From the NCBI RefSeq assembly GCF_003019035.1, contig NZ_CP027447.1: a stretch of DNA of 64,000 nucleotides; one strand, given 5' to 3'. The translations under genes were made by a program, and so were the position numbers. Positions within the stretch are counted from its first letter, which is position 1; every line of letters begins with the position of its first letter. This DNA comes from Escherichia coli (GTDB taxonomy: Bacteria > Pseudomonadota > Gammaproteobacteria > Enterobacterales > Enterobacteriaceae). Shown here one piece after another: positions 1-64,000 of the stretch. The notes beneath the pieces are model-generated. The model was not told the DNA's origin and did no database searches. It worked only from the letters and a program-made list of their open reading frames with translations.

Positions 1-1073
1 GCGACGCGGTGCGCGGCTTGTTCCAGGTGACCATTTAACGACGCCCGCAAGGCATCATCGGCAATTAACGTTTCACCAAACCATTGACCCGCTCGTGCGA
101 TACGTTCTTTCACACGAGAATCTTCACTGTTGATATCCACTTTCAGCCATTCCCGTAAATCCCCCCACAATTCACTGAGATAGCGATTAAAAGCTTCATC
201 TTCTTTCAGATAGCTTTTTACGGCATCGGCTCGCGCTGCCATTTCCGGATCGTTTTTCAGCTTGTCGATCATGGCAAAGGTGGCGCGATCAAACGCATTG
301 CGGATCTGATGCGCACGATCGCGACTAATATCATCAAGCAAAGAATTCACCGCGTCAGAAACCAACTCCGCGCTATGTTCGCCCAGCCATTCGGTGGGGA
401 GAATTTTGGCTTTCAATGGATGCTCGCTCTCCAGCCAGCGAACAATTTGCTGGGCGATAAACTTGCGCGATTTATCGCGCTGGAGAAGGGCGATCAACTG
501 TGCGATCAGCGTATCCAGCAGCACCTGATGACGATCGTTTTTGGTCATACTCTCCAGCATCAACGCACTGGTGCCGGAAAGATCGACCTTATCAATCGCC
601 CGATGGACTGCGCGCTTAAGCAGGCGCTGAATACGCGCATCATCGGTCAGTTCAAGAAAACCACTCATGATCTGCAACAGATGCTGACCAACGCGGCGGG
701 CGTTTTCTGGCTGACTAAACCAGTTGCCAATCAACAACGCCGGTTCGTGACGTCGAATCAATGCCACCAGCGATTGGGTATCGAGAAATTTTTCCTGCAC
801 GAACTGACCGAGATTTTCGCCAATCCGGTCTTTATTACGCGGGATAATCGCCGTATGACGAGAAATGATCGGAATCGGCACGCGGCGAAATAGCGCCACC
901 ACCGCAAACCAGTCCGCCAGCGCGCCGACCATCGCCGCTTCAGCAATCGCCTTCACGCCGCTCACCCAAAAATTGGGCGGCAAAAACAGCGTAACGACAA
1001 AGGTAGCAGCGGCGATAAGCAGTAAAGAGAGCGCCAACATTTTGGCGCGTCTGAGTTCAATGAGTTTATTCAT
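1..1073 (-). CDS. yjiN: DUF445 family inner-membrane protein YjiN, 5' part only (3' end lies beyond window start)
   Basis: Reverse-strand translation from ATG at 1073 gives [30 protein letters not shown]..., open to position 1; sits downstream of mdtM as in K-12. Confidence 0.75.
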
Positions 1074-1113
1074 AACGTTAAGAATAGAGCCTGACGGCAG
1101 GATCGCGCAAAAA

Positions 1114-2346
1114 TCACCGCTCCTCCGCCAGCTCGGCAGCCTGATGCTGGCGCACGCGATTGAGCAATCCCGCCAGGGTGAAAACGACGATAACGCCCGC
1201 TAAAACGGCTAACAGATGAAACGGCAAGCGACCGCCGTTAAACCACAGCCAGCGGCCGATTTCGACTGAGACAGACATCACCATCAGGATCACCATATTT
1301 AGCGATGCGGAGACGGTCCCTTTCGGTAAGTTATTGGAAAACAGCGTAAAGCGGAATAAGGTCGGGAAAATCAAACCAATCCCGAAAGCATACAGACTGG
1401 TGCCCAGCACCGACCACAGCCAGACGTGCGGCGACAGCAGATTGCCGATAATCAACAGCGAGAGGCCGACCAGTTGAAGGGGTACGGCACGCCAGATAAA
1501 CCGCGGTTCGGTCGGATCTTTAACGAAACGCGCCACGATGGCATTCGCAACAATCACCGCGCCGAACACCGGAACCTGTGTCCAGGCGAACTGCGAAGTT
1601 GTTAAGCCGCCTGCATCGATAAGGATCACCGGCGAGACAGCCACCCAGCTCATCATCGGGATATAGCTTAAAGAGATGGTTGCTGCGCCAAAGAGGAACA
1701 GCCGATTGCAAAAGACATTACGAAAATCGCGCAAGACGCTTTTGGCGCTAAACGGAACCGCGCCGCGCTTCACCGTCTCTGGCATCGCCAACAGTAAGCC
1801 AACAAATGAGATAAAACCCATAACCGCAATGATGGCAAAAAGGACTTTCCAGTGCATAAAGTGCATCAGAGCTGCGCCGGAAAGCGGGCCGATAATCGGC
1901 GCAATCAGTACGATGGAGGTGATAATCGCCATCAACTTGATCCCTTTTGTCTGTCCGAACGCCTCCTGCACCGTGACATAACCAACGGTGGCAATAAAAC
2001 AGATACTGGTGCCCTGAATGGCACGCGCGATAAGAAACTGTGTCATAGACGTTGTGAACATTGTCGCGGCGCAGGCAAGGGTAAAAATTAGCGCCCCGGT
2101 AATCAGCACCGGCCTGCGGCCAATTCTGTCGGAAAGTGGCCCCAATAGCCACTGTAACGCCATACCGCCAGCGAGATAGAGACTGACGGCAGCAGGGGCC
2201 AGACTGACATCGGCATTAAAATCACGTACCACATTAATAATCCCTGGCTGGATTAGATCCGTCGACAGGTACGCGGCAAAGTCATACAAAATCAACGCCA
2301 TCGGGAAAAACAGCGTGGCGGCATGGCGGGCAAAAAAACGTGGCAT
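1114..2346 (-). CDS. mdtM: MFS multidrug efflux transporter MdtM
   Basis: 410 aa from ATG at 2346 ([10 protein letters not shown]...) with AAGGAG 8 nt upstream; track ORF starts 9 nt further up at TTG; MFS motifs [13 protein letters not shown]. Confidence 0.9.
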
Positions 2347-2813
2347 AAAAAACAACTCCTTGTCCGGAGAACCCCAATGGGGAAAACGAAATTCAATACC
2401 GTCGGTAATGACGAAAGGCAGGCGAGAAGGACAAATGTACTGAATTTCATGTAATCAACCACACTGCCTGTGAACACACAGACAGAGAAATACCTTCTGA
2501 CTCCAGGTCAGAATGTATAACGATTACAAATAGTCATCAGCACATTACACCTCTTGAATTGATGGATTGCATAGAAAATATACACCTTAAGTGTAATTAA
2601 AATTTGCGGTTAATCAAAAGAGCGCGGTGGAAAGGGGAATATCTGCCGGGTACAGGACATGTAAAAACACGAGCCTGTTTCCGGAAAAATGTATCGTTTG
2701 CAGAGGAACAAAAATAGCCTGGAAAGCACCTCGGGGAACGAGAAATTGCCGGGTGAGAATTGTTTTGTTAGTCGCTACAGTCGGGCCATCTTATCTACAG
2801 GTGACGGATCGCC

Positions 2814-3770
2814 ATGACAAACTTCACGACCAGTACGCCGCATGACGCATTATTTAAATCCTTTCTCACGCACCCTGACACCGCGCGGGATTTTATGGAG
2901 ATCCACTTACCCAAAGATTTACGTGAACTGTGCGATCTCGACAGCTTAAAACTGGAATACGCCAGCTTTGTCGATGAAAAATTGCGGGCGCTACATTCCG
3001 ATATTCTGTGGTCGGTAAAGACCCGCGAAGGAGATGGCTATATTTATGTGGTGATTGAACATCAGAGCCGCGAGGATATCCATATGGCCTTTCGCCTGAT
3101 GCGATATTCCATGGCGGTGATGCAGCGCCATATCGAGCGTGATAAACGCCGGCCGCTACCGCTGGTCATCCCGATGCTGTTTTATCACGGTAGCCGTAGT
3201 CCTTACCCCTGGTCTTTGTGCTGGCTGGATGAATTTGCCGACCCGGCTACCGCACGGAAGCTTTATACCGCAGCGTTCCCGCTGGTGGATGTCACTGTCG
3301 TGCCAGACGACGAGATTGTGCAGCATCGCAGAGTCGCCCTGCTGGAGTTGATCCAAAAGCATATTCGCCAGCGCGATCTAATGGGGCTTATTGATCAACT
3401 GGCAGTATTACTGGTTACAGGGTGCGCTAATGACAGCCAGATAACCGCGCTGTTAAATTACATTTTACTGACTGGCGATGAAGCGCGTTTTAATGAGTTT
3501 ATCAGCGAACTTATCCGTCGAATGCCACAACACAGGGAGCGAATAATGACGATTGCAGAGCGAATTCATAATGATGGATGGCTGTTGGGAAGGGAGAGGG
3601 GGAGGAAAGAAGGGAAAGAAGAAGGGGAAAAGAGCCTCCTCCGATTGTTGTTGCAGAATGGGGCGGATCCTGAATGGATACAACGATATACCGGACTTTC
3701 GGCAGAGCAAATGCAGGCATTAGATCAGCCCTTGCCTGAAAGCAAGCGCGATCCATGGATCGAGTACTAA
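2814..3770 (+). CDS. rpnD: Rpn (YhgA-like, PD-(D/E)XK transposase_31) recombination-promoting nuclease, intact 318 aa
   Basis: ORF track 2814..3770; family hallmarks [23 protein letters not shown] and Lys/Glu/Gly-rich C-terminus; position between mdtM and yjiR matches yjiP/yjiQ locus. Confidence 0.75.
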
Positions 3771-3797
3771 TCAGAGGCCGATGGCAAACGCAAAGCT

Positions 3798-3826
3798 GCC
3801 TGATGCGCTACGCTTATCAGGTCTAC
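3798..3826. repeat. REP-like palindromic element between convergent rpnD and yjiR
   Basis: gcctgatgcgctacgcttatcaggtctac resembles REP consensus (GCCTGATGCG...CTTATCAGGCCTAC), shortened. Confidence 0.4.
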
Positions 3827-4012
3827 ATAACCCATTAAATATATTGAATTTTAAAGATTTTGTAGACCTGGTAAGGTGTTCACATGGCATCCGGCATGAA
3901 CGAAGCGCATTTTGCCTAAGCCATGCTGGAACGTGGAGATGACCCTGCAAAGATAAAACGAGTCACACGCTATTCGTGAGAGGAAATCAGGGGGCTCGCC
4001 ACTATTTCGAAT

Positions 4013-5425
4013 TCATTCCATTGCCCGATACACGGCTTCGCCAATTTGCTTCAGTGCTTCGCGATAGGTTTCGCTGAGCGGCAAAGCGCAGTTGATGCGC
4101 AGACAATTACGGTATTTGCCGGAAGCTGAGAAAATCGAGCCTGCCGCCACCTGGATTTTCATGCGGTATAGCTGCCGCGCAACGCAAACCATATCGACCT
4201 GTTCAGGCAATTCGATCCACAGTAAAAATCCGCCTTTCGGGCGCGTAATACAGATTTCGCAGGGAAAATATTCCCGTATCCAGCAGGTATAAAGCGCCAA
4301 ATTGCGCTGATAGATCTGCCGCATCCGCCGGATATGGCGATGATAGTGACCTTCCAGCACAAACGTTGCCGCCGCCATTTGCGTGGACGGCACATTAAAG
4401 CTGCTGATGGCATATTTCATATGCAGCAGTTTATCGTGATAGCGCCCCGGTGCGACCCAACCCACGCGCAGGCCTGGAGCAATACTTTTACTGAACGAGC
4501 TGCACAACAGCACTCGCCCGTCGATATCCCAGGAATGAATGGTCCGCGGGCGCGGATACTCCGTCGCCAGTTCGCCGTAGACATCATCTTCAAAAATCAC
4601 AATATCATGACGCTGAGCGAGAGAGAGAACGGCCCGTTTGCGCGCGTCCGGCATAATAAATCCCAGCGGATTATTACAGTTTGGCACCAGAATGATGCCT
4701 TTAATCGGCCACTGCTCCAGCGCCAGTTCCAGCGCTTCAACGCTGATGCCTGTTTCTGGATCGGTGGGGATTTCAATCACTTTCACGCCCATGCCGCGCA
4801 GCATCTGCATCGAACCGTAATAACAGGGGGATTCGACCGCGACAATATCGCCCGGTTTACACACTGCCATCAACGCCAGCGACATCGAGTTATGGCAGCC
4901 GCTGGTGATGATGATGTCATCGGCGGTGACCACCGAGCCGCTGTCGAGCATCAGGCGGGCAATCTGCTCGCGCAATACCCGCTGGCCGGCTAACAAGTCA
5001 TAACCGAGAACGGTTTGCAGATTATGCTGCACCACCCGGCTTAGCTCCCGCCACAGCGGTTTCAGGCTGGGCGTTTCGACATCCGGCGTGCTTTTACTTA
5101 ACGGAACAATGGAACTGTCGCTATGCGCCTCCAGCATATCCAGCACCTGATCCCACTGGGTAATTTCCACCGGGCGCTGCACCGGACGCGTCATCGGCGG
5201 TACTGGCGGCTGGGCTTTACGTTGTGCGACAAAATAACCCGAACGCGGCTGCGGAGTGATGAGCTTCATCGTCTCCAGCGTCTGGTACGCCTGCTGCACG
5301 GTGCTAATACTGACGCCGTGCTCCTGACTCAAGCTGCGCACCGACGGCAATTTCTCCCCGTGACGATACAGCCCTTGCTCAATCCGCTCTGCAAGCAGAG
5401 TCGCCAGATGTTGATAACGCGTCAT
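4013..5425 (-). CDS. yjiR: MocR-subfamily GntR regulator with aminotransferase-like (PLP) domain
   Basis: 470 aa; N-terminal HTH (LPSVRSLSQEHGVSISTVQQAY) plus large C-terminal fold-type I aminotransferase-like domain. Confidence 0.85.
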   Translation of the reverse strand: MTRYQHLATLLAERIEQGLYRHGEKLPSVRSLSQEHGVSISTVQQAYQTLETMKLITPQPRSGYFVAQRKAQPPVPPMTRPVQRPVEITQWDQVLDMLEAHSDSSIVPLSKSTPDVETPSLKPLWRELSRVVQHNLQTVLGYDLLAGQRVLREQIARLMLDSGSVVTADDIIITSGCHNSMSLALMAVCKPGDIVAVESPCYYGSMQMLRGMGVKVIEIPTDPETGISVEALELALEQWPIKGIILVPNCNNPLGFIMPDARKRAVLSLAQRHDIVIFEDDVYGELATEYPRPRTIHSWDIDGRVLLCSSFSKSIAPGLRVGWVAPGRYHDKLLHMKYAISSFNVPSTQMAAATFVLEGHYHRHIRRMRQIYQRNLALYTCWIREYFPCEICITRPKGGFLLWIELPEQVDMVCVARQLYRMKIQVAAGSIFSASGKYRNCLRINCALPLSETYREALKQIGEAVYRAME

Positions 5426-5601
5426 GCTGTATTCCTTATTTGGACCATACAGAGGGAAAAACCGGTACAGATGAGGCTAAAAAACCGGATGCAGATGCTG
5501 TTTTAACCTGTCTGTATGTTAAATAAAAGTAATGTTTGAATCTGTATTGTGAACTGCCAAAAGGCGGATGATGAAGCCTCTGAAAGATGAGGAGGCAGCA
5601 G

Positions 5602-5766
5602 ATGGAATTTCACGAAAACAAAGCTAAAGCACCGTTTATTGGACTTGTGCAACTCTGGCAGGCAGTGAGGACCTGGTGGCTGAAAAAGCAGACCCGGCGC
5701 GTGTTACAGCAGATGAGTGATGAGCGGTTGAGGGATATTGGGTTACGCAGGGAGGATGTGGAGTGA
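5602..5766 (+). CDS. yjiS: DUF1127 small protein YjiS (54 aa)
   Basis: ATG at 5602 with AGGAGG 6 nt upstream; MEFHENKAKAPFIGLVQLWQAVRTWWLKKQTRRVLQQMSDERLRDIGLRREDVE. Confidence 0.8.
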   Translation: MEFHENKAKAPFIGLVQLWQAVRTWWLKKQTRRVLQQMSDERLRDIGLRREDVE

Positions 5767-5775
5767 TGGGGCAAT

Positions 5776-5800
5776 TTCCCTTCCCGTATGGGGAAGGGGA
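5776..5800. terminator. Hairpin between convergent yjiS and symE (possible bidirectional terminator)
   Basis: cccttccc-gtat-ggggaagggg inverted repeat in the 41-nt gap. Confidence 0.4.
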
Positions 5801-5807
5801 GAGAAAC

Positions 5808-6146
5808 TTAGCGTGGCGTTTTGCTACTAATCACCCCAATAAAATCCTGCACCTGCTTTTGTTTACGCGCCGACAGCTTGCACACCTGGCGCAGCGACAG
5901 CATCAGTTCGCTCTCTTCGGCGGCGGGTGGTTGGGCGGTGAGGACAATACAGCCTTCCATCACTTTGACATCTACCGCCGTGCCGGTGGCAAAACCGGCG
6001 GTTTCCAGCCACTGACCTTTCAGGGTGATGGCGGGAATACGGCTGTAATCCGGGTAGCGACTCGCATAACTCACGGTTAATTGACGGTTATTTGCCGGGG
6101 AGACTTCTGCTTCGAACGGTTGTGCAATAGAATGCGTGTCAGTCAT
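5808..6146 (-). CDS. symE: SymE, SOS-induced type I toxin (AbrB-fold RNA-cleaving protein)
   Basis: 112 aa [48 protein letters not shown]... matches remembered SymE; LexA-like box upstream. Confidence 0.85.
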
Positions 6147-6216
6147 GATTACTATTCCTTAGAAATAGGGATTGTGATTAGCGGTGCGGGTGTGTTGGCG
6201 CACATCCGCACCGCGC
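6138..6216 (+). ncRNA. symR: SymR antisense sRNA (antitoxin of symE), approximate ends
   Basis: By analogy with K-12, where SymR is antisense to the symE start and 5'UTR; candidate -10 TAGAAT at 6128..6133 on + strand and GC hairpin 6181..6214; boundaries not verified. Confidence 0.4.
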
Positions 6217-6223
6217 TAAATAC

Positions 6224-6239
6224 CTGGATATATCATCAG
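6224..6239. promoter_or_regulatory. LexA (SOS) box upstream of symE
   Basis: CTGGATATATCATCAG fits CTGT-N8-ACAG with AT-rich centre, about 80 nt upstream of the symE start codon. Confidence 0.5.
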
Positions 6240-6328
6240 TAAATATGGGGAAAGTCCAGCTAAAAATAGAAAATAATAAAAGCGTTACTGGAAAGATCTG
6301 GAAGAGAAATTAACGTTAATTCAGAATG

Positions 6329-6354
6329 GCCGGATAACAAAGTGTATCCGGCCT
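6329..6354. terminator. Hairpin immediately downstream of hsdR stop
   Basis: ggccggata-caaagtg-tatccggcc inverted repeat 7 nt beyond the hsdR stop codon. Confidence 0.35.
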
Positions 6355-6360
6355 TCATAA

Positions 6361-9300
6361 TTAGTTTAAAACACTCATATGATGTTCTTTAAAATTCTCT
6401 GCCTGTGCCAGCACTCCCATATAAACATCATCATTCGCTACTGGCGGGAACTTATGCTTGTGTAGAAGAAGAATAAGTTCAACTTTTAGTTTCGCTTTAA
6501 TATCATCGCGCTTACTCCAGTCAGGATATTTCGATGTGTTGTCAACCACGCTTTTCATCTCTTTTGCCAGTGACAGCATTTTTTCATCGTCATAGGTGAA
6601 CTGATATTTATCGCGCATATGAGCAAGAATGTCGAAAAACGCTTTTTCTTCAATATCAATACCTAAATCGGCCCATGTGCCCATTTCGGTTTTAATATCA
6701 TAGATAATATCGGTCATTTCCTGACTGAATGTATCGAATTCTTCACCGTTGAGTACATCATCTTCTCGCCGCTCATTATAACGATCTATAATCGCCTGGA
6801 AGCGGCGGGTGAAGTTAATCCCTTGCAACTGGTTCACTTTCTTGAAGTCGCTGATCGCTTTTTCCAGTAATTTTTGTAATAACTGGATCTTTGTTGCCGG
6901 AAGTTTGATCTTGTTAATTCGCGCCAGATAATCTTCGTCAAAAATATCGATGGATTCCGCTTTTTTATCGCCAAGAAAATAAATTTCTTCTACGCCATCA
7001 GCTTTTAGCGCTTCTGCAATCATTTCACGAACGCGTGCATTCATCTGGGTGACATCCGGTGCGTCACCTTTCGTCAGTTTGAAAACAATTGAACGAACAG
7101 CAAGATAATAGTGAATATGATCACGTTCTGTCTGTGATAGTGCTTCACTGCCGCAGCAGACGTCGTAGGCGGCTTTCATGCGTTTAACCAGTCCCATAAA
7201 ACGACGTTCAACTTTCTGGGTACGCAGAACAAATTCCGCCGCGCGGTTGAGGCAGGATAATTGCGCTTGTGGCTCACCACTAAAATAATCCCGACTGTCA
7301 AATTCGTAAAAGACTTGCCCCAACAAATCGAGATGGTTTTTAACTTCTATTACCGATTGCTGAATATCTTCAAAGTTGGTGGCATCAATGCGGGAATACA
7401 TTGCCAGTGCCTGGTTCATCTGACTTTTAATGCCGATGTAGTCCACCACTAACCCTTTACTTTTGCCTTCCAGTTTACGGTTAACGCGAGAAATGGTCTG
7501 GATAAGATTATGTTTTTGTAAGGGTTTATCAATATAGATGGTATCCAGTTCCGGGACGTCGAAACCAGTCAGCCACATATCAACAACAATGGCAATTTTG
7601 AAATTCGATTTAGCGTTTTTGAACTGCTTATCCAGCTCTTTACGATATTCTTTTGTGCCCAGTAAATCATAAAGCGCCTCGTCGTCATCTTTACCGCGCG
7701 TCATGACCATCTTCACCATTTCTGAAGGCGGTAACTCTTTCTGCTCCTGTTCCGTCAGGACGACGCCATCGGGGGCTTGCTTCACTTCAAACCAGGTAGG
7801 GCGAATAGCTTTAAGCTGGCGGTAGAAATCCCAGGCAATTTCACGGCTGGCACAAACAAACATGGCTTTGCCTTTTACGGTGGAACCTTCGGCTACGCGT
7901 TTTTCATAATGTTTAGCAAAATCTTCCGCGAGGGCTTTTAACCGATCTTCATCACCCAGTACCGCATTCATGGTTGCGGTGGCTTTTTTGCTTTCGTCGA
8001 TTTGCCACTCATTGGTGCCTGCGTTTGCGCACTCTTCGTAATACTTTTCGACTTCTTCCAGTTTGCTGGAGTCCAGGATCACTTTAGCCGCACGGCCTTC
8101 GTACACGATGCGTACAGTGATTTCATCCTGAACGGATTCGGTCATGGTGTAACTGTCGATCACCTCACCGAAGACATCGAGCGTCGCGTCAATCGGTGTG
8201 CCGGTAAAGCCAACATAGGTGGCGTTTGGCAGTGAATCGTGCAGGTATTTCGCAAAGCCATAAGTTTTGCGCACTTTTCCGCTTTCTTTATCGACGATGA
8301 CTTTCTGGTCGAGGTTAACCTGGCTGCGATGTGCTTCGTCTGAGATGCAAATGATATTGCTGCGTTCAGAAAGGAGTTCGGTGTCTTCGGTGAATTTATG
8401 GATCGTTGTCAGGAATACACCGCCACTATTGCGTCCCGCCAGTTGATTACGCAAATCTTCACGGCTGATAACAGGAACGATGGTGTCGTCGCCAATGTAA
8501 TTTTTGGCGTTGCACATTTGCGCAGAAAGCTGATCGTCCAGATCGGTGCGGTCGGTGATCAAAACAATGGTCGGGCTGGCAAACTCCACGCTCTTCATCA
8601 AAAGACGCGTTAAAAATTGCATGGTGTAACTTTTGCCACAGCCCGTTGCGCCAAAGTAGGTGCCGCCTTTACCGTTACCGAAAGGTTTACGCGCTTGCTT
8701 GATGCTGTAATAGAGTTTGCGGGCGGCATAGTACTGCGGATATCGGCAGCAAATTTTTACTTCGTGCTTAGCTTTATCCGGGAAGCAGATAAAGTTTTTA
8801 ATCACATCCAGCAGACGTACCGGATGAAACAGCCCCTGAATCATTGAGTGCAATGACGGAATTCCGTCCTGTTCACGGTTTTCATTACCGGTGACTTTGC
8901 GCCATGAGTAAAAATATTCATAGGGCGCAAACAGGTTGCCCATCCGGTTATTAACGCCATCGCTAATAATGCAGAGCGCGTTGTAGATAAACAGTTGCGG
9001 AATATCCCGGCGGTAGCGTTTACAGAGCTGCTTCCAGGCATCACCTATACTGGCTTCCTGCTCGCGCACCGCGCTTTTAAATTCAAAGACGACCAATGGC
9101 AGACCATTGATATAGAGAATGCCGTCAGGAATACGAGTCTGATTATCTTTGCCGGAGATTTTAAGCTGGTTAACAATCTTAATCCGGTTAAGCGGCGGAT
9201 TAATATAGGAGGGCGGGAGTTCTGCCGCCTGTTGCAACGGGACATCTTCGGCGTCAAATATCTGGCGCAGTGCGGCAGGTAGATGCCGGGTGTCGAGCAA

Positions 9301-9624
9301 TTCAATATAGAGATCTTTTTGTTGCCGATCGTCGCGTTTGAACAGAAAACCATTTGCCAGCCAGCGACAAAATGTTTTGTTGCTTTCATAAAGATCGGAG
9401 GCCGGAAGCGTGGTGAACTGTTTGATCAGTCGCTGAATCTCTTCTTCAGTAATGCCATCAGGCTGGTAGCGTGCCGCTAAATAATGACGGAGATCGTCTT
9501 CGATAATGACCTGATCGAGACTTGAACGAGGGACATTATCGCCGATCAGGTGTTGATATCCCTGATCCTGTAATAGTTCAATGATCGCTTGTTCTAATTT
9601 TGCTTCACTGAAAGAGAGACTCAT
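6361..9624 (-). CDS. hsdR: Type I restriction enzyme R subunit (HsdR; SF2 helicase/translocase plus nuclease)
   Basis: 1087 aa from ATG at 9624 (track starts at TTG 9636); helicase motifs YFGATGCGKS (Walker A), ICISDEAHRSQ (DEAH), VGFTGTPI. Confidence 0.9.
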   Translation of the reverse strand: MSLSFSEAKLEQAIIELLQDQGYQHLIGDNVPRSSLDQVIIEDDLRHYLAARYQPDGITEEEIQRLIKQFTTLPASDLYESNKTFCRWLANGFLFKRDDRQQKDLYIELLDTRHLPAALRQIFDAEDVPLQQAAELPPSYINPPLNRIKIVNQLKISGKDNQTRIPDGILYINGLPLVVFEFKSAVREQEASIGDAWKQLCKRYRRDIPQLFIYNALCIISDGVNNRMGNLFAPYEYFYSWRKVTGNENREQDGIPSLHSMIQGLFHPVRLLDVIKNFICFPDKAKHEVKICCRYPQYYAARKLYYSIKQARKPFGNGKGGTYFGATGCGKSYTMQFLTRLLMKSVEFASPTIVLITDRTDLDDQLSAQMCNAKNYIGDDTIVPVISREDLRNQLAGRNSGGVFLTTIHKFTEDTELLSERSNIICISDEAHRSQVNLDQKVIVDKESGKVRKTYGFAKYLHDSLPNATYVGFTGTPIDATLDVFGEVIDSYTMTESVQDEITVRIVYEGRAAKVILDSSKLEEVEKYYEECANAGTNEWQIDESKKATATMNAVLGDEDRLKALAEDFAKHYEKRVAEGSTVKGKAMFVCASREIAWDFYRQLKAIRPTWFEVKQAPDGVVLTEQEQKELPPSEMVKMVMTRGKDDDEALYDLLGTKEYRKELDKQFKNAKSNFKIAIVVDMWLTGFDVPELDTIYIDKPLQKHNLIQTISRVNRKLEGKSKGLVVDYIGIKSQMNQALAMYSRIDATNFEDIQQSVIEVKNHLDLLGQVFYEFDSRDYFSGEPQAQLSCLNRAAEFVLRTQKVERRFMGLVKRMKAAYDVCCGSEALSQTERDHIHYYLAVRSIVFKLTKGDAPDVTQMNARVREMIAEALKADGVEEIYFLGDKKAESIDIFDEDYLARINKIKLPATKIQLLQKLLEKAISDFKKVNQLQGINFTRRFQAIIDRYNERREDDVLNGEEFDTFSQEMTDIIYDIKTEMGTWADLGIDIEEKAFFDILAHMRDKYQFTYDDEKMLSLAKEMKSVVDNTSKYPDWSKRDDIKAKLKVELILLLHKHKFPPVANDDVYMGVLAQAENFKEHHMSVLN

Positions 9625-9690
9625 ATCGCGCTCCAACCCTGGCTAATTTCTGGTAAGCATTCCCGTATCAGTAGAAAACCTTACCAGAAA

Positions 9691-9710
9691 GCCCCTGATT
9701 TTACAGGGGC
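9691..9710 (-). terminator. Hairpin between hsdS stop and hsdR start
   Basis: gcccctg-atttta-caggggc inverted repeat; on the coding (minus) strand followed by tttctggtaagg; implies a separate hsdR promoter. Confidence 0.4.
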
Positions 9711-9718
9711 AAAATGCG

Positions 9719-11113
9719 TTATGCAGTTTCTGTATCGGTGTTGAGATCCGGAAGATCTTCCCGGGATAGCTCACCGGAGATGAGTTTCGGGAGCAGGGTG
9801 TCGCGGAGGTTGCTCAGGACTATTTGATTATTATTATGTGACTTGTCAATCCAAGGCATAACGATATTATAAAAAGTATTAATTATTTCAACATCTGGCA
9901 TAACTACATGTTCAGCCTCAAGAAAATATTTTGTCTGGAAGTTAGCGATTCCTGTACTTTGGTTTTGGTATTCCCACATTTTTCCATCGTTATATATTTT
10001 ATTGAGGTGTAAACTAATTATTAGCCCTATCTCTATAGATAACGGCTCAAACTTGCGACAAAAACTAGCAGGTTCAATAATACCCCCTAATCGACTTATA
10101 ATCTGTTCAGTCATGAAAATTGAACGGCCAGTTGACTGCGTTGGACTTCCTCCTGAAACTTCTATTATAATATCACCATTATTAATTTTTCTTTTTTCGA
10201 GTTTTTTGGGTTCTACCCATCTACATGGGGCAGAACTCATTTTCCCTGAAATTAACTCCGGGATATCAGTACCGCGCACTATCACTGCTTGAATTGTATG
10301 CTTTTCATCTCTGGAATCACTCCCCCAGTCACCACCAATTGTATTTTTTAGTAAACTATTAACATTTGAAAACTTCCAACCTTTAGGAATTAAACCTAAC
10401 TCCGTTTCTTCAAATTCACTTGGGAAAAGCGAGCGGATTTCCGCCGGAAGCGGTTTAAAATCTGTACTATTACGTACTTTTTGACGCAACTCGGCACGAG
10501 ATTGCAGAGCCTCCGGGATTGGATTTCCTGCATCCAGAGCGTTATCAACCACCGGATCAAAATCCACAAACCAGGATTTGAACAGGGTTTGGGACATTTG
10601 TTCTAATGACTTATTTATTACTTCATTGGATTTTAGCTTACTAAATATAAGAGTGTTTGTTTTTGCGATATGTTGGCAATATTTATCTGGTGCAAGATTA
10701 AATTCATAATCTAATATGGCTGTTTTATCACCCCTTGGCATTTTGGTGCCTTTGGATGTTAAAACAGTATGTTCGATGAATTTTTGATCCATTAATACTG
10801 ATAGAATATAATTAGAATTAATATTTTTTTTAGGACGGAATACAATTACATCGTTAGAACAGCCACCAGTTCGATCTGCAAGCCATAGTTTTTTAAAATA
10901 TGTTCTGATATTCGAGAATAAAATATCTCCAGAATGAAATTTTGTTATTTTCCCTGTGCTAGGTTTACTATTTGCTATTGATATACCTCCAAAATTGGTA
11001 AGCATATTTTCAGTTGATATGTAATCGCAAAGACTAATTTGCGATACATCAACTTTAGTAGTGATGATATCTACAACTTCTTTAAGTTTTATTTTCTCCC
11101 ACTTACTCCCCAT
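9719..11113 (-). CDS. hsdS: Type I R-M specificity subunit (HsdS), two target-recognition domains
   Basis: 464 aa from ATG at 11113 (MGSKWEKIKLKEVVDII...), overlapping the hsdM stop by 11 nt; TRD-like motif GDILFSNIRTYFKK; strongly AT-rich DNA by eye. Confidence 0.85.
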   Translation of the reverse strand: MGSKWEKIKLKEVVDIITTKVDVSQISLCDYISTENMLTNFGGISIANSKPSTGKITKFHSGDILFSNIRTYFKKLWLADRTGGCSNDVIVFRPKKNINSNYILSVLMDQKFIEHTVLTSKGTKMPRGDKTAILDYEFNLAPDKYCQHIAKTNTLIFSKLKSNEVINKSLEQMSQTLFKSWFVDFDPVVDNALDAGNPIPEALQSRAELRQKVRNSTDFKPLPAEIRSLFPSEFEETELGLIPKGWKFSNVNSLLKNTIGGDWGSDSRDEKHTIQAVIVRGTDIPELISGKMSSAPCRWVEPKKLEKRKINNGDIIIEVSGGSPTQSTGRSIFMTEQIISRLGGIIEPASFCRKFEPLSIEIGLIISLHLNKIYNDGKMWEYQNQSTGIANFQTKYFLEAEHVVMPDVEIINTFYNIVMPWIDKSHNNNQIVLSNLRDTLLPKLISGELSREDLPDLNTDTETA

Positions 11114-12722
11114 AACCCAGCACCTCCAGATTCTGGCGAATCGCACGATCCAGTTCTTCCGCCTGCTTCATCTGCTCAAACAACGTCTTCGACAATTCGC
11201 GCATTTTCGTCTCAAATGCCACGCCGTCCTCTTCCTGCTCGGCTGCACCTACATAGCGGCCCGGTGTCAGAACGTAGTCGTTATCTTTAATGTCTTGCAG
11301 GGTCGCAACTTTGCAGAAGCCAGCCTGGTCTTCATATTTTTCCAGCTTGCTGTCACCACGCGCAATCCGTGCAGCCAGTTCTTCCGGCGTACTGCGCCAG
11401 GCATGGTAGGTATCGGCGATGGTGGCAATATCTTCCGTTGTTAACTCTTTAGTTGTGCGGCTAATCATGGTGCCGAGGTTACGCGCATCAATAAACAGCG
11501 TCTCGCCCTGACGATCACGATAACCTTTGGCCGGATCGGCAGCCTTCGATTTGGTCATAAACCATAAACACACCGGGATCTGCGTGGTGTAAAACAACTG
11601 ACCTGGCAGAGCGATCATGCAGTCAATCAGATCATTTTCGATCATCTGTGCACGGATCTCGCCTTCACCGCTGGTGTTAGAACTCATCGAACCGTTTGCC
11701 AGCACAAAACCTGCTGTGCCGTTAGCCGACAGCTTGGAGAGCATATGCAAAATCCAGCCGTAGTTGGCGTTACCGGTTGGCGGCATACGATACCCAGCAA
11801 AACGTGGGTCTTTGGTTAATTCGGCTTCATTACGCCAGTCTTTCAGGTTGAACGGCGGGTTCGCCAGAATGTAGTCGGCTTTCAGGTCCGGGTGCTGGTC
11901 GCTAAAGAAAGTGTTTGCCGGTCGTTCGCCGAGGTTAGCTGAAAGACCGCGAATGGCGAGGTTCATTTTTGCCAGTTTATACGTCGTGGCAGTCAGTTCC
12001 TGACCATACAGCGCGATATCACGGCTTTTACCCTGATGGCTCTCGACAAACTTCACCGACTGCACGAACATCCCCGCCGAACCGCAGCACGGGTCATAAA
12101 TTTTGCCCTGAAAGGGTTCGAGCATTTCAGTTAACAGCGTAACCACACATTTAGGCGTGTAGAACTCACCACCGCCTTTGCCTTCAGTTGCGGCAAACTT
12201 ACCGAGGAAGTATTCGTAAACGCGTCCGACCAGGTCTTCTTTCGATAACGTTTCAACGTCAGTTTCGTGTGCCAGCGTTTCGATGTTGTCGATGGTATCA
12301 ATCAGTGACGCCAGTTTTTTGGTTTCCAGATTCTGACGGCTGAAGTAGTTGTCTGGCAGCGCGCCTTTCAGGGTTGGGTTACGTTTCTCAATGGTCGAGA
12401 GGGCGGTGTCAATACGAACCGCAATATCGTCCTGTTTGGCATTTTGTTTGATAAACGACCAGCGCGCCTCTTCCGGCAGGTAGAAAATGTTGTCCTGCTG
12501 GTAGAACACTTCCATCTCAAGGAAGTCAGCTTGCCCATCGGCAATCATTTTTTTGCGGCGTGCTTCAAACTTATCGCTGATGAATTTCAGGAACACGAGG
12601 CTCAACACCACGTGCTTGTATTCGGAGGACTCAACGCTACCGCGAAGCTGGTTTGCTGTATCCCATAATGTTTCTTCAAAGCCTTTCTTTGCTTTGGCTT
12701 TTTTAGTTGGTGCTTTGGCCAT
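11103..12722 (-). CDS. hsdM: Type I R-M N6-adenine DNA methyltransferase subunit (HsdM)
   Basis: 539 aa; SAM-binding IYDPCCGSAGMF and catalytic NPPF (ILANPPFNLKDW). Confidence 0.9.
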   Translation of the reverse strand: MAKAPTKKAKAKKGFEETLWDTANQLRGSVESSEYKHVVLSLVFLKFISDKFEARRKKMIADGQADFLEMEVFYQQDNIFYLPEEARWSFIKQNAKQDDIAVRIDTALSTIEKRNPTLKGALPDNYFSRQNLETKKLASLIDTIDNIETLAHETDVETLSKEDLVGRVYEYFLGKFAATEGKGGGEFYTPKCVVTLLTEMLEPFQGKIYDPCCGSAGMFVQSVKFVESHQGKSRDIALYGQELTATTYKLAKMNLAIRGLSANLGERPANTFFSDQHPDLKADYILANPPFNLKDWRNEAELTKDPRFAGYRMPPTGNANYGWILHMLSKLSANGTAGFVLANGSMSSNTSGEGEIRAQMIENDLIDCMIALPGQLFYTTQIPVCLWFMTKSKAADPAKGYRDRQGETLFIDARNLGTMISRTTKELTTEDIATIADTYHAWRSTPEELAARIARGDSKLEKYEDQAGFCKVATLQDIKDNDYVLTPGRYVGAAEQEEDGVAFETKMRELSKTLFEQMKQAEELDRAIRQNLEVLGYGE

Positions 12723-12785
12723 GATGAACTCTGTTCAGATAAATTGGGTCGCTATTGTAATGGTAGAGACGGCAGATTTCGCCCT

Positions 12786-13952
12786 TTAATCCATCTCCAG
12801 CTCATCAAACAACTGCAAATCTACATCCAGCAATTCCACTGCATTGCTGCGGCGAATGCCGACGTTATTTTCGATTAACAGTTCCAGTAAGCGATCGCCG
12901 TCGATAAGCGTAATGGGCGCGGCCCCCGGAAAGAGCGCCGCTTCTGCACATTTCGCTGCAAATTTCCCGGTGGTGATGAGCGTACCGCGAATGGCCTTGT
13001 GGTAAGGCAACGCTCCGCGCAACTGGTCGATATACGGTCGAGTGATGGTGTTCTGCATTCTTTTGACCTGCACCACTTCGGTAATAGTGGTGATGCCGAC
13101 CTGCACCTGACCAATCACGTCCACACCTTTATCGCCTGAGGCTTTGGTCACTTCGACCTGCTCGTAGCCCATTGCTTCCAGTAATTGACCGACCAGTTGT
13201 TCAAATTTGTACGGGTTCATCGTGCTGATTTGTTCGCGCAGCAGCTCTTTTTGCTGTTCGTTATAGCGTTTTACCGCTTCCAACAGCTCTTTACGCGGAT
13301 CGCTTTTTCGTGCAGGCAACGCTTTTCCAAGCCAGGCGCGCCCGGTATCGGTGATGCGATAGCTCATGCCTTCACGGTTAACCATGTCACGGTCGATAAG
13401 GTTATAGAGACGGGAGTAGAGCGTGCTTTTCACTGAACTTGCTGACGCGAATTTCGAATGCTGATGCAAAAAGGCCTGCCATTCCGGCAATAAATCGGCG
13501 CGGCGCGACATTTCCCGGCCAGCCAGCAGCTCAAGCAGTTGCAGAATGCCTTCCTGGTCGTCCAGTGAACGCAGCGTTTTTTCGTCATCTTGCAGGAATT
13601 TTTGCCCGCGCGAGGTGGGCTGCCAGGTATCGTCTGGCGTGCTTTCCATCAGCTCAAACTGGGGATAGTTGAGGAATAAGTAGCAGCCGTAGCTGTGGCG
13701 CGGGTTCAATATGTGATTATCGGTATCCCAAATACGACGGGCGATGTCGGCATCTTCACCCGTTAAGCGTTCGCTGATCCACAGGTCAGGTTCCGACCAG
13801 TCAACGGGTTTTTGCGGCGTTCCGGTTTGCTCGTGAATGGCAGTAATCATATTGCGCACCGCTTTCAGGGAATAGCCTGAGACGGCTTTCATCATAGCCT
13901 TAACTTGCGCATAGGTAGGAAAAAGCGGGGTAATGACTTTGTAGTTTTTCAC
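12786..13952 (-). CDS. Mrr-family (Type IV, modification-dependent) restriction endonuclease-like protein with extended N-terminal region
   Basis: 388 aa, GTG start at 13952 with AAGGGA SD; C-terminal region (GDKGVDVIG...VVQVKRMQNTITRPYIDQL...LITTGKF) resembles the K-12 Mrr catalytic domain as I recall it; N-terminal 250 aa not recognisably Mrr-like. Confidence 0.7.
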   Translation of the reverse strand: MKNYKVITPLFPTYAQVKAMMKAVSGYSLKAVRNMITAIHEQTGTPQKPVDWSEPDLWISERLTGEDADIARRIWDTDNHILNPRHSYGCYLFLNYPQFELMESTPDDTWQPTSRGQKFLQDDEKTLRSLDDQEGILQLLELLAGREMSRRADLLPEWQAFLHQHSKFASASSVKSTLYSRLYNLIDRDMVNREGMSYRITDTGRAWLGKALPARKSDPRKELLEAVKRYNEQQKELLREQISTMNPYKFEQLVGQLLEAMGYEQVEVTKASGDKGVDVIGQVQVGITTITEVVQVKRMQNTITRPYIDQLRGALPYHKAIRGTLITTGKFAAKCAEAALFPGAAPITLIDGDRLLELLIENNVGIRRSNAVELLDVDLQLFDELEMD

Positions 13953-14148
13953 GGTAATCCCTTAACGACAGCGAGGTGTTTAGTGTGCCATGTCAGGCGA
14001 GAAATTCTATTGGATGAATCAAGTCCAACTCACACATTGTCAATTTCATGGTTGATTATTCGAAACGTGATGCTATTTCCAACATCAACGCTATAATTGC
14101 AGAATAATTGTACATACATTTTTGTATATACAATTAGGGATGGCAACT

Positions 14149-14268
14149 ATGCCAATGGAGTTTGAATGGGATGCAAATAAGGCCAAAGGTAATCGGGTGA
14201 AACATGGCATCCGCTTTGAAGATGCGGTGTTAGTGTTTGATGATCCACAACGAACGGAATCGCTATGA
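14149..14268 (+). pseudogene. brnT: brnT (DUF497 toxin) remnant with internal deletion
   Basis: MPMEFEWDANKAKGNRVKHGIRFEDAVLVFDDP matches the BrnT N-terminus, stops after 39 codons; a BrnT-like C-terminus (NERNRYEHG-stop, ending 14278) is in the +1 frame. Confidence 0.55.
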
Positions 14269-14567
14269 GCATGGTTAAACATAAACGAGGGACCTCCTCT
14301 ACACTCGATGTGCAGCATGAGGCCGAACTGAAGGCGCTGGCGAATAAATCCGACGAAGATATTGATTACAGTGATATCCCACCTTCCAGCGATGAGCAAT
14401 GGTCTAACGCAGAACGCGGTAAGTTTTATCGGCCATTGAAAACTCAGGCCTCGGTGCGTATTGATTCTGATGTGATGGAATGGTTGAAGCGACCAGGTAA
14501 AGGCTATCAAACTCGCCTGAACGCAATTTTACGTGAAGCGATGCTGCGCGATCAGAACAAAAAATAA
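14265..14567 (+). CDS. brnA: BrnA-like antitoxin (ribbon-helix-helix / DUF4415 family)
   Basis: 100 aa; C-terminal ...VRIDSDVMEWLKRPGKGYQTRLNAILREAM matches BrnA signature; start overlaps the brnT remnant in typical TA fashion (alternative ATG at 14271). Confidence 0.6.
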   Translation: MSMVKHKRGTSSTLDVQHEAELKALANKSDEDIDYSDIPPSSDEQWSNAERGKFYRPLKTQASVRIDSDVMEWLKRPGKGYQTRLNAILREAMLRDQNKK

Positions 14568-14600
14568 TTCAGGCCGCCACATGGCGGCCATCATCCAAAA

Positions 14601-15557
14601 TTACTTCCTCAACCCCGCAAACGCCGCCCGAATCTCATCCTCCGGCAGCTGAATCCCGATAAACACCATCGTGCTATGCGGTTTTTCATCGCCCCATGGC
14701 CTGTCCCAGTCGGCGCTGTAGAGGCGCTGGACACCCTGGAACAGCAGGCGATTAGGTTCGCCGTCAATCCATAGCATCCCTTTGTAACGCAGTAGTTTAT
14801 CCGCCGACTCCAGCAGCAGGTTTTCCATCACGCGGGAAACTTCGCTGATATCTACCGGGTAATCCAGTTCCACCACAATCGACGAAATATCGTTTTGTTT
14901 GTCCGCGATAAAGTGGAAACGCGGTTTGGTGCTGACGACGTTCTCTTCCAGCATAAAACCGTTGGTGTTGAACAGCAGGCCCAGGTCGATGTCGCCGTGG
15001 GTGACGGTGTAGATCGGTGCACGGGCGTTGATGCGCGCCAGGCGTTCACGCAGTTTTTCTGCTTCGCCTGCGACGTCGGTTTTAGTCAGCAGAATACGGT
15101 CGGCGTAGCCAACCTGTGACTGGGCGATGGTGAACTGGTTCATCTGCTCATCGGCATGTACCGCATCCACCAGCGCAATCACGCCGTCCAGCAGGTAACG
15201 CTGGCATAAAATCTCATGGGAGAAAAAGGTCTGAATAATCGGGCCGGGATCGGCCATGCCGGTGCATTCAATCACCAGACGGTCGAACTGAATATTGCCC
15301 TTGTCGAGATTATCCAGCAGGTCGAGTAGGGCGTCTTCCAGCTCGTTGGAGCGCGAACAGCAGATGCAGCCGTTGGTCAGCGTTTTGATCTGCGTGACGC
15401 GATCGCCAATCAGTTGATCATCAACGGAGACTTCGCCGAATTCGTTTTCAATCACGGCAATCTTGTAGCCGTGTTGTTCGTTAAGAATATGGCGCAGCAG
15501 GGTGGTTTTGCCGGCGCCTAAAAAACCGGTGAGTAGGGTAACTGCAATCGGGTTCAT
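14601..15557 (-). CDS. yjiA: CobW/P47K-family GTPase (zinc-binding) YjiA
   Basis: 318 aa from ATG at 15557 (MNPIAVTLLTGFLGAGKTTLL; P-loop); track ORF extends upstream. Confidence 0.9.
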   Translation of the reverse strand: MNPIAVTLLTGFLGAGKTTLLRHILNEQHGYKIAVIENEFGEVSVDDQLIGDRVTQIKTLTNGCICCSRSNELEDALLDLLDNLDKGNIQFDRLVIECTGMADPGPIIQTFFSHEILCQRYLLDGVIALVDAVHADEQMNQFTIAQSQVGYADRILLTKTDVAGEAEKLRERLARINARAPIYTVTHGDIDLGLLFNTNGFMLEENVVSTKPRFHFIADKQNDISSIVVELDYPVDISEVSRVMENLLLESADKLLRYKGMLWIDGEPNRLLFQGVQRLYSADWDRPWGDEKPHSTMVFIGIQLPEDEIRAAFAGLRK

Positions 15558-15567
15558 GCTCTCTCCA

Positions 15568-15771
15568 TTAACAACAGCGCATACCGCCTTTACCATCGCC
15601 GCCGTAGCGCGCGTTCTGGCGTTCGCGGAAGAATTCTTCATAGCTCATGTACGGCTTGTCGGGATGGTTGGTCTTCATATGCTCGACGTAGTTGTCGTAG
15701 TCTGGAATGCCAATCAACATCTTCGCCGCCTGGCCGAGATATTTTTTTGCCTGTCCTAAGTTACCAAACAT
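15568..15771 (-). CDS. yjiX: DUF466 small protein YjiX
   Basis: 67 aa [48 protein letters not shown]... Confidence 0.85.
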
Positions 15772-15820
15772 AGTTCACTCTGATAAGAACAAAGCCCCGC
15801 CGAAGCGGGGCTAAACACGG

Positions 15821-17971
15821 TTAGTGGTGCGAAGAGATCTTCACGCCGCCTTCCGGGATTGGAACGTACGGTGTTTCTTTGTCAGTACGTTTGTCGCTGT
15901 TACGCACCTTCAGCCAGGTTTTGAAACCGTAGAAGATGATGCTGTACACCACAATCAGGAACAGAATACTCAGACCTGCGTTGGTGTAGTTGTTCACAAC
16001 GATGTGGTTCATGTTGGCAATCTGCTGCGCCGTCAGGTCAGTACCGTTAGCAATCTTCTCTTTGTACTGGCTTGCCATGTAGAAGAAGCCTTCCATCTGC
16101 GGGTTGGTGCTGAACAGTTTCAGGCCCAGCGCCCAGGTGGTGCAGATAAGCAGCCATACAGCCGGAACAACAGTTACCCAGATGTATTGGGTGCGCTTCA
16201 TCTTAATCAGCACAACGGTGCCCAGTACCAGCGCTACGGCTGCCAGCATCTGGTTGGAGATACCGAACAGCGGCCACAGGCTCTTAACGCCGCCCAGCGG
16301 ATCGACCACGCCCTGATACAGCAGGTAGCCCCACAGACCCACACAGCCCGCAGTACCGATGATACCGGCAACCAGAGAGTCGGTTTTTTTCAGGAACGGG
16401 ATGAAGTTACCCAGCAGGTCCTGCAGCATAAAGCGGCCAGAACGGGTACCCGCATCCAGCGCGGTCAGGATGAACAGGGCTTCGAACAGAATACCGAAGT
16501 GATACCAGAAGCCCATGTCAGCCATCGGCAGCACTTTGTGGAACACATGAGCGATACCTACCGCCAGCGTCGGCGCACCACCTGCACGGTTCAGGACAGA
16601 AGGCTCACCAATGTCTTTCGCGGTTTGCAGGATCTGCTCTGGCGAAATCACGAAGCCCCAGGAGCTGACGGTCGCTGCCGCGTGTGCGGTAACGTCTTTC
16701 AGCTGCGCCATGATGATCGGCGCGTTCTCGCCACCCATTTCATGCAGGTTAGGCATGGTGATGCCGAGGCCAGCAGGCGGGGTGTTCATCGCGAAGTAAA
16801 GACCCGGTTCGATGATGGACGCAGCAACCAGCGCCATAATCGCCACGAAGGACTCCATCAGCATTGCGCCGTAGCCAATGAAACGCGCGTCGGTTTCGTT
16901 AGCCAGCAGTTTCGGTGTCGTGCCGGAAGAGATCAGCGCGTGGAAGCCAGATACCGCACCACAGGCGATGGTGATGAACAGGAACGGGAACAGAGCGCCT
17001 TTCCACAGCGGGCCAGTACCGTCAATGTACTGGGTCATCGCAGGCATTTTCAGTTCCGGGTTCAGCACCACGATACCCAGCGCCAGGCCGACGATAACGC
17101 CGATTTTCAGGAAGGTTGCCAGATAGTCGCGCGGTGCGAGGATCAGCCACACTGGCAGCAGTGCGGAAACAAACGCATAGCCAATCAGTGCGAAGGTAAT
17201 GGTGGTGTCTTTAAAGGTCAGTGCCGGACCCCAGTACGGATCGTGAGCAATCACGCCACCGAAGTAGATAGAGGCAACCAGCAGCACGATACCAATGACA
17301 GAGACTTCACCTACACGCCCCGGACGAATAAAGCGCATGTAGATACCCATAAACAGCGCAATCGGTACGGTTGAGCAAACGGTGAAGACACCCCACGGAC
17401 TTTCGGCCAGGGCTTTAACCACAATCAGCGCCAGGACGGCAAGGATGATGATCATGATTAAGAAACAGCCAAACAGCGCGATAGTCCCCGGTACTGGTCC
17501 CATCTCTTCTTTGATCATCTCACCGAGAGATGCGCCGTTACGGCGAGAGGAGATAAACAGCACCATAAAGTCCTGTACCGCACCGGCCAGCACTACCCCC
17601 GCCAGCAGCCACAGCGTGCCAGGCAGGTAGCCCATCTGCGCGGCGAGAACCGGACCAACCAGCGGACCAGCACCGGCGATAGCGGCGAAGTGGTGACCAA
17701 ACAACACGTAACGGTTGGTCGGAACATAGTTCAGACCGTCGTTGTTAATAACCGCAGGCGTCGCGCGCGTGGGGTCGAGTTTCATCACCTTCTGGGCGAT
17801 GTACAGACTGTAGTAGCGATAAGCCACCAGATACACCGACACAGAGGCGACCACGATCCACAGGGCACTGACGTGCTCCCCCCGACGTAATGCAACTACC
17901 GCGAGGCAGAATGCACCGATGATTCCGAGAATCACCCAGGGTATGTGCTTGAATATCTTTTTAGTATCCAT
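15821..17971 (-). CDS. btsT: CstA-family pyruvate/H+ symporter BtsT
   Basis: 716 aa from ATG at 17971 (MDTKKIFKHIPWVILGIIG...); polytopic membrane protein. Confidence 0.9.
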   Translation of the reverse strand: MDTKKIFKHIPWVILGIIGAFCLAVVALRRGEHVSALWIVVASVSVYLVAYRYYSLYIAQKVMKLDPTRATPAVINNDGLNYVPTNRYVLFGHHFAAIAGAGPLVGPVLAAQMGYLPGTLWLLAGVVLAGAVQDFMVLFISSRRNGASLGEMIKEEMGPVPGTIALFGCFLIMIIILAVLALIVVKALAESPWGVFTVCSTVPIALFMGIYMRFIRPGRVGEVSVIGIVLLVASIYFGGVIAHDPYWGPALTFKDTTITFALIGYAFVSALLPVWLILAPRDYLATFLKIGVIVGLALGIVVLNPELKMPAMTQYIDGTGPLWKGALFPFLFITIACGAVSGFHALISSGTTPKLLANETDARFIGYGAMLMESFVAIMALVAASIIEPGLYFAMNTPPAGLGITMPNLHEMGGENAPIIMAQLKDVTAHAAATVSSWGFVISPEQILQTAKDIGEPSVLNRAGGAPTLAVGIAHVFHKVLPMADMGFWYHFGILFEALFILTALDAGTRSGRFMLQDLLGNFIPFLKKTDSLVAGIIGTAGCVGLWGYLLYQGVVDPLGGVKSLWPLFGISNQMLAAVALVLGTVVLIKMKRTQYIWVTVVPAVWLLICTTWALGLKLFSTNPQMEGFFYMASQYKEKIANGTDLTAQQIANMNHIVVNNYTNAGLSILFLIVVYSIIFYGFKTWLKVRNSDKRTDKETPYVPIPEGGVKISSHH

Positions 17972-18203
17972 AGTAAAACCTGGCATGTATTGATTAATAG
18001 TTGGCCGAAGCCGTTCTAGGTTTGCGTTGCGTTTGAGGAGGTAAATTGACCGCTATCCTGCAGTGATGTTGCCAGAGTTACGCGCGCGTAAAGTAAGGTA
18101 AATAACTGAGTGGTTATTTTAGGGATGTAAGCGGTCAGGAATGGCGGTGAGCGGTTGGGCAAGAATTATTCGTCGGGTGGATATGTGATTGAGATCACAA
18201 TAA

Positions 18204-18238
18204 AAATGCCCCTTCGATAATTAACCGAAGGGGCGTTC
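18204..18238 (-). terminator. Rho-independent terminator after the DSD1-like gene
   Basis: gccccttcg-ataattaac-cgaaggggc hairpin followed by T-run on the minus strand, directly 3' of the stop at 18239. Confidence 0.5.
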
Positions 18239-19459
18239 TTAGAAGAGAGTGTCTAATTCTGCCAGTACGTTGTAGTCGTCATCAGTCAATAACAACGTTT
18301 TCCATTTGTCGAAGGTCAGGCACGGATGCGATGTGCCAAACACCAGAATATCCCCCACTTGCACGTCGCTATTAGCTGACAGTTGCAACATGCAGTGCTG
18401 ATCCATAATACCTGTACTGCGAATCGCCTGTGGATCAAATGCCAGTGATTTGCCGTTGCGGTAGTGGGCGACTGGTTGCGGCAGTCCGGCGTCGAAGGCG
18501 CAATCACGCTTACCAAAATTTACCACCGCACGATCAGCTTCCGGCACCGATTGCACCATGGCGACCAGTTCCAGCGCAGATGTGAGATCGCCTGCCAGAT
18601 CGCAGGCCACAGGATCACGGGCAAGCAACTGTTGTTGTGCCGCGTCGTAGATCCCGGTGTCGTGAGTGATGTAGCAGCCAGGGCGAATAACAATGCGGCA
18701 GTTATCAGGCTTTTCTGCCGCCAGCCAGATATTGCACACCACGTCATACCAGACCGTGCCTGCTCCGGTGAGAATAAACTCGCCATCAACCAGACTTGCT
18801 ATATCACAGGCCAGTTGTGCGGCATCCCGCAGCAGAGCTTCTACCTGCGGTTGTGGATCGTCACCGTGTAAAACGCCTTCATATAACTCAAGCCCCCGCA
18901 GGCGTAACCCCGGTAATTGGGCTGCCTGTTTAGCCAGTGTCAGTGCGGCATCCCTTGAGCGGCAACCACAGCGCCCGCCGGGGACACCCAACTCAATCAT
19001 CACGTTCAGTGTCTGTTGCTGACTGGCAAAAAAGGCAGACAAAGCGCGGGCGTTCTCAATGCTGTCGATACAGCAGATAAAATCGACCGTCGGGTAATGT
19101 CGTTGCAACTGGGCAATCAACTGCATATTCGCCTTGCCGACCAGCTGGTTAACCATCAGCACTCGCTGAATACCGCTCGCCATTGCCGCACCAGCCTGCC
19201 ATGCGCTACCGACACCTATTGCCCAGGCACCAGCCGCCTGCTGCGCCTGAAAAATCCACGGCGTCATGGTGGTTTTACCGTGCGGTGCCAGTGAAACGCC
19301 GCGCGCGTCAGCGTAGCGTTGCATCCACGTAATGTTGTTCTCCAGGGCCTGCTTTTTAATGATCGCGGCAGGTAAACAGACATCTTCGGCAAGGAGATTT
19401 GCGGGCATTTGCATCAGGGCAGATTTATGGGGAACCAGAGGTTCTGAGTGGTATTTCAT
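18239..19459 (-). CDS. PLP-dependent alanine-racemase-fold enzyme, DSD1 family (D-serine/D-threonine dehydratase or aldolase-like)
   Basis: 406 aa; N-terminal TIM-barrel with PLP-lysine context LAPHGKTT; ATG at 19459. Confidence 0.7.
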   Translation of the reverse strand: MKYHSEPLVPHKSALMQMPANLLAEDVCLPAAIIKKQALENNITWMQRYADARGVSLAPHGKTTMTPWIFQAQQAAGAWAIGVGSAWQAGAAMASGIQRVLMVNQLVGKANMQLIAQLQRHYPTVDFICCIDSIENARALSAFFASQQQTLNVMIELGVPGGRCGCRSRDAALTLAKQAAQLPGLRLRGLELYEGVLHGDDPQPQVEALLRDAAQLACDIASLVDGEFILTGAGTVWYDVVCNIWLAAEKPDNCRIVIRPGCYITHDTGIYDAAQQQLLARDPVACDLAGDLTSALELVAMVQSVPEADRAVVNFGKRDCAFDAGLPQPVAHYRNGKSLAFDPQAIRSTGIMDQHCMLQLSANSDVQVGDILVFGTSHPCLTFDKWKTLLLTDDDYNVLAELDTLF

Positions 19460-19659
19460 AACATTTACCTTTTAAGTTTTTCACCGTATCGGATGTGAGT
19501 ATCATTTGTAACTAAATGAAATATAAATATTTAGTTTATTTATCTTATTATTTATGAATAAAAGTATCATAAAATCATCTGGGTTTTGCGTAGTTTTCCA
19601 CTGTTTTTCGTCCTTGTAAATGGTTAACTTGTCACCATTGCAGAAATGGAGTGACGAAC

Positions 19660-21102
19660 ATGCAGGTTGACTGGTTAATCAAAAATGTGACCGTTATCGA
19701 CGGTAGCGGCGGCCCTGAATTTCGCGGTGACGTGGCAATAACAGGTGATCGGATTGTCGATATTGCCCCTGCGCTTAACGTTACGGCGCAGCAGGTCATT
19801 GACGGGGAAGGGCGGGTGCTGGCACCAGGGTTTATCGACGTTCATACCCATGACGATATCAACGTTATTCGCATCCCGGAATATCTGCCAAAGATCAGCC
19901 AGGGGATCACTACGGTGATTGTCGGTAACTGCGGGATTAGTGCGGCGTCGGCGAAAATGAAAGGTGAAGTTCCTGACCCGATGAATCTGTTGGGGGAAGC
20001 AGAGCACTTTATTTATCCTACCGTTGAAAGCTATGCCCAGGCAGTGGAAGCAGCCAGGCCGTCACTGAACGTTGGCACGCTGATTGGTCATACGGCGCTG
20101 CGTAATAACCATATGGACGACCTGTTTCGCCCGGCGACGGTGGATGAAATTGCCGCTATGCGTGCCGACTTACGTCTGGCGTTGAGTCAGGGGGCGCTGG
20201 GGTTAAGTTCCGGGCTGGCCTATGCAACGGCATTTCAGGCGACTACCGAAGAAGTCATGGCGCTGGCGGAAGAATTAGCCGGTGAGAAGGGCGTTTATAC
20301 CACCCATCTGCGTTCTGAATTTGAACCGATTCTCGATGCCCTGGATGAGGCGTTTCGTATTGGGCGTCATGGCAAAGTGCCTGTCGTGGTTTCCCACCAT
20401 AAATGCGCCGGGGCGAAAAACTGGGGGCGGACAAAAGAAACGTTGGCCTTTTTTGACCAAATGCGTCAACACCAGGAAATTGGCTGCGATGTCTACCCTT
20501 ACTCGGCCAGTTCTTCAACGCTGGATCTCAAACAAGTCACCGACGAATTCGATATTGTGATCACCTGGTCACAAACACATCCGCAGCAGGCCGGGAAAAC
20601 ACTGGCACAAATCGCCATCGACTGGCAGATGAGTATGCTGGAGGCCGCGAAGTTGCTGATGCCTGCCGGGGCTATCTATTACAACATGGACGAGCGCGAC
20701 GTCCGCAGAGTGTTGAGTTATCCGGTCAGTATGATTGGCTCTGACGGACTGCCCAATGATCCCATGCCGCATCCGCGTTTATGGGGCGCTTTCCCTCGCG
20801 TGCTGGGTCACTATTGCCGTGATGAAGGCTTATTCCCACTGACCACGGCTATCCACAAAATGACCGGGCTTTCTGCCAGCCGTTTTCGTCTGCCTCAGCG
20901 TGGGCTGGTGAAAGTCGGCTATTTTGCGGACCTGGTGTTGTTCGATCCACAAACCATTCGTGATGTTGCCAGCTTTTCTGATCCCAAACGCCCGGCAGAT
21001 GGCATTGAGGCGGTGATGGTGAACGGCGTTATGAGCTATGGTCGCGATAAACACATTACAGGCCGTGCGGGACGCTTCCTGCGCCGCCAGACCTCACATT
21101 AA
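19660..21102 (+). CDS. D-aminoacylase (N-acyl-D-amino-acid deacylase), amidohydrolase superfamily
   Basis: 480 aa from ATG at 19660 (GGAG SD); MQVDWLIKNVTVIDGSGG..., metal-binding FIDVHTHDD. Confidence 0.8.
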   Translation: MQVDWLIKNVTVIDGSGGPEFRGDVAITGDRIVDIAPALNVTAQQVIDGEGRVLAPGFIDVHTHDDINVIRIPEYLPKISQGITTVIVGNCGISAASAKMKGEVPDPMNLLGEAEHFIYPTVESYAQAVEAARPSLNVGTLIGHTALRNNHMDDLFRPATVDEIAAMRADLRLALSQGALGLSSGLAYATAFQATTEEVMALAEELAGEKGVYTTHLRSEFEPILDALDEAFRIGRHGKVPVVVSHHKCAGAKNWGRTKETLAFFDQMRQHQEIGCDVYPYSASSSTLDLKQVTDEFDIVITWSQTHPQQAGKTLAQIAIDWQMSMLEAAKLLMPAGAIYYNMDERDVRRVLSYPVSMIGSDGLPNDPMPHPRLWGAFPRVLGHYCRDEGLFPLTTAIHKMTGLSASRFRLPQRGLVKVGYFADLVLFDPQTIRDVASFSDPKRPADGIEAVMVNGVMSYGRDKHITGRAGRFLRRQTSH

Positions 21103-21111
21103 GGAGTGAAT

Positions 21112-21501
21112 ATGAGTATTAAACGTTACGGTACGGAAGGTGGAACAGGCACTGGCGGGCAGCATTTGCCGTTTGCCAGGGCGGTTGAGGCGGGCGGCTG
21201 GCTGTACGTCTCCGGGCAAACCCCCATGAAAAACGGTGAAGTGGTAGAAGGCGGTATCGTTGAACAGTCACGACTGGCGATCCAAAACTGTGTCGACATC
21301 ATGACTGAAGCCGGTTATAGCCTGGCGGATGTGGTTCACGTGAAAGTGATCCTGACCGACGCCCGCTATTTCCAGTCATTTAATAAAGTATTCAGAGAAT
21401 TTTTTGGCGAGAATCCGCCTGCACGTATTTGTTGTGTAGCTGATCTGGTTGTCGATTGTAAAGTTGAAGTCGATGTGACCTGTTATAACGCGACCCGCTA
21501 A
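21112..21501 (+). CDS. RidA/YjgF-family enamine/imine deaminase
   Basis: 129 aa from ATG at 21112 with AAGGAG SD; starts 10 nt after the D-aminoacylase stop (operon). Confidence 0.8.
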   Translation: MSIKRYGTEGGTGTGGQHLPFARAVEAGGWLYVSGQTPMKNGEVVEGGIVEQSRLAIQNCVDIMTEAGYSLADVVHVKVILTDARYFQSFNKVFREFFGENPPARICCVADLVVDCKVEVDVTCYNATR

Positions 21502-21603
21502 TAAATTTAAGAATTAAAAAAATAGACCGCAATTGAGTGCTGAATACATTCAGCACTCCGGGAACTCTTACTTTATTCTCTCTCTACTGGCAGGATGTGA
21601 ATT

Positions 21604-23073
21604 ATGAACAGTCATATCTTTTTAGTCGGCTTTATTATTTATGCCATCGCCATGATTTGGCTTGGTTGGTTTGTGTCTCGTAATCAGAAAAGCGGAGAAG
21701 ATTTTCTGCTGGGCGGGCGTTCGTTGCCGCTGTTTCTGACGCTGGGCTCAACCGTTGCCACGATGGTTGGCACGGGTTCCAGTATGGGCGCCGTGGGCTT
21801 TGGCTACAGCAATGGCTGGGCCGGAATGCTTTATGGCGTCGGTGGGGCCGTAGGTATATTACTGGTGGCGTGGCTGTTTGCACCGGTACGTAAATTACGT
21901 TTTATGACCATGAGTGAAGAAATATCTTATTATACTGGCGGGAGTCATTTAATTAAAAATATTGTCGGCCTGATGATATTTATTGCCTCTATTGGCTGGC
22001 TGGGGGCGCATATATTAGGTGGCAGTATGTATCTTGCCTGGGCAACAGGTATTGATCTTACTGTAGCAAAATTAATTATCGCCTTAGCTTTTGCGATTTA
22101 CGTTATTATCGGCGGTTATTCGGCGGTAGTGTGGACAGACACCATTCAGGCCTTAATTCTGTTCTTTGGCTTTATATTGATGGCTATTCTCGCCGTTGTT
22201 CACGTTGGCGGCTGGAGTGCGATTGAACAGGCGATGGACCCAAAAGCGATGAGCCTGTTTGCGATTGATAAAATGGGCGTTCTACCTGCGCTTTCGCTGG
22301 CGCTGGTTATTGGTGTCGGCGTACTGGCCACACCGTCTTATCGCCAGCGTATTTACTCGGGTAAAGATGTTCCCTCTGTACGCCGTTCGTTTGTTATTAC
22401 TGGGGTGTTATATCTGTTCTTCTCGATTTTGCCTGCCATTATCGGCATGGCGGCGTTCACCATGAACCCAAATCTGGAAAACAGCAACTACGCCTTCTTG
22501 TTCGCGACCAGTTTCTTACCTGCCATTCTTGGGCTGGTGGTGCTGATTGCCGGGCTTTCAGCCACCATGTCTTCTGCCAGCTCCGATGCCATCGCGGCGG
22601 TGGCGATTATGATGCGCGACGTCTACACCATGATTACCGGCAGAATGCCGCCGGAGGACAAGGCCATTACTTACTCACGCTGGATGTTGACCTTTGTTAT
22701 TGGCCTGGCGCTGGTCTTTGCTCTGACCTCTAATGACATCATCAGCTACATTACCAAAATGATTTCGATGCTGATGTCCGGGCTGTTTATCTGCTCGATT
22801 CTCGGTCGCTTCTGGCTACGCTTTAACTGGCAGGGCGCGCTGGCGGCGTTAGTGAGCGGTATGGTGATGTCAATTGTGGTGCTGATGAATGCCGACTGGC
22901 TGGCTTACTGGGGTAACCCGTGTATTCCGTCAGTGCTGGGCAGCCTGGTCGCTGGCGTACTGGTGACGTTGGTAACGCCAGCAAGTCAGGTCAGCCGGGA
23001 AGAAGCTTTGGCTATTATCACCAATGAGCGTGAAAACCAGAGTGTCGTGATCACCAAACCTGAAGAAGCATAA
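21604..23073 (+). CDS. Sodium:solute symporter family (SSF) transporter
   Basis: 489 aa polytopic membrane protein; GGRSLP and SSF-like N-terminal helices. Confidence 0.8.
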   Translation: MNSHIFLVGFIIYAIAMIWLGWFVSRNQKSGEDFLLGGRSLPLFLTLGSTVATMVGTGSSMGAVGFGYSNGWAGMLYGVGGAVGILLVAWLFAPVRKLRFMTMSEEISYYTGGSHLIKNIVGLMIFIASIGWLGAHILGGSMYLAWATGIDLTVAKLIIALAFAIYVIIGGYSAVVWTDTIQALILFFGFILMAILAVVHVGGWSAIEQAMDPKAMSLFAIDKMGVLPALSLALVIGVGVLATPSYRQRIYSGKDVPSVRRSFVITGVLYLFFSILPAIIGMAAFTMNPNLENSNYAFLFATSFLPAILGLVVLIAGLSATMSSASSDAIAAVAIMMRDVYTMITGRMPPEDKAITYSRWMLTFVIGLALVFALTSNDIISYITKMISMLMSGLFICSILGRFWLRFNWQGALAALVSGMVMSIVVLMNADWLAYWGNPCIPSVLGSLVAGVLVTLVTPASQVSREEALAIITNERENQSVVITKPEEA

Positions 23074-23082
23074 CCGACAATG

Positions 23083-23988
23083 CTAATCGCCAAGTGGCTG
23101 GCGGTTAGCGCCCCCACGGTGGCTGTCTAACACGAGTTTTATCCGCCGCAGGCGATCTTTCGCCTGCGCTTTATTTGCCATTGCCAGTTCTGTTGCCAGT
23201 ACATCGACCATGGCTAACATCGCGTAGCGGGAAGGGGTGGGCTTAAAGATGTAATCACTTTCCTGAACCAGTAACGGCAATACCAGATCCACCTGTTCCG
23301 CCAGCGGTGTTTGTGCTGGCGTAATGGCAATAACACGCGCGCCATACTGACGGGCGATTGCCGCACTTTCGATGATTTCCGGTGTATAACCGCCCAGCGA
23401 AAGCACAATCACCACATCCTGCGGCATGACTGCCGAGCACATCATTCTCATCATCAGGGCATCATTCTGACTGACCACCGGTAGCCCCAGACGGAATAAA
23501 CGGTACTGAATCTCCTGTGAACAGATAGTGGAACCGCCGCCAGTTCCTAACGCAAGAATTTGCCGCGCCTGACTTAACCAGCTTACAGCCTGGCTGATGG
23601 CATTCATATCCAGCGAACGACGATGCGTCTCCAGCACGCTAATAATCGCTTCGTAGATCCCCTGAACACCGTCAAGATCCGGTACATCGAGAATAAACCG
23701 CTGCCCGACAGCCAGTGACTGCGCCAGTTTGACTTTCAACTCGCGGACATCTTTGCACCCCAGTGCACGGGCAAAACGCGTCACCGACGCCTGACTGGTT
23801 TGCGTTAACCGTGCCAGCTCAGCAATTGGCAACTCTACTGCGGCAGAGACGTCATCAAGAATAAATTGTGCGATACGCTTTTCAGTGGCTGTTAACGCCA
23901 TAAACCGTTCGGTAATGCAGGAGATGATATCGATGCTATAAGCCATAGGAGTATCACTGGTTCGAAGAAGATTGATACTTTGTACCAT
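23083..23988 (-). CDS. RpiR/MurR-family transcriptional regulator (HTH_6 + SIS domain)
   Basis: 301 aa; N-terminal HTH (LTATEKRIAQFILDD...IAELARLTQTSQASVTRFARALG) and SIS sugar-phosphate-binding domain; true start may be 23946 or 23901. Confidence 0.8.
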   Translation of the reverse strand: MVQSINLLRTSDTPMAYSIDIISCITERFMALTATEKRIAQFILDDVSAAVELPIAELARLTQTSQASVTRFARALGCKDVRELKVKLAQSLAVGQRFILDVPDLDGVQGIYEAIISVLETHRRSLDMNAISQAVSWLSQARQILALGTGGGSTICSQEIQYRLFRLGLPVVSQNDALMMRMMCSAVMPQDVVIVLSLGGYTPEIIESAAIARQYGARVIAITPAQTPLAEQVDLVLPLLVQESDYIFKPTPSRYAMLAMVDVLATELAMANKAQAKDRLRRIKLVLDSHRGGANRQPLGD

Positions 23989-24069
23989 AAACTGCCGCTA
24001 TAGAGTGTGACCCTCACAAAAAACGCAAGTTTGCTGCAACAAAAGCAGTGCCGACGCTTTTCCACAGCA

Positions 24070-24096
24070 TAAAGTTTTCCACCACCAGGCCGACAA
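24070..24096 (+). promoter_or_regulatory. Sigma-28 (FliA) class III flagellar/chemotaxis promoter for tsr
   Basis: TAAAGTTT-N11-GCCGACAA matches the sigma-28 consensus TAAAGTTT-N11-GCCGATAA, about 30 nt upstream of the tsr ATG. Confidence 0.6.
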
Positions 24097-24127
24097 CCAG
24101 TGTATCTGTCTAGTGGAAAGAGAAACC

Positions 24128-25792
24128 ATGTTAAAACGTATCAAGATCGTGACCAGCTTACTGCTGGTTTTGGCCGTTTTTGGCCTTTTACAACTGACAT
24201 CAGGCGGTCTGTTCTTTAATGCCTTAAAGAATGACAAAGAAAATTTCACTGTTTTACAAACCATTCGCCAGCAGCAATCCACGCTGAATGGCAGCTGGGT
24301 CGCGTTGTTGCAGACGCGTAACACCCTCAACCGCGCGGGTATCCGCTACATGATGGATCAGAATAATATTGGTAGCGGTTCAACCGTTGCTGAGCTGATG
24401 CAGAGTGCCAGTATTTCGCTGAAACAGGCGGAAAAAAACTGGGCGGATTACGAAGTGTTGCCGCGTGACCCGCGTCAGAGCACCGCCGCAGCGGCAGAGA
24501 TCAAACGTAATTACGATATTTATCACAATGCGCTGGCGGAGCTGATCCAACTGTTAGGTGCAGGCAAAATCAACGAGTTCTTTGATCAGCCGACCCAGGG
24601 ATATCAGGACGGTTTCGAGAAGCAGTATGTGGCTTACATGGAGCAAAACGATCGGCTCTATGATATCGCCGTCAGCGATAATAATGCCTCCTACAGCCAG
24701 GCGATGTGGATTCTGGTGGGCGTGATGATCGTCGTACTGGCGGTCATCTTCGCCGTCTGGTTCGGTATTAAAGCCTCGTTGGTAGCGCCAATGAATCGCC
24801 TGATTGACAGCATTCGTCATATTGCAGGCGGCGATCTGGTGAAACCGATTGAGGTGGATGGCTCTAATGAGATGGGGCAACTGGCTGAGAGTTTGCGCCA
24901 TATGCAGGGAGAGCTGATGCGTACCGTCGGTGATGTGCGCAACGGGGCCAATGCCATCTATAGCGGTGCCAGCGAAATCGCTACCGGCAATAACGATCTC
25001 TCTTCGCGCACCGAGCAACAGGCCGCTTCGCTGGAAGAGACGGCAGCCAGCATGGAGCAACTGACCGCAACGGTGAAGCAGAACGCCGAAAATGCGCGCC
25101 AGGCCAGCCACCTGGCGTTAAGTGCTTCTGAAACGGCGCAACGCGGCGGCAAAGTGGTAGATAACGTGGTGCAGACTATGCGCGATATCTCCACCAGTTC
25201 GCAGAAAATCGCCGATATTATCAGCGTAATTGACGGCATTGCCTTCCAGACCAATATTCTCGCTTTGAACGCGGCGGTTGAAGCAGCGCGCGCGGGTGAG
25301 CAAGGGCGCGGTTTTGCGGTGGTCGCGGGTGAAGTGCGTAATCTGGCCCAGCGCAGCGCTCAGGCGGCTCGTGAAATTAAAAGCCTGATTGAAGACTCGG
25401 TGGGCAAAGTGGATGTTGGCTCTACGCTGGTCGAAAGCGCCGGGGAAACCATGGCAGAGATTGTCAGCGCTGTGACCCGCGTGACGGACATTATGGGCGA
25501 AATTGCTTCGGCTTCTGATGAGCAGAGCCGTGGTATCGATCAGGTTGGCTTAGCAGTAGCTGAGATGGACAGAGTAACCCAACAGAACGCTGCGCTGGTG
25601 GAAGAATCTGCCGCCGCTGCCGCCGCGCTGGAAGAGCAGGCCAGTCGCCTGACCGAAGCTGTGGCAGTGTTCCGGATTCAGCAACAGCAGCAACATCAGC
25701 GTGAAACATCGGCTGTGGTAAAAACCGTGACGCCAGCTGCGCCGCGTAAAATGGCCGTGGCAGATAGCGGGGAGAACTGGGAAACGTTTTAA
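24128..25792 (+). CDS. tsr: Methyl-accepting chemotaxis protein I (serine chemoreceptor)
   Basis: 554 aa from ATG at 24128 ([19 protein letters not shown]...); HAMP and conserved MCP signalling domain. Confidence 0.9.
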
Positions 25793-25805
25793 TCGCCATA
25801 AAAAT

Positions 25806-25831
25806 GCCCGATAAGCAAAATGTTATCGGGC
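25806..25831. terminator. Hairpin between convergent tsr and lgoT
   Basis: gcccgataa-gcaaaatg-ttatcgggc inverted repeat. Confidence 0.5.
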
Positions 25832-25840
25832 ATAGGGAGA

Positions 25841-27202
25841 TTAATCTTTCCGTGGGTCGTTGATCGGCTGACGAACCAGGAAGATGTACGCCAGTGCACC
25901 CGCCGCAGTGACGCAACCGCAGATGATTAGTGCCAGACGGAATGAATGGGTGGTATCAACAATAAAACCAGTAATGATCGGCGCGAAAGAGGCGCAGATG
26001 AAGCTGGCAAAGTTCTGGATACTGCCCACCGACGCCGTCATGCGAGAAGCAACTGCGACGTGGATCAAGCCCCAGCAGGAAGTTCCGGCAAAGTGAATAC
26101 AAAACAGTGCCATGCCAATCAGCAGAACCGCTGTCATGGATGTTGTCGCTTGCGGTACGACCAGCGTAAAGGCGGCAGAACAGAACATCCCGGCAATAAT
26201 GCAGATCTTACGGCTTTTAATCGGAGCCATTCCCCCTTTGACCAGCCAGTCAGTAACGTAACCGTTGACCAGCATCCCGGCAGCCCCAAACAGGAAAGGG
26301 ATAGCCGCCATCAACCCTGTGCTTTTTAAATCCAGGTTATAGGCTGTTTGCAGGTAACCAGGAAGCCAGGCCAGATACAGCCACGCAGTGTAGTTGATGC
26401 CACTGAATCCGATCATCATTCCCCACATTGTGCGGTTACGGAACAGGCTGCGCCATTCGGCAAAACTGAGCGGATCTCGGCGGGCATTGACGCTACCAGC
26501 ATTGAGGTAAGCTTGTTCAACGGCAGTCAGTTCTACGTGCTCGCGGTTGCGATAGAGCATATACCAGCCAATGGCGAGAAAAATCCCCAGCACACCAATG
26601 GTAATAAACATCCCACGCCAGCCCATCACCAGCATCATCGCCGCCAGAATCGGTGGGCTTACGGCAACGCCAATGGTAGAAGCTGCGTTGAAGAAGCCCA
26701 TCGGGCGTCCGCGCTCTTTGATGTTGAACCAGTCGTTAATGACTTTTACACCGCATGGGTTCATCGGCGCTTCACCAATCCCCATACCGATACGCACCAA
26801 CACGAACTGCGTAAAGCTGTGCACCATGCCAGACATGGCCTGGAACAGTGACCAGAAGAACATCCCCAGTCCCAGCATCAGGCGCGGGCCTTTACGATCC
26901 AATAGTGGGCCGCAAGGAAGTTGCGCAATCCCGTAAGCGAGTGAAAACACGGAGAGCAAAGCGCCAATTTCGGTGGCACTTAATCCCAATTCTTCACGAA
27001 TCGTTAAATTTGCTACCGACAGCGAACTGCGGTCGAGATAATTGATTACCGCCGCAAAAAATAATAACAACATGGCGGTGGTTTGAATGCGTTTAATTCG
27101 GGTACTGCGTTGAACTAATCCATCTGGTGGCACGGGGATATCTGCCGACGAAGATGGAGTAAATGAAGAACGCGGATCGAGGGTGATATTTTCTTTTTCC
27201 AC
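25841..27202 (-). CDS. lgoT: MFS transporter, L-galactonate:H+ symporter (YjjL)
   Basis: 453 aa, GTG start at 27202 with AGGAG SD; MFS motifs. Confidence 0.85.
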   Translation of the reverse strand: MEKENITLDPRSSFTPSSSADIPVPPDGLVQRSTRIKRIQTTAMLLLFFAAVINYLDRSSLSVANLTIREELGLSATEIGALLSVFSLAYGIAQLPCGPLLDRKGPRLMLGLGMFFWSLFQAMSGMVHSFTQFVLVRIGMGIGEAPMNPCGVKVINDWFNIKERGRPMGFFNAASTIGVAVSPPILAAMMLVMGWRGMFITIGVLGIFLAIGWYMLYRNREHVELTAVEQAYLNAGSVNARRDPLSFAEWRSLFRNRTMWGMMIGFSGINYTAWLYLAWLPGYLQTAYNLDLKSTGLMAAIPFLFGAAGMLVNGYVTDWLVKGGMAPIKSRKICIIAGMFCSAAFTLVVPQATTSMTAVLLIGMALFCIHFAGTSCWGLIHVAVASRMTASVGSIQNFASFICASFAPIITGFIVDTTHSFRLALIICGCVTAAGALAYIFLVRQPINDPRKD

Positions 27203-27416
27203 GCCGGACTCCTGTATTTATAATTTTAATTGTTTACGTAATTGTGCATTACGCAAGGTTGACATTAACGGCAGGTTAAAGTTTTAGGACTTTACTACCG
27301 CTCACAAAAACATTTTTAGTCGACTGATTGTGAGCATAGGTAAGCGGGAATTTCCCGGTATTTATCTTTTGATAAAACCGTGCACCCGCTAATAGTTTGC
27401 TGTTTTTAATCCGTAC

Positions 27417-28331
27417 TTAATGAGCATAACGCGTGTTCTCATTAATGGATCGAATCATTGATTGTTTAGCTGAATTCAAATGGTTACGGAGCGCAAGGGT
27501 GGCATCCAGGTCACTGCGGCAAATCAGAGCGCTGAGAATGGTCATATGCTCATCGACGGCAATGATATTGCGCTGTTTAAGATCGCTTTCGTCCCATTGA
27601 TAGTGAAAATGAAAAATGACTGAGATGATCTCAAGCGATTGATCAAAAAAGATATTGTCGGCAGCTGAAAGCAGTAAGGAGTGAAAATCTCTGTCAAGTT
27701 GCGAGAACATGCGAAAGCTATTGCCGATGTTGTCACGCAGTAGCCGATGACGTTCGAGCATGGTTTTCGCCTGCAGCCAGCGGGGATCATGATCAGGCAG
27801 GTTGAGAAAGTGCTGAAGTGAATGTGTTTCGAGCATTTCGCGTAGCTCAAACAGCTGCTCAGCGTAGGATTGATCGAATTGCTTCATGCTCCACTGGCCG
27901 CGCTTTTCGCTTTGAATAAGATTATAACGGCCGAATTTTAAAAGATATTCTCTTACTACAACCGGGCTGACACCCGCGGCCCGAGCCAGTTGCAGTTCAG
28001 AAAAAGTTTCCCCAGGGCGTAACTGGCGCTGGTTTATCATCGTGAAAAAAGCCTGCTCAAACACTTTGTTTTGTTCACTCATTGAAGCGGTAGTACAGGC
28101 GAAACCGTCATCATGGTCAGGTTTACGCGCAATAACATAGTCGTTTCCAACCTGCGTTAAGACGCCGCATTCGCGTAAGTGGCTGAGAATATGACGCACT
28201 GTAGTGCGGCTGATGTTGTACATTTCCGCCAGCGCACTTTGCGATGGAAGTGGGGAAGGGATATGACCCCGCGCCATATCATCAATGACCTGGTTAATCA
28301 CATTGTGGCGTAAATTTTGTGAACGACTCAT
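27417..28331 (-). CDS. lgoR: GntR-family regulator of L-galactonate utilisation (YjjM)
   Basis: 304 aa; ATG with AAGGAGGA SD; HTH (LAEMYNISRTTVRHIL). Confidence 0.85.
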   Translation of the reverse strand: MSRSQNLRHNVINQVIDDMARGHIPSPLPSQSALAEMYNISRTTVRHILSHLRECGVLTQVGNDYVIARKPDHDDGFACTTASMSEQNKVFEQAFFTMINQRQLRPGETFSELQLARAAGVSPVVVREYLLKFGRYNLIQSEKRGQWSMKQFDQSYAEQLFELREMLETHSLQHFLNLPDHDPRWLQAKTMLERHRLLRDNIGNSFRMFSQLDRDFHSLLLSAADNIFFDQSLEIISVIFHFHYQWDESDLKQRNIIAVDEHMTILSALICRSDLDATLALRNHLNSAKQSMIRSINENTRYAH

Positions 28332-28469
28332 ATTTTCCTCCTTGTGAGTCCATTAAAACCCGATTTAAAACATTTTTATGCGTGTGTTTTCACAAAACAG
28401 ATTTTCCGTTCCGCTGCCATTTTTCATTTTCATTGATATCTAAGGCAACAAAAAATGGAGAGCCGAATC

Positions 28470-29492
28470 ATGTCTACGATGAATGTTTTAATTTGCCAGC
28501 AGCCGAAAGAATTAGTCTGGAAACAACGCGAGATACCTATTCCGGGTGACAATGAAGCATTAATAAAAATTAAGTCTGTCGGGATTTGCGGTACCGATAT
28601 TCATGCCTGGGGTGGAAATCAACCATTTTTTAGTTATCCACGTGTTTTAGGCCATGAAATATGTGGGGAGATTGTTGGGCTGGGTAAAAATATTGCTGAT
28701 CTTAAAAATGGTCAGCAAGTTGCTGTGATCCCTTATGTTGCCTGTCAGCAATGTCCGGCGTGTAAAAGCGGGCGTACCAATTGCTGTGAAAAAATTTCAG
28801 TTATTGGTGTGCATCAGGATGGTGGTTTTAGTGAGTATTTGAGCGTGCCGGTGGCGAACATTTTGCCCGCAGACGGTATTGACCCGCAGGCGGCAGCATT
28901 GATTGAACCTTTCGCTATTAGCGCACATGCGGTGCGTCGTGCAGCCATTGCTCCCGGCGAGCAGGTGCTGGTGGTCGGGGCGGGGCCAATCGGTCTGGGC
29001 GCGGCGGCAATCGCTAAAGCTGATGGCGCACAGGTGGTGGTGGCGGATACCAGTCCGGCACGCCGAGAACATGTGGCAACGCGTCTGGAGTTGCCCGTGC
29101 TGGACCCGTCAGCCGAAGATTTTGACGCGCAGCTGCGGGCGCAGTTTGGTGGTTCGCTGGCGCAGAAAGTGATCGACGCGACAGGTAATCAACATGCGAT
29201 GAATAACACCGTAAATCTGATTCGTCACGGCGGCACGGTGGTATTTGTCGGCCTGTTTAAAGGTGAGTTGCAGTTCTCCGATCCGGAATTCCATAAAAAA
29301 GAAACGACGATGATGGGCAGCCGCAACGCCACGCCGGAAGATTTCGCTAAAGTCGGTCGATTGATGGCGGAAGGGAAAATCACTGCCGACATGATGTTAA
29401 CCCACCGCTATCCGTTCGCCACACTGGCAGAAACCTACGAGCGCGATGTGATTAACAATCGTGAGTTGATTAAGGGCGTAATTACTTTCTGA
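28470..29492 (+). CDS. lgoD: L-galactonate-5-dehydrogenase, Zn-dependent MDR family (YjjN)
   Basis: 340 aa from ATG at 28470 (MSTMNVLICQQPKE...); GHEICGEIV zinc motif, GAGPIGLG Rossmann. Confidence 0.85.
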   Translation: MSTMNVLICQQPKELVWKQREIPIPGDNEALIKIKSVGICGTDIHAWGGNQPFFSYPRVLGHEICGEIVGLGKNIADLKNGQQVAVIPYVACQQCPACKSGRTNCCEKISVIGVHQDGGFSEYLSVPVANILPADGIDPQAAALIEPFAISAHAVRRAAIAPGEQVLVVGAGPIGLGAAAIAKADGAQVVVADTSPARREHVATRLELPVLDPSAEDFDAQLRAQFGGSLAQKVIDATGNQHAMNNTVNLIRHGGTVVFVGLFKGELQFSDPEFHKKETTMMGSRNATPEDFAKVGRLMAEGKITADMMLTHRYPFATLAETYERDVINNRELIKGVITF

Positions 29493-29585
29493 TAAGGCGA
29501 GATTATTCAAGTTGCCATGCAGCGTCCGGGGAAGTGTTGGGCGCTGTTTTTTTTGTTTCTTAATAATGTGTTGTGAGCCGGAGAA

Positions 29586-29620
29586 GGTGTGTAGGTCGCA
29601 CCTTATGCGACCTACACATC
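29586..29620. repeat. REP-like palindrome / terminator between lgoD and opgB
   Basis: gtgtaggtcgcaccttatgcgacctacac perfect inverted repeat. Confidence 0.4.
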
Positions 29621-29629
29621 AGTCAGGAA

Positions 29630-31921
29630 TTACCCTTCACGTTCCACCACTTTAATTTCCACCATGCCGATCCCGAGCTTACGCGGCGAGTGTCCGAGGA
29701 TATTCCCTTCGTTGGTTGAGACAGGTTCCGGCGGCACAATTACCAGCGTGCTGGCATCGGTTGGGTTATCGAAATGCAGCGTGGTGGTGGTCACTTCATT
29801 GCCCAGCACAAGGGTTTGTTCTTCATTGCCTACGCGTACCGGAATAGGACGGCTGGCGTTATTGCCGTATGCTTTGGCGGTAATCACCAGGTCAAATTTC
29901 TTCGGCAGCGGATGCTTGTACTCGATTTTTACTTCGTCGCCCAGCTGTGCGTTGGACCAGCGGCCCCACGACTCCGGACGAGAAATCCCGCTAAACTGTT
30001 TCACCTCTTCCGGCGCACCGGCGACGTTAAAGATGAAACTGTCGGCTTTGTAGCGAATATCGTTATCAACAATCTTCAGCGTATCGACATTGCCTTTGTA
30101 ACGCGCCATGTCGATGACCGTATCTTTAAATGCCGTTTTGCCCTTCCATGTTGTTTTGTCAACATGCTGAACAATTTGCTGACCGCCAAGCTGCCCTTGC
30201 GAGACACACCAGTCGGTGGAGAGTGCCAGTTCCGGAGCCCAAAGTTGTGCCATCTTGTAGCAACGGTCAACCCAGACGAAATTGTCGCGTGGAGCGAAAT
30301 CGGCCAGCTGGAAACGCAGCGGTGCTGAGTATTCACTTTCCGGCAGCGGTTCTACGCGCTTGTCTGAAACCCGCAACAGCAGCGGCAAACGGAAATGGCT
30401 ACCCGAGAAGGCAATCATGTTTTTCTGCTGGTCGATGGTGAACTCTTTCATCTCTTTAGGGAATTTCCACAGGCGGATGATATCCGGCTTCCACGCCAAT
30501 GTTTTCTCTTTGATATTGAGGAAGATTTCCGACATCGACTGCCCGGATAAACTGCTACGACCAAGTCCGAGATAGTTATCGCCACCGAGAATGTCCAGCA
30601 CCGTCGCGCCGTTATCCATCGTGTTACGCTTCACCGCCAGCGTCTCTTGCTGCGGCTTGTCGCCACGGATGACAAAAAACAGGTTATTGCGATCCTGTTT
30701 ATTGAGGTATTTCCACGCCGTGTTGTTCATCGCTAAATGGTCAGAAGAGACGACGATAACAGTATCTTTAAACCACGGTGACGCTTTGATTTTGTTGATA
30801 AACGTCGCGATATTCTCCTGACTGCAACTTACCGCGCTGAATGACTGATTCGGCTTACCGTCAAAATCATATTTTTTGCGGTTACAGGTACGCGAGATAA
30901 AACCATCCGGGTGATGGGTATCGACTGTCAGGGTAAACAGTGAGAATCGCTGACCTGAGCGGGAAAGCTCTTCAAACTTTTTCCACGCTTCATCGAGAAC
31001 GGTATCGTCGTAGAATCCCCAGTCGTTGCGATAGTGCGGGTCGGCCACCACGCTTTTCAGCTCTTCTGAGCCGAATAAGTGGTCGAAGCCGTGCGATTTC
31101 AGGAACACATCTTTACCGGCAAAACGCAGATTCGCGCCCTGCACGAAATAGTTCTGATAACCCGAGTTTTTCAGGATATCGCCCAGACAGATGTTCTGCG
31201 GGAAGAAGCTGGAGACAGAGGCGGAGGCGTTGCCTTCAAAGGGGGCAAACAGCGGTATGCCGCACTGAGAAGCCACCATGCCCGCAATCGTGTAATCCGT
31301 TCCTGGCAGCTGCTGCGTGTGGCTGAAATCCAGGCCTTCATTTTTCAACGCGCCCAGTTCAGGCGTGAGATCCGGGAAAGCTTCGTTATCAAAATAGGTT
31401 CGCTCGAGACTTTCGCCGTAGATATAAACCAGGTTGAGTTTCGGGTCAGGGATAGTTTTCGACGGCTCTTTATAATAAGCCGCAAAGTCCGGGTCGCCGT
31501 CGCGTGACTGGGATTTCACCAGTTCCGTTATCTGACGAAATGCCGGGCTGGCATCCACTGAACCCAGCGCCAGTAAGAGTGCCAGCAGGCTGTAACCAAA
31601 ATGGTGCGGATGATGACGACGACGGCGCAGGATCCAGCCCAGCGCACCGAACACCGCTGTCAGCCCCAGCACAATGCCGATACCCGGCAGAATGTATTTG
31701 CTGACGCCAGCACCGGTCAGGCTGTTGGTTAAGGTATAGAGAACCGCGTCGTTAATACCATCGCCAGTAAAATAGTCGCTGGCAAACAGGGTGATATTTA
31801 AAACGACAAATAGCCCCAGCACCGTTAACGTGGCTGCAAACCACCAGGTGTTACGTCCCGCTTTCCATGCGTAAATCAGCACAGAGGCGAGAAAAAGGGC
31901 GAAAGAGAGTAGTTCTGACAA
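29630..31921 (-). CDS. opgB: Phosphoglycerol transferase I (osmoregulated periplasmic glucan biosynthesis)
   Basis: 763 aa; N-terminal TM helices plus sulfatase-like domain. Confidence 0.9.
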
Positions 31922-32174
31922 CGGGCGATCCTCACTAAACCGGGCCGTTTAGCCAACGTTTAAGCTTTTTGAAAAGCACAATGTAATGGCGTCGCCATAT
32001 TGCTGCAATTCTAGTGTCAAAAAAATGCGATGTTGTTAGGAATTAGTTTATAAACAGACTTTTTTGATTACGGTCGCTTCCCGTGTAACAGGGGTAAAAC
32101 CGTCCAGGAGCAGGGAAAAGGGCAGGAGAGAGCCGCGTCAGCCGGGTAACAGCTAAAACGCGGCGTTTCGCGGT

Positions 32175-32672
32175 TCAGGAAATGAAGTTCAGCCCCTGCT
32201 TTAACACCAGATCGCAGGCTTTGGTTTTCACCTTTTCTGCCAGCGGAGTCGTTCCAATATTATCCAGATTGAGTTGCTGACCATCTTTGGTTTTCAGCAA
32301 ACCCTGAATGCCATCCAGATAGTTGGTGTCTTCTTTTTGCTCTTCACTGTTCAGGCCCAGTTTTTCCAGTACCTGATTCTTGATGTTTTCGGCGTCGGTT
32401 ACCGAAGCCAGCTTTTGCTTCGCGCAGTATTGCAGAATGCCTGCGGCATTGTTCATGTTATCTGCGCTTAAGGCCTGGTTTCCGCTGCTAAGCAAGTTAG
32501 TTAATGACGCGAGCGACCAACCGCCTTCCTGTGTCGTGCTGTTTTGGTTGCCAAGTTCGCTGGCGGCGCTGGAGAGCGCATCTTTCCAGGACGCAGCATG
32601 CACCCCGGTGGAAATTAATGCGCTGGCGGCAATGGCACAGCACAGAAGATGTTTAACAGTTTTCATCATCAT
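32175..32672 (-). CDS. yjjA: DUF2501 periplasmic protein YjjA
   Basis: 165 aa with signal peptide MMMKTVKHLLCCAIAASALISTGVHA. Confidence 0.8.
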   Translation of the reverse strand: MMMKTVKHLLCCAIAASALISTGVHAASWKDALSSAASELGNQNSTTQEGGWSLASLTNLLSSGNQALSADNMNNAAGILQYCAKQKLASVTDAENIKNQVLEKLGLNSEEQKEDTNYLDGIQGLLKTKDGQQLNLDNIGTTPLAEKVKTKACDLVLKQGLNFIS

Positions 32673-32717
32673 TACTCAAGGTGGAATTGTGTCGCAGTAT
32701 ACCGCCAGAAACGGGGA

Positions 32718-33455
32718 TTAATACTCTTTACCCGTTACCCGGCTACGGTAGCTATCCCAGTTGAAGATCACCCACAAACTGTTACCCAGGCGCATACGGT
32801 CCATCACGCGTTCGCCCAGCAACTTGGTCATCTCTTCCATATTACTGTTGGTCAGCATCCCGGTTGGGCGTTTGGAAGAAGAGCGGCGATCGACGATCTG
32901 GTTGATGATCACTTTTTCGTATTTCGATTCGGTCTGCACGCCGATCTCATCGATCACCAGCAGATCAACGTTGCTCAGATCGTTAAGCAGTTGTTCTTCG
33001 CTGGTACCGCTATTCCTGAAGGTATCTTTCATCGCCGACATAATATCGGCCACGGTGATGATCAATACGGATTTACCGCGTAGCAGCAGCTCGTTGCAGA
33101 TTGCCGCTGCCAGATGGTTTTTGCCGGTTCCTGGCTTACCAGAAAAGATGAAGCTGGCGATGTTGCCGTCAAACTCCTCGACATACTGGCGCGCTTTGCT
33201 TAACGCATTCATTTGCCCTTCACACTCAACGCGATAGTTCTCAAAGGAGCAGTTCTGATGCAGTGGACGAATACCGGAGCGGTTAAAGGTGCGCTGCATT
33301 TTCATCGCCCGATTTTCACGTTCGAGAGCGGCGGAGCGGATCGCTCCTTGTTCTTTCTGCCAGGCCAGTAGTTCTTCACCCGTTTTGAACGCAGGTTTGA
33401 TATGGGCAGGCATCATTTTTTGCAGGCGTTGCATCAGGTCGCCAACGTTTTTCAT
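32718..33455 (-). CDS. dnaC: DNA replication helicase loader DnaC
   Basis: 245 aa; AAA+ Walker A GKPGTGKNHLAAAI. Confidence 0.95.
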   Translation of the reverse strand: MKNVGDLMQRLQKMMPAHIKPAFKTGEELLAWQKEQGAIRSAALERENRAMKMQRTFNRSGIRPLHQNCSFENYRVECEGQMNALSKARQYVEEFDGNIASFIFSGKPGTGKNHLAAAICNELLLRGKSVLIITVADIMSAMKDTFRNSGTSEEQLLNDLSNVDLLVIDEIGVQTESKYEKVIINQIVDRRSSSKRPTGMLTNSNMEEMTKLLGERVMDRMRLGNSLWVIFNWDSYRSRVTGKEY

Positions 33456-33457
33456 CG

Positions 33458-33997
33458 TTACCCTCTGAATCCTGGTGGAATTTGGCTGTCAGGTTCACTG
33501 ACCGTATTCACATCTCGTTTCGGCAGTCCGCCGTTGCTGGCACGGCCGATTTGCAGGCTGCGCGCCAGTTTTTGTTGCCACTGCACATGGTGAAAGACTT
33601 TACCTTCCGCCTGCCAGTAGGCAATGAATGAGGCCAGTTCTTCGGTGGTCACCGGCTCTCTTAGCGCCACGCCCCATAGCGCCGCCAGGCGGATAAAGTC
33701 GGCATCGGGTTGCCAGTCCGGATACATGGCGAATTTCCCCATGGGTACAGCAACGGGAGCGGCTTGCGGTTCCTGATAGAGTTGATCGTCCAGAGCGACA
33801 TCGCTTCCCGGACGCGCCAGCTTTTCTTCCAGCGCCAGCAGTTCAGCCAGGCGTGCAGGCGTGACGGCATAAAACGCCGGGGCATTGTTAGCAAATACGG
33901 CAACCACACCGCCTTCAGCTTTTGCCAGAACGGTTTGGTGATCGTGTACCAGGGCGTCAATACCAACGACGTCCGGGGTCAAAACTCTGGAAGACAT
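33458..33997 (-). CDS. dnaT: Primosomal protein DnaT
   Basis: 179 aa from [17 protein letters not shown]; immediately upstream of dnaC. Confidence 0.9.
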
Positions 33998-34103
33998 ACT
34001 GTTTCTCAAATATGGAACGATGAACGAGAAGGGAGATAACTTTTATAGTAACACACGGAGGAGAGGAGGCTGTCTCTCATCCGTGTGCTTAAGCGAGGCA
34101 ATT

Positions 34104-34577
34104 TTATACGCGAGGGCGCTTGCGGTACAACCATAATCCAGGAATGGAAAGACCGATGGATAACGCACCAACAATCGATGAAGCTGTAAGAAAGTTGGTT
34201 AACAGGGTAATCATCAACGGTTCGCTGTAACCTAGCTGGCTGATTTTTACCGCCGAAATCATTGCGGTATAAGCTGATATGCCAGGGAACATAGGGATAA
34301 CAGCCGCCACGGTAAACACTTTCGGATGTGCCAGATACCAGCGCGACCATTGAATACCAATGGTGCCGACCAGCATAGAAGCCATAAAAGTTGACCACTC
34401 AATATTCAACCCGCTGGTCATTAAGATCATTCGGGAACCATGACCTATCGAGCCAAGCAGCGCACACCAGCGTAACGCCCGCACGGGAACGTTGAACACC
34501 ATTGCAAAGCCGACCGCTGGAATGGCGGCGAGGATCATATCCTGCGCCAACGCTAACAGAAATTCGATCACACCCAT
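34104..34577 (-). CDS. yjjB: Inner-membrane protein YjjB (ThrE-like C-terminal half)
   Basis: 157 aa from [20 protein letters not shown]; overlaps the yjjP 3' end. Confidence 0.8.
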
Positions 34578-35338
34578 CCGCGTAGCCCCCAAATCGTCAG
34601 TGCCATTACTACGCCGACACAGGTAGCCAGTGTCAGCAGACTGGCGATCGCCCAGCGTGCCAGTCCGGTATTGATGTGGCCTTTAAACATATCGGCGACG
34701 GCATTTATCAACGGAAAGCCCGGCACCAGCAGCAGAACGCTGGCGGCCATCGCAATGGTGGGGGTATTGCTGAAAGTGGGAAGTTGCAAAAGCAATCCGG
34801 AAATGGTGGTGGCGGCGAAAGCGGTGAGGCAAAAGTTGATCTGTGGATGAAGATGACGTTGTGCCAGTAGCTGGCGGATATACATCGCGGCCGTACTGGC
34901 AAAGAAGGTGATGACGGCACCATCCCAGCCACCTTTATTGAGTTTACAGAAACAGGCGCAGGAAAGGCCAACCATTAAGGCTACCAGCCATCTTGGGTAA
35001 CGTAATGGCTGAATTTGGCTAAATCGTTTCTCTACGCCTTTGTAATCCAGCAGATGATGCTCCGCCAGAATCACAATGTGCTGGACTTCAGTCACCACAT
35101 GCATATTAATGCCGCGATCGTGATTTTTACGTGTCGATGTCAGGCATTGCCCATCTTTAATAGTTGTCAGCACTATGGCGTTCGAAGAGATAGAACTTTC
35201 GACGCTGTCCATTCCCAACGCCCGACCCAGTCGTGAGGAAAGCTCATCAACCAACGCGCTTTCCGCACCATGTTGCAAAAGAAATAATCCACACTGGATA
35301 CAAAGCCGTGTTACGGCTCGCTGTTGCTCAGTTTGCAT
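34568..35338 (-). CDS. yjjP: Inner-membrane protein YjjP (ThrE-like N-terminal half)
   Basis: 256 aa from [17 protein letters not shown]... Confidence 0.8.
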
Positions 35339-35955
35339 AACTCGCCCTTTGTCATAGACGTGCTGCGTATTGTTCAGATAATGAGAATCCATTTGTATCA
35401 TGAAGCGCGGTTGTTTTGCGGCAGGTTAAGATCAAAATTGCGCTGATTAATCCTGGTTATCGGGAGAAGCTCGGTGTTAAAAGCGAATTATCTCTCGCCG
35501 CAAACAAATTATCGCATGAATATTATCACTATAATGAATTTATTGTTTAGCCCTTACGAATCAGGATAAAAGATAACTGGGCGCGTTTTTTAATTTTAAC
35601 AAGTTAAAACTATCAGATTTTATTGAATAAATATTGATTGTGTGATTTTGCATCCTGCGGGAAGGGATATCAGTTAATTATAAATTAAGTGAATGAGAAT
35701 TCTGTTTTTCATTAAGTATTTCTAACAACTTAATGTAGATATTTTAAATGTCTCCAGGCTATTTCACCAGGTTATCATTTGATGCTAACCTTCTGACACA
35801 TGCAGTGGAGTTGTTGTGCAGCAGGAGTATGCTGATATGAAAGTGAATGCTAAGGATAATTTATTCGCTTAATCTATTAATTTGCTGGAAACATTTAAGG
35901 AATGAATATCCTGAATAAACCATCATGATTTTTAGACAGTGGATGTGGAGGAAAT

Positions 35956-36681
35956 ATGTTGCCAGGATGCTGCAAAAATGGAATTGTTATCAGTAAAATA
36001 CCTGTTATGCAAGCAGGGTTAAAAGAGGTCATGAGGACTCACTTCCCTGAATATGAAATAATATCCAGCGCCTCTGCGGAGGACCTTACCTTATTACAAT
36101 TACGTCGTTCCGGATTAGTCATTGCTGATTTAGCCGGTGAAAGTGAAGATCCACGTTCTGTTTGTGAACATTATTATTCTTTAATCTCGCAATATCGGGA
36201 AATTCACTGGGTTTTCATGGTGTCACGCTCCTGGTATTCCCAGGCAGTAGAACTGCTTATGTGCCCTACGGCGACGTTATTGTCTGATGTTGAACCCATT
36301 GAGAATCTGGTCAAGACCGTACGTTCCGGCAATACGCACGCAGAGCGTATCAGCGCCATGCTGACCTCTCCGGCAATGACTGAAACTCATGATTTTAGCT
36401 ATCGCTCCGTCATTCTCACTCTTTCAGAGCGCAAAGTGCTTCGGCTATTAGGTAAAGGATGGGGCATCAACCAGATAGCTTCATTGCTTAAGAAAAGTAA
36501 TAAAACTATCAGCGCCCAAAAAAACAGTGCGATGCGTCGACTGGCAATTCACAGCAACGCTGAAATGTATGCATGGATAAATAGCGCGCAGGGTGCAAGA
36601 GAACTTAATTTGCCTTCTGTTTATGGAGATGCCGCAGAATGGAACACAGCCGAATTAAGAAGAGAAATGTCGCACTCATAG
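35956..36681 (+). CDS. yjjQ: LuxR/FixJ-type transcriptional regulator YjjQ
   Basis: 241 aa; C-terminal LuxR HTH; overlaps bglJ. Confidence 0.85.
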
Positions 36682-37316
36682 AAAAATGCGTCATGAGCAG
36701 TATCGGTATTGAGAGTTTATTCAGAAAGTTTGCGGGTAACCCTTATAAGCTCCATACCTATACCAGTCAGGAGTCATTTCAGGATGCCATGTCGCGGATC
36801 TCGTTTGCGGCGGTCATTTTTTCTTTTTCTGCCATGAGAAGTGCGCGCAGAGAGGGATTATCCTGCCTGACTGAACTGGCGATTAAGTTTCCGCGTACCC
36901 GGCGTTTAGTTATTGCGGATGATGATATTGAAGCTCGGCTGATTGGTTCATTGTCGCCATCACCGCTGGACGGTGTATTAAGTAAAGCGTCAACGCTGGA
37001 GATTTTTCATCAGGAACTCTTTTTGTCATTAAATGGTGTACGTCAGGCGACCGATCGACTGAACAATCAGTGGTACATTAACCAAAGCCGGACGTTAAGC
37101 CCGACGGAGAGAGAAATATTGCGCTTTATGTCGCGTGGCTACTCAATGACACAAATTGCCGAGCAGCTTAAACGCAATATCAAAACGATCCGTGCACATA
37201 AATTTAATGTGATGTCGAAACTGGGCGTCAGTTCTGATGCAGGATTGTTGGAGGCCGCAGATATTCTGTTATGTATGCGTCATTGCGAAGCAAGTAACGT
37301 GTTGCACCCCTATTAA
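36639..37316 (+). CDS. bglJ: LuxR-type transcriptional activator BglJ
   Basis: 225 aa; LuxR HTH ([25 protein letters not shown]). Confidence 0.85.
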
Positions 37317-37354
37317 TACGCTTAATGCCGGGTTTACTTCCCCGGCAAATTTTT

Positions 37355-38143
37355 CTATTTCAGCGTACAGTCACCACATTGCTGCACATCCGGCAAGCGA
37401 TAACGCTGGCAGCAAGTGCGGCGCACCAGCAGGCCGTCGCGCAGTACCACGGTACGCCAGAGTGGATTATCTTCACCGTTCGTGAGCATTTTCTCAAAAA
37501 AGAGGGCATGGCGCAGCGATTCAACCGTCGCCTCGCCAAGCAGCTGCTTCATCTCAGTGAGATACCAGTTGATCAAATAACCGGTATTACTCCAGATAAG
37601 TTTGCCGTTGATCTCTCCCGTCGCTTCTAATGCCTGCACAACCGGAACCAGCGCCTGGCTGATTAACGTTTCCATTCGCTGCTGCGGCGAATGTGGTGTT
37701 GCGTTTTTATCTTCACACACATCGACCCAGAAACAGGCGGCGCGTCCGGTTTCGTGAAACTCAACGTGGAAATGTTCCGGCGACACATCTAATGCTTTTT
37801 CCTGCGTCAGCAGCGCCAACATTAATGGTGGCACCATCAGGCCGATATACCATTGTACCCATAGTGAGATCAGCGGTTTGTTCTCGCGGCTCATCGTTGG
37901 TTGGTTGCGATAGATATGATCGGAATAGACCGCGAGTAGAGAACTTAGCGCATTCGGTGATGACCATTGCGCCAGCGTCATGGCGTTAAGCGGAGCGGGT
38001 TCATCCAGGCGGATAAACTCGAGCAAATGTTCACGATGTTCGGCGATCGTCGCCCGTACGGCTTGTGCAAGCCCAGCATCCTGCGGCTGGAGATGCATTC
38101 GCCAGATAACATCTTCATAGAGCGGTGCGGAACGATAGGCCAT
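37355..38143 (-). CDS. fhuF: Ferric-siderophore reductase FhuF (2Fe-2S)
   Basis: 262 aa; C-terminal Cys cluster (CCQRYRLPDVQQCGDC). Confidence 0.9.
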   Translation of the reverse strand: MAYRSAPLYEDVIWRMHLQPQDAGLAQAVRATIAEHREHLLEFIRLDEPAPLNAMTLAQWSSPNALSSLLAVYSDHIYRNQPTMSRENKPLISLWVQWYIGLMVPPLMLALLTQEKALDVSPEHFHVEFHETGRAACFWVDVCEDKNATPHSPQQRMETLISQALVPVVQALEATGEINGKLIWSNTGYLINWYLTEMKQLLGEATVESLRHALFFEKMLTNGEDNPLWRTVVLRDGLLVRRTCCQRYRLPDVQQCGDCTLK

Positions 38144-38159
38144 AATCGTGATAGTAATC

Positions 38160-38270
38160 TAAATGATAATGATTGCTAATCCTAGCGATAGGTTTACCCG
38201 ATAGCAAGGGATTTCTCTGGCTTGCAAATGATAAAAATTATCATATGATATTAGTTATCATTATCAATGA
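38160..38270. promoter_or_regulatory. Fur-box-like operator region upstream of fhuF
   Basis: gataatgattgctaatc and tatcattatcaatga match the Fur consensus GATAATGATAATCATTATC. Confidence 0.5.
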
Positions 38271-38283
38271 AAGAGATGAAACC

Positions 38284-38520
38284 ATGTTGCAACGTACGCT
38301 GGGCAGTGGCTGGGGAGTGTTGCTGCCGGGATTGCTGATTGCAGGGCTGATGTATGCGGATTTATCGCCGGATCAATGGCGGATTATCATTCTGATGGGA
38401 TTAGTATTGACGCCGGTGATGCTGTATCACAAACAGTTGCGGCATTACGTTTTGCTGCCATCGTGCCTGGCGCTTATTGCTGGCATCATGCTGATGATAA
38501 TGAATTTGAAGCAGGGATGA
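38284..38520 (+). CDS. yjjZ: Small membrane protein YjjZ
   Basis: 78 aa from ATG at 38284 (MLQRTLGSGWGVLLPGLLIAGLMYADL...). Confidence 0.7.
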   Translation: MLQRTLGSGWGVLLPGLLIAGLMYADLSPDQWRIIILMGLVLTPVMLYHKQLRHYVLLPSCLALIAGIMLMIMNLKQG

Positions 38521-38558
38521 TAAAACAGGGAAGCAACAAGAAAGGAAGTAAAGATAAT

Positions 38559-38645
38559 TGGTGCGAGGGGGGGGACTTGAACCCCCACGTCCGTAAGGAC
38601 ACTAACACCTGAAGCTAGCGCGTCTACCAATTCCGCCACCTTCGC
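38559..38645 (-). tRNA. leuV: tRNA-Leu(CAG), copy 1
   Basis: 87-nt reverse complement of canonical tRNA-Leu1 (GCGAAGGUGGCGGAAUUGGUAGACGCG...CCCCCCCCUCGCACCA). Confidence 0.9.
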
Positions 38646-38679
38646 ACAGTCATCTTACTTTTTTTGATATCGCCTCGTT

Positions 38680-38765
38680 TGGTGCGAGGGGGGGACTTGA
38701 ACCCCCACGTCCGTAAGAACACTAACACCTGAAGCTAGCGCGTCTACCAATTCCGCCACCTTCGC
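38680..38765 (-). tRNA. leuP: tRNA-Leu(CAG), copy 2, variant (86 nt)
   Basis: Same as copies 1 and 3 except G-run of 7 instead of 8 and aagaac instead of aaggac. Confidence 0.75.
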
Positions 38766-38793
38766 CCAGTGCGAGCAATATCAACGTGGTTTT

Positions 38794-38880
38794 TGGTGCG
38801 AGGGGGGGGACTTGAACCCCCACGTCCGTAAGGACACTAACACCTGAAGCTAGCGCGTCTACCAATTCCGCCACCTTCGC
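38794..38880 (-). tRNA. leuQ: tRNA-Leu(CAG), copy 3
   Basis: 87 nt, identical to copy 1. Confidence 0.9.
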
Positions 38881-38989
38881 ATACCATCAATTCTTAAAAA
38901 GAATTGCTACCACGGAGGCGCATTCTAGTGGTTTTCAGCTTTTCGTCAATAGTTAATTATCGCCGGAGGTGTAATTGCTGGAAAAATGT

Positions 38990-39175
<186 letters not shown>

Positions 39176-39180
39176 GATAC

Positions 39181-40212
39181 TCAACCTTTCTTCGCCTGGC
39201 GGGTCATAATGGCGCGATACACCTTGAAGCGCCCGGTTTGCGCGATCACTTCGTGGAAGCCAAATGTCTCATCCAGCACGTCCGGGTAAGGCAGGAAGGC
39301 GTTCGCTACAATTCGCAACTCGCCGCCGCTGTTCAGATGACGCACCGCGCCGCGAATCAGCGTTTGCGCGGCATCCAGGCTGGTTTGCATCCCATCGTGG
39401 AATGGCGGGTTGGAGATGATCATATCAAAACGACCTTTCACCTCGGAAAAGACGTTGCTGGCAAAGACTTCACCTTCAACACCGTTGGCCGCAAGTGTTG
39501 CACGGCTGGCTTCTACCGCCGGGGCAGAGACATCGCACAGAGTGAGACGAATCTTCGGCGAGTGGCGCGCAAACGCAACTGAAAGCACACCTGCACCGCA
39601 GCCGACATCCAGCACTTTACCTTTCGTGTGCGGGGTTAACGTCGAGAGCAGTAACTGGCTACCGACATCCAGACCGTCGCGGCTAAACACGCCCGGCAGC
39701 GTTTTGACCGTCAGGCCATCGACACTGTATTCGCCCCAGAATTTCTCGGCATCAAATACTGGCTGTTTTTCCAGACGACCAAAATAGAGGCCACAGCGAC
39801 GAGCGCTGTCCACTTTATTCAACGGCGCATAATCTGCCAGCATCTGCTCGGCGCTGCGCACGCCGCTGCGGTTCTCACCAACGACGAATATGTCAGTCCC
39901 CACCGGCAGCAGAGAAAGTAAATTCATCAACTGGAACTGGGCTTCCGGTTTGTTCTTCGGCCAGTAGTAAATCAGCGTATCGCAATCTGCGACATCATTC
40001 GCCGTGGCGACCAGACTAAAACGGGCGTTATCCCCCATCTGGCGGCTTAACACCTGCCAGTGGTGGAATTGCTGGGTATGAGCACGGCTGTCCGCGGTAT
40101 CTAAACGCGCGGGCAGGTCATCCTGTAAGTCTCCGGCAAACAGAATACGGCTTTGTTCGAAATCATCACTGTGACGCAGCAAGACTTCACTTGCCGGGGT
40201 AAATGCAGACAT
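39181..40212 (-). CDS. rsmC: 16S rRNA (guanine1207-N2)-methyltransferase
   Basis: 343 aa; SAM motif [12 protein letters not shown] and NPPFH. Confidence 0.9.
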
Positions 40213-40314
40213 GGAATGCTCCTCAATTGATACTGGCGGCGATTATAGCCATATGTTGGCGCGGTATCGACGAATTTGCTATATTTGCGCCCCTGACAAC
40301 AGGAGCGATTCGCT

Positions 40315-40728
40315 ATGACATCCCGACGAGACTGGCAGTTACAGCAACTGGGCATTACCCAGTGGTCGCTGCGTCGCCCTGGCGCGTTGCAGGGGGAGAT
40401 TGCCATTGCGATCCCGGCACACGTCCGTCTGGTGATGGTGGCAAACGATCTTCCCGCCCTGACTGATCCTTTAGTGAGCGATGTTCTGCGCGCATTAACC
40501 GTCAGCCCCGATCAAGTGCTGCAACTGACGCCAGAAAAAATCGCGATGCTGCCGCAAGGCAGTCGCTGCAACAGCTGGCGGTTGGGTACTGACGAACCGC
40601 TATCACTGGAAGGCGCTCAGGTGGCATCACCGGCGCTCACCGAATTACGGGCAAACCCAACGGCACGCGCCGCGTTATGGCAACAAATTTGCACATATGA
40701 ACACGATTTCTTCCCTCGAAACGACTGA
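40315..40728 (+). CDS. holD: DNA polymerase III psi subunit
   Basis: 137 aa MTSRRDWQLQQLGITQWSLRRP... Confidence 0.9.
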   Translation: MTSRRDWQLQQLGITQWSLRRPGALQGEIAIAIPAHVRLVMVANDLPALTDPLVSDVLRALTVSPDQVLQLTPEKIAMLPQGSRCNSWRLGTDEPLSLEGAQVASPALTELRANPTARAALWQQICTYEHDFFPRND

Positions 40729-41143
40729 TTTACCAGCGGCTTACCACATTGAACAACGCGCCCACGCCTTTCCGTGGAGTGAAAAAACCTTTGCCAGTAA
40801 TCAGGGCGAGCGCTATCTCAACTTTCAGTTAACGCAAAACGGCAAAATGGCGGCGTTTGCGATTACGCAAGTGGTGCTGGATGAAGCTACATTGTTCAAT
40901 ATTGCGGTCGATCCTGACTATCAGCGTCAGGGACTGGGAAGGGCGCTGCTGGAACATCTGATCGACGAACTGGAAAAACGCGGCGTGGCGACGCTATGGC
41001 TGGAAGTCCGTGCTTCAAACGCTGCCGCCATTGCCCTGTACGAAAGTTTAGGCTTTAACGAGGCGACAATTCGCCGCAATTACTACCCCACCACGGACGG
41101 TCGCGAAGACGCCATCATCATGGCGTTGCCAATCAGTATGTAA
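40697..41143 (+). CDS. rimI: Ribosomal protein S18 alanine N-acetyltransferase (GNAT)
   Basis: 148 aa; GNAT motif [14 protein letters not shown]; overlaps the holD 3' end. Confidence 0.9.
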
Positions 41144-41157
41144 GACAAGGTGGAATA

Positions 41158-41835
41158 ATGAAGTGGGACTGGATTTTCTTTGATGCCGATGAAACGCTGT
41201 TTACCTTTGACTCGTTCACCGGCCTGCAGCGGATGTTTCTTGATTACAGCGTCACCTTTACCGCTGAAGATTTTCAGGACTATCAGGCCGTTAACAAGCC
41301 ACTGTGGGTGGATTATCAAAACGGCGCGATCACTTCATTACAGCTTCAGCACGGGCGGTTTCAGAGCTGGGCCGAACGGCTGAACGTCGAGCCGGGTAAA
41401 CTCAACGAAGCCTTTATTAATGCGATGGCGGAAATCTGTACGCCGCTGCCGGGCGCGGTTTCTCTGCTTAACGCCATTCGTGGCAACGCCAAAATCGGCA
41501 TCATCACCAACGGCTTTAGCGCCTTGCAGCAAGTGCGTCTGGAACGCACGGGCCTGCGTGATTATTTCGATTTGCTGGTGATTTCCGAAGAAGTTGGCGT
41601 TGCCAAACCTAATAAGAAAATTTTCGATTATGCGCTGGAACAGGCGGGCAATCCTGACCGTTCACGCGTGCTGATGGTTGGCGACACTGCCGAGTCCGAT
41701 ATTCTCGGTGGCATCAACGCCGGGCTTGCGACCTGCTGGCTGAATGCGCACAATCGCGAGCAACCAGAAGGCATCGCGCCCACCTGGACCGTTTCTTCGT
41801 TGCACGAACTGGAGCAGCTCCTGTGTAAACACTGA
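41158..41835 (+). CDS. yjjG: HAD-family pyrimidine 5'-nucleotidase YjjG
   Basis: 225 aa; HAD motif [10 protein letters not shown]. Confidence 0.85.
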
Positions 41836-41924
41836 TTGCCTCCCCCCGTTGATGGGTAAAATAGCCGCAATTTTTCGTTTTCAACAAGCGCGGCGCGATG
41901 CCGCTTACTCAAGAAGAAAGAATT

Positions 41925-43514
41925 ATGACGTTGTCTCCTTATTTGCAAGAGGTGGCGAAGCGCCGCACTTTTGCCATTATTTCTCACCCGGACGCCGGTA
42001 AAACTACCATCACCGAGAAGGTGCTGCTGTTCGGACAGGCCATTCAGACCGCCGGTACAGTAAAAGGCCGTGGTTCCAACCAGCACGCTAAGTCGGACTG
42101 GATGGAGATGGAAAAGCAGCGTGGGATCTCCATTACTACTTCTGTGATGCAGTTTCCGTATCACGATTGCCTGGTTAACCTGCTCGACACCCCGGGGCAC
42201 GAAGACTTCTCGGAAGATACCTATCGTACCCTGACGGCGGTGGACTGCTGCCTGATGGTTATCGACGCCGCAAAAGGTGTTGAAGATCGTACCCGCAAGC
42301 TGATGGAAGTTACCCGTCTGCGCGACACGCCGATCCTCACCTTTATGAACAAACTTGACCGTGATATCCGCGACCCGATGGAGCTGCTCGATGAAGTTGA
42401 GAACGAGCTGAAAATCGGCTGCGCACCGATCACCTGGCCGATTGGCTGCGGCAAGCTGTTTAAAGGCGTTTACCACCTTTATAAAGATGAAACCTATCTC
42501 TATCAGAGCGGTAAAGGCCACACCATTCAGGAAGTCCGCATTGTTAAAGGGCTGAATAACCCGGATCTCGATGCTGCGGTTGGTGAAGATCTGGCACAGC
42601 AGCTGCGTGATGAACTGGAACTGGTGAAAGGCGCGTCTAACGAGTTCGACAAAGAATTGTTCCTTGCGGGCGAAATTACTCCAGTGTTCTTTGGTACTGC
42701 GCTGGGTAACTTCGGCGTCGATCATATGCTGGATGGCCTGGTAGAGTGGGCACCTGCGCCGATGCCGCGTCAGACTGATACCCGTACCGTAGAGGCGAGC
42801 GAAGATAAATTTACCGGCTTCGTATTTAAAATTCAGGCCAACATGGACCCGAAACACCGCGACCGCGTGGCGTTTATGCGTGTGGTGTCCGGTAAATATG
42901 AAAAAGGTATGAAGCTGCGCCAGGTGCGCACCGCTAAAGATGTGGTGATCTCCGACGCGCTGACCTTTATGGCGGGCGACCGTTCGCATGTTGAAGAAGC
43001 GTATCCTGGCGACATCCTTGGTCTGCACAACCACGGCACTATTCAGATCGGCGACACCTTTACCCAGGGTGAGATGATGAAGTTCACCGGTATCCCGAAC
43101 TTTGCGCCGGAACTGTTCCGTCGTATCCGCCTGAAAGATCCGCTGAAGCAAAAACAGCTGCTCAAAGGGCTGGTACAGCTTTCCGAAGAGGGCGCGGTGC
43201 AGGTGTTCCGTCCGATTTCCAACAACGACCTGATCGTTGGTGCGGTTGGTGTGCTGCAGTTTGATGTGGTGGTAGCGCGCCTGAAGAGCGAATACAACGT
43301 TGAAGCAGTGTATGAGTCAGTCAACGTTGCCACTGCACGCTGGGTAGAATGTGCGGACGCGAAGAAATTCGAAGAGTTCAAGCGTAAGAACGAAAGCCAA
43401 CTGGCGCTTGATGGCGGCGATAACCTCGCTTACATCGCTACCAGCATGGTCAACCTACGCCTGGCGCAGGAACGTTATCCGGACGTTCAGTTCCACCAGA
43501 CTCGCGAGCATTAA
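41925..43514 (+). CDS. prfC: Peptide chain release factor 3 (GTPase)
   Basis: 529 aa from [28 protein letters not shown] (G1 motif); track start 41898 is upstream in-frame ATG. Confidence 0.95.
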
Positions 43515-43906
43515 TTCTTGCCTCCAGGGTGCGGCAGCCGCTGCGCCCTGTCAATTTCCCTTCCTTATTAGCCGCTTACGGAATGTTCTTAAAACATTCA
43601 CTTTTGCTTATGTTTTAGCGGATATCCCGAGCGGTTTCAAAATTGTGATCTATATTTAACAAAGTAATGACATTTCTGACGGCGTTAAATACCGTTCAAT
43701 GCGTAGATATCAGTATCTAAAGCCGTCGATTGTCATTCTACCGATATTAATAACTGATTCAGAGGCTGTAATGGTCGTTATTCATCACCCATCGCTTTTG
43801 TGATGGCGGCCATTGACTTCTGTAGAGGGTGAAGTCTCTCCCTGTTCAGCAATGCAACCTCGTGTTGCCAGGCTCAAATTACGAGCAAACATACAGGAAT
43901 AAATCG

Positions 43907-44512
43907 ATGACTATGACAAGACTGAAGATTTCGAAAACTCTGCTGGCTGTAATGTTGACCTCTGCCGTCGCGACCGGCTCTGCCTACGCGGAAAACAACG
44001 CGCAGACTACCAATGAAAGCGCAGGGCAAAAAGTCGATAGCTCTATGAATAAAGTCGGTAATTTCATGGATGACAGCGCCATCACCGCGAAAGTGAAGGC
44101 GGCCCTGGTGGATCATGACAACATCAAGAGCACCGATATCTCTGTCAAAACCGATCAAAAAGTCGTGACCCTGAGCGGTTTCGTTGAAAGCCAGGCCCAG
44201 GCCGAAGAGGCAGTGAAAGTGGCGAAAGGCGTTGAAGGCGTGACCTCTGTCAGCGACAAACTGCACGTTCGCGACGCTAAAGAAGGCTCTGTGAAGGGCT
44301 ACGCGGGTGACACCGCCACCACCAGTGAAATCAAAGCCAAACTGCTGGCGGACGATATCGTTCCTTCACGTAAAGTGAAAGTTGAAACCACCGATGGCGT
44401 GGTTCAGCTCTCCGGTACCGTAGATTCTCAGGCACAAAGTGACCGTGCTGAAAGTATCGCCAAAGCGGTAGATGGTGTGAAAAGCGTTAAAAATGATCTG
44501 AAAACTAAGTAA
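43907..44512 (+). CDS. osmY: Osmotically inducible periplasmic protein OsmY (two BON domains)
   Basis: 201 aa from [28 protein letters not shown] (signal peptide). Confidence 0.9.
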
Positions 44513-44527
44513 TTCGTCGTAATTCGA

Positions 44528-44549
44528 CCTCCCGAACTTTGTCGGGAGG
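44528..44549 (+). terminator. Rho-independent terminator after osmY
   Basis: cctcccga-actttg-tcgggagg hairpin. Confidence 0.5.
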
Positions 44550-44638
44550 CGCGATGTGCACCACACTAAAAATATCGCATTGAGTGATTTTCACGCTCAT
44601 ATCAAGCGGTGACATTAACTATGGTAAAGGAGACGCTT

Positions 44639-44800
44639 ATGTTTCGTTGGGGCATCATATTTCTGGTTATCGCGTTAATCGCCGCCGCACTTGGGTTTGG
44701 TGGTCTGGCCGGTACTGCTGCAGGCGCAGCTAAAATTGTCTTTGTCGTCGGGATTATTCTGTTCCTGGTGAGTTTGTTCATGGGCCGAAAACGACCCTAG
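44639..44800 (+). CDS. ytjA: DUF1328 small membrane protein YtjA
   Basis: 53 aa [22 protein letters not shown]... with AAGGAG SD. Confidence 0.75.
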
Positions 44801-44921
44801 ATTTCAGACCATTAAGAAAATTTTATCCAAAGCCAGTCCAGCGGACTGGCTTTTGCGGTTTTAGCGAATAATAAATTGCGTTACTTTGTCATTCTTTCAC
44901 AACAAAAACAGGAAGGCAGAG

Positions 44922-45995
44922 GTGGGGCAGCGAATACCTGTAACGCTTGGTAATATTGCGCCGTTGTCGCTAAGGCCGTTCCAGCCTGGACGGATTGCTC
45001 TGGTGTGCGAAGGCGGCGGACAGCGTGGAATTTTCACGGCTGGCGTGCTGGATGAGTTTATGCGTGCGCAGTTTAATCCTTTCGATCTTTATCTCGGCAC
45101 ATCTGCCGGGGCGCAGAACCTCTCGGCGTATATCTGCAATCAGCCCGGTTACGCGCGCAAAGTCATCATGCGTTACACAACAAAACGCGAATTTTTCGAT
45201 CCATTGCGCTTTGTCCGTGGAGGAAATCTTATCGATCTCGACTGGCTGGTGGAGGCCACCGCAAGCCAGATGCCATTGCAAATGGATACCGCAGCGCGGT
45301 TATTTGACAGCGGCAAATCGTTTTATATGTGCGCCTGTCGTCAGGATGACTATGCGCCGAATTACTTTTTGCCAACTAAACAAAACTGGCTGGATGTGAT
45401 TCGCGCCTCCAGTGCGATACCTGGCTTTTATCGTAGCGGAGTGTCGCTGGAAGGTATTAACTACCTGGATGGTGGGATCAGTGATGCGATCCCGGTTAAA
45501 GAGGCGGCAAGGCAGGGAGCAAAAACGTTGGTCGTCATACGCACTGTGCCGTCACAAATGTACTACACGCCACAGTGGTTCAAACGCATGGAACGCTGGC
45601 TGGGTGACAGTAGCCTGCAGCCGCTGGTCAATCTGGTGCAGCATCATGAAACCAGCTATCGTGAGATTCAGCAATTTATTGAGAAACCACCGGGCCAGCT
45701 GCGGATATTCGAAATTTATCCGCCGAAGCCATTGCATAGTATTGCGCTCGGCAGTCGGATTCCGGCGCTGCGTGAAGACTATAAACTTGGGCGTTTATGT
45801 GGGCGTTATTTTCTGGCAACGGTCGGTAAATTATTGACTGAAAAAGCGCCGCTGAGCCGCCATCTGGTGCCGGTGGTGACGCCGGAGTCGATCGTTATTC
45901 CGCCTGCGCCAGTCGCCAACGATACGCTGGTTGCCGAAGTGAGCGACGCTCCGCAGGCGAACGACCCGACATTTAACAATGAGGATCTGGCTTGA
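44922..45995 (+). CDS. yjjU: Patatin-like phospholipase YjjU
   Basis: 357 aa from GTG at 44922; patatin motifs GGGQRG and GTSAGA. Confidence 0.8.
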   Translation: MGQRIPVTLGNIAPLSLRPFQPGRIALVCEGGGQRGIFTAGVLDEFMRAQFNPFDLYLGTSAGAQNLSAYICNQPGYARKVIMRYTTKREFFDPLRFVRGGNLIDLDWLVEATASQMPLQMDTAARLFDSGKSFYMCACRQDDYAPNYFLPTKQNWLDVIRASSAIPGFYRSGVSLEGINYLDGGISDAIPVKEAARQGAKTLVVIRTVPSQMYYTPQWFKRMERWLGDSSLQPLVNLVQHHETSYREIQQFIEKPPGQLRIFEIYPPKPLHSIALGSRIPALREDYKLGRLCGRYFLATVGKLLTEKAPLSRHLVPVVTPESIVIPPAPVANDTLVAEVSDAPQANDPTFNNEDLA

Positions 45996-46771
45996 TTTGC
46001 CGTTTTATCGACACCCACTGCCATTTTGATTTCCCGCCGTTTAGTGGCGATGAAGAGGCCAGCCTGCAACGTGCGGCACAAGCGGGCGTAGGCAAGATCA
46101 TTGTTCCGGCGACAGAAGCGGAAAATTTTGCCCGCGTGCAGGCGTTAGCGGAAAAATATCAACCGCTGTATGCCGCATTGGGCTTGCATCCTGGTATGTT
46201 GGAAAAACATAGCGATGTGTCTCTTGATCAGCTACAGCAGGCGCTGGAAAGGCATCCGGCGAAGGTGGTGGCGGTGGGGGAGATCGGTCTGGATCTCTTT
46301 GGCGACGATCCGCAATTTGAGAGGCAGCAGTGGTTACTCGACGAACAACTGAAACTGGCGAAACGCTACGATCTGCCGGTGATCCTGCATTCACGGCGCA
46401 CGCACGACAAACTGGCGATGCATCTTAAACGCCACGATTTATCGCGTGCTGGTGTTGTCCACGGATTTTCTGGCAGCCAGCAACAGGCTGAACGGTTTGT
46501 ACAGCTGGGCTACAAAATCGGCGTAGGCGGTACTATCACCTATCCACGCGCCAGTAAAACCCGCGATGTCATCGCAAAACTGCCGCTGGCATCGTTGTTG
46601 CTGGAAACCGACGCACCAGATATGCCGCTCAATGGTTTTCAGGGGCAGCCTAACCGCCCGGAACAGGCCGCGCGGGTGTTTGCTGTGCTTTGTGAGTTAC
46701 GCCTGGAACCCGCAGATGAAATTGCCGAAGTGTTGCTTAATAACACGTATACGTTGTTTAACGTGCCGTAG
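45992..46771 (+). CDS. yjjV: TatD-family metal-dependent hydrolase/DNase YjjV
   Basis: 259 aa; FIDTHCHFDF motif; TTG start overlapping yjjU stop. Confidence 0.8.
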   Translation: MICRFIDTHCHFDFPPFSGDEEASLQRAAQAGVGKIIVPATEAENFARVQALAEKYQPLYAALGLHPGMLEKHSDVSLDQLQQALERHPAKVVAVGEIGLDLFGDDPQFERQQWLLDEQLKLAKRYDLPVILHSRRTHDKLAMHLKRHDLSRAGVVHGFSGSQQQAERFVQLGYKIGVGGTITYPRASKTRDVIAKLPLASLLLETDAPDMPLNGFQGQPNRPEQAARVFAVLCELRLEPADEIAEVLLNNTYTLFNVP

Positions 46772-46895
46772 GCCGGATAAGGCGTTCACGCCGCATCCGG
46801 CAGTTGGCGCACAATGCCTGATGCGACGCTTGACGCGTCTTATCATGCCTACAAGTTTATGCCGATCCGTAGGCCGTATCCGGCATGTCACAAAT
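46772..46895. repeat. BIME/REP cluster between convergent yjjV and yjjW
   Basis: ggccggataaggcgttcacgccgcatccgg, gcctgatgcgacgcttgacgcgtcttatcatgcctac, gtaggccgtatccggc. Confidence 0.5.
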
Positions 46896-47751
46896 ACAGC
46901 GCCGGAAATATCAACCGGCTCACCCCGCGCTCCTGTAACGCATCAGCCAACGGCTCAACGTCTTCCGGCGTGGCGCTCGGCCAGCTTTGCGCCTCGCCAT
47001 ACACGCCGTGGGCATGAAACGCGTTCAGGCGTACCGGAACATCGCCAAGTCCCTTGATTAACGCCGCCAGTTCTTCGATGTGTTGCAAATAATCCACCTG
47101 GCCAGGGATTACCAGCAAACGCAGTTCCGCCAGCTTACCGCGCTCTGCCAGCAAACAGATGCTGCGCTTGATCTGCTGATTATCGCGTCCGGTTAATTGC
47201 TGATGACATTCGCTCCCCCACGCTTTGAGATCGAGCATTGCGCCGTCGCACACCGGAAGCAATTTTTCCCAGCCGGTTTCGCTCAACATGCCATTACTGT
47301 CCACCAGACAGGTGAGGTGGCGCAGTTGCGGATCATTTTTGATAGCAGTAAACAGCGCCACCACAAACGGCAGCTGGGTCGTGGCTTCGCCGCCGCTTAC
47401 CGTTATCCCTTCGATAAACAGCACCGCTTTGCGGATATGGCTAAGCACCTCATCCACGCTCATGGATTGCGCCATTGGTGTGGCATGTTGCGGACACATC
47501 TTCAGGCAGGTATCGCACTGCTCGCAGACTACAGCGTTCCACGCCACTTTGCCGTCAACAATCTGCAACGCCTGATGCGGACACTGTGGCACGCACTCCC
47601 CGCAATCATTGCAACGTCCCATCGTCCACGGATTGTGACAGTTTTTGCAGCGCAGATTGCAGCCCTGCAAAAACAGAGCCAGACGACTGCCTGGCCCGTC
47701 AACGCAGGAGAAGGGGATAATCTTACTGACTAAAGCGCATCTGCTGTTCAT
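46888..47751 (-). CDS. yjjW: Glycyl-radical enzyme activating protein (radical SAM) YjjW
   Basis: 287 aa; CxxxCxxC radical-SAM cluster ([10 protein letters not shown]) plus ferredoxin-like Cys motifs. Confidence 0.85.
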
Positions 47752-49273
47752 GGCTTATCACGCGCGGCTGGCGTTCCAGAATACGAGTGTTGCGTGCGGC
47801 CTCTTCGCCCAGCCAGGTGGTGTTGGTACGTGAGCCTTCGGCACGATATTTTTCCAGATCCGACAAACGCACCATATAACCAGTAACGCGAACCAGATCG
47901 TTACCGCTGACATTGGCGGTAAATTCACGCATTCCGGCTTTAAAGGCACCGAGGCAAAGCTGTACCAGCGCCTGCGGATTACGTTTGATGGTTTCGTCGA
48001 GTGTCAGAATGTCGCTGATGCCGGAATAATAATAAGCATGATGCGGGGCGACAGTTTGCAGATGGGTGATCGGATCTGGCTCATCGCCATACGGCAAACG
48101 TGCGCCCGGCGTGGTGCCGATATCGGAACTTATCCCCGACTGTGCGTGTAACATGGCGCGTTTTTGCCAGCCATATTTCACGGGGGTATTGGCGACAAAC
48201 TCCGCCAGTTGCGCGCTGATGCGATAACCCACTTCATTTGCGGCGGCTTCTTTACCGTAGCGCGCGGCAATCCCTTCTTTCTCACACAGCAAGTTAACCG
48301 CTTCCGCCAGCCCATACATGCCAAACATTGGCACAAAACGTTCAGGGTTAATCAGCCCTTCTTTCACCAGGAAGCTATTCTCAAAGAAGTGTGATTGTTG
48401 ATAGAGGAATTCACACCGCGCATCGATGATGGCGATCTGCTGCTGGCAGTAGTGCGGTAGAGTGCGCGTAAAGAAGTCCTCCAGCGATTCACTGCGCTCG
48501 GCAATGGCTTTCAGGTTTAGGCGTACCAGCGTGCTGCCACCACCCGCCAGCGGCAGTGAGTTGTAACAGCTCACAATCCCGTAGCCCCCTTTTGTGAAAA
48601 TTTTATCATGCACCGGACCGTTGGCGATGTGCGGTTTGCTACATTCACAGATGTTCTTCGCCACTTCCAGCAGCAGGTCATCAGGGGTGATTTCAGGATC
48701 GTAGATAAAGGTCAGATTCGGTGAAACCTGCTTCAACTCTGCGTCTGCACGTAAGATTGCGCGGGTAATGGGCGAATCAGACGGGCCGATATTGGCGTGC
48801 ATAAAGGCATCTGGCAGGGTTCTGTCGAGGTAACGCCAGAAACGTTTTATTCGAATATCGATCTCGTCTTGTGTTAGAATTCTAACATACGGTTGCAACA
48901 ACGCATCCAGTTGCCCCAGGTAGACCGGCATCGATGTGACCGACGGTACGTGGTGGTAAAGAATGGTCAGCAGAGAGAGTGCGTCATCAAGATCTTTCGC
49001 GCCTTCCAGCTCCAGCCATTCGGAACCGTTCGCCAGAAAACGGGCGTAATCGGGTAAGACATAGCGCGGTTTGTACGGCGCATGACCTTCAAACATATCG
49101 CAGATTACACCCTCATCCAGCGCGCGGCGGGCTTCGGCAGGCAACGCGGGGTAAGGCAGATTGTTTTCTGCTTCCAGTGCCAGAAAATGGCGCTTCTGCT
49201 CCGGGCTAAGCACTGGGCTGGTGACAATTTGCAGGCAACGTTGTTGCAGTGCATTTTCATGAGAAGTGGGCAT
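47723..49273 (-). CDS. yjjI: DUF3029 putative glycine-radical enzyme YjjI
   Basis: 516 aa; overlaps the yjjW start, consistent with co-translation with its activase. Confidence 0.85.
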
Positions 49274-49530
49274 CTTCTTTTCCTTTTATGCCGAAGGTGA
49301 TGCGCCATTGTAAGAAGTTTCGTGATGTTCACTTTGATCCTGATGCGTTTGCCACCACTGACGCATTCATTTGAAAGTGAATTATTTGAACCAGATCGCA
49401 TTACAGTGATGCAAACTTGTAAGTAGATTTCCTTAATTGTGATGTATATCGAAGTGTGTTGCGGAGTAGATGTTAGAATACTAACAAACTCGCAAGGTGA
49501 ATTTTATTGGCGACAAGCCAGGAGAATGAA

Positions 49531-50310
49531 ATGACTGATCTGAAAGCAAGCAGCCTGCGTGCACTGAAATTGATGGACCTGACCACCCTGAATGACGACG
49601 ACACCGACGAGAAAGTGATCGCCCTGTGTCATCAGGCCAAAACTCCGGTCGGCAATACCGCCGCTATCTGTATCTATCCTCGCTTTATCCCGATTGCTCG
49701 CAAAACTCTGAAAGAGCAGGGCACCCCGGAAATCCGTATCGCTACGGTAACTAACTTCCCACACGGTAACGACGACATCGAAATCGCGCTGGCTGAAACC
49801 CGTGCGGCAATCGCCTACGGTGCTGATGAAGTTGACGTGGTGTTCCCGTACCGCGCGCTGATGGCGGGTAACGAGCAGGTTGGTTTTGACCTGGTGAAAG
49901 CCTGTAAAGAGGCTTGCGCTGCGGCGAACGTACTGCTGAAAGTGATTATTGAAACCGGCGAACTGAAAGACGAAGCGCTGATCCGTAAAGCGTCTGAAAT
50001 CTCCATCAAAGCGGGTGCTGACTTCATCAAAACCTCTACCGGTAAAGTGGCTGTGAATGCGACGCCGGAAAGCGCGCGCATCATGATGGAAGTGATCCGC
50101 GATATGGGCGTAGAAAAAACCGTTGGTTTCAAACCGGCGGGCGGCGTGCGTACTGCGGAAGATGCGCAGAAATATCTCGCCATTGCAGATGAACTGTTCG
50201 GTGCTGACTGGGCTGATGCGCGTCACTACCGCTTTGGTGCTTCCAGCTTGCTGGCAAGCCTGCTGAAAGCTCTGGGCCACGGCGACGGTAAGAGCGCCAG
50301 CAGCTACTAA
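49531..50310 (+). CDS. deoC: Deoxyribose-phosphate aldolase
   Basis: 259 aa from [25 protein letters not shown]; AGGAG SD. Confidence 0.95.
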
Positions 50311-50387
50311 GGCTTGATTTGCCGGATGATGCAGCGATGCTCATCCGGTTCCCCGATTACCTCGTCTCTTTTCCACGGGAGGTTACC

Positions 50388-51710
50388 TTGTTTCTCGCAC
50401 AAGAAATTATTCGTAAAAAACGTGATGGTCATGCGCTGAGTGATGAAGAAATTCGTTTCTTTATCAACGGCATTCGCGACAACACTATCTCCGAAGGGCA
50501 GATTGCCGCCCTCGCGATGACCATTTTCTTCCACGATATGACAATGCCTGAGCGTGTCTCGCTGACCATGGCGATGCGAGATTCAGGAACCGTTCTCGAC
50601 TGGAAAAGCCTGCATCTGAATGGCCCGATTGTTGATAAACACTCGACCGGCGGCGTCGGCGATGTCACTTCGCTGATGTTGGGGCCGATGGTCGCAGCCT
50701 GCGGCGGCTATATTCCGATGATCTCCGGTCGCGGCCTCGGTCATACTGGCGGTACGCTCGACAAACTGGAATCCATCCCTGGCTTCGACATTTTCCCGGA
50801 TGACAACCGTTTCCGCGAAATTATTAAAGACGTCGGCGTGGCGATTATCGGTCAGACCAGCTCACTGGCTCCGGCGGATAAACGTTTCTACGCGACCCGT
50901 GATATTACCGCAACCGTGGACTCCATCCCGCTGATCACTGCCTCGATCCTGGCGAAGAAACTGGCGGAAGGTCTGGATGCGCTGGTGATGGACGTGAAAG
51001 TGGGTAGCGGCGCGTTTATGCCGACCTACGAACTTTCTGAAGCCCTTGCCGAAGCGATTGTTGGCGTAGCTAACGGCGCTGGCGTGCGTACCACCGCGCT
51101 GCTCACCGATATGAATCAGGTACTGGCCTCCAGTGCAGGTAACGCGGTTGAAGTTCGTGAAGCGGTGCAGTTCCTGACGGGTGAGTATCGTAACCCGCGT
51201 CTGTTTGATGTCACAATGGCGCTGTGCGTAGAGATGCTTATCTCCGGCAAACTGGCGAAAGATGACGCCGAAGCGCGCGCGAAATTGCAGGCGGTGCTGG
51301 ACAACGGTAAAGCGGCAGAAGTCTTTGGTCGTATGGTAGCGGCACAAAAAGGCCCGACTGACTTCGTTGAGAACTACGCGAAGTATCTGCCGACAGCGAT
51401 GCTGACGAAAGCAGTCTATGCTGATACCGAAGGGTTTGTCAGTGAAATGGATACCCGCGCACTGGGGATGGCAGTGGTTGCAATGGGCGGCGGACGCCGT
51501 CAGGCATCTGACACCATCGATTACAGCGTCGGCTTTACTGATATGGCGCGTCTGGGCGACCAGGTAGACGGTCAGCGTCCGCTGGCAGTTATCCACGCGA
51601 AAGACGAAAACAGCTGGCAGGAAGCGGCGAAAGCGGTGAAAGCGGCAATTAAACTTGCCGATAAAGCACCGGAAAGCACACCAACTGTCTATCGCCGTAT
51701 CAGCGAATAA
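50388..51710 (+). CDS. deoA: Thymidine phosphorylase
   Basis: 440 aa from TTG at 50388 (GGGAGG SD): [21 protein letters not shown]... Confidence 0.95.
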
Positions 51711-51740
51711 CGGTATACTGATCTGATCATTTAAATTTGA

Positions 51741-52985
<1,245 letters not shown>

Positions 52986-53041
52986 TGGATTTGGGCGGAG
53001 CGTTGACTCCGCCTTTGTTATGTCACAAAAAGGATAAAACA

Positions 53042-53761
53042 ATGGCTACCCCACACATTAATGCAGAAATGGGCGATTTCGCTGACGTAGTTTTGATGCC
53101 AGGCGACCCGCTGCGTGCGAAGTATATTGCTGAAACTTTCCTTGAAGATGCCCGTGAAGTGAACAACGTTCGCGGTATGCTGGGCTTCACCGGTACTTAC
53201 AAAGGCCGCAAAATTTCCGTAATGGGTCACGGTATGGGTATCCCGTCCTGCTCCATCTACACCAAAGAACTGATCACCGATTTCGGCGTGAAGAAAATTA
53301 TCCGCGTAGGCTCCTGTGGCGCTGTTCTGCCACACGTAAAACTGCGCGACGTCGTTATCGGTATGGGTGCCTGCACCGATTCCAAAGTTAACCGTATCCG
53401 TTTTAAAGACCATGACTTTGCCGCTATCGCTGACTTTGACATGGTGCGTAACGCGGTAGACGCGGCTAAAGCACTGGGCGTTGATGCTCGCGTTGGTAAC
53501 CTGTTCTCCGCTGACCTGTTCTACTCTCCGGACGGCGAAATGTTCGACGTGATGGAAAAATACGGCATCCTCGGCGTGGAAATGGAAGCAGCTGGTATCT
53601 ACGGCGTGGCTGCAGAATTTGGCGCGAAAGCCCTGACCATCTGCACCGTGTCTGACCACATCCGCACTCACGAGCAGACCACTGCCGCTGAGCGTCAGAC
53701 CACCTTCAACGACATGATCAAAATCGCACTGGAATCCGTTCTGTTGGGCGATAAAGAGTAA
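53042..53761 (+). CDS. deoD: Purine nucleoside phosphorylase DeoD-type
   Basis: 239 aa from [33 protein letters not shown]. Confidence 0.95.
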
Positions 53762-53793
53762 TTGTGTTTCGCTGAAAGGCGATTGCCTTGTGA

Positions 53794-53823
53794 AGCCGGA
53801 GCGGGAGACTGCTCCGGCTTTTT
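53794..53823 (+). terminator. Rho-independent terminator of the deo operon
   Basis: agccggagc-gggagact-gctccggct followed by ttttt. Confidence 0.55.
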
Positions 53824-53927
53824 AGTATCTATTCGTTTTTCTCTCCAGCTTGAATATTTTCGCTATACTTTTCAGTGAAATGTGTTAATAAATCTATTCA
53901 AGTATCTATTCACGAATCTATTCATTA

Positions 53928-55259
53928 ATGAGCGAACTGACCGATCTTTTACTGCAAGGGCCGCGTTCTGCCCCGGAATTGCGCCAGCGTCTGGCAATCA
54001 GTCAGGCGACGTTCTCACGCCTTGTTGCCAGAGAAAATCGGGTGATTCGCTTTGGTAAAGCACGGGCAACGCGATATGTACTGCTGCGTCCTTATCGCGG
54101 AATTGAGCGTATTCCCGTCTGGCGGGTGGACGATGCCGGAAAGGCGCATAAATTCGCCGACATCCGGTTGTGCTGGCCACAGGGAAGTTGTCTGGTAACA
54201 GGCGCAGATGGCGACGAACAGTGGTTTGATGGTTTGCCCTGGTATTTGACCGATCTGCGACCGCAGGGGTTTTTGGGGCGCGCGTGGGGCAGGAAGTTAG
54301 CCGCGCAACTGAATCTTACTGAAGATATCCGTCTCTGGCAGGAAGAAGATGTGCTCTACGCCCTGACCGTATTTAGCGGTGAATACACCGGCGGCTGGCT
54401 GGTCGGGGAGGGTAATTATCAGCGATGGATTACTGCACAACGCCCTGCGGAAATTCCTTTGGATCAAAAACTCACCCATTACGAACAACTGGCAAGCGAT
54501 GCTCTGGCAGGAGAAATTGTGGGTTCTTCTGCGGGCGGTGAGCAGCCAAAATTTACCTGCTATGCACAAACGCCGTCAGGCAATAAACATGTGCTGGTTA
54601 AATTCACCGTGCCACAGCAAACCGCGGTCAGCCAACGTTGGGGCGACTTGCTTATTGCGGAATCTATTGCCGCGCAAATCCTGCGCGACGGCGGGATCCA
54701 CGCCATCGAGTCAACGGTGCTTGTAACAAGTAACAGGCAGGTATTCCTTGAAGCGGAACGATTTGACTGCAAAGGTAACGATGGTCGCTTACCCATTGTG
54801 TCGCTGGAGGCGGTGCAGAGTGAGTTTATCTCTTCTCCGGGATCGTGGCCGGAGGCTATGCGCCGTTTGTGTGAGCAACAACTTGTCACTCACCAGAGCG
54901 TGGCGCAAACAGAAGTGATCTGGGCGTTTGGGCGACTTATCGCCAACAGCGATATGCACGCAGGCAATTTATCATTTTATTTATCTGAACCACCATTTGC
55001 GCTGACGCCCGTCTACGACATGCTGCCGATGGCCTATGCACCAAACAGCGCCGGAATGTTGCGTGATGCTGCCATTGAGGTGAGGTTTGATCTTAACGTC
55101 AGTAAAAGCGCATGGTTAACGGCGATCCCGCTGGCGCAGCAGTTCTGGCAAACGGTCGCCGGAGATCCGCGTATCAGCGAGGCGTTTCGCCACATTGCGC
55201 AGGAAATGCCGGAGAAAATCCGGCAAATCGAAGAGAAAGTTACCCGCATGGGCGGGTAA
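53928..55259 (+). CDS. yjjJ: HipA-like Ser/Thr kinase family protein YjjJ (N-terminal HTH + HipA-like kinase domain)
   Basis: 443 aa; N-terminal HTH (LRQRLAISQATFSRLVA); HipA-like catalytic motif NSDMHAGNLSF. Confidence 0.8.
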   Translation: MSELTDLLLQGPRSAPELRQRLAISQATFSRLVARENRVIRFGKARATRYVLLRPYRGIERIPVWRVDDAGKAHKFADIRLCWPQGSCLVTGADGDEQWFDGLPWYLTDLRPQGFLGRAWGRKLAAQLNLTEDIRLWQEEDVLYALTVFSGEYTGGWLVGEGNYQRWITAQRPAEIPLDQKLTHYEQLASDALAGEIVGSSAGGEQPKFTCYAQTPSGNKHVLVKFTVPQQTAVSQRWGDLLIAESIAAQILRDGGIHAIESTVLVTSNRQVFLEAERFDCKGNDGRLPIVSLEAVQSEFISSPGSWPEAMRRLCEQQLVTHQSVAQTEVIWAFGRLIANSDMHAGNLSFYLSEPPFALTPVYDMLPMAYAPNSAGMLRDAAIEVRFDLNVSKSAWLTAIPLAQQFWQTVAGDPRISEAFRHIAQEMPEKIRQIEEKVTRMGG

Positions 55260-56276
55260 CTACCGCACCGCCCCTGCCATCCACGTCGACAACTCCCGTA
55301 GCTCTTTTTCCTGGTCCGGGAAGTCAACCAACAGCGCTTCGCACTCCTGTTGCAGCATATCTGCGCGGTACAGGCAGCCTTGCAGTCGCCCGGCGAGGGC
55401 TTCCAGCGGCGCGGGGTTGAGGCTGTCGGTAAACACCTGGGCGCGGGTGATATGGCCTTTTTCAACGTCGAAATGCAGTTCCACGCCGCCCCAGGTGAAG
55501 CGTTCATCCAGCAGATGCGAGAACGCCGGAGCCTGACCGAAGTTCCACTCCCAGCTACTCTGACGGGCAAAGGTTTCGGCGAAGTTCGGCAAGTCTGGCG
55601 TTTTGTCCGGGGAGATGATTTCCGCTTCCACGCGCTCGCCATAATGGGCGAAAAAGGCCTCGGTTATGGCCTCGCAAACCTGCTCATGGGTAATTTCCGG
55701 CAGCAATTCGGTCAGATTGGTCACGCGGGAACGTACCGACGTAATGCCTTTCGCCGCCAGTTTCTTTTTATCCGGGTTGAGATAGTTTGCCAGACGGCTA
55801 AGGTCAGCATTGAGTAGCAAGGTGCCGTGATGGAAGCCGCGATCTTTAGTTTCGCGATAGGCTGAGCCTGAGACTTTGCGGTCGCCTTCGGCGGTTTTCA
55901 CCACCAGATCGTTACGGCCGGACGCTTCGGCGCTGACGCCGAGCGCGTTCAGAGCATTGAGCACAATCGACGTGGAGATAGTTTTATCGTACTCCGGCTT
56001 GCCTGCCATAAAGGTAAAACAGGTATTGCCGAGATCGTGGAACACCGCGCCGCCACCGCTACTGCGCCGCGCCAGGCGGACGTTATCTTCTTCCATCCGC
56101 CGGGTATTACACTCTTTCCACGGGTTCTGCGCGCGACCAATCACTACCGTGTCGGCATTGCGCCAGAGAAACAGAACGCGCTGCGTGGCGGGCATCTGGC
56201 GAAAAATACACTCCTCTACCGCCAGGTTAAACCACGGGTCGTAAGAGTCAGAGATGAGCAGGCGTAATGTGGACAT
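55260..56276 (-). CDS. lplA: Lipoate-protein ligase A
   Basis: 338 aa [25 protein letters not shown]... Confidence 0.9.
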
Positions 56277-56303
56277 AACGATTTCCTTTCTTGTAGTAAT
56301 GAG

Positions 56304-56948
56304 TCACTCTTTTTTCTCGCTTTCTTCCTCTTCCGGCACCGGTTTACTGGCGGTTAACAGGAAGGGCGATTGCTGCCAGCGGGTGCGTTTACCCTGTAGC
56401 AGCGTGCGGGTCAGCACTACGCCGATTGCCAGCGAGAGCAGCAACATCAGGCGTAAAATGTTAGTGGTGTTATCCACCTGTTGGGCTTCGGTGGCGAGCG
56501 TATGGGTGTCGAGCGTCAGGCGCAGATAGCCGAGCGGTCCGTTTTTACCCGCAATGGGTTCGACAATCTGCTGGTTAAAATAGCCGCCCGCTTTTTTGCC
56601 GTCGAGCGCCAGCCGGTCGCGCACGTCGACGCTTTCGCCAGAACGGGCGATAAGATCGCCTTGCTCATCATATACGCCCGCGTCGAGAATGCGACTTTCA
56701 TCCGTTAACTGATCGAGGATCGCCTGAATGCGTTTTTCATCCGGTGAGTCGGTACGCATCAGCGGTGCAACGTTCAGCGTCACCTGCCGCGCCAGGGTGC
56801 GGGCCAGTTCTTCCAGTTGCGGATTACGCTGTCGCTGGTGGTTTTGACTAAACCATGACGCTCCCTGCATCAGCGCCACTAACAAGGCAAGACAGAACAG
56901 GACAATCACTGCCCGATGCAGCCGGAATTTCAGTTTTGTGCGAGCCAT
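56304..56948 (-). CDS. ytjB: Inner-membrane protein YtjB (Smp)
   Basis: 214 aa with N-terminal TM helix. Confidence 0.8.
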   Translation of the reverse strand: MARTKLKFRLHRAVIVLFCLALLVALMQGASWFSQNHQRQRNPQLEELARTLARQVTLNVAPLMRTDSPDEKRIQAILDQLTDESRILDAGVYDEQGDLIARSGESVDVRDRLALDGKKAGGYFNQQIVEPIAGKNGPLGYLRLTLDTHTLATEAQQVDNTTNILRLMLLLSLAIGVVLTRTLLQGKRTRWQQSPFLLTASKPVPEEEESEKKE

Positions 56949-57053
56949 CTTCCACCCTTTGAAAATTTGAGACTTAATGTTGCCAGAAGCAATGGATACA
57001 AGGTAGCCTCATGCGTTATTTTCCCTGCTTCGAACGATTTTACAGGAGCCTTA

Positions 57054-58022
57054 ATGCCTAACATTACCTGGTGCGACCTGCCTGAAGATGTCTCTTTATG
57101 GCCGGGTCTGCCTCTTTCATTAAGTGGTGATGAAGTGATGCCACTGGATTACCACGCAGGTCGTAGCGGCTGGCTGCTGTATGGTCGTGGGCTGGATAAA
57201 CAACGTCTGACCCAATACCAGAGCAAACTGGGCGCGGCGATGGTGATTGTTGCCGCCTGGTGCGTGGAAGATTATCAGGTGATTCGTCTGGCAGGTTCAC
57301 TCACCGCGCGGGCTACGCGCCTGGCCCACGAAGCGCAGCTGGATGTCGCGCCGCTGGGGAAAATCCCGCACCTGCGCACGCCGGGTTTGCTGGTGATGGA
57401 CATGGATTCCACCGCCATCCAGATTGAATGTATTGATGAAATTGCCAAACTGGCCGGAACGGGCGAGATGGTGGCGGAGGTAACCGAACGGGCGATGCGC
57501 GGCGAACTCGATTTTACCGCCAGCCTGCGCAGCCGCGTGGCGACGCTGAAAGGCGCTGACGCGAACATTCTGCAACAGGTGCGTGAAAATCTGCCGCTGA
57601 TGCCAGGCTTAACGCAGCTGGTACTCAAGCTGGAAACGCTGGGCTGGAAAGTGGCGATTGCCTCCGGCGGCTTTACTTTCTTTGCTGAATACCTGCGCGA
57701 CAAGCTGCGCCTGACAGCCGTGGTAGCCAATGAACTGGAGATCATGGACGGTAAATTTACCGGCAATGTGATCGGCGACATCGTTGACGCGCAGTACAAA
57801 GCGAAAACTCTGACTCGCCTCGCGCAGGAGCATGAAATCCCGCTGGCGCAAACCGTGGCGATTGGCGATGGTGCCAACGATCTGCCGATGATCAAAGCGG
57901 CAGGTTTGGGGATTGCCTACCATGCCAAGCCAAAAGTGAATGAAAAAACGGAAGTCACCATCCGTCACGCTGACCTGATGGGTGTATTCTGCATCCTCTC
58001 TGGCAGCCTGAATCAGAAGTAA
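57054..58022 (+). CDS. serB: Phosphoserine phosphatase
   Basis: 322 aa from MPNITWCDLPEDVSLWPGLP; HAD motif LLVMDMDSTAI. Confidence 0.95.
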   Translation: MPNITWCDLPEDVSLWPGLPLSLSGDEVMPLDYHAGRSGWLLYGRGLDKQRLTQYQSKLGAAMVIVAAWCVEDYQVIRLAGSLTARATRLAHEAQLDVAPLGKIPHLRTPGLLVMDMDSTAIQIECIDEIAKLAGTGEMVAEVTERAMRGELDFTASLRSRVATLKGADANILQQVRENLPLMPGLTQLVLKLETLGWKVAIASGGFTFFAEYLRDKLRLTAVVANELEIMDGKFTGNVIGDIVDAQYKAKTLTRLAQEHEIPLAQTVAIGDGANDLPMIKAAGLGIAYHAKPKVNEKTEVTIRHADLMGVFCILSGSLNQK

Positions 58023-58070
58023 TTGCCTGCCCGTCATCCTGCGGGCGGCACAGCATTAACGAGGTACACC

Positions 58071-59453
58071 GTGGCAAAAGCTCCAAAACGCGCCTTTGTT
58101 TGTAATGAATGCGGGGCCGATTATCCGCGCTGGCAGGGGCAGTGCAGTGCCTGTCATGCCTGGAACACCATCACCGAGGTGCGTCTTGCCGCGTCGCCAA
58201 CGGTGGCGCGTAACGAGCGTCTCAGTGGCTATGCCGGTAGCGCCGGGGTGGCAAAAGTCCAGAAACTTTCCGACATCAGCCTTGAAGAGCTGCCGCGTTT
58301 TTCCACCGGATTTAAAGAGTTCGACCGCGTATTAGGCGGCGGCGTGGTGCCGGGAAGCGCCATTCTGATTGGCGGTAACCCTGGTGCGGGGAAATCCACG
58401 CTGCTGTTGCAAACGCTGTGCAAACTGGCCCAGCAGATGAAAACGCTGTATGTCACCGGCGAAGAGTCGCTGCAACAGGTGGCAATGCGCGCTCATCGCC
58501 TTGGCCTGCCGACTGACAATCTCAATATGTTGTCGGAAACCAGCATCGAGCAGATCTGCCTGATTGCCGAAGAAGAGCAACCGAAGCTGATGGTAATTGA
58601 CTCCATCCAGGTGATGCATATGGCGGATGTTCAGTCATCGCCTGGCAGCGTGGCGCAGGTGCGTGAAACGGCGGCTTATCTGACGCGCTTCGCCAAAACG
58701 CGCGGCGTGGCGATTGTCATGGTTGGGCACGTAACCAAAGATGGCTCGCTGGCTGGCCCTAAAGTGCTGGAACACTGTATCGACTGTTCGGTGCTTCTGG
58801 ATGGCGATGCCGACTCCCGTTTTCGCACCTTACGCAGCCATAAAAACCGCTTCGGCGCGGTGAATGAGCTGGGCGTCTTCGCAATGACCGAACAGGGTCT
58901 GCGTGAAGTCAGCAACCCTTCGGCAATCTTTTTAAGCCGCGGTGATGAAGTGACCTCGGGTAGCTCAGTGATGGTAGTATGGGAAGGAACGCGTCCGCTG
59001 CTGGTGGAGATTCAGGCGCTGGTCGATCACTCGATGATGGCGAATCCACGCCGCGTCGCAGTAGGGCTGGAGCAAAACCGTCTGGCAATCCTGCTGGCGG
59101 TGCTGCACCGTCACGGTGGGTTGCAAATGGCCGATCAGGATGTATTTGTTAACGTGGTCGGCGGCGTGAAGGTGACGGAAACCAGCGCCGACTTAGCGTT
59201 ACTGCTGGCGATGGTTTCCAGCCTGCGCGACAGACCGCTGCCGCAGGATCTGGTGGTGTTTGGTGAAGTCGGGCTGGCAGGGGAGATCCGCCCGGTGCCC
59301 AGCGGTCAGGAACGTATCTCAGAAGCGGCGAAACATGGTTTTCGGCGGGCGATTGTTCCGGCGGCTAACGTGCCGAAAAAAGCGCCGGAAGGGATGCAGA
59401 TTTTTGGCGTTAAAAAACTCTCCGACGCGCTTAGCGTGTTCGACGACTTATAA
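58071..59453 (+). CDS. radA: DNA repair protein RadA/Sms
   Basis: 460 aa from GTG at 58071 (VAKAPKRAFVCNECGADYPRWQGQCSACHAWNT zinc finger); Walker A GGNPGAGKST. Confidence 0.95.
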   Translation: MAKAPKRAFVCNECGADYPRWQGQCSACHAWNTITEVRLAASPTVARNERLSGYAGSAGVAKVQKLSDISLEELPRFSTGFKEFDRVLGGGVVPGSAILIGGNPGAGKSTLLLQTLCKLAQQMKTLYVTGEESLQQVAMRAHRLGLPTDNLNMLSETSIEQICLIAEEEQPKLMVIDSIQVMHMADVQSSPGSVAQVRETAAYLTRFAKTRGVAIVMVGHVTKDGSLAGPKVLEHCIDCSVLLDGDADSRFRTLRSHKNRFGAVNELGVFAMTEQGLREVSNPSAIFLSRGDEVTSGSSVMVVWEGTRPLLVEIQALVDHSMMANPRRVAVGLEQNRLAILLAVLHRHGGLQMADQDVFVNVVGGVKVTETSADLALLLAMVSSLRDRPLPQDLVVFGEVGLAGEIRPVPSGQERISEAAKHGFRRAIVPAANVPKKAPEGMQIFGVKKLSDALSVFDDL

Positions 59454-59473
59454 TGAGAGATACGGAGGGAGAT

Positions 59474-60706
59474 ATGTCGTCATTTGATTACCTGAAAACT
59501 GCCATCAAGCAACAGGGCTGCACGCTACAGCAGGTAGCTGATGCCAGCGGTATGACCAAAGGGTATTTAAGCCAGTTACTGAATGCCAAAATTAAAAGCC
59601 CCAGCGCGCAAAAGCTGGAGGCGTTGCACCGTTTTTTGGGGCTTGAATTTCCCCGACAGAAGAAAACCATTGGTGTCGTATTCGGTAAGTTCTACCCGCT
59701 GCATACCGGACATATCTACCTTATCCAGCGCGCCTGTAGCCAGGTTGACGAGCTGCATATCATTATGGGTTTTGACGATACCCGCGACCGCGCATTGTTC
59801 GAAGACAGCGCCATGTCGCAGCAGCCCACGGTACCGGATCGTCTGCGCTGGTTATTGCAAACCTTTAAATATCAGAAAAATATCCGTATTCATGCCTTCA
59901 ACGAAGAGGGCATGGAGCCGTATCCGCACGGCTGGGATGTGTGGAGCAACGGCATCAAAAAGTTTATGGCTGAAAAGGGGATCCAGCCGGACCTGATCTA
60001 CACCTCGGAAGAAGCCGATGCGCCACAGTACCTGGAGCATCTGGGGATCGAAACGGTGCTGGTCGATCCGAAACGCACCTTTATGAGTATCAGCGGTGCG
60101 CAGATCCGCGAAAACCCGTTCCGCTACTGGGAATATATCCCCACTGAAGTGAAGCCGTTTTTTGTGCGTACCGTGGCGATCCTTGGCGGCGAGTCGAGCG
60201 GTAAATCCACCCTGGTAAACAAGCTTGCTAATATCTTCAACACTACCAGTGCATGGGAATATGGTCGCGATTATGTCTTTTCACATCTTGGCGGCGATGA
60301 GATCGCATTGCAGTATTCCGACTACGATAAAATCGCGCTGGGACACGCGCAATATATTGATTTTGCAGTGAAATACGCCAATAAAGTGGCGTTTATCGAC
60401 ACTGATTTTGTCACTACCCAGGCGTTCTGCAAAAAGTACGAAGGGCGTGAGCATCCGTTCGTGCAGGCGCTGATTGATGAATACCGTTTTGATCTGGTTA
60501 TCTTGCTGGAGAACAACACCCCGTGGGTGGCGGATGGTTTACGCAGCCTCGGCAGTTCGGTGGATCGCAAAGAGTTCCAGAACTTGCTGGTGGAGATGCT
60601 GGAAGAGAACAATATCGAATTTGTGCGGGTTGAAGAGGACGATTATGACAGCCGTTTCCTGCGCTGCGTGGAGCTGGTGCGGGAGATGATGGGGGAGCAA
60701 AGATAA
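59474..60706 (+). CDS. nadR: Trifunctional NAD biosynthesis/regulator protein NadR
   Basis: 410 aa from MSSFDYLKTAIKQQGCTLQQVADASGMTKGYLSQLLN (HTH); NMN adenylyltransferase HTGH motif; P-loop GGESSGKST. Confidence 0.95.
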   Translation: MSSFDYLKTAIKQQGCTLQQVADASGMTKGYLSQLLNAKIKSPSAQKLEALHRFLGLEFPRQKKTIGVVFGKFYPLHTGHIYLIQRACSQVDELHIIMGFDDTRDRALFEDSAMSQQPTVPDRLRWLLQTFKYQKNIRIHAFNEEGMEPYPHGWDVWSNGIKKFMAEKGIQPDLIYTSEEADAPQYLEHLGIETVLVDPKRTFMSISGAQIRENPFRYWEYIPTEVKPFFVRTVAILGGESSGKSTLVNKLANIFNTTSAWEYGRDYVFSHLGGDEIALQYSDYDKIALGHAQYIDFAVKYANKVAFIDTDFVTTQAFCKKYEGREHPFVQALIDEYRFDLVILLENNTPWVADGLRSLGSSVDRKEFQNLLVEMLEENNIEFVRVEEDDYDSRFLRCVELVREMMGEQR

Positions 60707-60739
60707 CCGTGACGAAACGGCTCAAAGGCGAGGTATAAA

Positions 60740-61024
60740 TTGAGTTTTTTTGATGAGTTGAAAACCTCTCTGGAAGAGGCTGTCGAGATTAAACAAGGTT
60801 TAAAAGAACCTGCACGGGTGACCCGCTACGAAATTGCGGATGTTAAAGCTATTCGTGAGCAACTCAACGTTTCTCAAAGTGAGATGGCAAAAGCTCTGGG
60901 AACCAGTGTAGATACCATTAAAAGCTGGGAATCGAAGCGAAGAAATCCTACGGGATTGGCTGCAAAAGTACTTGCCACAATTAAAGAAAATCCTGCCTTT
61001 TTCCGGGAACTTGCCTCCCATTAA
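60740..61024 (+). CDS. Small XRE-type HTH protein, HigA/MqsA-like antitoxin family (no partner toxin)
   Basis: 94 aa, TTG start with GAGG SD; HTH core VSQSEMAKALGTSVDTIKSWESKRRNPTG. Confidence 0.55.
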   Translation: MSFFDELKTSLEEAVEIKQGLKEPARVTRYEIADVKAIREQLNVSQSEMAKALGTSVDTIKSWESKRRNPTGLAAKVLATIKENPAFFRELASH

Positions 61025-61038
61025 TCATTTAACTATTA

Positions 61039-61068
61039 CCGGATGCGATGCTGGCGCGCCGCATCCGG
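61039..61068. repeat. REP palindrome between the HTH gene and ettA
   Basis: ccggatgcgatgctggcgcgccgcatccgg. Confidence 0.45.
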
Positions 61069-61079
61069 CATTTTACGCA

Positions 61080-62747
61080 TTACTTCGCAATACGCTTGTA
61101 CTTGATACGCTTCGGCTCCAGTGCGTCTGCGCCCAGCGTGCGTTTCTTGTACTCTTCGTACTCAGTAAAGTTACCTTCGAAGAACTCAACTTTACCTTCA
61201 TCCTGGTAATCCAGAATGTGTGTGGCGATACGGTCGAGGAACCAACGGTCATGCGAGATAACCATCGCGCAGCCCGGGAACTCCAGCAGGGCGTTTTCCA
61301 GCGCGCGCAGGGTTTCGATATCCAGGTCGTTGGTCGGTTCGTCGAGCAGCAGCATGTTGCCGCCAACCTGCAGCAGCTTCGCCAGATGCAGACGACCACG
61401 CTCACCACCGGAGAGTTCGCCAACGCGTTTACCCTGATCAACCCCTTTAAAGTTAAAGCGACCAACGTAGGCGCGGCTTGGCATCTCGGTGTTACCGATC
61501 TTCATGATATCCAGCCCGCCGGAAACTTCTTCCCAAACGGTTTTGCTGTTATCCATTGAGTCACGGAACTGATCGACAGATGCCAGTTTCACCGTTTCAC
61601 CTAAAGTGATGGTGCCGCTGTCTGGCTGTTCCTGACCAGAGATCATACGGAACAGGGTTGATTTACCCGCGCCGTTCGGACCGATGATCCCGACGATCGC
61701 CCCTTTCGGGATCGAGAAGCTCAGATCATCAATCAGCAGGCGATCGCCGTAAGATTTACGCAGGTTGCTGACTTCCAGCACTTTATCGCCCAGACGCGGT
61801 CCAGGCGGAATAAACAGTTCGTTGGTTTCGTTACGTTTCTGATATTCGGTGCTGTTCAGCTCTTCAAAGCGCGCCAGACGTGCTTTACCTTTCGACTGAC
61901 GGCCTTTAGTTCCCTGACGTACCCACTCCAGCTCTTTCTCGATCGACTTACGACGCGCTGCTTCTTGTGAAGCTTCCTGCGCCAGACGTTGATCTTTCTG
62001 CTCCAGCCAGGAGGAGTAGTTACCTTCCCACGGAATACCTTCACCGCGGTCCAGTTCGAGGATCCAGCCCGCAACGTTATCAAGGAAGTAACGGTCGTGG
62101 GTAATCGCCACAACGGTGCCTTCGAAGTCGTGCAGGAAGCGTTCCAGCCAGGCCACGGATTCGGCATCCAGGTGGTTGGTCGGTTCGTCGAGCAGCAGCA
62201 TGTCTGGTTTTTCCAGCAGCAGGCGGCACAACGCCACGCGACGACGCTCACCACCGGAGAGGTTAGCGATTTTCGCGTCCCAGTCCGGCAGACGCAGCGC
62301 ATCCGCCGCACGCTCCAGCTGAACGTTCAGGTTGTGACCGTCGTGAGCCTGAATGATCTCTTCCAGACGGCCTTGTTCAGCGGCCAGCTTGTCAAAATCG
62401 GCATCCGGATCGGCGTACAGTGCATACACTTCATCCAGACGTTTCAGGGCGTTAACCACTTCAGAAACCGCCTCTTCAATGGACTCACGCACGGTGTGTT
62501 CCGGGTTCAGTTGCGGTTCTTGCGGCAAATAACCAATCTTGATATCCGGTTGCGGACGCGCTTCGCCTTCGATGTCTTTATCAATGCCCGCCATAATGCG
62601 CAGCAGGGTGGACTTACCCGCGCCGTTCAGACCCAGGACACCAATTTTTGCCCCAGGGAAGAAACTCAGAGAGATGTTTTTCAAAATATGACGTTTCGGC
62701 GGAACAACTTTGCCGACACGATGCATGGTATAAACGAATTGAGCCAC
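61080..62747 (-). CDS. ettA: Energy-dependent translational throttle protein EttA (ABC-F ATPase)
   Basis: 555 aa; two ABC cassettes (GLNGAGKST, GPNGAGKST; LSGGER signatures). Confidence 0.95.
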   Translation of the reverse strand: MAQFVYTMHRVGKVVPPKRHILKNISLSFFPGAKIGVLGLNGAGKSTLLRIMAGIDKDIEGEARPQPDIKIGYLPQEPQLNPEHTVRESIEEAVSEVVNALKRLDEVYALYADPDADFDKLAAEQGRLEEIIQAHDGHNLNVQLERAADALRLPDWDAKIANLSGGERRRVALCRLLLEKPDMLLLDEPTNHLDAESVAWLERFLHDFEGTVVAITHDRYFLDNVAGWILELDRGEGIPWEGNYSSWLEQKDQRLAQEASQEAARRKSIEKELEWVRQGTKGRQSKGKARLARFEELNSTEYQKRNETNELFIPPGPRLGDKVLEVSNLRKSYGDRLLIDDLSFSIPKGAIVGIIGPNGAGKSTLFRMISGQEQPDSGTITLGETVKLASVDQFRDSMDNSKTVWEEVSGGLDIMKIGNTEMPSRAYVGRFNFKGVDQGKRVGELSGGERGRLHLAKLLQVGGNMLLLDEPTNDLDIETLRALENALLEFPGCAMVISHDRWFLDRIATHILDYQDEGKVEFFEGNFTEYEEYKKRTLGADALEPKRIKYKRIAK

Positions 62748-62957
62748 GTTGGACTTCGCCTCTATGTTTATCGTGATGATGAGTTTTCAAAGGCGAAGTG
62801 TAGCCTGTTTCCTTATCTAATCCCAGCCGGTCGATCACCCTCGCAGTAAAAGTAAAAAAGTGTCCGTAACGTGGCGTAAACGGCAATGACTGGTTAGCAT
62901 AAATCTATTACGTGGCATGACGCTGCATTGATGTATTTACACTTAGAGGATGCGCTT

Positions 62958-64000
62958 GTGGAAAAAGCCAAACACGTTACCTGGCGGCTGTTGGCTGCCG
63001 GTGTCTGTCTGCTGACGGTCAGCAGCGTGGCGCGAGCCGACTCACTGGATGAGCAGCGTAGTCGTTACGCGCAAATCAAGCAGGCCTGGGATAATCGACA
63101 AATGGATGTGGTCGAACAAATGATGCCTGGACTGAAAGATTATCCGCTTTATCCCTACCTGGAATACCGTCAGATCACCGATGACCTGATGAATCAACCG
63201 GCGGTGACGGTCACTAACTTTGTTCGCGCTAACCCCACGCTTCCTCCCGCTCGCACGCTGCAATCTCGTTTCGTCAATGAACTGGCGCGGCGTGAAGACT
63301 GGCGTGGCTTGTTAGCCTTTAGCCCGGAAAAACCCGGAACTACCGAAGCGCAATGTAATTACTACTATGCGAAATGGAACACCGGGCAGAGTGAAGAAGC
63401 CTGGCAAGGGGCGAAAGAGCTGTGGCTAACCGGCAAGAGCCAGCCTAACGCCTGTGACAAGTTATTTAGTGTCTGGCGTGCGTCAGGTAAACAAGATCCG
63501 CTGGCGTATTTAGAGCGTATCCGTCTGGCGATGAAAGCGGGTAACACCGGCCTGGTAACAGTGCTGGCAGGGCAGATGCCTGCCGATTACCAGACTATCG
63601 CTTCGGCAATCATTTCACTGGCGAACAACCCTAATACGGTACTGACCTTCGCGCGTACAACCGGCGCGACCGATTTTACCCGTCAAATGGCGGCGGTGGC
63701 GTTTGCCAGCGTGGCGCGGCAGGATGCTGAAAATGCACGGCTGATGATTCCATCGCTTGCTCAGGCACAGCAGCTTAATGAAGATCAGATTCAGGAACTG
63801 CGCGATATCGTCGCCTGGCGTTTGATGGGCAACGATGTCACCGACGAGCAGGCGAAATGGCGCGATGACGCCATTATGCGCTCGCAATCCACCTCGTTGA
63901 TTGAACGCCGAGTGCGGATGGCGCTTGGTACTGGCGATCGGCGTGGTCTGAATACCTGGCTGGCGCGTTTGCCGATGGAAGCGAAAGAGAAAGATGAATG
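62958..64000 (+). CDS. slt: Soluble lytic murein transglycosylase Slt70, 5' part (continues beyond window end)
   Basis: GTG start at 62958: VEKAKHVTWRLLAAGVCLLTVSSVARA (signal peptide) ...DSLDEQRSRYAQIKQAWDNRQ...; open to window end. Confidence 0.85.
   Translation, partial: MEKAKHVTWRLLAAGVCLLTVSSVARADSLDEQRSRYAQIKQAWDNRQMDVVEQMMPGLKDYPLYPYLEYRQITDDLMNQPAVTVTNFVRANPTLPPARTLQSRFVNELARREDWRGLLAFSPEKPGTTEAQCNYYYAKWNTGQSEEAWQGAKELWLTGKSQPNACDKLFSVWRASGKQDPLAYLERIRLAMKAGNTGLVTVLAGQMPADYQTIASAIISLANNPNTVLTFARTTGATDFTRQMAAVAFASVARQDAENARLMIPSLAQAQQLNEDQIQELRDIVAWRLMGNDVTDEQAKWRDDAIMRSQSTSLIERRVRMALGTGDRRGLNTWLARLPMEAKEKDE

Follow-up and report, generated by a model that had tools for sequence, protein, structure and literature searches.

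Results

A brnTA module with a destroyed toxin gene

The stretch of Escherichia coli DNA analysed here, 64,000 nucleotides in length and referred to as the window, very probably carries a chromosomal type II toxin-antitoxin (TA) module, brnTA, in toxin-first decay: a complex deletion destroyed the toxin gene brnT, and the antitoxin gene brnA is intact. A preliminary description of the window had already read the locus as an inactivated brnT beside an intact brnA, and this reading is borne out by the mapping of the gap against intact alleles, by a toxin-domain match that spans 30 of 77 model positions in the remnant as opposed to all 77 in an intact protein, and by the recurrence of the lesion in 103 genomes. 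What we found is not the pair of active toxin and neutralising antitoxin that makes a functional type II TA module, since truncation and a frameshift affect the toxin gene. The features of the locus are compiled in Table 1.

Table 1 Features of the brnTA locus and its surroundings in the window. Positions count from the first nucleotide of the window.
Feature	Position	Strand	Evidence and remarks
Mrr_cat restriction-endonuclease gene, 388 aa	12786-13952	minus	Pfam PF04471, E 3.8e-29
Perfect -10 hexamer TATAAT, likely brnTA promoter	14092-14097	plus	Read from the sequence; 52 nt 5' of the brnT ATG
Inverted repeat TAATTGTACATACA / TGTATATACAATTA, putative BrnA (RHH) operator	14105-14136		14-nt arms, 4-nt spacer, 93% complementary
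brnT remnant ORF, 39 codons	14149-14268	plus	tblastn, Pfam; the same ORF is a PGAP pseudogene in SCU-301
Deletion junction, net 158 nt of brnT (codons 35-87) gone	14251-14252	plus	Alignments to intact alleles
Former 3' end of brnT (ERNRYEHG and TAA), now out of frame	14252-14278	plus	tblastn, alignment
brnA, complete antitoxin gene, 100 aa	14265-14567	plus	Pfam PF14384; 7VD7 match; invariant residues present
GC-rich hairpin GGCCGCCATGTGGCGGCC between convergent brnA and yjiA	14572-14589		T-run on the yjiA side only

Position of the locus

The two plus-strand ORFs lie inside a 648-nt intergenic interval between the Mrr_cat gene and yjiA, both of which are encoded on the minus strand. yjiA ends at 14601 and is convergent with brnA. 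The hairpin between the two genes has a perfect 7-bp stem, with the arms GGCCGCC and GGCGGCC enclosing ATGT. The Mrr_cat gene is located upstream of a series of type I restriction-modification genes, hsdM (11103-12722), hsdS (about 9719-11113) and hsdR (6361-9636), so that the minus-strand restriction genes together span 6361-13952 of the window. This layout differs from that of strain K-12, in which hsdR-hsdM-hsdS are accompanied by a divergent mrr. K-12 contains no brnTA, and its mrr is a different gene, in opposite orientation to the 388-aa gene of the window and separated from yjiA by 45 nt. The preliminary description had correctly placed the locus between an Mrr-like gene and yjiA, but its remark that K-12 has essentially no spacer there has to be amended to these 45 nt, next to an mrr that is not the same gene. 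The brnTA locus lies on the margin of the hypervariable region of restriction genes in E. coli, the immigration control region. Two other strains, SF-166 (L011) and LHM10-1 (L014), have an IS1 element in place of the Mrr-like gene directly 5' of the brnTA promoter region.

Sequence of the brnT remnant

The ORF at 14149-14268 translates into MPMEFEWDANKAKGNRVKHGIRFEDAVLVFDDPQ, followed by RTESL and a stop. Using tblastn, residues 1-34 of the intact E. coli BrnT were placed at 14149-14250 (97% identity, E 7.8e-20), whereas residues 88-95 (ERNRYEHG) were found at 14252-14275 in the +1 frame with 100% identity, directly ahead of the old brnT stop at 14276-14278. The remnant accordingly consists of 34 BrnT codons and five frameshifted codons and ends with a TGA (14266-14268) that shares bases with the ATG of brnA (ATGA). 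The flanks are the same as those of intact alleles, and orthologous position and sequence together identify the ORF as a descendant of brnT. In the preliminary description the N-terminus of BrnT had been recognised in the first 33 codons, with the frame thought to terminate right thereafter; the N-terminus stands, but the frame runs for 39 codons to its TGA. Likewise, a BrnT C-terminus is indeed present in the +1 frame, but it comprises eight BrnT-derived codons and not nine, as the additional 'N' was made by the junction.

The 39-aa peptide matched the Pfam model of the toxin family (PF04365, BrnT_toxin) at positions 1-30 of 77 only (E 3.2e-8), whereas the intact 95-aa E. coli BrnT matched it from 1 to 77 (E 5.8e-24). 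Scanning the remnant and BrnA against NCBIfam returned nothing useful, and Pfam was needed for both.

Mapping and origin of the deletion

The alignment to intact brnT/brnA pairs that the preliminary description had proposed as a check was carried out with the alleles of ECOD1 (L002; brnT 95 aa, brnA 100 aa), 4314, SF-166 and Nissle 1917 as references. It revealed one internal 158-nt gap in brnT, between 14251 and 14252, and left brnA untouched. In place of the estimated loss of about 50 central codons, the alignment gives 53 affected codons (35-87). As 158 nt equal 52 codons and 2 nt, the deletion shifts the reading frame.

All ten sampled deletion alleles show GAACGG right after the junction, where intact alleles have GAGAGG; the lesion is thus linked to a GA to AC change at 14254-14255. 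Among 1863 E. coli records with that stretch of brnT, GAACGG was absent and every record had at least two mismatches, and an exact-pattern search through the genomes of 100,044 species likewise turned up no intact brnT with GAACGG. Microhomology at the deletion ends was looked for and none was found. Because GAACGG is common to the sampled deletion alleles and absent from intact ones, the sequence comparison points to a deletion that arose once, and as a complex event rather than a clean deletion. The lesion could equally be written as a 158-nt deletion with the GA to AC change or as two deletions of 14 and 144 nt which retained an internal GAACG pentamer. Between the deletion alleles, the flanks diverge by as much as 4.5%, and their polymorphisms overlap those of intact alleles. 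This implies that the allele is old, or was recombined between backgrounds, or both.

In a manual count from the alignment, the remnant showed five nonsynonymous and two synonymous changes among the deletion alleles. The substitutions D8G, D8N and F30L (alleles L004, L006 and L013, codons 8 and 30) hit residues that are invariant across 10 homologues. Both observations suggest that the remnant is under relaxed constraint, as would be expected for a pseudogene. Its ATG and its end exactly at the start of brnA were kept in 10 of 10 sampled deletion alleles.

Predicted fold of the toxin and the parts that were lost

An AlphaFold2 model of the intact BrnT, calculated from an alignment of 10 sequences, reached a mean pLDDT of 90.8. 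Its secondary structure comprises a short strand (residues 4-6), two helices (9-19 and 23-31), four long strands (36-43, 46-55, 58-68 and 74-83) and a C-terminal helix (86-94). All four long strands of the predicted RelE-like core fall inside the deleted residues 35-87, and the remnant lacks the beta-sheet. As the whole long-strand sheet is gone, a RelE-like nuclease could not be formed. What is left, strand beta-1 and helices alpha-1 and alpha-2, cannot be the nuclease according to the model, and we expect RNase activity and toxicity to be absent. The intact E. coli protein is closely related to chain A of PDB entry 7VD7 (E 2.6e-53, about 85% identity as counted by hand from the alignment) and distantly to the Brucella abortus BrnT (PDB 3U97, E 9e-4). 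A literature search found no paper citing 7VD7.

The short ORF might alternatively be the normal, functional form of a small BrnT-like protein. Such a protein would agree with the open 39-codon frame and with the N-terminal motif FEWD..K..N..KHG..F, which no other part of the family matches in conservation. We nevertheless consider this explanation highly improbable, since a length of 94-99 aa is the rule in E. coli (1781 genomes) and in plasmid homologues, the last five codons are frameshifted, the whole beta-sheet is absent, and some deletion alleles have substitutions at D8 and F30, both of which are invariant in the family. The preliminary description had named short BrnT-like peptides as the normal gene form as one finding that would speak against it; instead, full-length proteins dominate in E. 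coli and on plasmids.

Distribution of intact and deleted brnT

The region of the locus matched 2112 of 5426 complete E. coli genomes, in most of them in two pieces over a span of 806 nt, compared to 648 nt in the window. Of about 2111 locus-bearing genomes, 1781 retained 80% or more of brnT, and roughly 330 have a truncated copy. For the deletion allele we used a probe of 50 nt centred on the junction, which cannot seed on intact alleles, and detected the identical junction in 103 of the 5426 genomes, which come from many hosts, countries and laboratories. The nearest genome, SCU-301, has a reported identity of 100.0% over 12 kb and carries the same allele, with a single mismatch across the 648 nt between the Mrr_cat gene and yjiA (99.8%). 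In nine of nine genomes inspected, PGAP annotates brnT as a pseudogene ('BrnT family toxin; incomplete; missing C-terminus') and lists brnA as an ordinary CDS. The annotation of ECOD1, on the other hand, lists an intact 95-aa 'BrnT family toxin' that overlaps a 100-aa 'BrnA antitoxin family protein'. The idea that sequencing or assembly produced the gap, and that the isolate truly has a full-length brnT, is contradicted by the 103 independent complete genomes with the same junction and by the shared allele of SCU-301, and its probability is practically nil. The deletion is hence genuine, and the assembly error that the preliminary description had wished to exclude by read support is practically out of the question.

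The lesion of the window is one of several losses of brnT. A second one is a deletion of about 288 nt, reaching from the promoter region to about codon 76 of brnT, the junction of which was found in 109 genomes. In FDN-4 (L015, 1472-1520) and SA186 (L016), the equivalent of about 14062-14088 of the window is thereby joined to the 3' end of brnT. The -10 hexamer, operator and ribosome-binding site are all lost with this lesion, and the brnA ORF is left intact; alleles of this kind have an island with GmrSD and Fic upstream in place of the Mrr-like gene. A third loss is an 11-nt deletion in LHM10-1 (brnT at 798-1074 of L014), which is annotated as 'frameshifted' and again accompanied by an intact brnA. 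In STEC383, the 288-nt brnT query matched over 277 nt only.

Homologues also occur on plasmids, and 751 of 761 plasmid matches covered at least 80% of the 95-aa BrnT query. Six plasmid homologues from other genera encode BrnT proteins of 94-99 aa in toxin-then-antitoxin order, with overlaps of 14-29 nt, mostly of 14 nt. Some are carried by small enterobacterial plasmids, for instance p35_E of K. aerogenes and a plasmid of C. freundii with 73% identity, which is also the highest value among plasmid relatives in Enterobacteriaceae if near-identical E. coli records are set aside. A BrnT-like gene occurred in only 11 Escherichia plasmid records, four of them more than 95% identical; three of these four records (655-834 kb) may be misassigned chromosomal sequence. 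At the DNA level, no second brnT-like sequence was detected in the 5426 E. coli genomes, plasmids included, and tblastn found no second copy within the window. The single match in the phage collection was a 501-kb Salmonella genome record, and thus no real phage copy.

Regulatory elements upstream of the remnant

A scan for sigma-70 promoters returned no plus-strand site that passes the -35 criterion, and the likely promoter is read from the -10 hexamer alone. The inverted repeat lies between this hexamer and the ribosome-binding site of brnT and is conserved throughout the aligned E. coli alleles. BrnA has been described as a member of the RHH proteins by which transcription of brnTA is controlled (PMC11980606). 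Judged by its sequence and position, the inverted repeat is the obvious candidate for a BrnA operator. The deletion allele of TUM17543 (L013) has a further deletion, of 11 nt between two ATAATTG direct repeats, equivalent to about 14093-14103 of the window, which shortens the distance from the -10 hexamer to the inverted repeat.

The antitoxin gene

The product of brnA matched the Pfam model PF14384 (BrnA_antitoxin) from 1 to 68 of 68 positions (E 6.5e-17). Its residues 14-57 correspond to the 44-residue antitoxin chain that is complexed with the toxin in 7VD7 (E 1.3e-16), and the N-terminal toxin-binding segment is therefore present. All 27 columns that are invariant across 11 homologues are kept. 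Starting with its ATG at 14265, inside the old end of brnT, the gene overlaps the stop of the remnant as well as the former brnT stop. The BrnA signature and the overlap with the toxin end that had been noticed beforehand are hereby substantiated.

The brnA ORF was open in 13 of 13 sampled alleles without a working toxin, which represent three independent lesions. Its pN/pS ratio of 0.13-0.17 is equal in toxin-less and intact alleles; we rejected this ratio as evidence of selection on toxin-less brnA, as recombination has made most of the polymorphisms common to both groups. Variants confined to alleles without a toxin comprise A24V, D32E, P40S and W46C, compared to two synonymous ones. This predominance of nonsynonymous private variants hints that brnA may also be drifting in toxin-less alleles. 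W46C, found in VCSW7 (L005), affects an otherwise invariant residue.

The GA to AC change at the junction removes the GAGG Shine-Dalgarno sequence of brnA, and the predicted duplex with the anti-Shine-Dalgarno sequence weakens from -7.8 to -3.5 kcal/mol. The ribosome-binding site of the remnant ORF is strong, with a predicted duplex of -8.0 kcal/mol. With the Shine-Dalgarno sequence of brnA weakened in this way, BrnA synthesis would rest on re-initiation after the remnant ORF.

Could the orphan BrnA be kept by selection? It might provide immunity against plasmid-borne BrnT (anti-addiction) or work as an independent RHH regulator, with the remnant serving as a leader ORF that couples translation into brnA. 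The UGA of the remnant (AUGA) would then cause ribosomes to re-initiate at brnA, making up for the lost Shine-Dalgarno sequence, and the recurrent loss of brnT with retention of brnA, in roughly 15% of the locus-bearing genomes, would mean that selection acts against the toxin and in favour of the antitoxin. This would fit with the intact brnA ORF in every sampled toxin-less allele across three independent lesions, with flanks up to 4.5% apart and hence an allele that is not very recent, with the conserved ATG and stop of the remnant in 10 of 10 sampled alleles, and with BrnT homologues on small enterobacterial plasmids; anti-addiction and regulatory roles of orphan antitoxins have been discussed (PMC10790755). 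However, the 5426 E. coli genomes contain no second brnT-like DNA sequence, only 11 Escherichia plasmid records hold a BrnT-like gene, and real phage copies were not found. Moreover, the Shine-Dalgarno sequence of brnA is weakened in every deletion allele, promoter and operator are lost entirely in the FDN-4-type allele, and the private variants of toxin-less alleles are mostly nonsynonymous, including W46C. Finally, brnA adjoins the conserved yjiA flank and may persist through linkage and lack of time. On balance, we regard retention of BrnA by selection as unlikely.

Discussion

We favour the reading of the locus as a TA module in toxin-first decay, and the remaining parts might still work as follows. 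The operon, with its surviving promoter region, putative operator and brnA, would still be transcribed. Ribosomes would enter at the strong ribosome-binding site of the remnant ORF, translate it, stop at the UGA in AUGA and then re-initiate at the overlapping AUG of brnA, by which BrnA would be made. Lacking its cognate toxin, BrnA would presumably be an autorepressor only, acting at the inverted repeat.

The loss of an antitoxin while the toxin is active is lethal. Toxin-first is consequently the sole viable order of decay, and an orphan antitoxin is the expected intermediate. For practical purposes, the strain should be scored as BrnTA-negative with regard to toxin function and as a carrier of an orphan BrnA. 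The phenomenon as such is already known, and the allele is already flagged in the RefSeq annotation. Beyond correct annotation the importance of the locus is little, apart from a modest value as a clean and datable case of toxin-first decay. The single-origin lesion on diverged haplotypes, together with at least two independent further losses of brnT, offers a possible natural test set for selection on orphan antitoxins.

Compared to known BrnT/BrnA systems (PF04365/PF14384), such as BrnTA of Brucella abortus (3U97) and the enterobacterial system of 7VD7, the locus has the same toxin-then-antitoxin order, with the start of brnA overlapping the end of brnT, and it encodes a full-length BrnA that has both the conserved C-terminal domain and the N-terminal segment matching 7VD7. 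The inverted repeat upstream is also what is expected of an autoregulated TA operon. Unlike these systems, the toxin gene of the window lacks codons 35-87 and is frameshifted, so that there is no working TA pair. The RefSeq/PGAP record of SCU-301 (HHJ43_RS24435) contains the same sequence with the same pseudogene call, beside a 'BrnA antitoxin family protein'; it records the N-terminal fragment only, whereas the out-of-frame 3' end, the junction signature and the other losses of brnT are not mentioned there. Orphan antitoxins have been reported to abound in every E. coli sequence type (PMC10790755). The locus resembles such orphan antitoxins and degraded chromosomal TA loci of E. coli and Klebsiella in that the antitoxin was left after loss of the toxin, and it does not differ from them in kind. 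What sets it apart from other orphan antitoxins is that it represents one specific and datable allele, a complex deletion of single origin that is carried by 103 of 5426 genomes.

Follow-up and report, generated by a model that had tools for sequence, protein, structure and literature searches.

A five-gene block between btsT and tsr of Escherichia coli as the probable core of an ong-type pathway for N-acetylated amino-hexonic acids

The ong cluster, described by Jiang et al. 2022 (PMC9537276) and Wang et al. 2025 (PMC12017989), serves Pseudoalteromonas and Vibrio in the degradation of GlcNAc1A, the C1-oxidised N-acetylglucosamine from chitin, which is treated "like a D-amino acid" (PMC9537276). 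In P. prydzensis ACAM 620, growth on GlcNAc1A is lost on knockout of ongB, ongC, ongD, ongIT or kdgK, OngB and OngC convert this compound to KDG and NH3, OngC also deaminates D-Ser and D-Thr, and OngR acts as a repressor (PMC9537276). Supplementary Data 3 of Jiang et al. 2022 lists 13 E. coli strains and V. rumoiensis 1S-45 as ong-positive (PMC9537276). The E. coli block analysed here corresponds to the cytoplasmic and inner-membrane part of that cluster, matching all five of the PLP deaminase OngC, the deacetylase OngB, the RidA protein OngD, the SSS symporter OngIT and the RpiR repressor OngR. A further system of similar logic is Salmonella dga, with PTS uptake, the D-glucosaminate-6-phosphate ammonia-lyase DgaE and the aldolase DgaF. 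It likewise uses PLP-dependent elimination to make a 2-keto-3-deoxy sugar acid from an amino-aldonic acid, but its substrate is phosphorylated and non-acetylated, its transporter is of the PTS type, its enzymes belong to unrelated families and its control relies on sigma-54/DgaR.

The window, that is the whole 64,000-nucleotide stretch of E. coli DNA analysed, contains five open reading frames between btsT and tsr, as the earlier note had proposed. All five are intact, and the RefSeq annotation of the 100%-identical genome E. coli SCU-301 gives the same five, with the labels 'amino acid deaminase', RidA family protein, sodium:solute symporter and MurR/RpiR regulator. The features are as follows.

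15821–17971, minus strand: btsT, left flanking gene
18208–18234, minus strand: intrinsic terminator of the ongC-like gene; left edge of the variable segment
18239–19459, minus strand: ongC-like gene, 406 aa (stop codon 18239–18241)
19460–19659, no strand: putative divergent promoter/operator region separating the ongC-like from the ongB-like gene, its roles deduced from sequence
19498–19505: conserved block AGTATCAT
19555–19569: conserved block TGAATAAAAGTATCA
19584–19608: conserved block TTTTGCGTAGTTTTCCACTGTTTTT
19613–19630: conserved block CTTGTAAATGGTTAACTT
19660–21102, plus strand: ongB-like deacylase gene, 480 aa, subtype-V (Cys/His/His) zinc amidohydrolase
21112–21501, plus strand: ongD-like RidA family gene, 129 aa, starting 9 nt past the ongB-like stop
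21604–23073, plus strand: ongIT-like sodium:solute symporter gene, 489 aa
23083–23946, minus strand: ongR-like MurR/RpiR regulator gene, 287 aa (HTH_6 and SIS)
23973–23987, minus strand: candidate autoregulatory operator TGGTAC-AAA-GTATCA, 26 nt upstream of the regulator ATG
24128–25792, plus strand: tsr, right flanking gene

The regulator and symporter genes converge with a stop-side gap of 9 nt. The PLP gene does have its own terminator, as previously suggested: a scan gave a hairpin whose 11-bp stem includes 7 G-C pairs and whose loop spans 5 nt; the T-run ATTTTTATTG comes after it. The block had been delimited at 17987–24127, whereas comparison with the empty site places the variable segment at about 18205 to 24067; the empty site also has the btsT-proximal CRP-like site (18185–18200) and the tsr promoter region (from 24068).

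The ongC-like protein carries the Pfam domains Ala_racemase_N and D-ser_dehydrat, with Lys62 in PHGKT and His378/Cys380 in SHPC, and its best PDB match is 3gwq (360 bits). It is 73–82% identical to its enterobacterial counterparts and 46% identical to OngC of V. rumoiensis 1S-45 (44–46% across the Vibrio loci). We predict a fold-type III PLP, metal-dependent dehydratase/deaminase, which would convert 2-amino-2-deoxy-hexonate to 2-keto-3-deoxy-hexonate and NH3. Aldol cleavage, previously kept as an option, is unlikely, since the OngC product is KDG plus NH3 and the HxC motif is of the dehydratase type. The ongD-like protein is 84–86% identical to RidA of the Vibrio ong clusters, matches TIGR00004 at 82 bits, under the curated cutoff of 106, and has in its PPAR motif what we take to be the equivalent of Arg105 in E. 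coli RidA; it is predicted to act as the enamine/imine deaminase completing the OngC reaction. The ongIT-like symporter, a predicted N-acetyl-hexosaminate importer, shares 73–85% identity with its counterparts within Enterobacterales and 68–69% with the SSS gene product of Vibrio ong clusters; its NCBIfam match (TIGR00813, 168 bits against a cutoff of 184) places it at the superfamily level only. The ongR-like protein finds its best NCBIfam match in the HexR subfamily (199 bits, under its cutoff), is 51–55% identical to the regulator of the Vibrio ong clusters and has an HTH_6 and SIS counterpart at the same position in Klebsiella; by analogy with OngR, it is predicted to be a repressor. The sugar-acid-like effector suggested earlier for this RpiR/SIS regulator agrees with the logic of the ong pathway.

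Among PDB entries the deacylase matches KleDacyl (9g5m, 938 bits) and PpOngB (9kb1, 560 bits), and is nearer to PpOngB than to AfDam, the D-aminoacylase of Alcaligenes faecalis (458 bits), or the N-acyl-D-glutamate deacylase of Bordetella (3GIP, 390 bits). It is 61–62% identical to OngB of the Vibrio loci and 54% identical to PpOngB in a gapless alignment, keeping C91, H216, H246, D362 and every published GlcNAc1A-contacting residue; the sole pocket difference is Gly348 of PpOngB, replaced by Asn342. Across 32 OngB-clade sequences including that of E. coli, 17 of the 18 active-site positions checked are invariant, the set comprising the metal ligands and the catalytic Asp, all 11 residues that contact GlcNAc1A, and three from the cavity. 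The pocket of AfDam (1M7J) is hydrophobic and that of BbDam from Bordetella (3GIP) has an Arg for the side chain, whereas the E. coli pocket is small and polar (A187, A250, S286, Q292, N342); in our alignment, the E. coli/AfDam pairs are A187/F, A250/M, S286/T and N342/M. Neither AfDam nor BbDam acts on GlcNAc1A. The ongB-like product is therefore predicted to be an N-acetyl-hexosaminate deacetylase.

The block differs from the ong cluster in lacking kdgK, the β-hexosaminidase gene ongA and a TonB-dependent receptor, and the ong-positive E. coli strains have no LPMO according to the table of Jiang et al. (PMC9537276), so that E. coli could scavenge only the free monomer. Its gene order and regulator orientation are unlike those of the ongCRBD operon, and its nearest relatives carry DgoK/DgoA instead of the ong-type KdgK/Eda. 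These absences, together with the modest identity of the OngC-like protein to its Vibrio counterparts (44–46%), count against the ong-type reading. From homology, residue conservation, synteny, selection and distribution we infer, with a probability of roughly three in four, that the block forms the enterobacterial core of a pathway of the ong type, whose substrate would be an N-acetyl-2-amino-2-deoxy-hexonic acid (a C1-oxidised N-acetylhexosamine). The free acid would be taken up by the sodium:solute symporter, its acetyl group removed by the OngB-like zinc amidohydrolase, and its C3 hydroxyl and amino groups eliminated by the OngC-like PLP enzyme; RidA would then hydrolyse the enamine/imine, giving 2-keto-3-deoxy-hexonate and ammonia. 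The divergent promoters, and probably that of the regulator gene too, would be under repression by the RpiR-type protein, relieved by the substrate or a pathway intermediate. Since the E. coli block contains no kinase or aldolase gene, core enzymes must finish the keto-deoxy acid, KdgK/Eda if it is KDG and DgoK/DgoA if it is KDGal; hence, the module is incomplete alone.

The uptake, deacylation, PLP and RidA scheme of the earlier note thus matches an established pathway, though one already characterised as ong, and a proteinogenic N-acyl-D-amino acid is unlikely as the substrate. Since the module is a homologue of that pathway, the substrate class, formerly called unknown, would be an N-acetyl-2-amino-2-deoxy-aldonic acid. 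The present analysis adds the non-mobile history of the locus, the absence of a cluster-borne kinase/aldolase, the Dgo link and a conserved palindrome.

This palindrome precedes the RpiR gene at an unchanged position, in the form TGGTAC-AAA-GTA(C/T)C, in 14/14 Enterobacterales examined, and is complete (GTACCA end) in six of the 14, including Leclercia and K. pneumoniae. It is likely an operator, and its right half AAAGTATCA recurs at 19561–19569. In a 14-species enterobacterial alignment, the four blocks of the divergent region are invariant or near-invariant within a diverged AT-rich spacer, and AGTATCAT forms a direct repeat with copies 65 nt apart. These footprints and the palindrome support a self-contained regulon.

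In the K-12-like laboratory strain BM28, a 377-bp spacer without the block separates btsT from tsr, and btsT adjoins tsr in Nissle 1917 and most other E. coli genomes, in agreement with the adjacency that the earlier note gives for K-12. The block, always chromosomal, occurs in 193 of 5,426 complete E. coli genomes (3.6%), a carrier being a genome with at least 80% of the region, and the presence/absence variation at this junction is real. The roughly 6 kb is "inserted" as a difference from K-12 but probably not as history, and foreign accessory island is not an apt description: no mobility hallmarks were seen at the block, its GC content and pS equal those of the flanks, with which it co-diverges, and Klebsiella and Leclercia carry it in the same chromosomal neighbourhood as E. 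coli. Purifying selection is strong: six E. coli alleles, with pS reaching 0.095, give pN/pS of 0.02–0.09 (ongC-like 0.08, ongB-like 0.03, ongIT-like 0.02), and none of them has an internal stop codon. Co-divergence, selection and the common neighbourhood rule against a mobile insertion; probably, the block is an old inherited locus lost by most E. coli strains. Nine of 13 enterobacterial loci have the complete set of five genes in one gene order, and another three are missing the symporter gene alone; the full set is also present in two Vibrio loci.

By analogy, GlcNAc1A is the most likely single substrate, since no other has been shown for a homologue; its C4 epimer N-acetyl-D-galactosaminate (GalNAc1A) is nearly as likely. 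A specialisation of the whole enterobacterial clade, including the E. coli locus, for GalNAc1A is a tentative alternative, possible at somewhat less than even odds. The mechanism would be identical, only C4 stereochemistry and the exit route differing: deacetylation and dehydration would yield 2-keto-3-deoxy-D-galactonate, finished by DgoK and DgoA, which are cluster-encoded in Klebsiella and Leclercia, whereas E. coli would draw on its core dgo operon. Indeed, 8 of 13 enterobacterial loci, as well as K. pneumoniae, carry DgoK (PF05035, E = 4e-90) and a DgoA-type aldolase (302 bits against an NCBIfam KDPGal-aldolase cutoff of 207) between the symporter and regulator genes, which argues against KDG as the product, and hence against GlcNAc1A, in this clade. 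The aldolase of Klebsiella shares 69% identity with genuine DgoA of E. coli and its kinase 51% with DgoK, the dgo-type genes of the relatives abut or overlap, suggesting translational coupling, and E. coli is nested in the Dgo-carrying clade in 4/4 gene trees. OngC is the most diverged from Vibrio among the five proteins, and the sole variable OngB active-site position is Asn in 14/14 Dgo-linked clusters and Gly or Cys in 5/5 KdgK-linked ones; in KleDacyl, Asn342 and Glu220, the counterpart of the C4-OH ligand, contact bound glycerol. However, DgoK/DgoA of Paraburkholderia are part of an adjacent operon that is under IclR control and also encodes an SDR dehydrogenase and a sugar ABC transporter. 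The Asn/Dgo correlation therefore comes down to about one solid lineage, with phylogeny as a confounder, and Burkholderia sp. Leaf177 has the Asn with no dgo gene within 10 kb. Moreover, every GlcNAc1A-binding residue is unchanged, the C4-OH ligand Glu among them, and neither cluster-borne dgoK/dgoA nor the seven-gene form occurs in any E. coli genome. The inducer of the core dgo operon is galactonate, and the operon is not known to respond to KDGal. We know of no natural source of GalNAc1A, and a literature search found no description of a catabolic pathway for it.

Generic salvage of N-acyl-D-amino acids, in which the deacylase would release amino acids such as D-Ser, D-Thr or D-Met from their N-acetylated forms and the DSD1-type enzyme with RidA would deaminate D-Ser or D-Thr to the 2-oxo acid, is unlikely. 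It draws on the D-Ser/D-Thr deamination by P. prydzensis OngC (PMC9537276) and on KleDacyl, the K. pneumoniae 'D-acylase' (PDB 9G5M, 9GV8) and closest characterised enzyme, which aligns end to end and without gaps with the E. coli deacylase at 84% identity. The KleDacyl gene has the equivalent operon position; its operon lies in the same chromosomal neighbourhood as the E. coli block, flanked by hpa or hydroxyproline genes on one side and lgoT and lgoR on the other, and has in addition the DgoK and DgoA-type aldolase genes that E. coli lacks. This enzyme, characterised on N-acetyl-D-amino acids only and weakly active, hydrolyses N-acetyl-D-Met, -Phe, -Trp and -aminobutyrate with strict D-specificity (on N-acetyl-D-Met, Km 32 mM and kcat/Km 2.8 per min per mM; PMC12149444), whereas N-acetyl-D-amino acids are not detectably cleaved by PpOngB or two homologues (PMC9537276; PMC12017989). 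The difference counts against the ong-type reading, and the inactivity of PpOngB and these homologues also speaks against salvage. KleDacyl on its best substrate, at ~47 per M per s, is nonetheless ~30-fold below PpOngB on GlcNAc1A, as in a side reaction; the polar E. coli side-chain pocket, with F, M, T and M at the four aligned AfDam positions, also disfavours salvage, and the RpiR/SIS regulator and the sugar-acid kinase/aldolase in the operons of relatives suit a sugar acid, not an amino acid. Finally, the small share of carriers and the missing dgoK/dgoA pair of the closest relatives might suggest a decaying remnant, with no current role after loss of that pair. Given the selection data, this is disfavoured and highly improbable: the five frames are intact in six alleles at the low pN/pS given above, the regulatory footprints and candidate operator are still kept, and the same five-gene form is maintained in Franconibacter pulveris and Shimwellia.

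The interval between btsT and tsr holds five intact ORFs, which agree with the RefSeq annotation of E. coli SCU-301, a genome 100% identical to the window over positions 17000-25000. The genes and their flanks are arranged as follows.

15821-17971, minus strand: btsT, left flank
18208-18234: strong terminator-like hairpin of the deaminase gene
18239-19459, minus strand: ongC-like gene, RefSeq 'amino acid deaminase', 406 aa
19660-21102, plus strand: ongB-like deacylase gene, 480 aa
21112-21501, plus strand: RidA protein, 129 aa, starting 9 nt past the deacylase stop
21604-23073, plus strand: sodium:solute symporter, 489 aa
23083-23946, minus strand: MurR/RpiR regulator, 287 aa, convergent with the symporter
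24128-25792, plus strand: tsr, right flank

The five-gene block proposed in the earlier note is thus present, including the PLP enzyme gene with its own terminator and the RidA gene closely spaced behind the aminoacylase gene. The stops of the symporter and regulator genes are only 9 nt apart. By megablast, the block was found in 193 of 5,426 complete E. coli genomes at 97.9-100% identity, chromosomal in every case, and 159 of these 193 have the same direct btsT junction as the window. In the K-12-like strain BM28 the btsT-tsr spacer is 377 bp and lacks the block, and in Nissle 1917 the two genes are adjacent, which establishes the presence/absence difference supposed at this junction. Alignment to the empty site is lost at about 18155, comes back over a CRP-like site and is full again from 24068; these breakpoints delimit a variable segment of 5.9 kb (~18205-24067), whose right end lies just upstream of a tsr promoter-like sequence. 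Retained at the segment edges, as in the empty site, are the CRP-like TGTGATTGAGATCACA upstream of btsT (18185-18200) and a FliA-type promoter-like TAAAGTTT-N11-GCCGACAA upstream of tsr (24070-24096), both named for their likeness to the CRP and FliA consensus sequences. Immediately upstream of yjiA (14149-14567 of the window), RefSeq annotates SCU-301 with a truncated BrnT toxin pseudogene, followed by an intact BrnA antitoxin gene.

The block belongs to a known, recently described kind, already catalogued bioinformatically and uncharacterised in Enterobacterales. The ong cluster of Pseudoalteromonas prydzensis and Vibrio degrades GlcNAc1A, the C1-oxidised form of N-acetylglucosamine. In P. 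prydzensis it encodes a TonB-dependent receptor, the SSS symporter OngIT, the RpiR repressor OngR, the beta-hexosaminidase OngA, KdgK, the RidA protein OngD, the D-aminoacylase-like OngB and the D-amino-acid-deaminase-like OngC (PMC9537276). The GlcNAc1A deacetylase of this cluster, PpOngB (PMC9537276, PMC12017989), releases glucosaminate and acetate, OngC then gives 2-keto-3-deoxy-gluconate (KDG) and NH3, and OngR represses; knockout of ongB, ongC, ongD, ongIT or kdgK abolishes growth on GlcNAc1A, and the authors stressed the likeness of the route to D-amino-acid catabolism (PMC9537276). The E. coli block comprises exactly the five cytoplasmic and inner-membrane parts of ong, whereas the cluster-borne KdgK (PfkB family) is absent from it, and OngA, the TonB-dependent receptor OngOT and an AA10 LPMO are all missing between btsT and tsr in the window. 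Supplementary Data 3 of the same study contains 13 'Escherichia coli strain' rows positive for ongC, ongR, ongB, ongD and ongIT, without lpmo, ongOT-1, kdgK (entered as '-' for E. coli) and ongA, and the species is not discussed in the main text (PMC9537276). Our literature search returned no experimental data on GlcNAc1A use by any enterobacterium.

The assignment of the deacylase to the OngB type is based on its PDB matches and its active site. Its PDB matches are KleDacyl, a K. pneumoniae 'D-acylase' (9G5M, 938 bits), PpOngB (9KB1, 560 bits), the Alcaligenes D-aminoacylase AfDam (1M7J, 458 bits) and an N-acyl-D-glutamate deacylase (3GIP, 390 bits), PpOngB thus scoring above the D-aminoacylases. 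The three proteins align without gaps, and the E. coli deacylase shares 84% identity with KleDacyl and 54% with PpOngB. PpOngB binds its metal through C97, H222 and H252, uses D368 as the catalytic residue, contacts GlcNAc1A through Y194, K254, Y285, R379, S290, S291, S292, Q298, E226, L116 and L370, and has a small, polar cavity formed by A193, A256 and G348; S292, Q298 and this cavity tell OngB from D-aminoacylases (PMC12017989). Seventeen of these 18 positions are invariant in an alignment of 32 sequences, E. coli included. Only G348 varies, corresponding to the still polar Asn342 in E. coli, whose numbering is that of PpOngB minus 6. The E. coli protein thus has the Cys/His/His metal site, catalytic Asp, GlcNAc1A-binding residues and small, polar pocket of OngB, and not the hydrophobic pocket of AfDam (F191, M254, a conserved Thr, L298 and M346): in the alignment with 1M7J, A187, A250, S286 and N342 face Phe, Met, Thr and Met. 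AfDam Leu298 is replaced by Gln in OngB (PMC12017989), at a loop where our alignment with 1M7J is ambiguous.

The other four proteins complete the resemblance. Since the NCBIfam matches of the block proteins are at superfamily or subfamily level and under the curated cutoffs, RefSeq gives them generic names (deacylase, amino acid deaminase), which a specific pathway assignment could replace. The PLP enzyme combines the Pfam domains Ala_racemase_N and D-ser_dehydrat. Its PLP lysine is K62, within PHGKT, and its HxC motif (H378/C380) also occurs in its best structural relative, 3gwq. With a racemase-like barrel bearing the PLP Lys, a D-ser_dehydrat domain and His-x-Cys, it falls in the DSD1 family, as had been proposed. 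Work on chicken and yeast DSD links an HxC zinc site with dehydratases, not with aldolases. The aldol cleavage offered as an alternative in the earlier note was set aside: a D-threonine/hydroxyaspartate aldolase is opposed by an NCBIfam BhcC score of 104 against a cutoff of 690 bits and by PDB aldolase matches that are weak and mostly N-terminal, while the C-terminal HxC and the biochemistry of OngC point to dehydration. An OngC-type fold-type III PLP deaminase is adjacent to OngB, in one cluster with RidA (OngD), SSS (OngIT) and RpiR (OngR) members. The RidA protein keeps the Arg equivalent to R105 of E. coli RidA. Identities to V. rumoiensis 1S-45, a listed ong carrier (PMC9537276) from which the OngC used here was taken in place of that of P. 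prydzensis, are 46% for OngC, 62% for OngB, 84% for OngD, 68% for OngIT and 51% for OngR; across Vibrio ong loci they are 84-86% for RidA, 68-69% for SSS and 51-55% for RpiR.

Other ong-like loci differ in content. At 15348-18903 of the Vibrio europaeus locus L078, downstream of kdgK and kdgA, an 819-aa ORF without NCBIfam match is possibly an OngA-type hexosaminidase, and the 343-aa 6-phosphogluconolactonase-like protein encoded next could open LPMO-made GlcNAc lactone. At least 43 loci, mostly from Pseudomonas (L016-L083), have RpiR and OngB only, homologues of OngC, RidA and SSS being absent over a distance of 10 kb, and the aligned Pseudomonas OngB sequences have Gly at the equivalent of position 342.

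From these comparisons, we propose with a probability of roughly 0.75 that the E. coli block encodes a sugar-acid route. The substrate would be imported, deacetylated, dehydrated and deaminated by the PLP enzyme and, with the help of RidA, converted to a 2-keto-3-deoxy-hexonate, which a core kinase and aldolase would finish; the RpiR protein would repress the genes. The chemical logic of the pathway suggested earlier, deacylation followed by PLP and RidA steps, is retained, as in ong; its substrate class is revised from an N-acyl-D-amino acid to a sugar acid. A generic salvage of N-acyl-D-amino acids now appears improbable. The publication on KleDacyl (PDB 9G5M and 9GV8) presents the enzyme as a generic D-acylase for producing D-amino acids and does not mention OngB (PMC12149444). 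This enzyme does act on N-acetyl-D-amino acids, with a Km of 19-32 mM and a kcat/Km of 1.5-2.8 per min per mM, the best substrate having a Km of 32 mM and a kcat/Km of 2.8 per min per mM, or ~47 per M per s (PMC12149444). PpOngB reaches 1.6 per mM per s on GlcNAc1A, and its activity on N-acetyl-D-amino acids is undetectable (PMC12017989). We read the activity of KleDacyl on N-acetyl-D-amino acids as a side reaction, its physiological substrate probably being a sugar acid outside those assayed. It is still less probable, to the point of being hardly credible, that the block is a dead remnant: all genes are intact, and pN/pS among six E. coli alleles is 0.08 for ongC, 0.03 for ongB, 0.09 for ridA, 0.02 for SSS and 0.05 for rpiR. 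The KleDacyl gene itself lies within a K. pneumoniae ong-like operon (L085, L086, 8001-12984), beside genes for RidA, an SSF symporter, DgoK and a KDPGal-type aldolase.

Neither a kinase nor an aldolase is encoded in the E. coli block. The relatives compared are matches listed in a scan of genome contigs, among which there are no Pseudoalteromonas, Klebsiella or Escherichia loci; Klebsiella was added by exact-protein look-up. In 8 of the 13 enterobacterial loci so listed, as in K. pneumoniae, the symporter and regulator genes are separated by two further genes, which adjoin or overlap those next to them. One encodes a DgoK-family 2-keto-3-deoxy-galactonokinase (PF05035, E = 4e-90; 51% identical to E. 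coli DgoK), the other an aldolase that scores 302 bits against the NCBIfam KDPGal-aldolase cutoff of 207, fails the eda model and is 69% identical to DgoA. Vibrio, Andreprevotia and one Pseudomonas cluster have a PfkB-family KdgK instead, accompanied in the two Vibrio loci by an Eda-type aldolase. The seven-gene form was not found at the E. coli locus, distant BLAST matching the core dgoA only; since E. coli is nested in the Dgo-linked clade in all four gene trees, the DgoK/DgoA pair was most likely lost there. The Klebsiella gene after ongIT (L085 11526-12984) is of the DgoK family (PF05035) and is followed by a DgoA-type aldolase gene. Previously, the former was entered as 'kdgK' in one of Supplementary Data 3 and 4 and as '-' in the other, and the latter was called KDG-6-P aldolase in the main text (PMC9537276). 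The difference between the DgoK and KdgK families seems to have gone unnoticed, and following up the DgoK/DgoA linkage in relatives could reveal an undescribed catabolic route.

PLP-dependent elimination does not alter the configuration at C4, and there is no epimerase. Where DgoK and DgoA are encoded in the operon, they therefore imply 2-keto-3-deoxy-galactonate (KDGal) as the intermediate and thus N-acetyl-D-galactosaminate (GalNAc1A) as the substrate. Position 342 of OngB follows this division: all 14 Dgo-linked clusters have Asn there, and all five KdgK-linked ones have either Gly or Cys. In the KleDacyl crystal, a bound glycerol is contacted by Asn342 and Glu220 (PMC12149444), and Glu220 is the counterpart of the C4-OH ligand. 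The dgo genes of Paraburkholderia lie in a neighbouring operon under IclR control, together with genes for a dehydrogenase and an ABC transporter, for which reason this genus was downgraded as independent support. Burkholderia sp. Leaf177 has Asn although dgo genes are absent from the 10 kb around it. The independent lineages behind the correlation are therefore few. In a search of 5.8 billion proteins for further ones, the best 120 matches were all from Enterobacterales. Every GlcNAc1A-contacting residue is unchanged in E. coli. Our literature searches found nothing relevant on GalNAc1A or galactosaminate catabolism and no paper describing a C4-epimer ong pathway. Within the proposed sugar-acid mechanism, GlcNAc1A is our tentative choice of substrate, and the galacto epimer is only slightly less favoured. 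A full C4-epimer route in Enterobacterales, leading from GalNAc1A through D-galactosaminate and KDGal to DgoK/DgoA with Asn342 helping specificity, is a more doubtful proposal. If true, it would mean that enterobacteria of the gut and of plants encounter C1-oxidised GalNAc, which oxidised mucin glycans or microbial hexosamine oxidases might supply, and that the 'D-acylase' structure 9G5M is that of a sugar-acid deacetylase.

The interest of the locus lies in this possible epimer switch and in its corrected annotation and history. The block occurs in ~4% of E. coli, is very widespread in K. pneumoniae and is present in many other Enterobacterales. The assignment suggests that commensal, ETEC and avian strains of E. 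coli include some able to scavenge oxidised amino sugars that other organisms have produced; such strains themselves have no LPMO, hexosaminidase or outer-membrane receptor.

The description of the block as an inserted accessory island is not sustained. No tRNA was found at the block, no integrase or transposase gene within it, and no repeat of at least 8 nt common to both edges. Its GC content is 0.515, between flanks of 0.523 and 0.508. Synonymous divergence (pS) of the block genes matches that of the core genes on either side when the same strains are compared; between the window and Z142-3, it is 0.073 for btsT, 0.080 for ongC, 0.073 for ongB, 0.066 for ridA, 0.084 for SSS, 0.094 for rpiR and 0.093 for tsr. 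Since the neighbourhood is also the same in Klebsiella and Leclercia, a mobile island was rejected. The cluster lies between hpaR and tsr-lgoT in Leclercia, and between hpa or hydroxyproline-catabolism genes and lgoT-lgoR in K. pneumoniae, hpa, hydroxyproline and ong-like modules being side by side in both genera. In E. coli, the btsT-tsr spacer (17972-24127 in the window) is a variable site, either empty or with at least one catabolic module: an hpa (4-hydroxyphenylacetate) cluster, or a 10-kb hydroxyproline cluster together with the ong-like block. Such a multi-state spacer, with the modules side by side in relatives, fits differential loss, not insertion, and the simplest reading is an ancestral enterobacterial arrangement of several catabolic modules, with different losses in different E. 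coli lineages. A less simple possibility is an ancient gain of the block, spread afterwards by flank recombination. In some allele pairs, a gene without any synonymous difference is followed by one with a synonymous divergence of 0.05-0.08; between the window and 2009C-3133, there are none in the ongC-like and rpiR-like genes and 18-28 in the ongB-like and SSS genes. This mosaic divergence among E. coli alleles (window versus L084 and L087-L090) indicates that lineages with the block have exchanged parts of it by homologous recombination. Yet another form of the spacer, with a 'hypothetical protein', is seen in O157 strains.

The divergent spacer (200 bp) is AT-rich and poorly conserved overall, with invariant or near-invariant blocks in 14 Enterobacterales. 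These blocks and a candidate operator are the following.

19498-19505: conserved spacer block AGTATCAT
19555-19569: conserved spacer block TGAATAAAAGTATCA
19584-19608 and 19613-19630: conserved spacer blocks
23973-23987: candidate operator, TGGTACAAAGTATCA in E. coli, of the pattern TGGTACAAAGTA(C/T)CA, 26 nt before the regulator ATG

Upstream of the regulator gene, TGGTAC-AAA-GTA(C/T)C occurs at the same position in 14/14 species; in six, among them Leclercia and K. pneumoniae, the palindrome is complete and ends in GTACCA. The right half of the candidate operator recurs in the divergent spacer. We propose that this palindrome is the operator of the RpiR-type repressor, which would also regulate its own gene. 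A sigma-70 promoter scan gave 7 sites against 6.9 expected. Two Pseudomonas loci, L018 (11653-11665) and L021 (11817-11829), also have the operator-like pattern GGTACNNNGTAYC immediately downstream of OngB, which may be due to chance.

Follow-up and report, generated by a model that had tools for sequence, protein, structure and literature searches.

Gene overlap, ribosome-binding sites and AT-rich regulatory DNA at the yjjQ-bglJ locus of Escherichia coli

What does it mean for the expression of two regulator genes that the second starts inside the first and that both lie behind a long tract of AT-rich DNA? A previous sequence-only reading had taken this tract for a 550-bp leader typical of H-NS-silenced loci, the overlap as implying translational coupling, and the gene pair for the known H-NS/LeuO-controlled yjjQ-bglJ operon. 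We followed up these claims in the window, that is, the whole analyzed stretch of 64,000 nucleotides. Sequence and synteny identify the DNA as the E. coli chromosomal locus yjjP <> yjjQ-bglJ, i.e., the yjjP / yjjQ-bglJ / fhuF region: The gene order yjjB-yjjP <> yjjQ-bglJ >< fhuF matches that of annotated E. coli genomes, strain TCM3e1 agrees with the window at 100% identity and shares its gene order and RefSeq annotation, and 5424 of the 5426 complete E. coli genomes carry the locus. The previously given coordinates of yjjQ (35956-36681, plus strand, 241 aa) and bglJ (36639-37316, plus strand, 225 aa) are exact, as both open reading frames agree with RefSeq (TCM3e1). The divergent neighbour yjjP (34568-35338, minus strand) encodes a ThrE-family exporter according to RefSeq and Pfam (ThrE, E = 4.9e-69).

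In K-12, the yjjQ-bglJ operon with its divergent neighbour yjjP is said to have been described by Stratmann, Madhusudan and Schnetz in 2008 in J Bacteriol 190:926. Comparison with a K-12-like O16:H48 strain (97.5% nucleotide identity, same neighbours) bore out the proposed match to this operon: Genes, order, lengths and the 43-nt overlap are shared, YjjQ is 100% identical, BglJ is 99.1% identical with two residues changed, and the AT-rich spacer is 95.95% identical, with a GC content of 0.345 and the same predicted promoter hexamers in both. These differences are allelic only and give no sign of altered regulation. This locus has been known since 2008, as have its operon structure, its silencing by H-NS and its activation by LeuO, and this knowledge has often been used since; what our analysis yields beyond a check of the annotation is small, and the additions are comparative: The overlap and the bglJ start are real and ancient, the overlap is constrained by a β-strand of BglJ and an embedded Shine-Dalgarno (SD) sequence, and the spacer measures 617 bp. 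They also counsel caution in equating an overlap with coupling, or a divergent promoter region with a leader.

The extent of the spacer depends on where yjjP starts. The left boundary used previously, 35402, derives from the longest yjjP open reading frame, which starts at 35401. We rejected this start: RefSeq places it at 35338, SD-like pairing amounts to -4.4 kcal/mol at 35338 versus +1.9 kcal/mol at 35401, and relatives within Escherichia carry 1-nt indels inside 35339-35401. Because yjjP starts at 35338, the divergent regulatory spacer between yjjP and yjjQ comprises 617 bp (35339-35955, GC 0.345) and not 554 bp. The abstract of Stratmann 2008 reportedly gives the length of the intergenic region as 555 bp and places H-NS binding in the middle of it; this length would fit an older, longer yjjP annotation.

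The AT-richness of the tract upstream of yjjQ stood up to windowed GC calculation: Positions 35402-35955 have a GC content of 0.339 versus 0.514 for the window, and just 0.57% of all 554-bp windows are equally low. A leader with the GC content of its flanking genes had been named as the finding that would speak against the claim; the values of these neighbours are 0.507 (yjjP), 0.446 (yjjQ), 0.456 (bglJ) and 0.534 (fhuF). AT-rich regulatory DNA, here with a GC content of 0.339-0.345 and thus at the 0.6th percentile of the window, is a hallmark of H-NS-silenced loci. In our comparative set of 26 orthologous loci from the four genera represented by Escherichia, Citrobacter, Salmonella arizonae and Intestinirhabdus, every locus (26/26) has an AT-rich stretch of ~300 bp ahead of yjjQ, and the tract adjoins yjjQ even where pobA/pobR-like genes part it from yjjP. 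The 230 bp adjoining yjjQ are conserved, whereas the centre of the spacer is divergent and poorly conserved even within Escherichia; 24 of the 25 spacer differences from the K-12-like strain fall within 35407-35721, i.e., in its distal and central part. A search for the high-affinity H-NS nucleation motif (TCGATAAATT) returned four sites in the spacer versus 0.87 expected (P = 0.012), a figure confounded by AT-richness: All four carry two mismatches, and such an enrichment is expected for any AT-rich DNA. The same search found no H-NS nucleation site with one mismatch or fewer in the spacer. A repeat search of the spacer returned short direct and inverted repeats of low significance only, and an Rfam scan of 34500-39000 (E ≤ 1) three tRNA-Leu genes only; neither the spacer nor the gene junction matched any known riboswitch, leader RNA or sRNA.

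The regulatory claim of the sequence-only reading agrees with published reports. H-NS represses and LeuO activates yjjQ-bglJ,(PMC5025477, PMC3950696) Shimada 2014 marks the yjjP <> yjjQ spacer 'HNS',(PMC3946193) and both divergent genes are reported to be under H-NS repression with LeuO antagonism.(PMC5025477, PMC3950696, PMC3946193) Moreover, insertions of IS elements into the spacer arise repeatedly as adaptive mutations in the mouse gut, and they alter yjjP expression.(PMC5094792) Taking the regulation from this literature, H-NS would bind the 617-bp spacer and silence both divergent promoters, and LeuO would counteract it. The bgl operon, leuO and the cas/CRISPR promoter likewise have AT-rich regulatory DNA, are silent in the laboratory and are relieved by a dedicated antagonist, and they form one regulatory network with yjjQ-bglJ.(PMC5025477, PMC3950696) In contrast to these systems, the silenced unit at yjjQ-bglJ encodes the regulators themselves, and its silencing region is common to two divergent promoters.

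The description of the tract as a 550-bp leader had to be given up: It is a divergent intergenic regulatory region, and the sigma-70 promoter predicted therein by consensus scan (CTGATA-17-GATAAT, 35832-35860, plus strand) would leave a 5'UTR of only ~90 nt, with a transcription start predicted near 35867. The same hexamers are given for yjjQ-bglJ in the literature,(PMC3946193) and both the -10 region and the AATTC downstream of it show conservation between genera. Translation of yjjQ is served by the SD sequence TGGAGG (35946-35951, plus strand), whose anti-SD pairing of -9.3 kcal/mol ranks in the top 0.8% of window ATGs and which is essentially invariant in 14 loci of four genera (G316 90% conserved). 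The two genes yjjQ and bglJ are co-transcribed, probably from the predicted promoter ~90 nt upstream of yjjQ.

Both products carry a C-terminal GerE/LuxR helix-turn-helix (HTH) domain (PF00196), matched at residues 153-206 in YjjQ (E = 6.6e-8) and 152-203 in BglJ (E = 1.3e-12), each above the Pfam gathering cut-off. Structure prediction was needed because placement of the N-terminal domains by sequence alone failed: Neither protein has a Pfam Response_reg match at E ≤ 0.01, PDB phmmer matches cover the HTH alone, and hhalign of YjjQ versus RcsB likewise aligns only the HTH. The AF2 models, which are of moderate confidence (pLDDT 72-74) and based on shallow alignments, show five β-α units in both proteins and thus the (βα)5 receiver fold. 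For YjjQ they suggest a receiver-like (βα)5 domain (pLDDT 80-91), the HTH, and a disordered C-terminal tail (pLDDT <50 at 221-241), and for BglJ an RcsB-like pseudo-receiver followed by the HTH. The best structural match of the BglJ model is full-length RcsB (TM up to 0.68/0.74), next to FixJ, NarL and EvgA, and hhalign relates BglJ to RcsB with 97.7% probability. Both YjjQ and BglJ find their best match in RcsB, by structure as well as by sequence, and like the NarL/FixJ regulators RcsB combines a (βα)5 N-terminal domain with a C-terminal GerE/LuxR HTH.

The two proteins depart from these relatives in the residues of the receiver active site. BglJ lacks the phospho-acceptor Asp: In the alignment with RcsB, Ser62 stands at Asp56 and Ala93 at Thr87, while Lys116 is kept at Lys109, and, as read by eye, Glu15-Lys16 replace the acidic pair of response regulators. 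In YjjQ the Asp at the end of β3 (Asp58) is invariant, but Ser13-Lys14 occupy the acidic-pair position after β1. Because of these departures, both appear to be atypical or pseudo-receivers, and on the strength of alignments and models we class neither as a canonical phospho-regulated response regulator. We take YjjQ and BglJ to be RcsB/NarL-type regulators, BglJ without a phospho-acceptor Asp; that BglJ acts with RcsB is a published partnership.

The 43-nt overlap (36639-36681, plus strand), which comprises amino acids 1-14 of BglJ and 228-241 of YjjQ, had been read correctly, as the open reading frames are exact, identical in RefSeq (TCM3e1) and conserved across genera. Among the 26 loci, Escherichia has an overlap of 43 nt, Citrobacter and Intestinirhabdus have one of 40 nt, and S. 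arizonae has one of 52 nt. Within the window it is the longest of ~8 annotated same-strand overlaps, with rimI/holD (32 nt) and yjjI/yjjW (29 nt) being of comparable order. Upstream of the bglJ ATG, the SD region TATGGAGA (36622-36629, plus strand) is embedded in the yjjQ codons for Tyr-Gly-Asp/Glu, its GGAG (36625-36628) lying 10 nt ahead of the ATG, which is towards the upper limit of functional spacings. TATGGAGA is invariant in all 26 loci and holds the sole degenerate third positions of yjjQ that never vary (2 of 47), and its anti-SD pairing amounts to -6.4 kcal/mol (top 4.8%), which indicates that the bglJ SD is under purifying selection. Comparative and model evidence leads us to regard the overlap and the annotated bglJ start as genuine and ancient, and the overlapped DNA as constrained by the N-terminus of BglJ and the embedded SD rather than by the tail of YjjQ: In the AF2 models, strand β1 of BglJ (amino acids 9-14) is encoded in the overlap, whereas the segment of the YjjQ tail that the overlap specifies is predicted to lack order. 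The TAG of yjjQ is made up by the BglJ codons Ile14-Glu15 and would merely be the first stop that the yjjQ frame meets inside bglJ.

Two parts of this account could be explained away by more ordinary circumstances. Concerning the spacer, its low GC content might be no more than what is usual between genes, or be left over from horizontal acquisition, and have no regulatory meaning, with silencing not acting via the tract. Intergenic DNA of E. coli is generally AT-richer than coding DNA, and the weak H-NS motif matches and the poorly conserved spacer centre would suit this explanation; we nevertheless consider it extremely unlikely, as the tract belongs to the lowest 0.6% of the window and is kept beside yjjQ across genera whatever the upstream neighbour, and as both the H-NS repression of the two divergent genes with LeuO antagonism and the recurrent gut IS insertions that change yjjP expression(PMC5094792) are published. 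Concerning the overlap, the true bglJ start could be a second in-frame ATG (ATG2, Met19; 36693-36695, plus strand), in which case the overlap would be an annotation artefact and bglJ would be translated by reinitiation across a short gap. Long annotated overlaps often stem from start-site errors, and ATG2 is conserved in all loci, 12 nt beyond the yjjQ stop, or overlapping it as TGATG in S. arizonae. Against this stands the signature of a translated BglJ frame upstream of ATG2: Over the final 27 nt of the overlap, 8/9 of the third BglJ codon positions vary versus 4/9 of the first and 3/9 of the second, between the yjjQ stop and ATG2 the third positions vary in 4/4 versus 1/3 of the first and 1/4 of the second, and the motif NVAL(I/V)EKC is conserved. 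ATG2 moreover has no SD pairing (+0.2 kcal/mol), whereas ATG1 and its SD are invariant, and a start at Met19 would forfeit residues 9-14, which form β1, a central strand in the receiver-like fold. We thus place hardly any credence in an artefact and, from codon signature, SD pairing and model, hold that ATG2 is not the main bglJ start. Only marginally less improbable is that ATG2 is a genuine termination-reinitiation start and two BglJ isoforms are made; if so, full-length BglJ would arise from the SD-driven ATG1 and a β1-less form from ATG2, the amount of which would be coupled to YjjQ synthesis and could modulate the BglJ-RcsB heterodimer. More likely, Met19 is merely a conserved structural residue.

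With the annotated start retained, the claim that the overlap implies coupling can be assessed. One feature of coupled pairs, a downstream gene that begins no later than the stop of the upstream gene on a shared mRNA, is present (43 nt here, 40-52 nt across loci); the other, a downstream ribosome-binding site (RBS) that is unavailable unless the upstream gene is translated, is absent, given the bglJ SD and a junction RNA fold with no structure beyond shuffled controls (minimum free energy -22.7 kcal/mol, z = +1.03; 172 of the 200 shuffled sequences fold equally well or better). On account of this fold, coupling in the form of RBS unmasking was rejected. Furthermore, in the bglJC allele yjjQ/bglJ-Y6::mTn10 a mini-Tn10 lies upstream of bglJ, which is expressed constitutively,(PMC3950696, PMC6698644) although a fortuitous reading frame that reads into the junction may conceivably account for this. 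The overlap alone is insufficient to carry the claim: Because bglJ has its own SD, no masking structure and this allele, coupling is possible but neither implied nor needed. Classical coupled overlaps (ATGA / TAATG, 1-4 nt) resemble yjjQ/bglJ in that both genes lie on the same strand of one operon and the downstream start precedes the upstream stop; here, however, the overlap exceeds theirs tenfold, the SD is independent and conserved, no structure occludes it, and a dependence on upstream translation is a proposal.

Under strict coupling, all or most translation of bglJ would fall to ribosomes coming from yjjQ, which would either terminate at 36681 and scan back ~43 nt to 36639 or open the bglJ RBS while translating yjjQ. 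Once they have terminated, 70S ribosomes can rescan tens of nucleotides, as the scanning model of Adhin and van Duin reportedly holds, the overlap of 40-52 nt is conserved in four genera, and a single mRNA carries both genes with no intergenic gap; in addition, the native operon yields too little BglJ to activate its targets even under LeuO activation,(PMC5025477) which would be compatible with inefficient bglJ translation. Reported reinitiation distances, however, barely extend to the 43 nt of such a back-scan, and the opening of an RBS presupposes a sequestration that the junction fold does not display. The purifying selection on the bglJ SD, the constitutive BglJ activity of the mini-Tn10 allele and the yjjQ stop, which is set by BglJ codons and shifted in S. 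arizonae with the bglJ frame unaffected, likewise argue against strict coupling, which we consider unlikely. We infer instead that bglJ initiates at the ATG at 36639 via its own GGAG, within the structured-to-disordered part of yjjQ, so that its translation would be SD-driven and could proceed without that of yjjQ; the passage of ribosomes along yjjQ may modulate it, and strict coupling would not be required. The account as a whole, comprising a silenced divergent spacer, co-transcription, a genuine overlap and SD-driven bglJ translation, appears to us highly probable.

At the other end of the operon, a scan for terminator-like hairpins found four candidates versus 1.9 ± 1.4 expected. Those within bglJ (36790-36812, plus strand) and at the junction (36690-36671, minus strand) were deemed chance matches. 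In the gap between bglJ and the convergent fhuF lies an intrinsic-terminator-like hairpin with a T-run (37326-37347, plus strand), which consists of seven base pairs, six of them G-C, followed by AATTTTTCTA. Its stem, TGCCGGG/CCCGGCA, is invariant in five Escherichia lineages while loop and flanks vary, and transcription of the operon would end at this hairpin.

The ORF list places yjjQ (241 aa) at 35956-36681 and bglJ (225 aa) at 36639-37316, both on the plus strand, with a divergent ThrE-family gene, yjjP, on the minus strand, whose longest ORF extends to 35401. The sequence-only reading had recognized here the known H-NS/LeuO-controlled yjjQ-bglJ operon, and this identification is right: In megablast the 2.1-kb region is present in 5424 of 5426 complete E. 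coli genomes, identical (100%) in strain TCM3e1 and ~97.5% identical in a K-12-like O16:H48 strain, and both strains carry the same annotation for yjjP, yjjQ, bglJ, and fhuF. At the protein level, identity to the K-12-like strain is 100% for YjjQ and 99.1% for BglJ. The locus is already known, and nothing found here is new in kind. According to later papers from the laboratory of Stratmann et al. 2008, H-NS represses the operon, LeuO is its sole known activator, BglJ forms a heterodimer with RcsB that is active independently of RcsB phosphorylation, and bglJ becomes constitutive by upstream mini-Tn10 insertion, as in the allele yjjQ/bglJ-Y6::mTn10 (PMC5025477, PMC3950696, PMC6698644).

The tract upstream of yjjQ had been described as an AT-rich 550-bp leader. 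Its AT-richness stands, because the GC content of 35402-35955 is not equal to that of the flanking genes: It amounts to 0.339, below yjjP (0.507), yjjQ (0.446), bglJ (0.456), and fhuF (0.534) and against 0.514 for the whole window, in which only 0.57% of 554-bp segments have a GC content this low. The term leader, on the other hand, is an over-reading, and the tract is a regulatory spacer. Shimada et al. 2014 list the spacer between yjjP and yjjQ as an RNA polymerase SELEX site with the flag 'HNS' and predict CTGATA-17-GATAAT as the yjjQ-bglJ promoter (PMC3946193); our consensus scan independently found the same site at 35832-35860, from which transcription would start near 35867 with a predicted 5'UTR of ~90 nt. 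Both the block AAGGATAAnnAATTC..GTCTATT, which covers the -10 element, and the yjjQ Shine–Dalgarno (SD) sequence TGGAGG are conserved in 14 loci from four genera. A 14-nt inverted repeat (35744-35757 / 35885-35898, TTAAATGTCTCCAG / CTGGAAACATTTAA, 93% complementary) flanks the predicted promoter on both sides and may be a chance occurrence in AT-rich DNA. The predicted yjjP -10 hexamer, TTTAAT in K-12 (PMC3946193), reads CTTAAT at 35689 owing to a G/A polymorphism.

The extent of the spacer depends on the yjjP start, which RefSeq sets at 35338. SD-like pairing there is -4.4 kcal/mol against none at 35401 (+1.9), single-base indels occur between the two starts (35339-35401) in Escherichia relatives, and Citrobacter yjjP ORFs start at the equivalent of the 35338 methionine. 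The longest yjjP ORF (277 aa, start 35401) is therefore probably not used, and the spacer, often quoted as ~555 bp, really comprises 617 bp (35339-35955, GC 0.345).

Relative to the K-12-like strain this spacer is the most polymorphic segment of the unit (95.95% identity), with 24 of 25 differences in 35407-35721 and one in the 230 bp adjoining yjjQ; its centre diverges even among Escherichia. IS elements have repeatedly inserted into it as adaptive mutations in the mouse gut (PMC5094792). The 300 bp immediately 5' of yjjQ are AT-rich in all 26 loci (GC 0.18-0.43 per 100 bp), including those in which a pobA/pobR-like pair lies between the divergent genes and the tract has stayed beside yjjQ. 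The tract therefore belongs to the yjjQ-bglJ unit. This insertion (1229-3297 in locus record L012; also L021, L022, L024, and L026) occurs in C. amalonaticus, C. sedlakii, related Citrobacter, and Intestinirhabdus; its genes, named by eye from translations, resemble a 4-hydroxybenzoate hydroxylase and an AraC-type regulator. In most loci yjjQ and bglJ are also less GC-rich than the adjacent genes, as would suit a target of xenogeneic silencing. The H-NS nucleation motif is weakly enriched in the spacer (4 matches, all with two mismatches, against 0.87 expected), and Rfam returned no known RNA element. Elsewhere in the window, a second strongly AT-rich tract (~9643-11312, minimum GC 0.305 near 10542) spans the 5' part of yjiR, yjiS, and part of symE, adjoins pseudogene remnants of a type I restriction-modification system, and may be another H-NS-type target.

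The 43-nt overlap of yjjQ and bglJ (36639-36681) agrees with the ORF list and is 100% identical in the K-12-like strain. Scanning 100,044 species-representative genomes with BglJ yielded 30 loci, and every complete one has two in-frame bglJ ATGs: ATG1, the annotated start at 36639, lies inside yjjQ (overlap 43 nt in Escherichia, 40 nt in Citrobacter and Intestinirhabdus, 52 nt in S. arizonae), and ATG2 (36693, Met19) lies 12 nt past the yjjQ stop. Several lines favour ATG1. The BglJ-frame motif NVAL(I/V)EKC is conserved upstream of ATG2. Variable sites at BglJ codon positions 1, 2, and 3 number 4/9, 3/9, and 8/9 in the last 27 nt of the overlap and 1/3, 1/4, and 4/4 in the 11 nt from the yjjQ stop to ATG2; since BglJ position 3 is YjjQ position 2 in the overlap, it is the BglJ frame that is constrained, and coding reaches upstream of ATG2. 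In the AF2 model of BglJ (pLDDT 72.5), a start at Met19 would delete β1 (residues 9-14), the central strand of a (βα)5 receiver-like domain. SD pairing, finally, is -6.4 kcal/mol for ATG1 and absent for ATG2 (+0.2). The YjjQ model (pLDDT 74.3) is confident for a receiver-like domain and the HTH, with a tail (221-241) below 50; the overlap-encoded residues 228-241 form a variable extension that is predicted to be disordered. Moreover, the yjjQ TAG is formed by BglJ codons Ile/Val14-Glu15 (xTA GAA), and in S. arizonae GTC GAA abolishes it and yjjQ extends to the next stop; the length of the overlap thus seems to be a side effect of the BglJ coding sequence. Overlaps of tens of nucleotides are not unique to this pair, as rimI/holD (32 nt, 40698-40729) and yjjI/yjjW (29 nt, 47725-47753) overlap on the same strand as well.

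That the overlap implies translational coupling, as had been proposed, goes beyond the evidence. The octamer TATGGAGA (36622-36629), with GGAG 10 nt before the bglJ ATG, is invariant in 26 loci. Over the 150 nt preceding ATG1, 5 of 50 third-codon positions of yjjQ never vary; three belong to Met or Trp codons, and the sole two degenerate ones, in the neighbouring codons TAT and GGA, both fall within the octamer, a pattern that indicates selection on the bglJ SD itself. The predicted fold of the junction RNA (36590-36720; -22.7 kcal/mol, z = +1.03) is no more stable than those of shuffled sequences and thus offers nothing occluding for yjjQ ribosomes to open. In published mini-Tn10 alleles, one named for the yjjQ/bglJ region, bglJ is expressible from an upstream insertion (PMC3950696, PMC6698644). 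Together, SD, fold, and alleles point to bglJ initiation independent of yjjQ; strict coupling is unlikely. Coupling by back-scanning across the 43 nt is possible and may be one reason why the native operon yields little BglJ (PMC5025477).

Both proteins contain a GerE/LuxR HTH, for which RcsB is the closest solved structure. Full-length RcsB is also the best match to the BglJ model (E = 2.5e-9; TM up to 0.68/0.74), followed by FixJ, VpsT, StyR, NarL, and EvgA. In hhalign (probability 97.7%), RcsB 35-203, in a sequence that agrees with printed PDB alignments, aligns to BglJ 40-204: Ser62 takes the place of the phospho-acceptor Asp56, Ala93 that of Thr87, and Lys116 that of Lys109. BglJ is therefore a pseudo-receiver, which fits its phosphorylation-independent action with RcsB (PMC5025477). 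In YjjQ, Asp58 at the end of β3 is invariant and the acidic pair is absent.

At the end of the operon, ten nucleotides past the bglJ stop, a hairpin (37326-37347) is followed by a T-run; five Escherichia lineages share an unchanged stem, whereas loop and flanks vary. Inside bglJ, ~150 nt downstream of its start, a terminator-like hairpin with T-run (36790-36812, plus strand) probably arose by chance: the region yielded 4 such sites where 1.9 were expected. The flank at 37355-39900 (fhuF, yjjZ, three tRNA-Leu genes, rsmC side) has diverged much further from the K-12-like strain than has the dnaC-yjjB flank (98.9% identity), with 94.8% for fhuF and 92.35% with 66 gap columns downstream of it, which suggests a recombination or hypervariable boundary directly after bglJ.

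Some lineages show decay of the unit: a premature stop leaves yjjQ at 144 aa in E. coli SCPM-O-B-8794, Citrobacter koseri has a truncated bglJ, contig ends interrupt the bglJ of the E. albertii type strain, and the K-12-like strain PG20180170 carries yjjP as a pseudogene. In the locus records, decay of yjjP-yjjQ-bglJ lies at L005 3542-3976, L031 4228-4626, L002 1769-2539, and in L028/L029. Record L027 (NZ_JARVKW010000126.1), a 436-bp contig, bears the label Streptomyces sp. DH24 and matches E. coli bglJ/fhuF at 100% identity; it almost certainly represents assembly contamination.

Follow-up and report, generated by a model that had tools for sequence, protein, structure and literature searches.

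Probable homopolymer under-call in the leuP gene of an Escherichia coli leuQ-leuP-leuV tRNA operon

The leuQ-leuP-leuV operon and its surroundings

Between yjjZ and rsmC, the analyzed stretch of E. coli chromosome (64,000 nt; hereafter, the window) carries a minus-strand cluster of three tRNA-Leu(CAG) genes (Table 1). All three were called as minus-strand tRNA-Leu(CAG) genes by ARAGORN (38559–38645, 38681–38766, and 38794–38880). Infernal scoring of the three copies, which had been proposed in a preliminary description of this DNA, was performed with cmscan and the Rfam tRNA model RF00005 and gave 48.5 bits for leuV, 40.8 bits for leuP, and 48.5 bits for leuQ, compared to a gathering score of 29. 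In MG1655, the genes are arranged as leuV, leuP, and leuQ on the plus strand, which corresponds to a transcription order of leuQ, leuP, and leuV on the minus strand; the copy initially described as the middle one of the leuQPV operon is therefore leuP. The synteny of the cluster with yjjZ and rsmC is common to MG1655, MRY15-117, SMS-3-5, SCU-301, and the window. The locus is the ordinary, already known leuQ-leuP-leuV tRNA-Leu(CAG) operon of E. coli.

In K-12, RNase P alone processes the leuQ-leuP-leuV transcript, cutting out the three tRNAs (PMC2190699). The sequences reported there downstream of leuQ, leuP, and leuV match CCAAAAACC, CCAAACGAG, and CCAATTATC, which follow the respective CCA in the window. 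Two details of that publication are worth mentioning for anyone comparing sequences: in its Table 1, the leuQ and leuP downstream sequences are swapped relative to the paper's own text, and the legend of its Figure 5 assumes one and the same sequence for the leucine tRNA genes, whereas in MG1655 a single variable-arm base sets leuP apart from leuQ and leuV. E. coli has four redundant tRNA-Leu(CAG) genes (PMC2190699). We found the repeat in about four copies per genome (median of four matching places), i.e., the three copies of this cluster plus leuT.

A promoter-like site sits approximately 40 nt upstream of leuQ. Judged by its match to the consensus, it is likely to function as the operon promoter, and the operon would then be transcribed on the minus strand from upstream of leuQ. 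Between the leuQ promoter region and rsmC, the window furthermore contains two copies of a GC-rich palindromic repeat (38995–39185; e.g., gtaggtcggataaggcgttcacgccgcatccgac and gtaggttgtataaggcgagcacgccgcatccggc), which look like extragenic repeats of the REP/BIME type. The gap between leuQ and rsmC comprises 300 nt in the window and in SMS-3-5, versus 267 nt in K-12.

Table 1. Features of the leuQ-leuP-leuV region and of the second shortened run in the window.
Feature	Position	Strand	Evidence and remarks
leuV, last gene of the operon, tRNA-Leu(CAG), 87 nt	38559..38645	minus	ARAGORN, RF00005, alignment; followed by CCAATTATC
leuP, middle gene, tRNA-Leu(CAG), 86 nt as written	38680..38765	minus	ARAGORN; RF00005 40.8 bits, one acceptor position deleted; followed by CCAAACGAG
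G7 run (C7 in the RNA)	38688..38694	plus	G8 in the sister copies, K-12, SMS-3-5, and SCU-301; probable site of a homopolymer under-call
A replacing G, aagaac instead of aaggac (U for C in the RNA), variable-arm stem	38718..38718	plus	Normal base distinguishing leuP
leuQ, first gene of the operon, tRNA-Leu(CAG), 87 nt, with plus-strand G8 run	38794..38880	minus	ARAGORN; RF00005 48.5 bits; identical to K-12 leuQ; followed by CCAAAAACC
Promoter-like site, TTGACG, 16 nt, TAGAAT; 10/12 matches	38922..38949	minus	Consensus scan only
C6 run between yjjG and prfC, right after the stop codon of yjjG	41842..41847	plus	C7 in SCU-301 and the MG1655 reference

Sequence and predicted structure of the middle gene

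By alignment as well as by direct extraction, the leuQ and leuV copies are identical and 87 nt long, in agreement with what had been noted for the first and third copies. At 86 nt, including the encoded CCA, leuP differs from these outer copies at exactly two places. Both had been located correctly in the preliminary description, as had the gene itself (38680–38765): a run of seven instead of eight G, and aagaac instead of aaggac. The CAG anticodon was found by ARAGORN, and the cmscan alignment revealed the long variable arm of a class II tRNA with a 12-nt insert (guucuuacggac). Both the middle position within the three-gene cluster and the leuP-specific downstream sequence CCAAACGAG identify the gene as leuP. 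With K-12 leuP (b4369), it shares the place between yjjZ and rsmC, the gene order, the spacers, the anticodon, the variable-arm U, the encoded CCA, and 86 of 87 bases. The spacers on either side of leuP are unique sequences of 28 nt (toward leuQ) and 34 nt (toward leuV). The single difference is that the 8-C run of the T-stem/acceptor strand is short by one C. A different tRNA architecture, as might be read from the ARAGORN placement with the anticodon at position 36, was considered and rejected. The one-base shift arises because one base is missing in leuP, and the shifted placement borrows an upstream G to offset it.

The two differences had at first been handled as one event, but they are separate. 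At position 38718, leuP of MG1655, SMS-3-5, and MRY15-117 all carry the same base as the window, and the 87-nt K-12 leuP allele with the variable-arm U has an exact match in 4,537 of 5,429 RefSeq complete E. coli records. The change replaces C-G with U·G as the third variable-arm pair; pairing is kept and the anticodon is untouched. Judged from these comparisons, the substitution is real and is the standard leuP allele, being neither a sign of decay nor a new isoacceptor. Since it leaves the anticodon unchanged, leuP is an isodecoder rather than an isoacceptor, and the suggestion of a variant isoacceptor can be dropped. The deletion is a distinct event and is considered in the following.

According to the cmscan alignment, the 8-C run of the RNA forms the 3' strand of the T-stem (five C) and the first three nucleotides of the 3' acceptor strand, which is the T-stem/acceptor region to which the run had been assigned. 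The stack of a 7-bp acceptor stem and a 5-bp T-stem has a fixed length that is gauged by tRNA-processing enzymes and EF-Tu, and an acceptor/T helix that is one layer short should impair the processing and use of a tRNA. As written, leuP lacks an acceptor stem of seven layers on a 5-bp T-stem; with a run of truly eight C, it would have one. The normal tRNA-Leu(CAG) has an A5·C mismatch in its acceptor stem, and it is effectively the partner of A5 in this mismatch that is lost. Unconstrained minimum-free-energy folding missed the cloverleaf even for the normal genes and was thus uninformative, so it was replaced by an explicit evaluation of cloverleaf energies. This yielded −26.6 kcal/mol for the 7-C form, with six acceptor pairs and a bulged A5, versus −27.1 kcal/mol for the 8-C form. 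The energy is almost unchanged because the lost C faces the natural A5·C mismatch. The expectation that the indel disturbs acceptor/T-stem pairing thus holds insofar as the acceptor helix is one layer short, but the cloverleaf still forms with near-equal energy, and 40.8 bits remain above the score of 29.

The similar energies and a score above the Rfam gathering threshold are the points in favor of regarding the 86-nt form as a functional variant isodecoder, whose altered acceptor stem would be kept by selection. However, the fixed length of the acceptor/T-stem stack is generally known, and the 87-nt form is kept in the great majority of the records (4,537 of 5,429). The distribution of the short form among assemblies, described below, also speaks against this reading, which we consider highly improbable.

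Comparison with close relatives and with the K-12 derivative ER1709

Comparison with other strains, likewise proposed beforehand, revealed eight G in leuP of SCU-301, MG1655, and SMS-3-5. SCU-301 is the nearest relative; over the central 24.5 kb, it has practically the same sequence as the window, yet is two bases longer. Compared base by base over positions 8000–63700 (approximately 55 kb), the window and SCU-301 differ by only two SNPs and two one-base gaps. Both gaps are on the window side and affect long G/C runs, the leuP run being G7 rather than G8 and the run at 41842 being C6 rather than C7. The window has only four G/C runs whose true length is at least seven, and two of them are shortened; for the 12 A/T runs of at least seven, no length difference from SCU-301 was found. 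The C6 run is probably a second homopolymer under-call in the window, as suggested by these alignments. Eight of the nine closest genomes over the 24.5 kb span 24,503 bases compared to 24,501 in the query, which would fit full-length runs at both sites. Similarly, in three of these genomes (SCU-301, TCM3e1, and strain 20), the counterpart of the 481-nt tRNA-cluster query is 482 bases long, consistent with eight G.

Two further explanations for these gaps were considered and rejected. Insertion errors in SCU-301 do not fit with the occurrence of 8-C leuP in MG1655, SMS-3-5, and 4,537 records, nor with the absence of the C6 spacer from 98% of records. Clonal inheritance of a real mutation was considered for the seven genomes whose 481-nt cluster is the same as in the window: they are not its closest relatives, as CLSC36, for instance, is only 98.7% identical over the 24.5 kb, and the nearest relative has eight G.

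Alternatively, the missing base could reflect a real replication-slippage deletion in leuP. In the resulting tRNA, A5 would be bulged and the acceptor stem reduced to 6 bp; this tRNA would be poorly processed, charged, or used, and the copy would be decaying toward a pseudogene, with leuQ, leuV, and leuT making its loss tolerable. Runs of eight G are slippage hotspots, and the leuP run is accordingly prone to such a deletion. The redundancy of the four tRNA-Leu(CAG) genes (PMC2190699; median of four places per genome) and the drop of the tRNA score from 48.5 to 40.8 bits also fit this scenario, as does the cleanness of the rest of the window in the comparison with SCU-301 and in a check of the left end. 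Indeed, the window is otherwise clean and the assembly is not grossly error-ridden, which are counter-points to an under-call; no frameshifted gene was seen in the window. However, the deletion is found neither in SCU-301 nor in the other closest relatives, and leuP shows no further decay. Like a decaying duplicate or tRNA pseudogene, leuP of the window is redundant and has a structural lesion in the acceptor stem; unlike such a gene, it has a single lesion, scores well above the threshold, has close relatives without the lesion, and fits a known artefact pattern. For a pseudogene, a lesion inherited within a clade and additional decay would be expected; here, the closest relatives are intact and no other change relative to K-12 leuP was found. 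If the deletion were nevertheless real, leuP would likely be a weak or dead copy. Its loss would be tolerated because leuQ, leuV, and leuT, the three genes left with the same anticodon, supply the corresponding tRNA.

As a positive control, we used the assembly of the K-12 derivative ER1709 (NZ_CP030240.1). Over 40,092 bases aligned to MG1655, no substitutions but six one-base deletions were detected, all of them in homopolymers. Four of these lie in the three leu tRNA genes of the cluster (the G8 run of each gene and a further C5 run of leuQ), one in the C7 run of the spacer, and one in an A7 stretch of yjjQ. Thus, the four long G/C runs found here are all under-called in ER1709, among them both sites that are short in the window. 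Its yjjQ is annotated as 'frameshifted' because of the deletion that turns A7 into A6. The three leu tRNA genes of ER1709 (19888–20206 of the NZ_CP030240.1 region) are 85, 86, and 86 nt long and are annotated as normal tRNA-Leu. For the window, this means that the leuP deletion is accompanied by a second G/C-run deletion at a proven hotspot of assembly errors, and that the same change is present in assemblies of K-12 derivatives whose reference has eight C. Both points argue against slippage in the organism, which we therefore regard as unlikely, though it is the alternative to be taken most seriously.

The left end of the window differs from the rest. Positions 1–9000, comprising yjiN, mdtM, a gene of the Rpn family, yjiR, yjiS, symE, and the start of a type I restriction R subunit, show at most 97.3% identity to any of 5,426 complete genomes, and nearly all SNPs relative to SCU-301 are located at 2–8 kb. 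The mdtM segment (1114–2678) had no match in the SCU-301 region compared. SCU-301 has an IS621 there, and no match to IS621 was found in the window. Compared to strain E47, the genes of this divergent 9 kb are intact and the indels present are not homopolymer errors, which is neutral with regard to an artefact in leuP. Going by its sequence divergence, the segment looks like a recombined patch that adjoins a variable restriction-modification region.

Distribution of shortened runs and reading of the deletion

Alleles were counted as exact matches among RefSeq complete E. coli records (5,429, or 5,424 for the spacer). The K-12 form of leuP with eight C was found in 4,537 of 5,429 records, the window form with seven C in 180, and a form with nine C in 35, while the 7-C allele of the leuQ/V/T type was present in 362. 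The C6 form of the yjjG-prfC spacer was counted in 88 of 5,424 records. Shortened tRNA-Leu(CAG) genes are thus found in about 3–7% of the RefSeq complete E. coli records, where they are still annotated as normal tRNA-Leu of 85–86 nt.

The carriers of 7-C leuP are unrelated strains from many laboratories, and they include long runs of consecutive accessions from single sequencing projects. Among the carriers of shortened runs are K-12 derivatives, namely ER1709, NEB 5-alpha, DHB4, and a re-assembly of MG1655, although the runs of the K-12 reference are full length. The C6 spacer is strongly enriched among assemblies with shortened tRNA-Leu genes. Co-occurrence counts are lower bounds, drawn from the first 60 carriers listed for each allele. 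Seven-C leuP and the C6 spacer occurred together in at least 15 records versus 2.9 expected (P about 1e-7), and 7-C leuP coincided with another 7-C copy in at least 25 records versus 12 expected; at least nine records among the matches listed combined 7-C leuP, another 7-C copy, and the C6 spacer. A property of whole assemblies, rather than of single loci, best explains these co-occurring short sites as they appear in the sequence records. A functional isodecoder kept by selection would not be expected to show this pattern: the carriers, K-12 derivatives among them, are scattered and give no indication of clonal descent, and the same shortening affects other copies in the same assemblies.

We conclude, with a probability of roughly 0.87, that the missing base of leuP is a homopolymer-length under-call in the assembly and that the true gene would be a normal leuP of 87 nt. 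A run of eight G would have been read as seven during sequencing, an under-call such as long-read or other homopolymer-prone sequencing typically produces, and the missing base is most likely present in the DNA of the organism. From this, we infer that the window's own reads would show eight G. The features of leuP agree with those of homopolymer errors: a change of ±1 in a long run, absence from the nearest relatives, scattered carriers, and co-occurrence above chance. Residual homopolymer errors in assemblies have been described by Wick & Holt 2022 (PMC8812927). Our case resembles these errors in being a one-base deletion in a long G/C homopolymer within a multi-copy repeat, in recurring in unrelated assemblies, and in co-occurring with other homopolymer deletions; on this sequence-based likeness, leuP of the window can probably be placed in that error class.

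Among the three options initially offered, i.e., a decaying tRNA copy, a real variant isoacceptor, or a homopolymer sequencing error, the last is thus favored for the deletion by the comparison with SCU-301, the nature of the carriers, the co-occurrence, and ER1709. For the substitution, which is real and standard for the species, none of the three applies. It is also conceivable that the G8 run of all tRNA-Leu(CAG) genes is a real, often-slipping tract and that some of the 7-G and 9-G alleles found in 3–7% of E. coli assemblies are real, which we consider very doubtful. Such slippage would switch copies off and on, tuning the dosage of the most-used leucine tRNA.

With an under-call as the preferred explanation, the locus itself carries little biological weight: leuP is the textbook gene, and its odd base count is most likely an artefact. 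The finding may be of use for quality control, as under-calls recur at the G8 run of tRNA-Leu(CAG) genes and at the C7 run that follows yjjG. These sites could give a quick warning of homopolymer errors in an E. coli assembly. Shortened tRNA-Leu genes are present in 180 (leuP) and 362 (leuQ/V/T type) of the about 5,400 E. coli records designated 'complete' in RefSeq.

Follow-up and report, generated by a model that had tools for sequence, protein, structure and literature searches.

The yjjI-yjjW locus

The window analysed here, a stretch of 64,000 nucleotides from Escherichia coli (NZ_CP027447.1), contains two overlapping genes on its minus strand. The first, yjjI (47723..49273), encodes a YjjI-family glycyl-radical enzyme (GRE) of 516 amino acids, and the second, yjjW (46888..47751), encodes a protein of 287 amino acids that is recognised as the radical-SAM activase of YjjI from its open reading frame and from matches to the TIGR04041, PF04055 and Fer4 families. 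The ATG of yjjW lies 29 nt ahead of the yjjI stop codon and in another frame, and the resulting 29-nt overlap between the 3′ end of yjjI and the 5′ end of yjjW (47723..47751, minus strand) probably couples translation of the two genes. A preliminary description of this DNA, made from the sequence alone, had placed the pair at 46888–49273 with the two genes overlapping, and both reading frames were found exactly there. The same overlap and identical gene lengths occur in Salmonella enterica arizonae, and the genes for YjjI and its activase overlap or are separated by at most 8 nt in 23 of 33 divergent lineages.

The surrounding 2.8 kb (46700–49520) is 100% identical to several complete E. coli genomes, where it is annotated as yjjV, yjjW and yjjI. 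At a coverage of ≥80%, the 2.8-kb yjjW-yjjI region was present in 5,422 of 5,426 complete E. coli genomes, and comparison with Salmonella enterica arizonae gave dN/dS values of 0.04 for yjjI and 0.08 for yjjW. Because of this near-universal presence and these low ratios, yjjI and yjjW are maintained genes under strong purifying selection and not chance open reading frames.

Profile searches bore out the earlier assignment of the 516-residue product to DUF3029, a glycine-radical protein family: YjjI matched Pfam PF11230 ('YjjI-like', formerly DUF3029) with an E value of 3.8e-220 and 732 bits (cut-off 23) and NCBIfam TIGR04040 with 787 bits (cut-off 498), while YjjW matched TIGR04041 with 399 bits (cut-off 250). 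Members are known from Pseudomonadota, Bacillota, Fusobacteriota and Chloroflexota, and in E. coli the family belongs to the core genome; when 1.84 billion representative proteins were scanned exhaustively with HMMER, only 540 clusters reached E ≤0.001, many of them fragments. The preliminary description had called the substrate undefined. Consistent with this, a full-text literature search found no paper assigning a substrate to YjjI or YjjW, both TIGR04040 and TIGR04041 are still typed 'hypoth_equivalog' in NCBIfam release 20 (June 2026), and YjjI is absent from a 2025 preprint listing the E. coli GREs. The pair was already known as an orphan and that interpretation is supported; what is new here is a census of neighbouring genes, in which those for nucleoside uptake and cleavage come next in frequency to the activase.

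Catalytic motifs of YjjI and its activase

The C-terminal glycyl-radical motif, which the preliminary description had proposed to check by alignment, is present as RVTGY at codons 462–466 (47876..47890, minus strand), with Gly465 as the radical site. In an alignment of 23 YjjI homologs with identities down to 29% (alignment A1, whose numbering omits Met1), 15 positions were invariant, including Arg462, Gly465 and Cys236, the last lying in the loop VSCYN. This SCYN loop (codons 235–238; 48560..48571, minus strand) carries the putative thiyl-radical site, and Cys236 is the only invariant cysteine in alignments A1 and A2; Tyr237 and Asn238 are kept in ≥90% of the A1 sequences. Further conserved residues, candidates for lining the active-site pocket together with Asn238, are Arg70, Tyr71, Asp75, His159, Asn186, Lys213, Arg251, Glu305, His376, Gln378 and Arg392. 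Across wider diversity, R[VI][TS]G[YF] was found in all 36 full-length lineage representatives and SCYN in all 38 lineages.

A plain sequence search of the PDB with YjjI or a clostridial homolog returned nothing significant. A search of solved structures with the A1 profile found pyruvate formate-lyase (PFL; E 0.0013–0.0017), in which RVTGY aligned to RVSGY (Gly734) and the YjjI cysteine loop to YAIACCVSPM, pairing Cys236 with Cys419 and Ser235 with Cys418. Cys236 thus takes the place of the catalytic cysteine on the finger loop that is a hallmark of the GRE superfamily.

YjjW carries CNLRCKNC at codons 31–38 (47638..47661, minus strand), a CX3CX2C motif for the radical-SAM [4Fe-4S] cluster that was present in 33 of 33 activase homologs. 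It is followed by two CX2CX2CX3C ferredoxin-type motifs for auxiliary clusters within codons 47–86 (47494..47613, minus strand), at residues 47–57 and 76–86, with Pfam Fer4_9 and Fer4_7 matching over residues 46–90. The preliminary description had singled out these extra cysteine clusters; both are indeed there, but they are no peculiarity of YjjW, being usual in activases of GREs other than PFL. Both motifs were found in 23 of the 33 activases and were absent from the other 10, which are short forms.

After its own family, YjjW is most similar to the activases of hydroxyproline dehydratase, sulfopropanediol dehydratase, CutC and related enzymes, and not to NrdG. The match to TIGR02494 (PFLE_PFLC) reached an E value of 8.9e-39 and 133.5 bits, below the cut-off of 174.35, and those to the NrdG models reached 4.5e-12 and 7.7e-18, both also under cut-off. 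YjjW is a sister family of PFLE_PFLC and not a member of it. In 33 of the 38 lineages, an activase gene is adjacent to that of YjjI and the two usually overlap; we consider it very nearly certain that YjjI and YjjW are a working GRE and activase pair.

A minimal barrel related to class III ribonucleotide reductase

An AlphaFold2 model of YjjI, computed from 51 sequences (mean pLDDT 92.4, pTM 0.91), has the predicted ten-stranded alpha/beta barrel common to ribonucleotide reductases (RNRs), and its best structural matches were all NrdD. Comparison of the YjjI family profile with E. coli NrdD by hhalign paired YjjI 16–439 with NrdD 120–624 over 407 columns (E 4e-5, probability 69%); the alignment used a single NrdD sequence and offset the two cysteine loops by ~9 residues, and we used it for the Cys175 region and domain boundaries only. 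The relatives obtained by searching a protein database with E. coli NrdD were all of 86% identity or more, too close to build a deep NrdD profile. From the extent of the hhalign match, YjjI is essentially a bare catalytic barrel.

Several features of NrdD are missing from this barrel. NrdD Cys175 (Cys79 of the T4 enzyme) has no counterpart in YjjI, its position being a gap within the conserved motif PRYxLPDY (PRY--VLPDY in the hhalign alignment), and no second conserved cysteine occurs anywhere in the YjjI family in alignments A1 and A2. A C-terminal Cys4 zinc site of the NrdD type is not present in YjjI, whose last 180 residues contain Cys440 alone, itself unconserved. In Pfam, E. coli YjjI matches PF11230 only, with neither the ATP cone (PF03477) nor the NRDD domain; relatives of NrdD carry PF03477, PF01228 and PF13597. 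We conclude that YjjI is a minimal GRE of ~500 amino acids with one catalytic cysteine and a barrel closest to that of class III ribonucleotide reductase, and that it is a separate small branch of the glycyl-radical superfamily.

Gene neighbourhoods across lineages

Two distant homologs, ~35% identical to E. coli YjjI, were seen to lie among nucleoside genes, and this observation was the first lead to a possible metabolic context.

For a systematic census, 80 metagenomic loci were collected with an alignment of non-enterobacterial members and combined with exact look-ups, giving 38 lineages at <70% YjjI identity. Every open reading frame within 7 kb of YjjI was clustered by all-against-all BLAST with no prior labels, and the most recurrent clusters were identified with Pfam. 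After the activase, the commonest neighbours were double ABC ATPases (10 of 38 lineages, among which L127 and L135 represent other transporter types), BPD_transp_2 permeases (9/38), Bmp/PnrA-like binding proteins (7/38), inosine-uridine nucleoside hydrolases (5/38) and PNP_UDP_1 nucleoside phosphorylases (4/38). Those Bmp/PnrA proteins that have been characterised bind nucleosides. RuvA and RuvB also recurred in four of 38 lineages, all in one clade, and HhH-GPD proteins in three.

The nucleoside-type loci are co-directional, and the gene order varies by lineage among YjjI proteins that are 33–66% identical to each other. The fullest example (L165) reads PNP-Bmp-YjjI-YjjW-ABC-permease-permease, followed by DeoC, adenosine deaminase (Add) and phosphopentomutase (DeoB). 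Two lineages (L113 and L161) share the order YjjI-YjjW-Bmp-ABC-permease-permease-x-PNP, a third (L103) has the importer first (Bmp-ABC-permease-permease-YjjI-YjjW) and a fourth (L132) reads Bmp-esterase-Bmp-YjjI-YjjW. Elsewhere, the pair is flanked by two nucleoside hydrolases and a LacI regulator (L108), or has a hydrolase, an ADP-ribosylglycohydrolase-like protein, a PfkB kinase and a PNP upstream and Bmp-ABC downstream (L082).

In 29 lineages the flanking sequence extends to 6 kb or more; 11 of these have nucleoside genes near YjjI and 18 have none. Seven of the 29 have Bmp, a count with a probability of ~1e-6 if a random gene has a Bmp gene within 7 kb ~2% of the time, a figure estimated from typical copy numbers and not measured. 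Isolated yjjI-yjjW pairs were found in Clostridium ganghwense, Tepidibacter hydrothermalis, Haliovirga abyssi, a Chloroflexota bacterium and two gammaproteobacterial contigs. Such pairs would be compatible with a substrate that also occurs inside cells as an ordinary metabolite; they equally weaken the association with nucleosides.

The deo operon and anaerobic expression in E. coli

The E. coli genes yjjI and deoCABD are transcribed divergently, an adjacency echoed by the operon with deoC, add and deoB in the distant lineage L165. The arrangement holds throughout Enterobacteriaceae and is kept in Hafnia, where the yjjV-yjjU flank has been lost, and in Edwardsiella; it is gone in Proteus and Providencia, with Proteus retaining the serB-radA-nadR side. 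This synteny was assessed by a profile scan of genome contigs with a diverse alignment, which matched at least 593 loci; the 80 examined were all from Enterobacterales, within which adjacency to deo may simply be inherited synteny.

The regulatory elements of the two units are interleaved. DeoR operator O1 (TGTTAGAATTCTAACA, 48872..48887) lies within yjjI codons 129–134, at the deoP1 promoter, and operator O2 (TGTTAGAATACTAACA, 49471..49486) lies at deoP2 in the yjjI-deoC intergenic region, 599 bp from O1. The yjjI promoter is therefore flanked by deoP1 and deoP2, and transcription from deoP1 is antisense to yjjI over roughly its first 128 codons.

A putative yjjI promoter (49307..49347, minus strand) consists of an FNR-like half-site (CGCATCAGGATCAA, 49334–49347) and the −10-like element TACAAT (49307–49312). 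It is proposed from a half-site with three mismatches together with its spacing, the centre of the half-site lying ~41 bp upstream of the implied start, as for a class II FNR site. The published FNR peak presumably corresponds to ~49366 in window coordinates, which fits this candidate. A generic sigma-70 scan upstream of yjjI found nothing, and the FNR consensus at ≤2 mismatches matched only the known CRP site of deoP2. That site (TGTGATGTATATCGAA, 49438–49453) is reported in PMC4287617, where CRP ChIP-seq in ETEC places a peak within yjjI and another in the yjjI/deoC spacer.

Published expression data agree on anaerobic control. In E. coli, an FNR ChIP peak indicates direct binding and yjjI is activated anaerobically in an FNR-dependent manner (PMC3688515), both genes are induced under anaerobiosis in Yersinia intermedia, with a reported induction of 4.3-fold (PMC3792023), and HU-regulon data group yjjI with FNR-activated genes and with nrf genes (PMC2634741).

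Proposed function and alternatives

Together, these data suggest that yjjI-yjjW is a functional two-gene operon expressed under anaerobic conditions. By analogy with family chemistry, YjjW would cleave S-adenosylmethionine at the [4Fe-4S] cluster held by CX3CX2C, and the 5′-deoxyadenosyl radical so formed would abstract hydrogen from YjjI at Gly465. The glycyl radical stored there would then oxidise Cys236 to a thiyl radical, which would abstract a hydrogen from the substrate.

E. coli K-12 has six GREs: PflB, TdcE, NrdD, PflD, YbiW and YjjI. Structures of PflD and YbiW have anhydrohexitol-6-phosphates bound, according to their PDB titles, and YjjI is therefore taken to be the sole E. coli GRE left without a substrate. 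The gene neighbourhoods suggest that its substrate would most probably be an imported nucleoside, or a ribosyl or pentose-phosphate part released from one, and on these grounds we give about an even chance to a role of yjjI-yjjW in nucleoside or pentose metabolism. A more specific proposal is tentative: YjjI may be an RNR-derived enzyme whose direct substrates are nucleosides from outside, their ribose or their ribose-phosphate, and which provides a novel anaerobic step (such as radical 2′-dehydration, or C–O or C–N cleavage) that channels ribosyl carbon to the deo pathway. We know of no deo pathway step that needs a radical enzyme.

The chemistry is still more speculative. The most likely reaction would be redox-neutral, with abstraction of the 3′ hydrogen and loss of the 2′-hydroxyl, as in the first half of the ribonucleotide-reductase reaction; another radical elimination could take its place, and a reduction would be less likely. 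The grounds for dehydration of this type are the barrel fold, the lone cysteine and the gene neighbourhoods; as a specific assignment we regard it as doubtful. One conceivable product, a 3′-keto-2′-deoxy sugar, would be a reactive compound, and we identified no enzyme dedicated to its onward conversion, which counts against the proposed function.

We judge it rather improbable, and by no means remote, that the nucleoside neighbourhood is coincidental and that the true substrate of YjjI is some unrelated small compound, for example a diol, a keto acid or a sugar derivative, in line with what has emerged for other orphan GREs. Most lineages have yjjI-yjjW as an isolated two-gene unit, other neighbours such as RuvAB (four lineages) and HhH-GPD (three) recur as well, and the ligands of PflD and YbiW, the other E. 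coli orphans, are a precedent of this kind. Coincidence has to contend, however, with the fact that, the activase aside, each of the five commonest families serves nucleoside uptake or cleavage, that they occur in varied orders beside widely diverged YjjI proteins, and that the Bmp count is improbable under the estimated background.

Alternatively, the same neighbourhood could reflect a cryptic reductase of class III, with YjjI reducing ribonucleotides or ribonucleosides to deoxyribose compounds that go to salvage or supply DeoC. The structural ranking and the hhalign match to NrdD point this way, as do a precomputed Pfam NRDD match on many clostridial YjjI members and the linkage to nucleoside operons, one of them with deoC and deoB. 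Because YjjI has no second conserved cysteine and the position of Cys175 falls in a gap, we nevertheless conclude that it is probably not a reductase. The Cys4 zinc site and the ATP cone are likewise missing (PF03477 matches NrdD, not YjjI), and the activase is far nearer the PflC type than NrdG. Furthermore, E. coli nrdD mutants do not grow under strictly anaerobic conditions although yjjI is present. A cryptic reductase is therefore unlikely.

A role in nitrate, nitrite or nitrogen metabolism has been proposed because yjjI is co-expressed with narG in both E. coli and Salmonella; we regard it as highly unlikely. It draws on a multi-species bicluster of yjjI with nar genes and FNR- and NarL-like motifs (PMC3228777) and on the HU-regulon grouping with nrf genes (PMC2634741). 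This co-expression is accounted for by shared FNR control, no gene of nitrogen-oxide metabolism recurs beside yjjI in the 38 lineages and no chemistry was put forward, and we rejected this role. Finally, the old annotation 'PFL homolog' would make YjjI a paralogue of pyruvate or 2-ketobutyrate formate-lyase, as would the historical annotation of the Haemophilus influenzae orthologue as formate acetyltransferase (PMC3228777) and the fact that the YjjI cysteine and glycine loops align best to PFL at sequence level. This reading is barely credible and was rejected, since PFL requires Cys418-Cys419 where YjjI has Ser235-Cys236, YjjI is ~240 residues shorter, the structural ranking favours NrdD and YjjI scores under the cut-off of every curated PFL model, passing that of TIGR04040 alone.

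The proposal that YjjI acts on nucleosides or their sugars narrows an orphan to a short, testable list of substrates for anaerobic assay. If true, it would mean that a ribonucleotide-reductase scaffold has been reused for catabolism, and a direct radical step on nucleosides or ribose would add a reaction class that is new to nucleoside catabolism.

Comparison with known systems

YjjI is closest in fold to NrdD, from which it differs in being ~200 residues shorter and in having no ATP cone, no Cys4 zinc site and no second catalytic cysteine, which is needed for reduction. Its activase differs correspondingly from NrdG, being PflC-like with ferredoxin-type motifs. With PflB, TdcE and PflA, the pair shares membership of the GRE systems, alignable cysteine and glycine loops and FNR-controlled anaerobic expression; in contrast to PFL, YjjI has the single Cys236 preceded by a serine in place of a Cys-Cys pair and is much the smaller protein, and PflA is without the auxiliary-cluster motifs of YjjW. 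The GRE 1,2-eliminases and dehydratases (glycerol and propanediol dehydratase, CutC, HypD, IslA, PflD and YbiW) have 760–870 residues and a Cys-x-Glu motif. In glycerol dehydratase (GDH), CutC and HypD, this motif lies on the cysteine loop and supplies the general base, whereas YjjI has Cys236-Tyr237-Asn238 at the site where radical dehydratases have Cys-x-Glu. Lastly, deoCABD and the Bmp/PnrA-type nucleoside ABC importers are physical partners of yjjI-yjjW and not homologues, sharing operons with the pair in several distant lineages.

DeoR operators and the flanks of yjjI-yjjW

Two DeoR operator palindromes, O1 (48872-48887 of the window) and O2 (49471-49486), are spaced exactly 599 bp apart, and O1, the upstream one, lies within the yjjI reading frame, where it encodes V-R-I-L-T-Q (codons 129-134). 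O1 is the DeoR operator at deoP1, a promoter of the divergent deoCABD operon; with O1 and deoP1 located inside yjjI, transcripts that start at deoP1 cross the 5' end of yjjI and the yjjI promoter in the antisense direction. A CRP ChIP peak has also been placed inside yjjI (PMC4287617).

The far side of the yjjI-yjjW pair is occupied by yjjU and yjjV (44886-46771), which encode a patatin-like protein (369 aa) and a TatD-type metal-dependent hydrolase (259 aa) in ORFs overlapping by 4 nt, and which are preceded by osmY and ytjA. The convergent yjjV/yjjW gap (46772-46887) contains a GC-rich palindromic repeat, GCCGGATGCGGCGTGAACGCCTTATCCGGCCTAC, that we recognized as a REP/BIME element. This repeat accounts for the multiple hits of a BLAST query spanning the gap, whose median was 34 per E. 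coli genome.

One database entry (P0004, 574 aa) aligns with 91% of the YjjI query at 100% identity and also carries a DeoC domain (PF01791). Since yjjI and deoC are divergent, this combination, encoded on a contig of 2.9 kb, is probably a mis-assembly or gene-call artefact.

Divergent homologs and their neighbours

Both CX2CX2CX3C ferredoxin-type motifs are missing from 10 of the 33 YjjW homologs, which indicates that the auxiliary clusters are dispensable in this activase family. These short forms (229-347 aa, the majority <265 aa) occur in L087-L089, L103, L108, L117 and others, where L-numbers denote divergent loci with a YjjI homolog and positions are given within each locus.

Crp/Fnr-type regulators adjoin the pair in Haliovirga abyssi (L178, 8227-8898) and in one metagenomic operon (L161, 15674-16420; cNMP-binding domain and HTH), suggesting that anaerobic control is a theme across the whole YjjI family.

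Recurrent neighbours in divergent lineages also include DNA-repair genes: RuvA-RuvB in four lineages (L097, L131, L138 and L146), an HhH-GPD glycosylase in three (L103, 2618-3265; L117, 7363-8004; and L151), overlapping the YjjI start in one of these, and a single AlkD-like DNA_alkylation protein (L108, 10730-11398). Their presence may reflect clade synteny or hint that the pair is connected with nucleosides that are damaged or modified.

ADP-ribosylglycohydrolase-family genes are found in L082 (1187-2206), L091 (7449-7895) and L092. In two unrelated YjjI loci they adjoin nucleoside hydrolase genes, accompanied in L082 by a PfkB kinase, an arrangement that resembles the uncharacterised E. coli yegTUV cluster.
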